Positions 1 to 32,000 of a stretch of DNA of 32,000 nt are shown here, one piece after another. This stretch comes from Telmatocola sphagniphila (lineage in GTDB: Bacteria; Planctomycetota; Planctomycetia; Gemmatales; Gemmataceae): assembly GCF_018398935.1 (NCBI RefSeq), contig NZ_CP074694.1:5940001-5972000 (forward strand). The letters run 5' to 3'. Each line of letters begins with the position of its first letter. The first letter of the stretch is position 1. Under the pieces are notes generated by a model. That model worked only from the letters and a program-made list of their open reading frames with translations. It ran no database searches and had not been told where the DNA came from. A program made the position numbers and the translations under genes.

Positions 1-1
1 A

Positions 2-373
2 GAGTTCAAAGATTTCATCAACCGCGGCAACGTGGTCGATCTGGCAGTCGGTATCGTGATGGGGGCGGCGTTCGGAGCCATCGTTAAATCATTCGTCGAC
101 GATATCATCATGCCTCCGATCGGCTCGATTATTAGTGGGGTCGATTTTAGTTCGTTGAAGATCCAACTCGGCGGACCAGACGGCAAAGCTTCGATCAAGT
201 ATGGAGCTTTTCTGCAAGCGATTATCAATTTTCTCATCATCGCTTTTTGTGTCTTCCAAGTTGTGAAAGTGATGAACAAGCTGAAGGGGCCGCCGCCGGC
301 ACCCAAGAAGCCTGAACCGACGCCGACGGAATTGCTTCTGACGGAAATTCGGGATGAACTGAAGAAGAAATAA
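2..373 (+). CDS. mscL: Large-conductance mechanosensitive channel MscL; 5' end cut by the window edge
   Basis: The frame is open from base 2 (EFKDFINRGNVVDLAVGIVMGAAFGAIV...IIMPPIG), the canonical MscL N-terminal/TM1 signature. The ORF-track start at 32 is an internal GTG. Second TM present, Pro/Lys-rich tail, stop at 371-373. Confidence 0.9.
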   Translation, partial: EFKDFINRGNVVDLAVGIVMGAAFGAIVKSFVDDIIMPPIGSIISGVDFSSLKIQLGGPDGKASIKYGAFLQAIINFLIIAFCVFQVVKVMNKLKGPPPAPKKPEPTPTELLLTEIRDELKKK

Positions 374-438
374 ACCCACCGGCCACTGCGGGAATCCCTT
401 CGGTGCGCCTCCTCTGAAGAGTAAGCTACAATGTCCTC

Positions 439-1965
439 ATGCGTTATTTCTCTGCCGCCACTCTGCTTTTCGTTGTCTACTTCCTGCTGATCCTGCTGGC
501 GCTGCCGTCGCAGCCATTCAACGATCCCGGAGCCTTCTGGCACGTCCGGGTCGGCGAATGGATCTTCGAGCACCTGGCGTTTCCGCATACCGATCCCTTC
601 ACTTTTTCCTTTGCCGATAAGCCCTGGGTGCCCCAACAATGGGGCGCGGAATGTCTCATGGCTCTGCTCTCCCGCATGGGGGGAGCCGATGCACTTCTCG
701 TAACCATGGCGGCTCTGATCGCCGGGCTGGGAGCCTGGATCAGCTCGCGCTTCATTGCCAGCGGCTGGCACCCGTTGCCGACCCTGCTGATCGTCGGCTT
801 CGGTCTCAGCGTTTCTATGTTCCACTTTTACGCCCGGCCCCATCTGATCACCCTCGTTTTGATGGCCTACTTCATGTCGGTCATCGTCGATACCGAACGG
901 GAACGAAACACCTACCGGCGCTGGTACCTGCTGTTGCCGCTTTCGGTACTTTGGACCAACTTACACGGCGGCGTCGTCGGCGGTCTGGCCACCCTGGTCG
1001 CGGCGCTCGGCGGCTGGTGCGTCTGGTCGATCCTGAAAAAGCCATCGCCGGTGAAGTCGGTTCGCATAGCGGGGATCTTCGCGGCTATCATTGGCGTCGG
1101 TTGTGCTTTGACGCTCGTGAATCCGTTCGGCCTGCAGATGCATCGCATCTGGTTTAGCCTGATCGATAGCAAAGTGCTCAAGGAAGTGATTACCGAGCAT
1201 CAGCCCTTGAGCCTGCAGCGCTCGGAAGGGCAGGCGATTTTTGCCTTTGGCATCTTCTATCTGCTGATGCTTCTGGGTACGCTGCCGCGCTGGCCGCGAG
1301 TCTCCTGGTTGATTCCCATACTTTGGTTTGTGGGAGCTCTGACCTCGATTCGGCACGGCCCGATCTTTAGTGTGGTGGCCCTGGTCGGTCTGGCCGACCT
1401 GCTACCGGAAACGATCTGGTATCGCTATTTGAAGAAGCATGGCGATTCGTTGATACGAGAACCCTACGCGAATCTCTGGTCGATTCGCAGCCTGTTGATT
1501 CCCGGTCTTTTTGTCGGACTTTGCTTCGGCCTGGAGTCGGCCCGGGTGAAGGTGCCGCTCATCGGCGCGGGCTGGGCCTATTACAACCCGAAGAATATGC
1601 CGCTGGAACTGATCGAACCCTTGCAGCAGTACGCCGCGTCGCGGCCGGTGGGAACGCCGATTTTCAACGATGCCAATTTGGGGGGCTTCGTGCTCGGCTT
1701 TGCTCCTTCGTTAAAAATTTTCATGGATGACCGCTGCGAACTTTACGGCGATGCCTGGCTGCGAAAATATTTCCAGGTGCTGAATGAGACGCCGGAGGTC
1801 TTCGATGAATGGTCGCATAAGTGGAACTTTGAACGAGTGCTGATCGCTTTGCCGGAGAAGCCGGAGGAGACGACGCGTTTGGCTGAGTACCTGGCGCATC
1901 ATGCGGAGTGGCGGGAGATTTTCCGGTGTCCGCTGGCCGTGATGTACGAGCGGAAAACACCTTAA
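439..1965 (+). CDS. Polytopic integral membrane protein of unknown function (possibly GT-C/ArnT-like glycosyltransferase fold; tentative)
   Basis: 508-aa ORF with many hydrophobic segments across the N-terminal ~370 aa and a soluble C-terminal tail. Antisense ORFs over it look spurious. No catalytic motif recognised. Confidence 0.75.
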   Translation: MRYFSAATLLFVVYFLLILLALPSQPFNDPGAFWHVRVGEWIFEHLAFPHTDPFTFSFADKPWVPQQWGAECLMALLSRMGGADALLVTMAALIAGLGAWISSRFIASGWHPLPTLLIVGFGLSVSMFHFYARPHLITLVLMAYFMSVIVDTERERNTYRRWYLLLPLSVLWTNLHGGVVGGLATLVAALGGWCVWSILKKPSPVKSVRIAGIFAAIIGVGCALTLVNPFGLQMHRIWFSLIDSKVLKEVITEHQPLSLQRSEGQAIFAFGIFYLLMLLGTLPRWPRVSWLIPILWFVGALTSIRHGPIFSVVALVGLADLLPETIWYRYLKKHGDSLIREPYANLWSIRSLLIPGLFVGLCFGLESARVKVPLIGAGWAYYNPKNMPLELIEPLQQYAASRPVGTPIFNDANLGGFVLGFAPSLKIFMDDRCELYGDAWLRKYFQVLNETPEVFDEWSHKWNFERVLIALPEKPEETTRLAEYLAHHAEWREIFRCPLAVMYERKTP

Positions 1966-1997
1966 GAACAGCTTTCATTTTTTCCGGGTTATCCTGT

Positions 1998-2054
1998 AAA
2001 GGTCATCAGATCATCATTTTTCACATAGTGGAAAACGTGATTTTGATGACCTTT
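1998..2054. repeat. Imperfect palindrome (11-bp arms AAAGGTCATCA / TGATGACCTTT, 35-nt spacer)
   Basis: Arms at 1998-2008 and 2044-2054 are exact reverse complements. An inner TCAC/GTGA pairing lies just downstream of the 439..1965 stop. Confidence 0.5.
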
Positions 2055-2154
2055 GATGATTTCATGGGGAAAACGCCGTTTTTTGGCTTTCTTGGAGTGA
2101 GGACGGAAGCAAACCGATTTGACCGCAGAAGCCGTGGAGATGTGAGGATGGGTG

Positions 2155-2508
2155 AGTGCGGTTGTAGAAAAAAACATTTAACCACCGAGGACACCGAGAT
2201 CACAGAGAGACTCCGTAAATGGGTGAGAGTGTTTGGATAGGGTGCCGAGGGTGGCCCATCGGCACAGGAGCGTAGATCAGAAACGTAACGGAAACCGTCT
2301 GGCGGCCAAGGTCTAGGCCATTGGCGTAGTAGTGCGGTTGTAGAAAAAAACATTTAACCACCGAGGACGCGGAGATCACTGAGCGACTCCGTAAATGGGT
2401 GAGAGTGTTTGGATAGGGTGCCGAGGGTTACCCATCGGCACAGGAGAGTAGATCAGAAAAGTAACGGGATCCGTCTGGCGGCCAAGGGCTAGGCCATTGG
2501 CATGGTAG
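2155..2508. repeat. Tandem direct repeat, 2 units of 176 bp (about 92% identical), non-coding and hairpin-rich
   Basis: Unit 1 starts AGTGCGGTTGTAGAAAAAAACATTTAACCACCGAGG at 2155 and unit 2 starts identically at 2331. Each unit carries (CACNGAGNN)x3 plus three hairpins: GTGCCGA..TCGGCAC, ACGG..CCGT, GCCAA..TTGGC. Confidence 0.9.
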
Positions 2509-2836
2509 CTTGGGTGCAAAGATCGCCGAAGAGATGATAACATAAGAATATGGCCTCCGTCCCAGAGTAAGTTGGAAGAAGCTATAAATGAGCCAGTTAC
2601 GGGGCGGAACACTGGCTAATTAACATTCTCTCAAAAAGGCAGATGCGGTGGTAGGTTGGTGGTGGATCGGAGCGAAAGGGGCGTAAGGTGCGATTTTTGT
2701 AGTGAGTGGAATAGGGCATCGACTGGTTTTTGAGGCTAATTTTAACACGTTGTAACAAATCACTCGACCTGCACGCTTGGCCTGGATTAAATCCGGGGAA
2801 AATTGAGATCACATGCCGGGGCGTTTCTGATGTAAG

Positions 2837-3526
2837 ATGACTGGAATTCTCAGAGGAATTCCAATTCGGAGAAATCTCAAAGTGCAGCGTGCCCCGATTG
2901 AAATAATCGATCCTTGGATGGCCCAACGAACACGCAATTATGCCTCCTTTCTATTGCTGGTGGTCGGGTATTCGTTTGCGTTCTTCGTTCTACTGGCCTC
3001 ACGTGCCGATAATCAGGCAGAACTTCATTCACTTCTCTTTTATGACGTTCTTATCGGCGTGATGCTGACTACAGGTTGTCTGTTGCGAGTCGGCACTGAC
3101 AAATTCAGCGTCATAATGCGATTTTCGGTTCGGCTGATGAAAATAGTGTTACTTGCAGGTCTTCCCCTGTTCGCTTTGATTTGGTTTCAGTACTCGGCCG
3201 CTAATATTCGTTGGCGAAGTCCCAATCAGAAAACAGAGTTTCAATTGAATGACTTGTTTTATCATGCTTTGGAAGAGTATAAAACCGACTGCGGAGACTA
3301 TCCCAGCGAGAAGGAAGGGTTACGCGCTTTGGTAGAGAACCCTCAGGTGCGGGGTTGGAAAGGGCCGTACGCTCCCGAGGAATTCCTAAGAGATGGCTGG
3401 GGTCAGGAGATCCGGTATCAATTGAATTTGCAGGATGGTAAACCGATAGTCTGGTCGATTGGTGCCGATGGCCTGGATGGCACCAGTGATGACATAATTC
3501 GCCCCAGACTGGTGAAGCGGGATTAA
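2837..3526 (+). CDS. Membrane protein with a C-terminal type II secretion GspG-like (pseudopilin globular) domain and no prepilin leader
   Basis: The C-terminal ~95 aa (YHALEEYKTDCGDYPSEKEGLRALVENPQVRGWKGPYAPEEFLRDGWGQEIRYQL...VWSIGADGLDGTSDDI) matches the T2SS protein G C-terminal pattern. The N-terminus has about 3 hydrophobic helices instead of a G/FTLIE leader. The likely true start is the ATG at 2918 (MAQRTRNY). Confidence 0.75.
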   Translation: MTGILRGIPIRRNLKVQRAPIEIIDPWMAQRTRNYASFLLLVVGYSFAFFVLLASRADNQAELHSLLFYDVLIGVMLTTGCLLRVGTDKFSVIMRFSVRLMKIVLLAGLPLFALIWFQYSAANIRWRSPNQKTEFQLNDLFYHALEEYKTDCGDYPSEKEGLRALVENPQVRGWKGPYAPEEFLRDGWGQEIRYQLNLQDGKPIVWSIGADGLDGTSDDIIRPRLVKRD

Positions 3527-3704
3527 TATTCGTTGGCAGATTTGCTTTGTAGAGCCAGACGAGGATTGGAATTGTTTGAAAGTAGGGCATGTCGGCGGGG
3601 TGGCACTGGCAGCCAAACTAAATCAACGCAAGTCGTGATTGAGTAATAGTTTGGGTGGCACTGGTTAGGACTCGCGCCAAATTAAGTTACCGAATTCTTA
3701 GTAC

Positions 3705-4995
3705 CTATGAGGGATGGATTTCATAGTTCCACTCGCCGTGAAATTCGTTTCGTTTGATATTGCACTCCGCCAGTTTTTCATCGCTCACTTTTCGGCCTTT
3801 TTCATTGGAATTTTCGTCGACCCAAACATGGACTTCCAACCCCGTTTCCGTCGTCGTCGCGGCTATCGATTCGACCACTACCTCCCAAGTTTCCAAAGGG
3901 ACGCCCTGCCAATTCCGTGTAATGTGGCAAAACAACCGATGTTCGATCTTGTTCCACTTGCTCGTTCCGGGCGGATAATGACAAACCTCGATGATCAATC
4001 CCGTCTGATCCGCCCACCTCTGCAACTCCACTTTCCACAGACGGCACCGCGAGCTATTACTCCCTCCGCTGTCCGCCGTTACCAACAACCGTTTCGCACT
4101 CCCATAACGCTTGCGGCCCAATTTCTCCCACCAACGCCGAATCGCACCGACCGCAAACTCGGCCGTGTCGTGACTGATTCCTACCGACACTCCCGCCTCA
4201 TTGCCGTGAATGTCGTAAACGCCGTACGGCACGATCTTGCCCAATTCCGGATCCGGAAAATCATGCGTCTTGACTTGCTGAGGAACCCCTTGAGGCCGAT
4301 ACGTTTTCCCCGGATTCTTCAGATTTCCCAGCGTTTCTTTCTTCTTGGTGTCAACCGAAATCGCTGGCTCTCCTCGACGCTGACGCGCTTTCACCCGATT
4401 GGATATATGGTGAAATTGGCCGTCCCGATCCGGATGCTGACGACCTTCCCGCGTTTTGCGATTGCCCTGCAAACTATACTTCATCTCAATCAGCAGACGA
4501 CGCACTGAAGTCGCACTCACCTTGTAACCCTGCTTCTTCAGTTCAGAGGCCAGTCGATAAGTACTCTTGATCGTCCAACGCAAGGGATTCAGAGTCTGTT
4601 CCAAAAGCCTCTATTTCTGGACAATTTCTCAAGGATTTGTAGGGTTAGTTCCCGCTTTTGGAACAGACTCTCATCGGAGAACCCCGAACCGTTGGCTCGA
4701 TCAGACGATTTAGAGCGTCCCGCAGGTCCGGTTGCGTTACCGTATGAGATTTGCGACCCCCGCCGCTTCGACGTTGACGAGAACCGGGAAGCGGATCGGG
4801 ATCGTCGAGTTCCTTCAGGCCCGTTCGAATAGTGCGATCCGACAGGCCCGTGGCTAACGCCACGGCTGTGATCCCTCCATGCCCCAAGGCTCTCGATTCC
4901 ACGGCCGCCCACCGTCGACGACCACGCTCATCTAAATCGTCGAACAGTACCATGTACTTCTCGCGAATCGCCTCTATAGTTGCTGCATCCTGCAT
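3705..4995 (-). pseudogene. ISAzo13-family (Rhodopirellula-type DDE) transposase, split into two ORFs (4645..4995 and 3705..4604) by a miniature insertion
   Basis: The N-terminal ORF ends ...LIEPTVRGSPM+RVCSKSGN*. The C-terminal ORF continues NPLRWTIKSTYRLASELKKQGYKVS...VTADSGGSNSSR...HYPPGTSKWNKIEHRLF, typical of ISAzo13 transposases. The frames differ by +1, which matches an 82-bp insertion (79 bp + 3-bp duplication). Confidence 0.9.
4592..4670. mobile_element. 79-bp MITE-like element with perfect 17-bp terminal inverted repeats and a 3-bp TCA target duplication
   Basis: GAGTCTGTTCCAAAAGC at 4592-4608 is the exact reverse complement of 4654-4670. TCA occurs at 4589-4591 and 4671-4673. Removing 4592-4673 gives ...RGSPMNPLRWT..., one continuous transposase frame of about 402 aa. 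Confidence 0.85.
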
Positions 4996-5537
4996 CGCAG
5001 GATCTTAGCAGAATAAACTATAAGGATTCAAGACCAATTCGGTAACTTATTTTGGCGCGAGTCCTTACTTGCTGTTTTTGTTGATCTTCGTGAATTGTAG
5101 GACTCAATCCTCGTCCAATTTCCGGTTGTCACTGGCTAACCGCCAGTGCGTGGGAGAAAAAAGTGCCAGAGAATTGTCACTATCTCAGGGACAAATTCGA
5201 GCAGAAAGAACGCTTTATTGCAGAAACGCACTCGCAGATGGCCAGTGCCACTCAAACCGTTACTGGATAACGACATGCGCTGATTAAGAATGCTTGCCAG
5301 TGCCCCCCGCCGGGGCATGAATTCCTTCTGGGTTGAAATAGGGTGATTTGTTGTTGTAGGATGGGTGAGTTCTAAATGGCACTGTCAGATAGATAGTGCC
5401 ACACAAGTCTAGATTTTACATCGACTTGCGTTTATTGAGATGGGGTGCCAGTGTCACCCGTCGTGATGTTAAGAACGTCAGCTCGCACATTATGATGTAA
5501 TATGTACCAATTCGAACTCAATTAAAAGAGTCCTGCC

Positions 5538-5786
5538 ATGTGGCTAATATCAATAACATTTATCGTGATAAGTTTCAGCAGTATGTTTTGTTTGTCAATT
5601 TTGAAAATATTGAAAATAATACCAAAGAAAAGGGCCTTCTGGTTACGACTCATCATCTTTATAGTCGTCTTCTTTTATCTGATTGTCATCAATATTCACA
5701 ACAAGATTTATTATTTGCACAACCGGAGCTCATTTTTTGCCTGTCCCCAGTCGAATCTTGCCGTACTAGACCTTAAACCAGCGTAG
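5538..5786 (+). CDS. Small hypothetical protein in an AT-rich spacer between repeat copies A and B (frame uncertain)
   Basis: Two overlapping ORFs exist: 5538..5786, which is hydrophobic, and 5540..5776, which is soluble-looking. The segment is markedly AT-rich. No recognisable motif. Confidence 0.3.
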   Translation: MWLISITFIVISFSSMFCLSILKILKIIPKKRAFWLRLIIFIVVFFYLIVINIHNKIYYLHNRSSFFACPQSNLAVLDLKPA

Positions 5787-5844
5787 TTTTTTGGGGAATT
5801 GTTTCGATTTATCGAAGAAAGCTCGAAATCCTTTTTGTTTTCTG

Positions 5845-6315
5845 CGGCGCGATGGCACTGGTAAGCTAACTAAATCAACTTAAGTCGTTATTGAGTAACA
5901 GTTTGGGTGGCACTGGTCACTTGCTGTTTTTGTTGATCTTTGCGAATTGTAGGACTCCATCCTCGTCCAATTTCCGTGTGGCACTGGCTAACTGCCAGTG
6001 CGTGGGAGAAAAAAGTGCCAGAGAATTGTCACCCTCTCAGGCACAAATTCGAGCAGGAAGAACGCTTTATTGTAGAAACGCACTCGCAGATGGCCAGTGC
6101 CACTCAAACCGTTACTGGATAACGACATGCGCTGATTAAGAATGCTTGCCAGTGCCACCCGCCGGGGCATGAATTCCTTCTGGGTTGAAATAGGGTGATT
6201 TGTTGTTGTAGGATGGGTGAGTTCTAAATGGCACTGTCAGATAGACAGTGCCACCCAAGTCTAGATTTTACATCGACTTGCGTTTATTGAGATGGGGTGC
6301 CAGTGTCACCCGTCG
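5845..6315 (+). repeat. Repeat-family copy B (full length, 471 bp)
   Basis: Left end is CGGCGCGATGGCACTGG and right end is GGGGTGCCAGTGTCACCCGTCG. Internal hairpins are GCACTGGC-taact-GCCAGTGC (5981-6001) and GGCACTGTC-agata-GACAGTGCC (6230-6252). It is the uninterrupted paralogue of copy A. Confidence 0.9.
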
Positions 6316-6440
6316 CAGATGGGGCAAGGGTTTACTGGCGGCTGGGTACAGATGGAAAAACCATAGAAATTCTCGGTAAGTCTTCGAAGGCGAATCAGGA
6401 CAAAGTGATAGCCGAGGTGCTGGAGGTATTTGGCAAATGA
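6316..6440 (+). pseudogene. 3' remnant of an ORF truncated by repeat copy B (possible RelE/HigB-Gp49-like or other toxin C-terminus; tentative)
   Basis: This frame reads ...DGARVYWRLGTDGKTIEILGKSSKANQDKVIAEVLEVFGK*. Upstream it runs into the repeat TIR and hits a stop at 6288-6290. Its TGA (6438-6440) overlaps the ATG (6437-6439) of the next ORF. Confidence 0.35.
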
Positions 6441-6751
6441 TTGATGATGAAACATTTACGTTTCGAATCATGGGCGGGCATGACGTTGGAGATGTCCATA
6501 ATGACAACTTCGACATCGAAGTAATTATGGCAAACGGAGATCGTTACATTGGCACAACTTTTACGATAGCAAATATTGTGACAATCATGGAAAGGCATGA
6601 AAAGTCTGGAGAATCTTCAAAGGGTGCTTACTTCTGGGCAAGTGACATGCTGATCGTCAAGGATTTGCAATTTCACACCATCCATGCTGCGATTGCCGGG
6701 TTAATTGAAGAGGAGTTATTAGAGACGGCATTTAGCAAAGTCCCATCATGA
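6437..6751 (+). CDS. Hypothetical small cytoplasmic protein (possible immunity/antitoxin-like partner; tentative)
   Basis: 104-aa acidic ORF with coding-like composition. ATGA overlap with the upstream ORF remnant. Followed directly by a 30-bp-arm hairpin. Confidence 0.6.
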   Translation: MIDDETFTFRIMGGHDVGDVHNDNFDIEVIMANGDRYIGTTFTIANIVTIMERHEKSGESSKGAYFWASDMLIVKDLQFHTIHAAIAGLIEEELLETAFSKVPS

Positions 6752-6753
6752 AC

Positions 6754-6869
6754 ATCGATTGGCTCATGAGGCGACAGCGGTGCTGCCTCAGGGGCCGAAA
6801 GGGGATTTGGCGTAAAGTCCTGCCAATTCAGCAGCCGCCGCACCGCTTTCGCCCCATGAGCCAATCGAT
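6754..6869. repeat. Long inverted repeat (30-nt arms, 2 mismatches, 56-nt spacer)
   Basis: ATCGATTGGCTCATGAGGCGACAGCGGTGC (6754-6783) pairs with GCACCGCTTTCGCCCCATGAGCCAATCGAT (6840-6869). It starts 3 nt after the stop of 6437..6751. Confidence 0.8.
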
Positions 6870-7005
6870 TTTCTTCGGAACTTCATCGCCGAAGCGAGGC
6901 AGGCTTCCTGCAACCGCAACACAGCCTTCTTGCTGCTGTGGTCGGATTTCGAGCTTGTTCGATTGCAGCAGGCAGTGCGGTGTGTGTCGTTCTTCAGGTG
7001 CTACG

Positions 7006-7134
7006 ATGGATTCACTGACCGCTCAATTCCTGATGGCCTGCGAGCAGTTCGTGGGCGTCCGGCGACCGCTGGTGGAAGACCTCGCCTCCGCGCTCGACGT
7101 CCCTCCCCAGGAACTGTTCTACCTCTGGATGGAA
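7006..7134 (+). pseudogene. 5' fragment of an HTH-like (excisionase/AlpA-like?) ORF that runs into repeat copy C
   Basis: From the ATG at 7006: MDSLTAQFLMACEQFVGVRRPLVEDLASALDVPPQELFYLWME.... The frame continues into the repeat TIR (RRGGTGNQTK*), so it looks truncated or interrupted at 7135. Confidence 0.3.
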
Positions 7135-7405
7135 CGGCGGGGTGGCACTGGTAACCAAACAAAATGAACTTAAGTCGTTATTTAGTAACAGTTTAGGTGG
7201 AACTAGTCACTTGCTGTTTTTGTTGATCTTTGCGAATTGTAGGACTCAATCCTCGTCCAATTTCCGGGTGGCACTGGCTAACTGCCAGTGCGTGGGAGAA
7301 AAAAGTGCCAGAGAATTGTCACCCTCTCAGGCACAAACTCGAGCAGAAAGAACGATTTATCTCAAAATGGCACTGTCAGATAGACAGTGCCACGTGCGCC
7401 CGTGA
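7135..7405 (+). repeat. Repeat-family copy C (internally deleted, about 271 bp)
   Basis: Same left TIR (CGGCGGGGTGGCACTGG) and the first ~220 bp of the family, then a jump to the GGCACTGTC-agata-GACAGTGCC hairpin (7369-7391). Hairpin GCACTGGC-taact-GCCAGTGC at 7271-7291. Confidence 0.8.
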
Positions 7406-7544
7406 CTATTCGATACTAGCAGGGTGAGATTCCCTGTCGAAAGGAGGCTTGGCCTTTTGTACCCGAAGGTAACTGCGTCGCCGTGAGGCGGGGTGGGGAG
7501 CAACCCGAGGGGAGCATCTCGTCCGCAATAAAGTGAACTCGTTT

Positions 7545-7791
7545 CGGCGGGGTGGCACTGGTAACCTAACTAAATCAACGTAAGTCCTTATTAAGTAACA
7601 GTTTGGGTGGCACTGGCTATTGCCAGTGCCGTTTCGATATGACTCCCGCTTTCGGATCGAATTTGTTTCGGAGTTGGCGAAAAGTCTCTCTGATTTCTCT
7701 TTCTCAGGCACTGGCAGATAGCCAGTGGGATCCAAAACATTACCTGACAATGATTTACGGTGATTCTAAAGGGTTACCAGTGCAACCGCGG
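7545..7791 (+). repeat. Repeat-family copy D (diverged short member, about 247 bp)
   Basis: Left end CGGCGGGGTGGCACTGGTA and right end TACCAGTGCAACCGCGG form TIRs. It shares the ~75-bp left module. Hairpins GGCACTGGC-tatt-GCCAGTGCC (7609-7630) and CACTGGC-agata-GCCAGTG (7709-7727). Confidence 0.75.
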
Positions 7792-7811
7792 CTATAGTAA
7801 ATATATAGTTC

Positions 7812-7840
7812 TTGACCTTTAATTATCTGTATTATATATA
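7812..7840 (+). promoter_or_regulatory. Candidate sigma-70-type promoter for the 7870 ORF
   Basis: TTGACC (7812-7817), a 17-nt spacer, then TATATA (7835-7840), 30 nt upstream of the ATG at 7870. The AT-rich context makes chance matches likely. Confidence 0.3.
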
Positions 7841-7869
7841 ATAATATTTGGCTTTTTTGGGATTTTTTT

Positions 7870-8259
7870 ATGAATACCTCAATTGCTTATCTTTATTCTG
7901 AAGCGAATTCCGAGGGGGACAATGTTTCTCAGAAGAAGTATGTCGATTTGACACACAAGGCGATCATTAATGCCTTCAAAAAATTTCCTTTGCCTCGTGA
8001 AGGACTCAAAAAAGAAAGGGCTGACTACTCGATAAATTTTTATTTGGTCTGGGAGAAGGGCAGGGAGACTTTTGAAGTGAATGGTCCATCTTATTCAAAG
8101 AAGTACAAATGTTGCGATTATAGTGTTTTTTTGCCGAACGAGCTTAGGGACGTAGTTGAGTATCTGGATGTTTTGTGTCAAGCAATTTTGTTGGTATTTC
8201 CTAATTATGATGTTGATAGATTTAAAAAGTGTTGCATGATCAAATCTGATGGATTGTGA
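7870..8259 (+). CDS. Hypothetical protein in a strongly AT-rich segment (foreign-looking composition)
   Basis: 129-aa ORF with an ATG start and Lys/Asn/Tyr-rich composition. It lies between repeat copies D and E. No motif recognised. Confidence 0.6.
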   Translation: MNTSIAYLYSEANSEGDNVSQKKYVDLTHKAIINAFKKFPLPREGLKKERADYSINFYLVWEKGRETFEVNGPSYSKKYKCCDYSVFLPNELRDVVEYLDVLCQAILLVFPNYDVDRFKKCCMIKSDGL

Positions 8260-8479
8260 TGATGGGCTAAAGTAATTAAAGGTGAAACGATCTGTTGGGT
8301 TTTGGGCTTGTTAATATTGAATAGATTTGCGAGAAAACATTAATCCATAGATTTTCTGTATTAATTAAAAAATTCAGTTAATGATAATGCTGCGATTTCA
8401 TATATTTTGCGAAGCGTCTTTGCCTTTCTGCCATCTATTCGTAAGATTTGGGTATTAGGAGATAATCCAATCTTCTTGT

Positions 8480-8619
8480 CGGCGGGTGGCACAGCCGAAT
8501 CCGTCCCACATAATGTAATTCATTATCCTATAATGTTTTGGGTGACACTGGCAAGCTGCCAGTGCGCTATAGATCAGGCCTCTGAAATGGCTTCGAGCAT
8601 CCTTCCAGTGGCTGCGTGG
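8480..8619 (+). repeat. Repeat-family copy E (highly diverged/minimal; right boundary uncertain)
   Basis: Begins CGGCGGGTGGCAC. After a different ~45-nt centre it has GTTTTGGGTGACACTGGCA-agc-TGCCAGTGCG (hairpin 8545-8563). Possible right end CCAGTGGCTGCGTGG at 8605-8619. Confidence 0.45.
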
Positions 8620-8760
8620 AACTAGAAATTCGTACTTTTAGATATTCCGTACCGCGCAAGACAAATCAGGTAACAGGTTAGAAGGAATGGCAGAAGTCGA
8701 ACAATGCTACCCGCCGGCTCGTTTATGTGAAACATTAACCTTGGTAATATCTCCTCGAAG

Positions 8761-9357
8761 TTATCCTGCCTCCTGAACCGGAAAAACTCGATTTAATTCC
8801 TGCACCAGCAGATTATCCTCTCCGGCGGCGGCGCGGACGGCCTGAATGAACTTCGGCATATCCGACAGATAGAGGGGTATCCAGATTTCCTTCCAGCCCG
8901 ATATGTTCTTCACAACCATGTACAGAAGTCCCGTTACACTTTGTCGACGAACCTGAGCGATATCGGACCATAAGATCGTTTGGTAGATCCCCAAAAAACT
9001 GTAACAGCGAATCCCGTCCACGCGAACGAACACCGGAAAGAGTATGACGGCGAGGCCGAACAGGCCGCCGAGACCCAGCGCCATTACAATCGAGGTGCCC
9101 AGTGGGGCCTCCACACCAGAGATGAACGCCAAAAAATAGGTGAACAGTCCGATTAGGCTACTAAACAAACTCGTCCATCGCCAAAGGCGCGCGAACGAGG
9201 ATCGGAAGACGAGGGTTTCCATGTAATCACCTAGAGTCGTAATTTCGGGTCCTATTCGCAAGCCACAAAACTCGCGCAGCGATTGACAGAATCGATGCTG
9301 CTTACGGGATAAATCCTTTTTTCTAAAAGCATACTCACCGGCCATAGGCACACGCAT
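8761..9357 (-). CDS. Hypothetical membrane protein (two TM helices plus a C-terminal soluble domain)
   Basis: The ORF track gives 8761..9501, but its first 48 codons overlap 9401..9682 and are low-complexity. An internal Met (MRVPMAGEY, 9357) is the more plausible start. Hydrophobic pair LFSSLIGLFTYFLAFISG / IVMALGLGGLFGLAVILFPVF. Confidence 0.6.
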   Translation of the reverse strand: MRVPMAGEYAFRKKDLSRKQHRFCQSLREFCGLRIGPEITTLGDYMETLVFRSSFARLWRWTSLFSSLIGLFTYFLAFISGVEAPLGTSIVMALGLGGLFGLAVILFPVFVRVDGIRCYSFLGIYQTILWSDIAQVRRQSVTGLLYMVVKNISGWKEIWIPLYLSDMPKFIQAVRAAAGEDNLLVQELNRVFPVQEAG

Positions 9358-9400
9358 TTTGCCCGCGCGATCTCGCCAAAATGAATTTACTCCCCAAATC

Positions 9401-9682
9401 TTATTGGTGCTTTTGTTGGGCGGGAGCGGGAGGAGAAGGCTTTCCAGGTTCTTTTGGGATTGGGGAAGTCGGATCGGCTGGCGGGGAAAGGATGGGAGCA
9501 CCGGCAGCAGTGGTCTTGTCAGAAGGCACCCGAACCATCGCTTGAGCGAATTCGCCGTAGGTGCCAGCGAGGTCGCCGTAGAGCTTCCAGAGCTCCTTGA
9601 GATGTTGATTTACCTTTCGGGTAAGGTCACCGGCGGACCCGGACAGCAAGATGTATTCCGTGCCGAGTGGTAAGTTGTCCAT
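9401..9682 (-). CDS. Small hypothetical protein with a Pro-rich C-terminal tail
   Basis: 93-aa ORF. GGAG sits 7 nt upstream of the ATG on the minus strand. No homology recognised. Confidence 0.5.
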   Translation of the reverse strand: MDNLPLGTEYILLSGSAGDLTRKVNQHLKELWKLYGDLAGTYGEFAQAMVRVPSDKTTAAGAPILSPPADPTSPIPKEPGKPSPPAPAQQKHQ

Positions 9683-9994
9683 GAGCGATCTCCAAAAAAG
9701 TGAGTTCAGTCACAGGCTGGGTTTAGATCCGATGTTCATGCAAATTCAATAATGCATTAACATCCTACGGAAGCGGTACACCTTACTCGTCTCTTCCGGA
9801 GCAAATCGGCAATCTAAAATTGCCCAGCCGCAGGGTAGCACGGGCGGGCAATTTTCCGTTACCGTAACCAATTTCCCCTTAGCCTCTCGAGTACCAGTCG
9901 CCATCTCCTAAGTTCAGCCGGTTGCATCCGCACTTTTTTCTTTTCTCAGAAAATGCTTGCGTTTGAATTTGCGTTAGAGTCTTTCTTCTTATCT

Positions 9995-10013
9995 TTTGCG
10001 CTTTTTGCGCAAA
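9995..10013. terminator. GC hairpin TTTGCGC-ttttt-GCGCAAA, possible terminator downstream of the 10030..11577 gene
   Basis: 7-bp stem and 5-nt loop. The T-run (CTTTTT) is on the plus-strand side and only an A-run lies on the minus-strand side, so the orientation is ambiguous. Confidence 0.3.
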
Positions 10014-10029
10014 CTTTTTGTGTATTTTA

Positions 10030-11577
10030 TTAAATCGCGGTTTTGAGTTCTTTCGGGAACTCTTTGATGCGGATACGAACGGCCGCCGCCATCACCGCAT
10101 TGCCTTTATCCGTCACATGATAGCGATGCGCCCGCGGGACTTTCCGAATCAATCCATGAGCGCGCAACCTTCCCAATTGTCGCGAGACTCGTTGCGTTTG
10201 CCGACGCCGTTCAGCGGCATCCCGGGCGGGCTCGTTCAACGCTTTCAGGATGTCGTGGTTGCGAAACCCATTGATGCGATTATCGCCGCATAAGACAGCC
10301 AGGAATAGCTTCTGTTCTTCGGCGTGCATCAAGTTCAAGCCGCGTCGCTTCCGGTTACCCAGAGAGACGGGTTGACTCAGTTGGTCGAGTTGACGCACGG
10401 TGACCGAAGGAGCGTCCACAACGGCCAAAGCCTCGAGATAGCGTCGATTCGAAGCGCGGGCGACTTCGAGGTAGCGATAGAAATTAGACACGCCTTTGTT
10501 CATGGGGCACCAGGCCATTTTTTCGACCCCTTTGCGGATGCATCGACGGCGGACGTGGAACTCGCCTGGCTGGTTGATTACTGTTTCAATGCGGAGAATC
10601 CGTTCGAATTTGTCGTACATTTTCAGCCAATTGCCTTTCATGCGGTGCTTGACGCGTGTGCCCGGTGCCCGTTTCTTGCGGCCCAGAGTAAGAATTTCTC
10701 CGTCGAATTGAGGATAGAGCTTGCGTCCCAGGAATTTCATAAGGTCGTCGGCAGAGAACTGTTGAATCGAGTGATCGACCAGACGCGGGTAAAGAGCTTG
10801 TAAGTCTTCACGACTTCGGAACAAAACGTCCGTGCTGTACTCGGCTTGATCGATCACCCAGTAGTATTGGCAGCGGTTCAGCCAGTCTTTTTTCAATAGC
10901 GGATTGGCCCGGCGGACCCAACGGTCGAGAATTTTGATCCAATTCAAATGGGCAAAGCGATCGGCCAGGCGTTGAGCGGCTTCGGGATTGTCGAGTTGAA
11001 CGAAGGCATTATCGCTTTGAAGGAAGCCGATCTGCTTTTCGTTCATCTGGCGGGCCAGCCAGTCGTGACCGTTGACGTAGACTTGGACGCTGTAAGGAAA
11101 GAAGGTTTGGATGCGGACATGGATCAGTCCGAACTCGGGATCGAGAGAATAGAAATAGACGACGCGTTGCGGGCGAGACGTGAAGTACAATTCCGGTCGA
11201 TCCTTGCCGGGACGCAGCTTGACGCCGCGACAGGTTTCCATGCAGCACAGCACGGCGACCAGTCCTTCCTTTAGACTGCGTTTGGCAATCTCCTCGCGGA
11301 TGATCTGCTCTTTGGTGTGCTCCCCTTGGAGAAACCGATAAGGAGCACCGGCTTCGGCGGCGACTCGTTTGCCATGTTCCACCAGTTCTTCGGACAGACC
11401 TTCCAGGAAGGGAACGAAGTCTTTGCGACGCATGCCCAGTCCGCTATCGCAGAGACGGTGGAGATCTCCATTCTTGAAAAAGGGAAGATATCCTTTGAAA
11501 ATCACGCGGTCGTGACATTCCAGAACGGATAGAATGGAATCGGCGAACTTCTTCGTAAATGAGTTGATCGTCGGCAT
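10030..11577 (-). CDS. Large conserved-looking protein of unknown function with a C-terminal winged-helix (MarR-like) motif
   Basis: 515-aa ORF with clean coding composition. The C-terminus RVSRQLGRLRAHGLIRKVPRAHRYHVTDKGNAVM resembles a wHTH recognition helix plus wing. The central region (YFYSLDPEFGLIHVRIQTFFPYSVQVYVNGH...YYWVIDQAEYSTDVLF...KHRMKGNWLKMYDKFERILRIETVIN) has no assignable catalytic family. Confidence 0.8.
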   Translation of the reverse strand: MPTINSFTKKFADSILSVLECHDRVIFKGYLPFFKNGDLHRLCDSGLGMRRKDFVPFLEGLSEELVEHGKRVAAEAGAPYRFLQGEHTKEQIIREEIAKRSLKEGLVAVLCCMETCRGVKLRPGKDRPELYFTSRPQRVVYFYSLDPEFGLIHVRIQTFFPYSVQVYVNGHDWLARQMNEKQIGFLQSDNAFVQLDNPEAAQRLADRFAHLNWIKILDRWVRRANPLLKKDWLNRCQYYWVIDQAEYSTDVLFRSREDLQALYPRLVDHSIQQFSADDLMKFLGRKLYPQFDGEILTLGRKKRAPGTRVKHRMKGNWLKMYDKFERILRIETVINQPGEFHVRRRCIRKGVEKMAWCPMNKGVSNFYRYLEVARASNRRYLEALAVVDAPSVTVRQLDQLSQPVSLGNRKRRGLNLMHAEEQKLFLAVLCGDNRINGFRNHDILKALNEPARDAAERRRQTQRVSRQLGRLRAHGLIRKVPRAHRYHVTDKGNAVMAAAVRIRIKEFPKELKTAI

Positions 11578-12079
11578 GGCGTCGAGTCTCCAACGGTTGT
11601 GTGGTTACTTCCATTGGATAAACCGACGCCATGTTCGTTAATACCTAGGGTTGCGGGCATTGCCCGCGTTAAGATATACCATTTTTCCAGGGATTTATCG
11701 GGTGACTCCGAGAGGTCCTTCATCTTCTCGATTTTTGAACAAAACGAACCAGTTCGAAAGCCTTTAAGACTTTCGCATCCGCGATCTGGCGAAGCCAGCG
11801 ACAACAAAAAACAAAGGCCCACGGTCTAAATGGGCGAATAACTTTCGCCGGAAGGTCCCGGTACCGAATCAATACCGGGCACGTTCGAAATGGAGGTGGA
11901 AATCGCGAATGAATGAAGAAATTTTGTGAAAGACGGGCTCGCCGAGTTGCGTTTTCGCAAATTCTTCTCGCTCAGAGTGTATCAGTACGGATCAGCGAAA
12001 GAGAGCGGCACATATCCAACCTCTCTCGGCCATATTTCTCATTCTTTGATCTTTTGTGCACCCAATAGGAGTGTTTCAC

Positions 12080-13132
12080 ATGCATGCGCTTGTACGCAAA
12101 AGTCGTTCGGGTTTCACCTTGATCGAATTGCTCGTGGTCATTGCTATCATTGCGATCCTGATCGGGTTACTATTGCCGGCCGTTCAAAAGGTTCGCGAAG
12201 CGGCGGCTCGCATGAGCTGCCAGAACAATTTGAAGCAGTTGGGCCTGGCACTCCACAATTATGCCGGCACCACCCCCAATAGTACGTTCCCCGCTTCTTA
12301 CACCTTGGTCACCAGCCCGTCTCTCAATGGCATTGCCTGGGGAACTGTGATCCTGCCGTATATTGAACAGACCAATCTTTATAACGGCTACGACCAGACC
12401 AAGCCCGCTTTCCCGGCTCCATTCGGAAATCCCAAGAATATTGCAGTTATTTCAACTCCTTTGAAAACATTCATGTGTCCTTCGGTTCCGCTGGCTGCGA
12501 GCGATCGAGTTTACACCTACGACCTGAGTCAGGAAGCCAGTGCAGCTCTCGGTACTTCGATCCCAACCGGGGCTTTGCAGTTTACCGCGGCCGCTTCCGA
12601 CTATACGGGCATCAGCGGTGTCCTCGGAAAGCTTTGGAATAACCTGACGGCGAACGGCTATCCCACTTCGGCCCATACCGATGACGAGGAAGGTGTCCTT
12701 GGGCCATCGAATCGTCCCTGTAGCATTCTGTCCATTACAGATGGTACTTCGAATACGATTTTGCTGGGCGAAGTGGCCGGGAAGCCGAACTTCTACATTC
12801 GTAACCAGCTACAGCCGATACCGCCGGCTCCTATCGGCCCTTCGCTCGAAGGCGGCGGCTGGGGCGATATTATGATCGGCGAAAACTGGCTTTCCGGGAC
12901 CGATACCGGTTGCAAGACGCAATCCCCCACGAGCCTGGCTTCGGTGATCGGAATTTGCAATCGCCGGTTGAAAGGCGAGTCCTTGTCCGGTTTGTACAGC
13001 TTCCACACGGGGGTAGTGAACATTGGTATGGCCGATGGCTCGGTACGTACTCTTTCTTTTGGAACTGATCCCCTGGTGGTGATGCAACTTATCACCAAAG
13101 CGGGCGATGAAATCCCGACTGGTAACTATTAA
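12080..13132 (+). CDS. DUF1559 / H-X9-DG protein with a prepilin-type N-terminal cleavage/methylation domain
   Basis: [51 protein letters not shown], plus C-terminal [16 protein letters not shown] (H-X9-DG). TAGGAG lies 8 nt upstream of the ATG at 12080; the ORF-track GTG at 12056 is probably too early. Confidence 0.9.
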
Positions 13133-13155
13133 TCGACTTTTTACACTCCAGCGTT

Positions 13156-13174
13156 CGAGGGATTGATTCCCTCG
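13156..13174 (+). terminator. Candidate hairpin terminator after the DUF1559 gene
   Basis: CGAGGGA-ttgat-TCCCTCG. The T-run (CTCTTTTTT) starts about 13 nt further downstream, so it is not a textbook intrinsic terminator. Confidence 0.3.
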
Positions 13175-13224
13175 GGCCGCTGCATTCTCTTTTTTGAAAG
13201 AACCTGGATTTCAAGGGACGAATC

Positions 13225-13692
13225 ATGGTTCGCGCACTCCGGGTGGCCCGATTAGTCGGACTTTTCGCACTTGTTGTCATCTTGACTTCGGGGTGCGCTG
13301 GAGAGAATAAATCGGGATTGCCGCGCTATAAGGCTCATGGAAAGTTGTTGGTAAAGGGCAAGCCGCTCGAGGGGGTGCAGGTCGTACTTTTCAGTACCGA
13401 TGCGGCCCGCGAAAAAGAGAATGAAGCGAACCATATCGCGAGACCTTCGGGGTTGACTGATGCCGAAGGCAACTTCACCTTGGGAATCAGTGGCGACGAT
13501 AAAGGCGCTCCGGCCGGGGAGTACAAGGTGGTGCTGACTTATCATGCGCAGCGGGGGATGGGGAATACGCATACGGGAAGTAAGTTAGGCTCGGCGATTA
13601 CCAGTCAGTATGGCAATCCGAAAACGACGCCATTTCAGGTGAAGATCGGCGAGGGGCCGGACAACGAGTTGCCGACGATCAAGGTGCCGTGA
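13225..13692 (+). CDS. Small lipoprotein (carboxypeptidase-regulatory-like fold suspected), the usual partner of DUF1559 genes
   Basis: Signal peptide with the lipobox-like sequence VVILTSGC, a beta-rich sequence, and a position immediately downstream of the DUF1559 gene. Confidence 0.75.
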   Translation: MVRALRVARLVGLFALVVILTSGCAGENKSGLPRYKAHGKLLVKGKPLEGVQVVLFSTDAAREKENEANHIARPSGLTDAEGNFTLGISGDDKGAPAGEYKVVLTYHAQRGMGNTHTGSKLGSAITSQYGNPKTTPFQVKIGEGPDNELPTIKVP

Positions 13693-13708
13693 GGGAGGCG
13701 CCTTTAAT

Positions 13709-14605
13709 TCAAACTACTCTACCTTCGAGTGCATGGGATCGCTTGGCAGCTTCCAAGAAAAGTTCTTGCCACGTACTTAGCAATGCCGATGCCGCTGGTC
13801 GCCTGGAGGGGTTAAGGTGAAGCATCGGAGTAATCAGTTCCATGAGGAGCGGTCCCATTCCACCTTCAATCTTGAAGTTATTCATCTGAATGGGATCCCT
13901 GAAGTTTTGCATCGGTTTCTGCGGGTTCTTTCCAGTGAACATCTCCACGAACACAATGCCAAGTTGAAAGATGTCGCTTTTCTCAGTGGGGACAGGTCCT
14001 CCTTTGAAGTAATTCACCAGATCCGGCGTTCGGTATCTTCGAGGCATCCGAGGCCCGAAGCTCGCTTTAATCCGATTCAAATCGCCTTTCGATGAGTCTT
14101 TGAGCCGCTTCATCAGGCCGAAATCGCCGAGAACGCAAGAGCCACCTTTGATAAAGATATTGGGTGGTTTTATGTCTCGATGTATTACTTGAATTTGGGG
14201 ACGTGATAGATATTCCAGAGCAGAGAGTAACTGGATCGAGTACGCCATTTTGGCCATCATTCCGGGATTCATTCGGAGCGCGGTCGCGAGTGTGCTCGGT
14301 GGGTATTCGGCAACAACGAAGGGTAGCTTGTCGAGAAAGATCCCTTCATCGTATACTCGCATCACCGAGGGGTGGCTGCAGCTTTTTAGAAAGGCTACTT
14401 CTTGAAGAAAGTTATCTCGCCATTCGGGTTTCGATAATCGGCGAAAGAGTTTTAGGGCGAAAAGTTGGCCGCGGAATTCTCCGGAGCTGGCCAGTACCAA
14501 GTAGGTATTCGCGGTCCCGCCCTCTCCGAGCTTTTGCAACGTTCGATACTTGGTCGATAGGGAATCCAGGCTTGTGCCAAATTGCAGATCGAGACTCTCG
14601 TTCAT
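13709..14605 (-). CDS. Stand-alone Hanks-type serine/threonine protein kinase (kinase domain only)
   Basis: Gly-rich loop GEGGTANTY, Lys in FALKLF, catalytic loop HRDIKPPNIF, and DFG (GDFG). There are no additional sensor or TM domains in its 298 aa. Confidence 0.9.
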   Translation of the reverse strand: MNESLDLQFGTSLDSLSTKYRTLQKLGEGGTANTYLVLASSGEFRGQLFALKLFRRLSKPEWRDNFLQEVAFLKSCSHPSVMRVYDEGIFLDKLPFVVAEYPPSTLATALRMNPGMMAKMAYSIQLLSALEYLSRPQIQVIHRDIKPPNIFIKGGSCVLGDFGLMKRLKDSSKGDLNRIKASFGPRMPRRYRTPDLVNYFKGGPVPTEKSDIFQLGIVFVEMFTGKNPQKPMQNFRDPIQMNNFKIEGGMGPLLMELITPMLHLNPSRRPAASALLSTWQELFLEAAKRSHALEGRVV

Positions 14606-14623
14606 TTCGGGCTTCTATTCGCA

Positions 14624-14899
14624 TTAATCTGGGTTCCGGACATGAAAAAATGGCGAGTTGGGATTATCCAGGTTATATCCCCAGCCTAGTTTCTTGCTCG
14701 CAAACAAATCGTGCCAAGCATCCAAAACCCAATGCTGTATCTTGAGATCCGCATTCCATCGAATGCCAAGTTCATCGGCAATTTGTCGCATTACTACGCC
14801 TTCTTGCGCATAACCTGCCCCTTGTTCGGCTGCCCTTTTCGCATGTTCCCAAACTATCTTTTTGACATCCTGCTCCGCGATATTCTGCGTTATTTCCAT
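14624..14899 (-). CDS. Small hypothetical protein, apparently co-transcribed upstream of the kinase
   Basis: 91-aa ORF on the same strand, 18-nt gap to the kinase start, Trp-rich, no recognised motif. Confidence 0.55.
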   Translation of the reverse strand: MEITQNIAEQDVKKIVWEHAKRAAEQGAGYAQEGVVMRQIADELGIRWNADLKIQHWVLDAWHDLFASKKLGWGYNLDNPNSPFFHVRNPD

Positions 14900-15157
14900 T
14901 ATTTTCCCTCATCGTCCTAGACTAGAATTCACTATTATCTTAACCTTCTGACAGCCTACAAACAATGCCGCAGGAGAATCGCAACTAGAAGCAACGGGGC
15001 AGTCGAACGAGTTGCCACGAGTGGGTATCGATTCGTCGCTACCCTGTTCGGCTAAGCTCAATTTTCGGCTGCAAAAAATGCAATGCGCCTGCTAGAAATC
15101 CTCTAACTACCGCTAGGCTATCCTCGCCTCAACCACTTCGTGGACAGTATGCCCCAC

Positions 15158-15802
15158 TTACTTCTTCTCCCCCAACTCCTCAATAACAATATCCTTGTAA
15201 TAGGCCTTGGCCTTGGCGCCGCCGTGGATCTGCAGGCCGATGATGCCGGTTCGCTCAATTTTCTCGTCTTTTTCCGTGTAATCGACTGTTAGTGTGTCAT
15301 TCAGCCACAATCGAATGCGCGTCCCTTCGCAGCGTATGCGATAATCGTTCCAGTCATCGTATTTAATGATCTTCGCTCGCGTTGCGGCATCCGGGCCGGT
15401 CAGGATTTTGTTGCGTCGGGACTCGTCGTAGAGTGCTCCCCAGTAGTCCTGCCCGATGTCGGCCTGAAAGCCGCTCACTTCGTGGTTCATCGGGATTCGC
15501 TTGGTCCGAAACTGCACCCCGGCGTTGGCCTTGCTATGATCGCCGAGCAGCTTGAACTTCACTTTCAGTTCAAAGTCGGTGTAACTTTTGGTGGTGCAGA
15601 GGAATTCATTTCGGGGCACCGTCGTTTCCAGAGAGCCGCCGACGATTGAGCCTTCTTCGACCCGCCAGGTTTTCGCGGTGTCGCCTTCCCAGCCGGTGAG
15701 CGTTTTGCCGTCGAACAGCGATTTGGATTCACCCGCGGAGACTGAATTTGGAAGGATGAAGCAAGACGCTAAAAGAAGGAATCCTAGAAAAAAGTGTCTC
15801 AT
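15158..15802 (-). CDS. Secreted DUF1080 (3-keto-disaccharide hydrolase-like) domain protein
   Basis: Signal peptide, then LFDGKTLTGWEG...WRVEEGSIVGG...NAGVQFR...GLQIHGG...YYKDIVIEEL, the typical DUF1080 pattern. Confidence 0.85.
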   Translation of the reverse strand: MRHFFLGFLLLASCFILPNSVSAGESKSLFDGKTLTGWEGDTAKTWRVEEGSIVGGSLETTVPRNEFLCTTKSYTDFELKVKFKLLGDHSKANAGVQFRTKRIPMNHEVSGFQADIGQDYWGALYDESRRNKILTGPDAATRAKIIKYDDWNDYRIRCEGTRIRLWLNDTLTVDYTEKDEKIERTGIIGLQIHGGAKAKAYYKDIVIEELGEKK

Positions 15803-15907
15803 GGTATGGCCTATGTTGTTGAAATTAGAAGCGTTTTAGTTATAAGAAAATGGGCAATATCTTATAACAAGAAAAAATTATATAAACAGGTCGGTTGTAC
15901 TGATGAT

Positions 15908-17209
15908 TTACGCCCACTGCCGGGACGGCCGGGAGCGGAGCAGATTCGCTTCCTCATCGTTCACGAATTCTTCCTTCACTGGATCGATCTTCAATTTCCG
16001 CTTCAAGATCCAGGCGATGGCCGCGGCATGGCAAGCGATGTGCGATCTTCGCATGACATCCGGGTTAGCGGCGGTCGGTTTACGAGAGCGAATGCAATCG
16101 AAGAAGTTTCGCGAATGGGCGAAGACATCGAGGCCTACCGCTCGCTTGGACGCATCCGGGATCTCTTTCTGTAGCGATTCCGGTTTTACGACGATTTCAC
16201 CCGAATCGCCCGTTTCCACCGAACCGGCGTCCCCTTCGAACCGAACCGGGCAGGTGCCCAGCCGGGTGATATAGTGCGGGGCGCGTTCCTTGAAAGGTTC
16301 TTTGAGGAAATCGATCACCAGTTTCACGCCGTTGGCGTAGTGGCAGATGATGTTCGTTTCGGAAGGTTCATACTCAATCGGCATCGTGTCGTCGGCCTGA
16401 TTGGCCCACTGGCAGAGATCGATGGTGTGGGCTCCCCAATCGAGCAGTCGGGCCCCGGAGTCGAAGTCCCACTGGCCGCGCCATTTGCCGTCGCAGTACT
16501 GCTGATTGAAAGGTCGCCAGGCCGCCGGGCCTAGCCAGAGATTCCAATCGACGATCTTTTTGGCGGGGGTTGGCTGTGCGGGCAGCCAGTTGTTTTCGAG
16601 TGTGGGATAGTAGACCGAGGCGTGCATGGTGTGCAACTTGCCGATCTTCCCGGCGTGTACCAACTCCACGGCCTTCTGGAAATTGGGAACGCTACGACGC
16701 TGCGTGCCGGCCTGGAAAACTCGCTTCTCGCGGTGCATGGTCTCGGAAAGTTCCTGGCAGGCGGCGATGGTAATGCCACAGGGCTTTTCGCTGTAGACAT
16801 CCTTGCCCGCCTTGGCGGCGAGAATGGAAGCAGCCGAGTGCCAGCGGTCGCCGGTAGCGATCAGCACGGCGTCAATATCCTTACGGCCGAGCAACTCGCG
16901 GAAGTCGTGATAGAGAATGCAATCCTGGTTGTTGTAGTATTGGTCGATTGTCTTCTTGCCGGATTCGCGTCGGCTGGCCTGCACTTCACAGAGGGCCACG
17001 CAGCGAACATCGGGCTGTTTGAGCATTGAGGGGAGCACGTAACTGCAACGCGGGCCGAAGCCAATGACGCCGAAAGTGATTTTCTCGTTCGCGGCCGTTT
17101 TGCCTTCGCGGCCGAGCACGCTGGCGGGTACGAATAGGGGAGCAGTCAACGCCACGGCGGCCGAGCGGCCGAGGAGTTCTCGCCGGGTGAGATTGGGTGT
17201 GGAGTTCAT
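15908..17209 (-). CDS. Gfo/Idh/MocA-family oxidoreductase with a twin-arginine (Tat) signal
   Basis: N-terminal LTRRELLGRSAAVALTAP and a Rossmann motif ITFGVIGFGPR. The length and C-terminal alpha/beta domain are typical of planctomycete Gfo/Idh/MocA proteins. Confidence 0.85.
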   Translation of the reverse strand: MNSTPNLTRRELLGRSAAVALTAPLFVPASVLGREGKTAANEKITFGVIGFGPRCSYVLPSMLKQPDVRCVALCEVQASRRESGKKTIDQYYNNQDCILYHDFRELLGRKDIDAVLIATGDRWHSAASILAAKAGKDVYSEKPCGITIAACQELSETMHREKRVFQAGTQRRSVPNFQKAVELVHAGKIGKLHTMHASVYYPTLENNWLPAQPTPAKKIVDWNLWLGPAAWRPFNQQYCDGKWRGQWDFDSGARLLDWGAHTIDLCQWANQADDTMPIEYEPSETNIICHYANGVKLVIDFLKEPFKERAPHYITRLGTCPVRFEGDAGSVETGDSGEIVVKPESLQKEIPDASKRAVGLDVFAHSRNFFDCIRSRKPTAANPDVMRRSHIACHAAAIAWILKRKLKIDPVKEEFVNDEEANLLRSRPSRQWA

Positions 17210-17440
17210 GATCGAATCCTCTAGGAGAGTTAGGGGTAACTGGTGTTACAGTCTGCGGATCATTGACAAGGCCGCTTGTCGGCGGGTGAGGATGTTTTAG
17301 GGAAAAGGGAAGTAATGGGACAATTGCCTCGAATGAGTGCTCAACTGAGAGAGTGTCTATACTCAGTTAGCCAGACACCAATCAAGATTCGTCAAATTGA
17401 ACAGAAAAAGATTGAGTGAGAAACGCACCTGTAGCATGGG

Positions 17441-18502
17441 TCAGAGGCTTTCGCCGAGAGCGGTCGAATTTTCTGCCAACAATTCGGCCCGGCGGCTTTC
17501 GAGCTTGGCGATACGATTTTTAAAATTTCCGGCTAATCGTAAAGCCCAAAAGAAGGCTTGTACAAAACACCCAGTTATGATGACTGAGAATCCGAAAATA
17601 AGAAGCCAACGATCAATATTCCAGCGTATAGGGTTTTGCTCCCACCTGATCAGGATTGGAATTCCCAGAAAGGACCATGCGATATGCCGATTAGAGCGGC
17701 AGTCTTTCTCATCCTTTTTGATTTTGTTCAAGAGATAATCGACTTCCGCAAGGCTCTTCTGTTCTTCAATTCCAATAATGAACCATTTCGCTACAGGGAC
17801 ATAAGATTTAAGTAGTTGCACGAATTGTTCAGGATTTGAGCAGGAATCGTACCGAAAAGCCAGTGGATTCAGACGAGATTTGAACGCGATTCGAATTCTG
17901 ACAAAATCTCGTCTCGAATGATCGAAACGTTGACATTCTATCTGAGTTATCTCGCTCCAGGGGATCAGGAGAGGTTTTTGTATCCATCGGCGATGCAGTA
18001 TTCCTTGCTCATCAAATCGGGTTCGAAGTGCATTCGCTTCGTAAATCTCAATAAATTCCGCCTTCGGCACTTCACTTATCTGCCATAAAGAATCGATTCG
18101 TTTAATCAGAGGGATTCGTTCTTCCTCGGCTAGGAATTCCAGGTTTAATCTTCGAAATCCCAATGGTCGAGATGGGTCGAGAAAATCCGAATTACTTGGA
18201 CGCTTTAAAGTTCCACTAGCGAATAAGTCCCAGGGCCAAAAATCCCACTGCAGCCAACGGCGACGACGAATGCCGCCAATTTCAATTTGAATCCGAGATG
18301 TTTGGACGAGAATATTCAAGCAAATGATGGGAAGTACAAAGAAGATCAATCCAACAAAATCCTTCCATTTTTGTCCCACACCAACGAGGTTCAACCAGGC
18401 AATGATGCCGATCGTTATCCCAGCACCAAAATCCGCATAATAAACTACCCTCCGCCATTCGGCAGCGGGGCGCAATTCGATAGTCTGTAGGTCTTCGTGC
18501 AT
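17441..18502 (-). CDS. Hypothetical membrane protein (TM pairs at both ends, Trp/Arg-rich soluble middle)
   Basis: 353-aa ORF, visibly more AT-rich than its neighbours. No motif recognised. Confidence 0.65.
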   Translation of the reverse strand: MHEDLQTIELRPAAEWRRVVYYADFGAGITIGIIAWLNLVGVGQKWKDFVGLIFFVLPIICLNILVQTSRIQIEIGGIRRRRWLQWDFWPWDLFASGTLKRPSNSDFLDPSRPLGFRRLNLEFLAEEERIPLIKRIDSLWQISEVPKAEFIEIYEANALRTRFDEQGILHRRWIQKPLLIPWSEITQIECQRFDHSRRDFVRIRIAFKSRLNPLAFRYDSCSNPEQFVQLLKSYVPVAKWFIIGIEEQKSLAEVDYLLNKIKKDEKDCRSNRHIAWSFLGIPILIRWEQNPIRWNIDRWLLIFGFSVIITGCFVQAFFWALRLAGNFKNRIAKLESRRAELLAENSTALGESL

Positions 18503-18594
18503 GCTGAACGATTAAGTTCCGGGCTGAATATTTTCTGTCCGATACCAACGGCGATTGGACTTTGATGATGTTTTAGGGAATGAGGGCAGCTACT

Positions 18595-19380
18595 CTAGAA
18601 TTTGGGAGCCTTCTTCCTCTGATCATATCTCACATACTTCCAGCTCGATTTTTTGAACACTTCATCGATCAGTTGAAAGATTCTTGGATCGTACTTGGCC
18701 AGCTTGTCGCGAGTATTGATATCGTTGTGATCGTGGTTATTCGAAGCGTTGCAATCGAAATAGGACTGCACCGTTTCTGCCCAGTATTCCTTGTGATTCG
18801 TCGCAGCATAGGTTTTCTTCCACAAGCCCTCCTCCAAGGCCGATTTGTAAATTCCCTTCAATTTATCGTCGAATTTGGGATCGATATAGTTCAAGCCCAT
18901 CTCATGAATCACATGAGCGAATTCGTGCACGAGGATATTTTCGCCGTTGTAGCGGTCGCCCTTGAGGTTCAGCAGATTTTCTTCCCCGCAACTGACGGCC
19001 GGGCGGTGCAGCGTGGCCCCCAGTCCGCGTGCTCTTTTATCCCAGTAATCCTTGGGCGTTAAGTCGCTATGCTCCGGGATATCGGTGGTCTGCTCCTGGG
19101 GGGACATCACGGCCAGTCGAATCTTATTTTTGACGATGGCCTTGCGGATATCCGGCCGATCTTTCAGCATCTGATTCACGATATACTCAGCCTCTCGAAG
19201 CCCGGCGTCCGAGACATGTTCCGAACTGAGAATCGGCAGGCCGTGGCTATCGAGGTATTTCTTATAGAAGGGCGAGAGCTTCCACTCCTTGACGACTTCG
19301 GCCGGGGGCGGACCTATTTTTGATGGGGAATCTTCCAGATACGCGAAACTCCAGCTAACGAGAGATAGCGCCAAAAACAT
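18595..19380 (-). CDS. Secreted putative zinc metallopeptidase (HEXXH)
   Basis: Signal peptide MFLALSLVSWSFA and the motif VHEFAHVIHE. The family is not assignable by eye. Confidence 0.7.
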   Translation of the reverse strand: MFLALSLVSWSFAYLEDSPSKIGPPPAEVVKEWKLSPFYKKYLDSHGLPILSSEHVSDAGLREAEYIVNQMLKDRPDIRKAIVKNKIRLAVMSPQEQTTDIPEHSDLTPKDYWDKRARGLGATLHRPAVSCGEENLLNLKGDRYNGENILVHEFAHVIHEMGLNYIDPKFDDKLKGIYKSALEEGLWKKTYAATNHKEYWAETVQSYFDCNASNNHDHNDINTRDKLAKYDPRIFQLIDEVFKKSSWKYVRYDQRKKAPKF

Positions 19381-19392
19381 TAGACATCATCC

Positions 19393-20784
19393 TTACTGTT
19401 TGGGGAGGGTTCGGGCGGGGCGGATACCGGTGCCGGTCGTCTTGGTGAGGGTGTCGCCGAGATCTTCACGCATCGTCTGGGCGAGTTTTTCCAGCCGTTC
19501 GACAATTTCGGGATGCTCCTTCAGAAGATCTTTCGACTCGGCGGGATCCTGCTTCAAATTATAAAGCGATTTGAGCAACTTGGCGGAGCCTTGCTTGGCC
19601 GGTTTGCCCTCGGCGGGGACCTCGCCTTCTACCGTCCGATAGGTATGTTCGAAATGCAGCTTCCAGTCGCCACTGCGAATCGCCTGGAGTTCCTGCCCCC
19701 AGTAGAAGTAGTAGGCTTCCTGCGGGGATTTCGCATCGGAAGTGCAGAGAGCGGAAATATCCTTGCCATCAATTTTCAGCTTGGGAAGCTCGGCCCCGCA
19801 CCACTTAGCGAGTGTCGGCAGAATGTCGATGGTCATGGCCGGTTCCCGACAGATGCTATTCGCGGGGATCTTGCCCGGCCAGCGGATCAAAAACGGTTCG
19901 CGAATGCCTCCTTCGAAACTGGTTCCTTTGCCTTCACGCAGTCCTCCCGAGCTACCGCCGTGGTTGCCGTAGGTGAGCCAGGGGCCGTTGTCGGAGGAGA
20001 AGATCAAAATCGTGTTCTCTTCCAGATTGTCCCTCTTCAGTGCGTTCATGATCTCGCCCACTGACCAATCGAGTTCCATCACCACATCGCCGTAGAGGCC
20101 AGCTTTCGATTTCCCTTTGAATTTCTCCGAGACGTGCAGCGGCACATGCGGCATGCTGTGCGGCAGGTAAAGGAAGAACGGCTTCTCCTTGTTTTTCTCG
20201 ATGAACTTGATGGCCCGCTCGGTGTACAGAGTCGTCAATTTGGTTTGATCGGGCATCAGCTGAATCGTTTTGGTGCCCTCGATCAGTGGCAGCGGCGGAT
20301 ATTTGCCGGTGGGATGATTGGGCCACATATCGTTGGAATAGGGCAGCCCCAGATATTCATCGAAGCCGCGATGCGTTGGTAGAAAGGGCTCTTCACAGCC
20401 CAGGTGCCATTTACCGAAGATGGCGGTTGCGTAGCCGCGAGATTTCAGCATCGAAGCAATCGTCGTCTCGCGTTCGTGCAAGCCGATGCGGTTGTTGGGA
20501 CCGAGAGCGCCGAGGATGCCGACGCGGTTGGAATAGCAACCCGTCAGGAGCGCGGCCCGGGAAGCGCTACAAACTGCCTGAGAGACATAGAAGTCGGTGA
20601 ACTTGCGACCTTCTTTAGCCATTCGATCTAGGTTCGGTGTCGGAATGACTTTGTTGCCATAAGGGCCGATGTCACCATAGCCCATGTCATCGACGAAAAT
20701 GAAAACGACATTGGGCGGGCGCTCGGCCGCGTAACCGAGACTCGAGAAAAAACAGAGAGTGAGGAGTACGGAGAGAAATTTCAT
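19393..20784 (-). CDS. Sulfatase (arylsulfatase A family, formylglycine-dependent)
   Basis: Signal peptide, FIFVDDMGYGDIG, the formylglycine motif CSASRAALLTG, and GKWHLG. Confidence 0.92.
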   Translation of the reverse strand: MKFLSVLLTLCFFSSLGYAAERPPNVVFIFVDDMGYGDIGPYGNKVIPTPNLDRMAKEGRKFTDFYVSQAVCSASRAALLTGCYSNRVGILGALGPNNRIGLHERETTIASMLKSRGYATAIFGKWHLGCEEPFLPTHRGFDEYLGLPYSNDMWPNHPTGKYPPLPLIEGTKTIQLMPDQTKLTTLYTERAIKFIEKNKEKPFFLYLPHSMPHVPLHVSEKFKGKSKAGLYGDVVMELDWSVGEIMNALKRDNLEENTILIFSSDNGPWLTYGNHGGSSGGLREGKGTSFEGGIREPFLIRWPGKIPANSICREPAMTIDILPTLAKWCGAELPKLKIDGKDISALCTSDAKSPQEAYYFYWGQELQAIRSGDWKLHFEHTYRTVEGEVPAEGKPAKQGSAKLLKSLYNLKQDPAESKDLLKEHPEIVERLEKLAQTMREDLGDTLTKTTGTGIRPARTLPKQ

Positions 20785-20851
20785 TGTGCTGGCCTCAGGC
20801 GGTATCCGATGGGCTGAAAGCTAACTTATTCGAAGCCGGGAGACGAGCAAA

Positions 20852-21610
20852 TTATTCGGAAAGGAACCGGCAGGCTTCCTGGCCAATCTCTGCCTTAAAC
20901 TGCGTTAAGCGATGATCGCCGTTTTTGAAAACGCGCAGCTGCAGGTGAGGGTAGGGGCAGCTGTTCAGGAAATCCCAGGAATCGCTGACGGGAACAACGT
21001 CATCAGCCAAGCCGTGCAGGATCAGCATCGGTTTCTGCCAGCGGAAGGCCAGGGCGGTAGGCGAGAACGCGTAACGTTCTTCGGCAAAAGCATACTTCAG
21101 TTCCGCGTCCACCCATTGTCCGGTGAAAAGGTGCGAACCCTGATTTTTCCAGTCTTCCTGTTGTTCGGGAGTCAACGATTCCCAGCGGCGTTGAAGGAAG
21201 CGGAAGGCGGGAGCTAGCAGCACGCAGCGGGTCACTTCGCCGGCTTGCAGACCGAACCAGGCGGAGGCCCAACCTCCCATGCTGCTGCCGACCAGACCCA
21301 GCCTTCGGATACCCCGTCCCATGAGATAGTGCCGGATGGCAGCCAAGTCTTCCAGTAGCCGGCTGCCGGTCAGATCGCTGAGTGAACCATCCGACTGGCC
21401 GTGACCCCGGAAATCGAATGCGGAGAAGCAGAGGCCGCGCTCCGCACAGGCGTCTTCGAGAGCCTGACTTTTTTCGCCGCCTCGGAAGCTTCCCAGGCCA
21501 TGTACGTAGACGATGGCCATCCCGGAGGGAGAACCGTTGTAGGAAATGTCGCCCCGGAGGGTTTCACCCGAGGCAAGAGAAACGGAATAGCTTTCCCGAC
21601 TGCGTTTCAT
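20852..21610 (-). CDS. Alpha/beta-fold hydrolase
   Basis: Nucleophile elbow GSSMGG, HGLG oxyanion region, and a C-terminal GDH. 252 aa. Confidence 0.8.
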   Translation of the reverse strand: MKRSRESYSVSLASGETLRGDISYNGSPSGMAIVYVHGLGSFRGGEKSQALEDACAERGLCFSAFDFRGHGQSDGSLSDLTGSRLLEDLAAIRHYLMGRGIRRLGLVGSSMGGWASAWFGLQAGEVTRCVLLAPAFRFLQRRWESLTPEQQEDWKNQGSHLFTGQWVDAELKYAFAEERYAFSPTALAFRWQKPMLILHGLADDVVPVSDSWDFLNSCPYPHLQLRVFKNGDHRLTQFKAEIGQEACRFLSE

Positions 21611-21632
21611 TTCCTCATTGTAGCAGGGTCGA

Positions 21633-22049
21633 TCAGGCCTGTTTCAAAGGATGTCGGAAAGACCAGGTGTGACCGAACGGATCGACGATCTGGCCGTAGC
21701 GATCGCCCCAGAACATATCGGTAGCGGGCATGGTCACGGTGGCCCCGGCCTCCGCCGCTTGAGCAATCGCTTCATCGACATTGGGGACATCCAGATGCAT
21801 GTTAAAGGAGGTTGGGCCGTTGGGTGCGCGGGAGACACCGCCGCACTGTTCGGGGAAATCGTCGCAGAGATAGAACTTGAGATTGCCGATTCGCAAATCG
21901 GCATGCATCAGCTTTTCCGAGCCGGGTACAGGAACGACGGACGCCGCGGTCGCTCCAAAGGCTTTGCCGTAAAATTCGACGGCGGCTTTGCCCCCTTTGA
22001 CGACCAGATGCGGAACCAACTCGGTAGCCAGAATCATGATATCCCCCAA
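21633..22049 (-). CDS. VOC-family (glyoxalase/PhnB-like) protein
   Basis: LVPHLVVKGGKAAVEFYGKAFGA...DRYGQIVDPFGHTWSF, typical of PhnB-like VOC proteins. The start may be the Met at 22037. Confidence 0.8.
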   Translation of the reverse strand: MGDIMILATELVPHLVVKGGKAAVEFYGKAFGATAASVVPVPGSEKLMHADLRIGNLKFYLCDDFPEQCGGVSRAPNGPTSFNMHLDVPNVDEAIAQAAEAGATVTMPATDMFWGDRYGQIVDPFGHTWSFRHPLKQA

Positions 22050-22262
22050 GGAAAGAGTGTAAAATAGTGTTCACATGAACATTATTCGGGTAATAATGCC
22101 GAATCGCTTTCTGAATTGCAAGCGCGGTTTCCGGGGTAAGTCATTTATCATTTACCTGGGAAGGCAGAATCGGACTTTTTGTTGAAACTGTAATGTCACA
22201 AATGGATGGATTCGCTTTATAGAAGGGGGGAGACGCCTACTTTTTTAGTTGAAAGGTCTGCC

Positions 22263-23249
22263 ATGTCCACCTCTCCGCCGGTAATAGCGATGCAAGCGAA
22301 ATTCTATTTTTGGGCCCGGCTCTTCTGCCGTCTGTTCTTGATGGTTTTTCTATTCGCTTATGCCGCCGCCAAGTTTGTCGGCGCTCAGTTTGTCACGACT
22401 GGAACGACTCTGGATATTCCGGCGGGGGAGTTGAGCGGGATCGAATTGACCTGGATCTATTTTGGCTACTCCACGTTGATGAGTAGTTTCGTTCTCGGAG
22501 GGCAGGCTACGGCGGCCGTCCTATTAGGTTACGCGCGAACCGCACGTCTGGGGGCGCTCATCTTACTTCCGATTATCAGCAATATCGTGGTTATCAATTT
22601 TGCGTTTAACATCGGCACCGATACGAAGATATTTTCCATTATCCTTTTATTGATGGATCTGTTTCTCCTGGCAGGGGATTGGTCTCTTTGGAAGCGAATC
22701 TTCTGGGAAGAAATTCCATCCGAACCCGCTCAACCCGCGATACTGGGAAATCCAACGATCAAAAAGTTCAAGGTCTTCCTGGTGCCGTTGTGTGCCGTGA
22801 TGATCTATGCCTTGATCTGTTATGCTCAGAGCAACAATGCCCCGCGCACTCCTCTGACGGGGGATTGGAAGTTGACCTCGGCCACCGTGAATGGAAAGGA
22901 TTCCAAGGATGCGTCGTTGGGATCGGGTTGGTGGAAGATCAGCTTTGAAGCTTTCGGTCGCTTCGGTGCGCGTATTCCCGAAGGGTACCTTTCAGGTCGA
23001 TATAGTGTGGAGCCGTCGACGAATTCCTTGCATTTGAAATATGATCCCACGCGCACCCCTACCCGCTGGGAACAGCCTTCCGATGCTCAACTCCGTCAAC
23101 TCTATGCGGATCAGCTGGCCGACTATCGCTGGCCGGTTGATGTCACCTGTACCTATCGTTTGGAAAATGATCGATTGATAATTACGGGAAGCCGGGGCGA
23201 GGATAAGTTCGAATGGGTGCTGGTGCCGTTCGTCCGATCCAGGCAATAA
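22263..23249 (+). CDS. Membrane protein: N-terminal 4-TM (DoxX-like?) region plus a C-terminal lipocalin-like soluble domain
   Basis: The ORF track starts at 22206, and the ATG at 22263 (MSTSPPV) precedes the first TM. The C-terminal LTGDWKLTSATVNGKD pattern resembles lipocalin-like domains. Confidence 0.65.
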   Translation: MSTSPPVIAMQAKFYFWARLFCRLFLMVFLFAYAAAKFVGAQFVTTGTTLDIPAGELSGIELTWIYFGYSTLMSSFVLGGQATAAVLLGYARTARLGALILLPIISNIVVINFAFNIGTDTKIFSIILLLMDLFLLAGDWSLWKRIFWEEIPSEPAQPAILGNPTIKKFKVFLVPLCAVMIYALICYAQSNNAPRTPLTGDWKLTSATVNGKDSKDASLGSGWWKISFEAFGRFGARIPEGYLSGRYSVEPSTNSLHLKYDPTRTPTRWEQPSDAQLRQLYADQLADYRWPVDVTCTYRLENDRLIITGSRGEDKFEWVLVPFVRSRQ

Positions 23250-23422
23250 ATCGGCCCAGGATCTTGCCTAAAAAAACTTGGTAAGTTTCGGCGCCTTCGC
23301 GGTTTCCGATAGGGCCAAAACTGCTTAATTTCCAACCAATTTTGCAACTTCGAAGTCAATAGCCCACTTCACCCAGTTCCCCTCGCCTAAATTTCGAGTT
23401 CCGGTTATACTTCGGAGCGATA

Positions 23423-26278
23423 ATGTTCGAACGGGAAGGATTCCCAATGTTTGAAAGCTCCACAGAACTTCGCGCGCTGCCTCAGACGACTTGGTGGCAT
23501 CGACTGAATTCCAATTTCCAGGGGGATCTGCTTTATTTCCTCTCGTACCCCCTGCTGCCCGTAATTCTTCTGATTGTACTGGGTCTGGTTTCGGGCTCGC
23601 TGGGGGAAGGGGTTGGTACCCGCTATCTGATCTTTCATGCCGATCCGGTCAAAGAACTCATCGTCGGCTTCTTCCTCGGTGTACTGGCCACGGAATGCCT
23701 GCTCATCGGTTTTCTGCTGCGACTCAAGCATCGCCAGACGACTTCCTTCCACACGCTGCCCAACTTTTACCTCTACTCCTTTAACATCCTGTTCGGTCTG
23801 GCGATCATTGGCGTCGGCCTATTTCTGTTAAACCAGCTGGCGATTCTGATCACCGGTGTGCCGCCCTTCCAGATCGATGCCATCTCCTCGCCCGACCCCG
23901 ATATTAACCGCCTGCCGCTGATGTTCGGCCTTGGAGTCGGTTACTGTCTTCAGGCGCTCACCATCTCGCTGGCGCCGTTCTTCGGCAAGTTCCTGGCCGA
24001 TGCTTTTTTGAATATGCTCGGCTACCTATTGAAAGTTCTGCGCAGTCCAGTGGGGAGTGTCTGCTGCGGGGGCTTGTTACTTGCCGCGGCAGGCACGACC
24101 TGCCTGACCCTGATGCAAGGACAATACGCCTATCTCGGCTGGATTCTCGCCGGCTTGATCATGGTGCTGTTAGCCTTTCCCGGAACCCGCCAGGAACTCG
24201 GGGAAACTCGGGATTTCTCCAAAATCCTGCTCTTTTTCGGCACCCTGGCTTTCGTCGGACTCACGTGGCTGTCGTCCCATTTCAGCTATCGGATGGCCGT
24301 GCCGGGCAGTTTCCTTTTGCTGACCCTGTTGACGGCGGCGCTCTATGGAGCTTTTCCAATCGCGTTTCAGGAGCACGTCAGCCGGATCGAGAAACGGATC
24401 CTGCGCGAGGTCACCGATGGCAAGGTATTCGAGGATGAGGAATCGGATCGAAACTACCTCTCCTACTACATAGCCGCCGCTTTGGTGGTACCGCTGTTCG
24501 GCATTATCTTCGTGGCCTTTTCGCTCACACCGGCCTGGACTTCACCCGTGCCGACCTTCTGTTACTTCATGTACATCGTGGTCTCCGGTTACGGCTTGCT
24601 TCGCTTCGTCTCTCGTCGCACGATCCCTATTGCCATGGCCGTATTGGGCATGCTGCTCGCTCTCGGGGGCGTGCCGGCATACAAACAGCGGTTCGACCAG
24701 AGCGAATCGCTTGGCTACTTCTATAAATCGGGTCGCATGCTCGATATTGCCGAGAGTCTGGAGGCCGATCACAAGAATCAGCAGATCGTCGATCAGTTGA
24801 TACGCAGCCATCACCCCGATCGGGCGAGACTCATTCGCGATCTCGATAATCAGCAGCTCATTGTACCGCTTCGCGACATGCGGCCGAACCACCCGATGTT
24901 GGGACTGGCCGATTTTCAGGATAGCGATGAGGAAACCCGTTTTCGCCGGTTATTGGCCGTGCAGGATGTTCAGTTCAATCCTCCCAACAGCGGGAAGAAG
25001 CGACCTCTGGTCTTGATCTGCATGTCGGGCGGCGGCTTGCGCGCGGCGGCCTGGACCTTTGCCATGCTGCATCAGTTGGAAGTCGAATTCGCGGCCCAGG
25101 GGATCGATTTCCCGGCCCATGTCCGCATTATTAGCGGCGCTTCGGGCGGCATGCTGGGAGCCGCCGCTTACGTTTCGTCGTTGCCGCCGCCGAATCAGCG
25201 CGCCGAGTGGCGTGAGCGGGATGAAGAATTAATCAACCAGTATCAGCAACTGACGGCCGACTGTTTAACGCCGCTGGTCAACCAGATGGTCTTCGGTGAT
25301 CTGCCCGCTCTGTTTTCCCCCTGGCCGCAGCACTATGATCGCGGCAAAGCCCTGGAACGAAGCTGGATCGACAACGGCCTGAAATCGCTGAACAAGACTT
25401 TCGGCGAGCTGCGACAGGGCGAAATTGAAGGCTGGCGACCCTCGCTGATATTTTCTCCCATGATGATTGAGGACGGCCGCCGGCTTCTGATCTCGAATCT
25501 CGACCTTCGCTATGTGGCCAGTAACGATGGCAGTCTGATTCAACCGGACAATCTTTCGGATCCCAATCGTCCGCCCAACGGTTTTGAGAATTATTCGAAG
25601 GAAGCGATGGAACTGTTCCGGATGTTTCCCTCGGCCAAGCGCGATTTCACGCTGGCCAGTGCCGTGCGAATGAGTGCGACGTTTCCGTTTTTCACCCCGG
25701 CGGTTTCTCTACCGACGCGGCCGCGCCGGAGAGTGGTCGATGCGGGCTATTACGACAATTATGGCGTTTCGATTGCGTCCGCCTGGCTGTTCAGCAACAA
25801 AAATAAAGCCTGGCTGGATAACAACGTTTCCAAGATCGTCATCATTCAAATTCGCGCCTGGCCGTCGGAGGAATCTCGAACTCTGAAACGGCTGGAACTG
25901 ACCGGCTCGTCTCCACTGTCGCGCTCGATCGAAGAGTTGATGTCCGTTCCCGAGGCCATGGACGGGGCGCGGGTTTCCTCGGCCTCCTTCCGCAATGATG
26001 GGCAGTTGGAACTGATGTCGGCCATTTACAGCGCCCGACGCGAAACCAAGGAATCGCACCGGGAACTGATGAAAAATGCTCCCGGGCCGATCATGGAAGT
26101 GCCCGCCTCGATTCAGTCGGAGTTCACGGTCGTGAATTTCGAGCCGCGCTCCGGAGGGGTACTGTCCTGGTATTTATCCGCCGATGAGATTGCGGAAATC
26201 AAGGCGGAAGCACGCAATCCGGACAATCTCGAACGCATCCGCAAGCTGATCGACTGGTGGGGAAAAGAGCCGAAGTGA
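23423..26278 (+). CDS. Patatin-like phospholipase fused to a large (~480-aa) polytopic membrane domain
   Basis: Oxyanion motif CMSGGGLRAAAW, nucleophile GASGG, and catalytic Asp in VVDAGYYDNYG. The N-terminal half has at least 10 hydrophobic segments. Confidence 0.88.
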   Translation: MFEREGFPMFESSTELRALPQTTWWHRLNSNFQGDLLYFLSYPLLPVILLIVLGLVSGSLGEGVGTRYLIFHADPVKELIVGFFLGVLATECLLIGFLLRLKHRQTTSFHTLPNFYLYSFNILFGLAIIGVGLFLLNQLAILITGVPPFQIDAISSPDPDINRLPLMFGLGVGYCLQALTISLAPFFGKFLADAFLNMLGYLLKVLRSPVGSVCCGGLLLAAAGTTCLTLMQGQYAYLGWILAGLIMVLLAFPGTRQELGETRDFSKILLFFGTLAFVGLTWLSSHFSYRMAVPGSFLLLTLLTAALYGAFPIAFQEHVSRIEKRILREVTDGKVFEDEESDRNYLSYYIAAALVVPLFGIIFVAFSLTPAWTSPVPTFCYFMYIVVSGYGLLRFVSRRTIPIAMAVLGMLLALGGVPAYKQRFDQSESLGYFYKSGRMLDIAESLEADHKNQQIVDQLIRSHHPDRARLIRDLDNQQLIVPLRDMRPNHPMLGLADFQDSDEETRFRRLLAVQDVQFNPPNSGKKRPLVLICMSGGGLRAAAWTFAMLHQLEVEFAAQGIDFPAHVRIISGASGGMLGAAAYVSSLPPPNQRAEWRERDEELINQYQQLTADCLTPLVNQMVFGDLPALFSPWPQHYDRGKALERSWIDNGLKSLNKTFGELRQGEIEGWRPSLIFSPMMIEDGRRLLISNLDLRYVASNDGSLIQPDNLSDPNRPPNGFENYSKEAMELFRMFPSAKRDFTLASAVRMSATFPFFTPAVSLPTRPRRRVVDAGYYDNYGVSIASAWLFSNKNKAWLDNNVSKIVIIQIRAWPSEESRTLKRLELTGSSPLSRSIEELMSVPEAMDGARVSSASFRNDGQLELMSAIYSARRETKESHRELMKNAPGPIMEVPASIQSEFTVVNFEPRSGGVLSWYLSADEIAEIKAEARNPDNLERIRKLIDWWGKEPK

Positions 26279-26344
26279 AATAAAGGGTTGTATCTATCCG
26301 CGGAGTGGTGAAAATAAAATTATTATCCTCATCGGAGAAACAGC

Positions 26345-27433
26345 ATGAATCGTCTCAAAGAACTTAGCAAACTCGGACAATCGGTCTGGTTGGATTACAT
26401 CAAACGCAGCTCAGTTCGCAACGGCGAACTCGCCAACATCATCAAGGAAGATGGACTGGGTGGGGTCACCTCCAATCCGGCCATCTTCGAAAAAGCTTTC
26501 AGCGGCAGCACCGATTACGTCGAAGCCCTGGCTGGTCTGGCGAATCGCAAGGATCTCGACACCAAAGGGGCTTTCGAAATCCTTGCGGTCGAAGATATCC
26601 AGGGCGCCTGCGATCTGCTCAAGCCGGTCTATGACAAGACGGCCTGTCGCGATGGTTATGTGAGTCTGGAAGTGGCGCCGACTCTGGCCAACGATACCGC
26701 CGGGACGCTGGCGGAAGCCCGCCGTCTTTGGAAGATGGTCGGTCGACCGAACCTGATGATCAAAGTCCCGGCCACCAATGAAGGCATCCCGGCTTTCAAG
26801 CAACTGATTTCCGAAGGCATCAACATCAACGTCACGTTGTTGTTCGATGTGGCCTACTACGAGAGGGTAGCCCTCGCTTACATCGAAGGATTGGAAGCGC
26901 ATCATCAAGCGGGCGGCGATCTGAAGAAAATGGCCAGCGTCGCCAGTTTCTTTGTGAGCCGCATCGATTCCTCGGTCGATGCCCTGACGGCCAAGAACCC
27001 CGAAGCGGCCAAGTTCTTTGGCAAAGTGGCTATCGCCAATGCGAAAGTAGCTTACCAGAGCTACAAGAAGATTTTCGCGGGCCCGCGCTGGAGCAAGCTG
27101 GCGGCGGCCGGTGCCCAAACCCAACGAGTTCTCTGGGCCAGCACGGGAACCAAGAGCCCGAAACTGAAAGACACTCTTTATGTGGAAGAGTTGATCGGCC
27201 CCGATACGGTGAATACGATTCCCCCAGCCACTTTCGATGCCTTCCGCGATCATGGCGTCGTAGCCCTGACACTCGAAAAGGATGTGGACGCCGCTTATAA
27301 GACCCTACAAGAGCTGGAGACGGCGGGAATTTCCCTAAAGAAAATCACCGATGATCTTCTGGTCGATGGGGTGAAACTGTTCGCCGATGCGTTCGTGAAA
27401 CTGCTGGCCGCGGTGCAGAAAGCCCGGGGATAG
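26345..27433 (+). CDS. tal: Transaldolase
   Basis: GQSVWLDYI, GVTSNPAIFEKA, and the Schiff-base Lys context LMIKVPAT. GGAG RBS upstream. Confidence 0.93.
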   Translation: MNRLKELSKLGQSVWLDYIKRSSVRNGELANIIKEDGLGGVTSNPAIFEKAFSGSTDYVEALAGLANRKDLDTKGAFEILAVEDIQGACDLLKPVYDKTACRDGYVSLEVAPTLANDTAGTLAEARRLWKMVGRPNLMIKVPATNEGIPAFKQLISEGININVTLLFDVAYYERVALAYIEGLEAHHQAGGDLKKMASVASFFVSRIDSSVDALTAKNPEAAKFFGKVAIANAKVAYQSYKKIFAGPRWSKLAAAGAQTQRVLWASTGTKSPKLKDTLYVEELIGPDTVNTIPPATFDAFRDHGVVALTLEKDVDAAYKTLQELETAGISLKKITDDLLVDGVKLFADAFVKLLAAVQKARG

Positions 27434-27457
27434 CTCGATTTTGCATCATAGGGCTAA

Positions 27458-27512
27458 ATGGGATTTCTATATGGGGTGGTGAGGTAATTCCATTCCCCTA
27501 AACTAATCCCAT
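27458..27512 (+). terminator. Extended imperfect hairpin followed by a T-run, candidate tal terminator
   Basis: ATGGGATT (27458-27465) pairs with AATCCCAT (27505-27512). Inner GGGG/CCCC and TGG/CCA pairs. Followed by AGCTTTTT. Confidence 0.35.
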
Positions 27513-27545
27513 AGCTTTTTACCCCACCATTTTCAAAGGGTTTGC

Positions 27546-27899
27546 ATGCGGCGCACGATGATGAAGTCCAAAATTCACCGGGCGACCGTGACGGAAGCCA
27601 ATCTGGAATACGAAGGCAGCCTGACGATCGATTCCACCCTCCTGAAAGCGGCGGATATTCTGCCGTTTGAAAAAATTCACGTCTGGGATGTGACGAACGG
27701 AGCGCGACTGGTGACTTACGCCATGGAAGGGGCGGCTGGCTCGGGCGTTTGTTGCGTGAACGGAGCAGGAGCGCACCTGATCAAACCCGGGGATCTGGTG
27801 ATTATCGCGACCTATACAACGCTCTCCGAAGCGAAGGCCCGCAAACACCTGCCTACCATCGTATTCGTGAACGAAAAGAATCAGATCAAAACGAAATAA
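27546..27899 (+). CDS. panD: Aspartate 1-decarboxylase
   Basis: [29 protein letters not shown], with the Gly-Ser self-processing site, and a length of 117 aa. Confidence 0.95.
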
Positions 27900-27946
27900 A
27901 TCGGGTGGTCCGACGCATCAAACCACCCGAACTCTTATTAAGCTAA

Positions 27947-28450
27947 TTACTTAGGCATTGCAACGGGAGCCGGAGCGGGAGCAATAACCGTGGGAGGAAC
28001 GGTCGTCATCGCACCAGCGCAGGGGCTGGAAGCTACACCGTAGACGGGTGCGCCGCAAGGAGCCGGAGCGTAAACTTCGCAGCTGCTCTTCTTCTTGCAG
28101 AGACCGCCGGAGAACAGACCACCGCCGAACAGGCCGCACTTCTTAGCGGGCTTGGCGCAGGGATCGCAAACGGGAGCGGGTGCACAGGGAGCAGCCATCA
28201 TCACCACCGGTGCCGGTGCGCAGGGAGCGGGTGCACAAGCCGGAGCGCAAGGAGCTTCGCAATGGCTCTTCTTGTGTCCCAAGCCGGCGAACAGACCGCC
28301 GCCACCACCGAACAGGCCGCACTTCTTGGGAGCGGGTGCACAAGCCGGTGCGTAGCTCGCAACGACTGGAGTAGCACATCCGGTGCTGGGGTGGCAGTCG
28401 ACTGCGGCAGGAGTGGAACCCATCGTCATCATCAGAATCATGCTGTACAT
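27947..28450 (-). CDS. Secreted Cys/Ala/Pro-rich low-complexity repeat protein
   Basis: 167 aa with a hydrophobic N-terminus. Repeated modules APCAPAP... and KKCGLFGGG(GG)LF.G(L).KKKS.CE occur twice. The DNA-level repeat CCGAACAGGCCGCACTTCTT occurs near 28125 and 28310. Confidence 0.7.
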   Translation of the reverse strand: MYSMILMMTMGSTPAAVDCHPSTGCATPVVASYAPACAPAPKKCGLFGGGGGLFAGLGHKKSHCEAPCAPACAPAPCAPAPVVMMAAPCAPAPVCDPCAKPAKKCGLFGGGLFSGGLCKKKSSCEVYAPAPCGAPVYGVASSPCAGAMTTVPPTVIAPAPAPVAMPK

Positions 28451-28614
28451 CTTGAGGTCCTCAAAAGGTTTTAGAATTAAATGATCACCGCCATGGTAAT
28501 CTTTTTAGAAGCGGTAATTTAGATAATTTGTGGCTAAATTGCAAGCTGCACAAAATAAAAAGTTTGGATTATATCGGATAAATGGGCGAACGTGAGAAGA
28601 TTTGAGGGTAAAAC

Positions 28615-29226
28615 ATGACAAAGCTGGTTCTCGGGACGAAAAACAAGAAAAAACTCACGGAACTTAAGGACTTGCTGGCGGATTTGCCTTTCGAGGTCTT
28701 GGATTTATCGCCTTGGCCGGACGTTCCGGACGTCGAGGAGACCGGTACAACTTTTGAGGAAAATGCCCGGCTGAAAGCCACCGGCTTTGCCCGCTCGGTC
28801 CGGGAATATGTCCTGGCCGAGGACAGCGGACTGGTTGTGCCGGCTCTAAAAGGGGCGCCGGGGGTCTACTCGGCTCGCTACGGTGGTACCCACGGTAACG
28901 ATGCCGCCAATAATACCAGACTACTGGCGGAGCTGAAGGATATCCCGCCCGAAAAGCGGGAAGCCTACTACGTTTGTACGGCCGCTCTAGCCGATCCTGA
29001 AGGTAACGTTCTGGTGGTGACCGAAGGGCGATGCCACGGTCGAATCGTCTCCGATTATCGGGGCGGCGGCGGCTTCGGTTACGATCCGCTCTTTTTGGTT
29101 CCGGAATATCACCAGACCTTCGGAGAATTGAGTCTCCGCGTGAAACAGGCGTTGAGTCATCGGGCCAAGGCCGTCTCCCAGCTCCGGCCGGTGTTGAGAC
29201 GGCTGAGTCAGCAATCGGGGAATTAG
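28615..29226 (+). CDS. rdgB: Non-canonical purine NTP pyrophosphatase (RdgB/HAM1 family)
   Basis: LVLGTKNKKKLTE, EETGTTFEENARLKA, EDSGL, GFGYDPLF, SHRAKA. Confidence 0.92.
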   Translation: MTKLVLGTKNKKKLTELKDLLADLPFEVLDLSPWPDVPDVEETGTTFEENARLKATGFARSVREYVLAEDSGLVVPALKGAPGVYSARYGGTHGNDAANNTRLLAELKDIPPEKREAYYVCTAALADPEGNVLVVTEGRCHGRIVSDYRGGGGFGYDPLFLVPEYHQTFGELSLRVKQALSHRAKAVSQLRPVLRRLSQQSGN

Positions 29227-29253
29227 CGGACTGCGAAATTCTCCCCAGTCAGG

Positions 29254-30201
29254 TTGTGGAGAATGGCAGCCAGCGCTACCTATCAGGAAATCGCTTCCGA
29301 AGTCACCGCCTTCCGCCACTATATGAAGGCGGAACGAGGCATGTCGGATAACACCATTGAAGCCTACGGCCGGGATCTGGACCGCTTCGCCCTCTGGGCC
29401 GCCCAGGGAGTACGGAAGTTCGAGAAGCCGACCCTGACCGAACTCGCCTCCTATCTGCAGTTCCTGAATGAGGAAAAGCTGGCGCCGCCGTCGATTGCCC
29501 GGAATCTGATCGCACTGAAAATGTTTTACCGGTTCCTGAAACTGGAAGAACGCGCCGATGCCAGCACGGTGGAACTGTTACACTCCCCCACCTTATGGGA
29601 GAGGATTCCCCAGGTGCTGTCTCCCCGGCAGGTGGAACAATTGATCCTCGCGCCGGTCGCCGGGGACCGTTTTTTTCTGCGCGATCGGGCTTTACTCGAA
29701 ATTCTGTACGCTACGGGCTGCCGGGCCAGTGAAGTGGTGAATCTGAAACTGAACGATGTGCATCTCGATTCCGCGTTTTGCAAGTGCCAGGGGAAGGGAA
29801 GTAAGGAGCGTATTGTGCCGCTGGGTCGTTCGGCGATTCAGGCTCTGAAGTGCTATCTGGCGACCGACCGACCAAATCTCGGGCCTAGCAATCAGAACGA
29901 TCCGGTATTCATTAGCCGCGGCGGCAAGAAGCTTTCCCGTGAGATGTTGTGGGTGATCGTCAAAAAGTATGTGGTTCGGGCGGGCCTGCATCCGGATACC
30001 AGCCCGCACACGCTTCGCCATAGTTTCGCCACGCACCTGTTATCGGGAGGGGCGGACCTGCGCACGGTGCAGGAACTGCTCGGTCACGCCAGCATCAATA
30101 CCACGCAGTTGTACACTCACGTCGATCATGAACGGCTCCGGAAGATCCACCAGCAGTTTCATCGCCGGGCAGCGCGTCCCGGGAAGGACGCCGGCAAATA
30201 A
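29254..30201 (+). CDS. xerD: XerC/XerD-family site-specific tyrosine recombinase
   Basis: N-terminal SAM-like domain (AERGMSDNTIEAYGRDLDRF). Catalytic motifs ATGCRASE, HTLRHSFATHLL and LGHASINTTQLYTHV. The length is typical of Xer recombinases, not IntI. Confidence 0.88.
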   Translation: MWRMAASATYQEIASEVTAFRHYMKAERGMSDNTIEAYGRDLDRFALWAAQGVRKFEKPTLTELASYLQFLNEEKLAPPSIARNLIALKMFYRFLKLEERADASTVELLHSPTLWERIPQVLSPRQVEQLILAPVAGDRFFLRDRALLEILYATGCRASEVVNLKLNDVHLDSAFCKCQGKGSKERIVPLGRSAIQALKCYLATDRPNLGPSNQNDPVFISRGGKKLSREMLWVIVKKYVVRAGLHPDTSPHTLRHSFATHLLSGGADLRTVQELLGHASINTTQLYTHVDHERLRKIHQQFHRRAARPGKDAGK

Positions 30202-30295
30202 ATCATTTGACTGAATTTTCTTCCCTATCGCTATTGCAGCCAATATACTGACAAGTACCTGAATGTTAAAATTTGTCCAAATAGAGGGTTCGGTC

Positions 30296-31591
30296 ATGGT
30301 GCGTACGGGCGTACTGGGCCTTTGTCTACTGGCTCTAAGCAATGCGGGGTTAGGGGCGGCCGATGCCAAGCCGAGCGAAGAACTCGATAAAAAAGCGCGC
30401 GAGCTGGTTCGCAAGTTAGGCGATCCGGCCTTTCGCAAGCGCGAAGCCGCGGCCAAGGAACTGCTCGCCATGGGCAGTAATAGCCTGCCCGCTTTAGAGG
30501 CTTCGCTTCACGATCCCGATGCGGAAATTCGCGAACGCTGCCAGCAGCTTCTGCCATTGGCCTACGAGGCCGACATGCGCTGGAAGATCATTCAGTTCGG
30601 CGAAGATAAGCTCGGCCAGAAGAACATCTCGCTCCCGGGCTGGAAGAAGTTCTCGCAGATGGCCGGTACCGACGAGAAGGCTCGCAAGTTCTTTACGGAT
30701 ATGATTACGAGCAACGTGGGTCTGCTTCAGCATGTGGAAAGCGATCCCAAGAAGGCCGCGCAGATGTACATGTCGCGCTGTTCCGATTTCGGGAATCAGC
30801 AGGCCAACATGGTTTTCGTGAACATCAATGGCATCGTACAGCGCCAGTATCAGCAACCCCCTCAACCTAAACTGCATGAATTTGCCGCACTTCTATTAGT
30901 GAATTCGGAGCCTAAGGTCGAAGACGCCGTGAACAATGGTGGAGGCAACAACTATTACTCTAATGTGGGTTATCTGCTCTATCAGCCGTACATTCGTACT
31001 TTCCTGAACGATGAAAAAGACGGGGCGATTTTCAAGAAGGTCTTCATGGGCTGGCTGGATGCCCAGATCGAACCCTACCTGACGCCGAGCAAATCTCCCA
31101 ATCGAATGATGTCCAACAATTTGACTTATGCCATGCAAGCGATTCAGAATAATGATTTGAAGGAAGCCGTCGGCTTCGTGGAGAAAGTGGTGGGGCTGAA
31201 GGAATTGCAAGGCTACTGGCGTGGTCAGGCGATCTGTACTCTGGCGAAGTTCAGCGAACCCAAGCATATTAAATTGCTGGAGCCCTTGCTGAAGGATGAA
31301 ACGGTAATCACCACGATCAATTTCGGCGGTGTGAATAACAAACCGATTACGGTTCAGGTTCGCGATGTGGCCCTGGGCATTACCATTCATCTGAAGGGTG
31401 AGAAGCCGGCCAGCTTCGATTTCGACGGCATGAAAGAAGGTCGGTACGGCAACATGGGGAATAATGTTTTTTATCCTTATGCGTTCGGCTTCGAAGATGA
31501 CACGAATCGTAAATCGACGTTTAAGAAGTGGGACGAGTTCGTGGCCAAGAAAGCCAAAGAGGGCGAGAAGAAGAGCGAGCAGAAGAAGTAA
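30296..31591 (+). CDS. Secreted HEAT-repeat-like protein of unknown function
   Basis: The ORF track starts at 30263. The ATG at 30296 has GAGGG 7 nt upstream and begins a signal peptide (MVRTGVLGLCLLALSNA). A HEAT-like segment follows: LGDPAFRKREAAAKELLAMGSNSLPALEASLHDPDAEIRERCQQLL. Lys/Glu-rich tail. Confidence 0.75.
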   Translation: MVRTGVLGLCLLALSNAGLGAADAKPSEELDKKARELVRKLGDPAFRKREAAAKELLAMGSNSLPALEASLHDPDAEIRERCQQLLPLAYEADMRWKIIQFGEDKLGQKNISLPGWKKFSQMAGTDEKARKFFTDMITSNVGLLQHVESDPKKAAQMYMSRCSDFGNQQANMVFVNINGIVQRQYQQPPQPKLHEFAALLLVNSEPKVEDAVNNGGGNNYYSNVGYLLYQPYIRTFLNDEKDGAIFKKVFMGWLDAQIEPYLTPSKSPNRMMSNNLTYAMQAIQNNDLKEAVGFVEKVVGLKELQGYWRGQAICTLAKFSEPKHIKLLEPLLKDETVITTINFGGVNNKPITVQVRDVALGITIHLKGEKPASFDFDGMKEGRYGNMGNNVFYPYAFGFEDDTNRKSTFKKWDEFVAKKAKEGEKKSEQKK

Positions 31592-31767
31592 GCTTGAGTA
31601 GGGGACTGGCGAAAGATGCCTGTCCCCGGATGAGTAAAGCGAGCAGGCCGAATTTTGGGAAGGGCATAGGTGAGCCCATTTCAGGATTCTGCCTGTTGTA
31701 TTTTCGGGGGGGTATCTGTGGAAACTGCAGAGAACACATGGAGAAAACTCAGAGGACTGTCCCCTGA

Positions 31768-31822
31768 GTAGCGGTTAGGGAAGAAGAGTTTTTACCACCG
31801 AGTACACCGAGAGCACTGAGGG
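31768..31822 (+). repeat. Third, dispersed copy of the 5' module of the 176-bp repeat, including (CACNGAGNN)x3
   Basis: GTAGCGGTTAGGGAAGAAGAGTTTTTACCACCGAGTACACCGAGAGCACTGAGGG aligns with AGTGCGGTTGTAGAAAAAAACATTTAACCACCGAGGACACCGAGATCACAGAGAG at 2155-2209 and 2331-2385. Confidence 0.75.
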
Positions 31823-32000
31823 ATATTGGGGGGGAAGTTCGTTTTTTGGTGCTCTGCGTGCCAAGGTGGGTCGAGTCACTTCTGAGATTTTTGAAGAAGC
31901 CCAAGCAGGAAGCGATTGATCTTTCGGTGATGGCCCTATCAGCTTGGTTTGACAAATCTTATGTTTTTTGTTACTAACTCTAGGCAGTAGATCCCCAAGA

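Follow-up and report, generated by a model that had tools for sequence, protein, structure and literature searches.

The window analyzed here, a 32,000-nucleotide stretch of the Telmatocola sphagniphila genome (Planctomycetota, Gemmatales), contains a cluster of five related non-coding elements in a 5-kb gene-poor island, which is low in GC and in which insertion sequences collect too. These elements, A (3593-5463), B (5845-6315), C (7135-7405), D (7545-7792), and E (8480-8717), had been recognized in a sequence-only reading, and all five, along with every palindrome listed for them, were confirmed in place; the end of E, however, had been put near 8619, and this element extends to about 8717, its decayed right arm aligning with D. 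Overall, we counted 22 copies of the heptamer GGCACTG/CAGTGCC in the window, where 3.25 ± 1.8 would be expected and none of 100 shuffles reached this number; 20 of the 22 lie between 3602 and 7713, as previously estimated by hand. Outside this interval, two copies are found in the window, at 3092 and 25657, rather than the single one noticed before. Likewise, GTGGCACTGG (≤1 mismatch) was detected 21 times in the window for 1.3 expected, and a profile search retrieved 10 copies of the arm that bounds the elements (E ≤ 5e-17), every one inside 3589-8561, with no further copies in the other 41 kb of T. sphagniphila DNA examined.

Each element is bounded by inverted copies of this 75-90-nt arm, which is composed of an outer half-site CGGCGGGGTGGCACTGG, a spacer of ~43 nt, and an inner GGGTGGCACTGG site that often forms a full hairpin, the two sites being direct copies of a 12-nt site placed ~55 nt apart. 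Two inverted arms around a core of 75-160 nt make up an element of 240-320 nt in total, and the simplest complete form, represented by D and E, measures ~240-250 nt. The ends are inverted repeats with 72-81% complementarity, in agreement with the terminal inverted repeats originally described, although these had been given an extent of 19 nt and are in fact the entire arms. The full-length form of about 470 bp proposed for the family is similarly better described as a composite, found in A and B, in which a 64-nt linker joins a 320-nt inverted-repeat element to an additional right arm standing alone. Within the window, the arms point both ways, as do hairpins within a single intergenic region. 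When copies were aligned to define their ends and any target-site duplication, the ends proved sharp, the flanks unrelated (ATGT/TGAT for A, TCTG/CAGA for B, GTTT/CTAT for D, and TTGT/GCTC for E), and no direct repeat was found at any of the five elements. Copies differ from each other by 7-35%, and are therefore not recent.

The individual elements display several variations on this layout. In element A, the left arm (3593-3667, plus strand; nhmmer E 3.6e-22), with CGGCGGGGTGGCACTGG and GGGTGGCACTGG separated by a 43-nt spacer, is followed by an insertion sequence (IS), and the remainder (5068-5463, plus strand), delineated through repeat comparison and the arm profile, includes a core hairpin (5130-5148), an inverted arm R1 (5228-5312), the 64-nt linker, and a further arm, R2 (5379-5463), which is likewise inverted. 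Element B shares this complex layout exactly, linker included: its left arm (5845-5919, plus strand; nhmmer E 3.5e-22) and core hairpin GTGG-CACTGGC-taact-GCCAGTG (5978-6003, plus strand) are followed by an inverted arm R1 (6080-6164, minus strand) that closes the 320-nt inverted-repeat unit (5845-6164), and then by the solo inverted arm R2 (6231-6315, minus strand), whose hairpin, CACTGTC-agata-GACAGTG, carries a compensated change (G>T / C>A). Element C (plus strand) is a deletion derivative, with a left arm (7135-7209), a core hairpin (7268-7293), an R2-type hairpin (7369-7393), and a collapsed terminus, GTGCGCCCGTGAC. Element D (plus strand) is a compact complete form, in which a left arm with a full hairpin (7607-7630) and a right arm (7707-7792; hairpin at 7709-7727) enclose a 75-nt core inverted relative to that of C. 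Finally, element E (plus strand) is a decayed D-like copy, with a left arm (8480-8565; hairpin at 8546-8564; E 4.6e-17) and a decayed right arm comprising a degenerate hairpin (8632-8652) and the outer site CAATGCTACCCGCCGG (8702-8717). Folding as single-stranded DNA and as RNA, both suggested at the outset, yielded a long hairpin for D (z -7.8 as DNA) and for B (z -8.1), and a z-score of -7.9 for D as RNA.

Other mobile DNA lies within and next to the cluster. The IS already noted inside element A belongs to the ISAzo13 family (3665-5067, minus strand; PF07592, E 9e-130; NF033519). Its inverted ends span 33 nt each (3664-3696 and 5036-5068), it shows a TA/TTA duplication, and its transposase is split between two ORFs (4645-4995 and 3705-4604). 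Excising it in silico from A restores a B-like sequence, i.e., this IS is a secondary insertion that stands outside the repeat family. Its transposase gene is itself interrupted by an 81-nt palindromic mini-insert (4591-4671, no strand assigned; perfect 18-nt inverted ends; z -5.6), which is nested and unrelated to the repeats. A neighboring gene encoding a 515-aa "hypothetical" protein (10030-11577) is part of a multicopy mobile unit of ~1.7 kb, and no known transposase domain was recognized in its product. The repeat motif is absent from both the ISAzo13 element and the 515-aa element. Small orphan ORFs are also present between the repeat elements.

The initial interpretation of the repeats as non-coding holds. 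Differences between B and A in the ORF that overlaps the repeats are distributed 3/5/4 across codon positions 1/2/3, the other two frames display a similar pattern, and no homologue was detected among 5.8 billion proteins. Searches for an RNA product were negative as well: the elements gave no Rfam match, even at a permissive threshold, covariation did not back a fold of the arm itself, promoter and terminator signals did not rise above background, and terminator-like T tracts were absent.

We next consider the hairpin itself, which carries a GTGG tag on a single side, in its fuller form (G)GGTGG, directly 5' of the stem; tagged half-sites without a 3' arm are also present. A census of 44 hairpins from 14 loci included 33 with GTGG immediately preceding the stem on a single side and not one with the tag on both, and the window's own hairpins, which unlike the others were not pattern-selected, include the tag in 5 of 8 cases. 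The basal stem CACTGG/CCAGTG is invariant, while the distal stem and loop are variable yet complementary: 11 stem variants were observed, all of them fully complementary (including CACTGGC, CACTGTC, CACTGGCA, CACTGGCG, CACTGGCT, CACTGGCAG, CACTGGCGG, CACTGGTGG, and CACTGGTTG), and distal stems differ from genome to genome with complementarity kept. These compensated changes suggest selection on pairing. Stems are 7-10 bp long in 42 of the 44 hairpins, and loops, mostly of 3 or 5 nt, span 3-5 nt in 40.

Both the hairpin and the arm occur in other planctomycetes. Tagged hairpins of the same type were identified at ~13 other loci, mostly from Planctomycetota, where they cluster either as tandem arrays (L105, L095, L103, L069, L063, and L107) or, in a Lacipirellulaceae genome (L072), as close-set inverted doublets in a REPIN layout. 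The two-site arm was found in two metagenome contigs, L125 (at least three copies) and L126, with a site spacing of 51-55 nt maintained around an unrelated spacer sequence; in L125, three co-oriented modules are located between toxin-antitoxin-like gene pairs. The sequence-only reading had reasoned that a motif restricted to this locus would indicate a local segmental duplication, and at the level of the family no such restriction is seen.

Taken together, the tag, the fixed basal stem, and the free but compensated distal stem match the published definition of REP elements, i.e., a GT[AG]G tag, with GTGG explicitly permitted, placed 0-2 nt upstream (5') of a stem of 7-20 bp whose loop measures 2-5 nt (Quentin 2018, PMC6006769; PMC3733652), and the REP-like anatomy initially proposed for these GTGG-preceded, shared-arm hairpins is thus upheld. 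The resemblance to REP, BIME, and REPIN sequences extends to elements that lie outside the window's long genes, that are arranged singly, in tandem, or as inverted doublets folding into long hairpins, and that lack both target duplication and coding capacity. Several features differ, however. G+C content is lower in the basal stem, CACT having 2 G/C where the short-hairpin rule for REPs calls for ≥3 among the first four positions (PMC6006769), and half-sites are frequent. A two-site arm of 75-90 nt, in an element of 240-470 nt, takes the place of a REPIN of ~100 nt as the unit, and conserved terminal half-sites and arms of this size are found more typically at transposon ends than in classical REPs. 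Classical REPs are densely scattered over the genome, whereas the copies seen here are locally clustered, all 10 arms falling in 5 kb and the remaining 41 kb examined lacking any, which is a counter-point to a REP interpretation.

REP, BIME, and REPIN sequences of Escherichia coli, Pseudomonas, and Stenotrophomonas, including the GTAG families (Di Nocera 2013, PMC3733652), are mobilized by RAYTs, which are Y1 HUH transposases (PMC3733652; PMC6006769). A related arrangement is that of TIRtrons, in which RAYT-like Y1 genes (TIRYT) lie between long inverted repeats that start with a GGGGWSAS motif and also form solo and dimer families (PMC3733652). This layout was observed in the twelve loci we sampled (L132-L143), three of which (L133, L135, and L143) carry, upstream of the Y1 gene, further solo ends in tandem, much as R2 adjoins a complete unit in A and B. 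The T. sphagniphila inverted repeats also exist as solo, dimer, and grouped copies and start with a G-rich sequence, GGGGTGGC, which agrees with GGGGWSAS at only 7 of 8 positions, or GGGTGACA in some arms. They are nevertheless unrelated to the sampled TIRtron ends (AAAGGGGTCAGTCCCGC / AAAAGGTGTCAGTCCCGGC), and the T. sphagniphila arms have no Y1 gene between them or nearby. Because searches by regular expression and HMM returned no Y1/RAYT ORF in the window, as already noted from the sequence alone, nor across a further 14 kb of flanking DNA or at any hairpin-bearing locus, the link to such an enzyme is one of analogy.

With these similarities and differences in mind, we assign a probability of roughly 0.5 to the reading in which the elements represent a new, lineage-specific, non-autonomous family of REP/REPIN/BIME-like repeats, for which a Y1 HUH transposase acting in trans is the probable mobilizing enzyme. 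The building block is the REP-type hairpin, in which the tag (G)GGTGG, on one side only, leads directly into the stem CACTGG..CCAGTG, and an element exposed as single-stranded DNA can form one long hairpin. A putative Y1 tyrosine transposase of the RAYT or TIR-associated type, with its gene in another part of the genome, would recognize the tag and basal stem on single-stranded DNA and copy or move the elements without target duplication. Subsequent recombination between repeated hairpins may have generated the extra arm of A and B, the internal deletion of C, and the core inversion of D, and E is a decayed copy.

Alternatively, these elements may be classical MITEs, i.e., deletion derivatives of a DDE-type or other non-Y1 double-strand transposon, in which the repeated GGGTGGCACTGG sites, two per end in an IR/DR-like layout, would be what the transposase binds. 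Discrete terminal inverted repeats with two direct sites each, a spacing conserved in other genomes around an unrelated spacer, a size of 240-470 nt, and co-location with other mobile DNA would all fit, and bacterial MITEs such as Correia/NEMIS, RUP, and ERIC are likewise small, non-coding, bounded by inverted repeats, able to fold into long hairpins, and prone to decay and recombination into variants. Yet target-site duplications are absent at all five elements, no parent IS with such ends is identifiable in the window, where the ISAzo13 and 515-aa elements lack the motif, and the internal hairpins are of the tagged REP type. A strictly one-sided tag (0/44 two-sided) would be unexpected if each hairpin were simply two inverted transposase-binding sites, and the compensated stems suggest selection for pairing, so we regard a MITE origin as possible but unlikely. 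The initial suggestion of a PATE or IS200/IS605 derivative was rejected: subterminal hairpins and the lack of target duplication are shared with PATEs, but the ends are true, mutually inverted repeats instead of asymmetric ones, no conserved target tetranucleotide flanks them, and no tnpA or tnpB remnant was found.

Other explanations do not invoke a dedicated transposase. Host hairpins, which might serve as mRNA 3'-end stabilizers or protein-binding sites like some REPs, may have multiplied through local duplication and recombination and been kept in an accessory island without being mobile now. The confinement of every copy to 5 kb, the identical complex layout of A and B down to the 64-nt linker, a divergence too high for recent copies, and the capacity of recombination between hairpins to account for the variants are consistent with this scenario, but the A and B flanks are unrelated right up to the sharp ends, the arm architecture is present in other organisms, and hairpins lie in both orientations within one intergenic region, without terminator-like T tracts; we consider it decidedly unlikely. 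A structured RNA, whether small RNA, riboregulator, or processing signal, is very improbable: the strongly negative RNA folding z-score follows trivially from the inverted repeats, and the compensatory stem changes have to be set against the negative Rfam, covariation, and promoter/terminator results and the side-by-side opposite orientations. Integron-like sites (attC or CALIN) between small gene cassettes would agree with the orphan ORFs and with the co-oriented L125 modules, but GTTRRRY/RYYYAAC cores are absent from the ends, GTTRRRY is not enriched, arms have mixed orientations, and a single tyrosine recombinase is encoded in the window, 20 kb from the elements, a XerD equivalog scoring below the integron-integrase cut-off. 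This reading, extremely improbable, was rejected.

A more novel reading would make the GTGG-CACTGG hairpin the mark of a Planctomycetota-wide superfamily with no canonical RAYT, and the T. sphagniphila elements, with their two-site arms and conserved terminal half-sites, a new hairpin-ended non-autonomous class served by an unrecognized enzyme. There is room for it, since the family still lacks a linked enzyme and departs from the rule of a G+C-rich stem foot, but we regard it as a long shot. If the REP/REPIN-like reading is correct, copies would have built up in a low-GC, insertion-tolerant island of the T. sphagniphila genome. Overall, the finding is real but fairly ordinary, since these elements look like a new family of a known type of repeat, the REP/REPIN sequences.

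The sequence-only reading had described a swarm of related repeats in the window, which comes from Telmatocola sphagniphila (Planctomycetota, Gemmatales), and the swarm is real and was correctly described: where 3.25 copies of GGCACTG would be expected, there are 22, 20 of them within 3602-7713. Similarly, GTGGCACTGG with ≤1 mismatch was found at 21 positions (1.3 expected), and the paired pattern TGGCACTGG-N38-52-GTGGCACTGG at four (0 expected). Repeat analysis and alignment indicated that the family is organised on an arm, a 75-90-nt unit in which 43 nt of spacer separate an outer site, CGGCGGG(G)TGGCACTGG, from an inner site, GGGTGGCACTGG. In six arms, a full hairpin is present and the inner site supplies its 5' half. 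A profile search recovered exactly 10 arms (E 3e-24 to 5e-17), five on the + strand (starting at 3589, 5841, 7132, 7539, and 8475) and five on the - strand (5232-5318, 5383-5468, 6084-6170, 6235-6318, and 7712-7795). Neither the rest of the window nor a further 14 kb of flanking sequence, taken from an independent assembly of this organism, contained another copy. The five elements that these arms form (A to E, 3593-8717, end sequence CGGCGGGGTGGCACTGG) are thus bounded by long inverted repeats. Elements D (7545-7792) and E (8480-8717, decayed) display the simple form, i.e., an arm, a 75-nt core, and an inverted arm, while in A and B a 320-nt form is extended by a 64-nt linker and one additional, solo inverted arm (R2). 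Element C is an internal-deletion derivative, relative to which the core of D runs inverted. Aligning the ten arms placed the element boundary at CGGCGGG / CGACGGG, and no direct repeat or common target motif was detected in the sequences flanking A, B, D, and E. The ORFs within the repeats had been proposed to be non-coding, which holds, since the differences between copies are spread evenly across codon positions and a homologue search was empty.

The repeat cluster sits in a low-GC stretch (42-49%, vs 52-59% in its surroundings) whose only other contents are small orphan ORFs, a single insertion sequence, and a second mobile unit, in a window that otherwise carries planctomycete hallmarks such as a DUF1559/N-methyl protein, a GspG-like pseudopilin, and a 'Rhodopirellula transposase'. 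Of the ORFs, 6437-6751 matches KIH39_23835 and 7870-8259 matches KIH39_23845 at full identity, and 6748-7167 clusters at 90% with the shorter KIH39_23840, for which NCBI annotates only a 53-aa product. Within this mechanically listed ORF, directly after a 104-aa ORF, lies a 37-nt inverted repeat (6750-6786 / 6837-6873, 89% complementary, 50 nt between), which may be a further small palindromic element or a large hairpin resembling a terminator. The insertion sequence, an ISAzo13-family member (PF07592, NF033519) with TA/TTA on its sides, is held by element A, and its removal restores the B sequence GGCACTGGT(T/C)ACTTGCTG. Its transposase gene is itself divided into ORFs 4645-4995 and 3705-4604 by an 81-nt palindromic mini-element at 4591-4671 with perfect 18-nt inverted ends (AGAGTCTGTTCCAAAAGC), so that the nesting reaches three levels: mini-element, insertion sequence, and repeat element. 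Separately, a 176-nt unit is tandemly duplicated at 2155-2508 (2.0 copies, 92% identity) within an ORF-poor 800-nt stretch, and the independent short-read assembly breaks just upstream, at ~2025, which suggests that another dispersed repeat begins there.

We searched for CACTG[GT]...[CA]CAGTG palindromes across the window and all fetched loci, yielding 44 hairpins from 14 loci. In 33 of the 44, GTGG immediately precedes the stem on one side and not the other, and in none does it do so on both sides; because the loci were chosen by a pattern that itself contains this tag, its presence is not informative, while the never-two-sided asymmetry and the compensation within the stem are. The six basal stem pairs are invariant except in two copies of the window, where a G>T change is compensated by C>A, whereas stem positions 7-9 and the loop vary between genomes, always with a complementary stem (eleven stem variants). 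REPs are defined by this same anatomy, with a stem of 7-20 bp, a loop of 2-5 nt, and a GTAG or GTGG tag lying 0-2 nt from the stem (PMC6006769), and GTGG tag variants are known in Opitutus terrae (PMC3733652). Hairpin-bearing loci derived mostly from Planctomycetota MAGs (Isosphaeraceae, Pirellulaceae, Lacipirellulaceae, and unclassified), and also included one cyanobacterium and two contigs of one 'Zipacnadia' MAG. The hairpins are arranged in tandem, repeating every 30-65 nt, and, at one locus (L072), in close inverted doublets, i.e., a REPIN layout.

When metagenomes were scanned more strictly for the two-site arm, two convincing relatives emerged, L125 and L126, in which the 51-55-nt spacing of the two sites is conserved but the spacer sequence is not. 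L126 carries one module on a planctomycete contig. In L125 (metagenome contig Ga0194125_10002971, 1-2195, a 2.2-kb view of 27.7 kb), three co-oriented ~200-nt composite modules separate same-strand, toxin-antitoxin-like small gene pairs, including a YafQ/RelE-like toxin with its partner, a layout that is cassette-like. Each module includes a tagged half-site, a spacer with ACTAAATG, and one or two CACTGGCrG hairpins, and two of the three also include a GTAGGG-tagged GTGGGCA hairpin. Hairpins of this second type, with a (G/C)TAGGG tag, adjoin the GTGG-CACTGG modules in both L125 (GTGGGCAaTGCCCAC, ~85-110 and ~1075-1100) and L126 (GGTGCGTCtcgaGACGCACC, ~6270-6300 and 6436-6460). One was also found in the window (GCGGGCAtTGCCCGC, 11643-11668), at the end of the second mobile unit. 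They resemble GTAG-type REPs that accompany the GTGG-CACTGG family.

Several explanations were weighed for these elements. An origin as a MITE of some double-strand transposon would accord with the two-site ends, yet the target duplication is missing and the tag is one-sided. A PATE or IS200-IS605 derivation, also put forward from the sequence alone, does not hold up, as each end is an inverted copy of the other and no coding remnant is left. Integron attC-like sites were likewise rejected: there is no GTTRRRY core, arms occur in both orientations, and the sole tyrosine recombinase in the window is XerD. Alternatively, the elements may act as structured RNA. Single long hairpins were predicted for D and B as DNA (z -7.8 and -8.1) and also as RNA (z -7.9), as the inverted repeats dictate; no covariation-supported fold was found for the arm alone and no Rfam match for the elements, and promoter and terminator signals did not exceed background. 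Finally, the elements could be immobile local duplicates of host hairpins. Every copy seen falls in one 5-kb cluster, and this, together with a stem foot that is not G+C-rich, differs from textbook REPs.

The best-supported reading is nevertheless a non-autonomous family of the REP/REPIN/BIME type, based on the one-sided tag, the conserved stem foot with a free but compensated distal stem, the absent target duplication, and the finding of hairpins singly, in tandem, and as inverted doublets. We infer a link to a Y1 enzyme, in that a Y1 HUH transposase acting in trans would recognise the elements as single-stranded hairpins; no Y1 ORF was found within the 46 kb of T. sphagniphila sequence examined, nor in any hairpin-bearing locus. 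For the long inverted-repeat form, a close precedent is provided by TIRtrons, RAYT-like genes between long inverted repeats that start with GGGGWSAS and also occur solo, as dimers, or grouped (PMC3733652). Using a typed PVC-type RAYT consensus, we retrieved twelve such loci (L132-L143, on contigs encoding the PF01797 proteins P0152 and P0180). These are textbook TIRtrons, with a Y1 gene between ~30-nt inverted repeats (AAAAGGTGTCAGTCCCGGCTATTGTAGAATA or TAAAGGGGTCAGTCCCGCATAATGATGGA), and in three of them (L133, L135, and L143) two or three extra tandem solo left repeats lie upstream of the Y1 gene, reminiscent of R2, the additional arm in A and B. Their repeat sequence, AAAGGGGTCAGTCCCGC, differs from the window element ends, GGGGTGGC, which match the GGGGWSAS motif at 7 of 8 positions.

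The second mobile unit is a ~1.7-kb one-gene unit (~9975-11672) encoding a 515-aa 'hypothetical protein' (10030-11577, - strand, identical to KIH39_23860 of the 6,592,641-bp T. sphagniphila record). Across homologous contigs, 75% nucleotide similarity is limited to the gene, ~95 nt upstream, and ~55 nt downstream, and the flanks differ. T. sphagniphila encodes at least 7 copies of the protein, each with ≤3 of 515 residues different from the window copy, and the independent short-read assembly breaks at the edge of the unit. The family comprises 6,405 clusters at 50% identity, and nearly all close relatives in metagenomes are on 1.7-2.3 kb contigs, a signature of a multicopy element. The unit has no terminal inverted repeats; a hairpin lies near each end, with TA on both sides in 4 of 4 copies. 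In a conserved leader hairpin (z -5.2), the start codon pairs with upstream CAUGGCGUC and would thereby be occluded, a feature of many IS elements too. Searches of Pfam, NCBIfam (with its IS-family transposase models), PHROG, and PDB sequences returned only a C-terminal winged helix. The AlphaFold model is confident (pLDDT 92, pTM 0.84) and had no significant match among PDB folds. It shows a TBP-like double repeat plus winged helix, in which the two alpha/beta repeats have long strands and are similar to the TATA-box-binding-protein-like domains found in giant-virus proteins (probability ≤1.0, TM ≤0.48). Invariant residues of the protein are D23, E114, Y141, Y143, K319, Y321, R329, and E331. 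The GGCACTG motif is absent from this unit, which is unrelated to the repeat family. A site ~190 nt past the 3' end of the gene (9826-9845, CCGCAGGGTAGCACGGGC) shares 14 of 18 positions with the outer terminal site of the arms, and may be a relic half-site or chance. Overall, the unit looks like a candidate unrecognised insertion-sequence-like family. As a large unannotated family with IS-like behaviour and no known transposase fold, it is the window's more surprising object and merits separate study.

The repeat family itself opens no long-standing question. In practical terms, it interrupts short-read assemblies at this T. sphagniphila locus and flags an insertion-tolerant island, and it is best filed with the REP/REPIN/TIR-repeat kind, as a new family with an unusually large composite architecture. 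If this is true, it would add a REP/REPIN-type family from a phylum where such repeats have barely been described, with an architecture intermediate between classical REPINs and the long inverted repeats of TIRtrons, and could shed light on how, in Y1-transposase-dependent repeats, long ends evolve into short hairpins.
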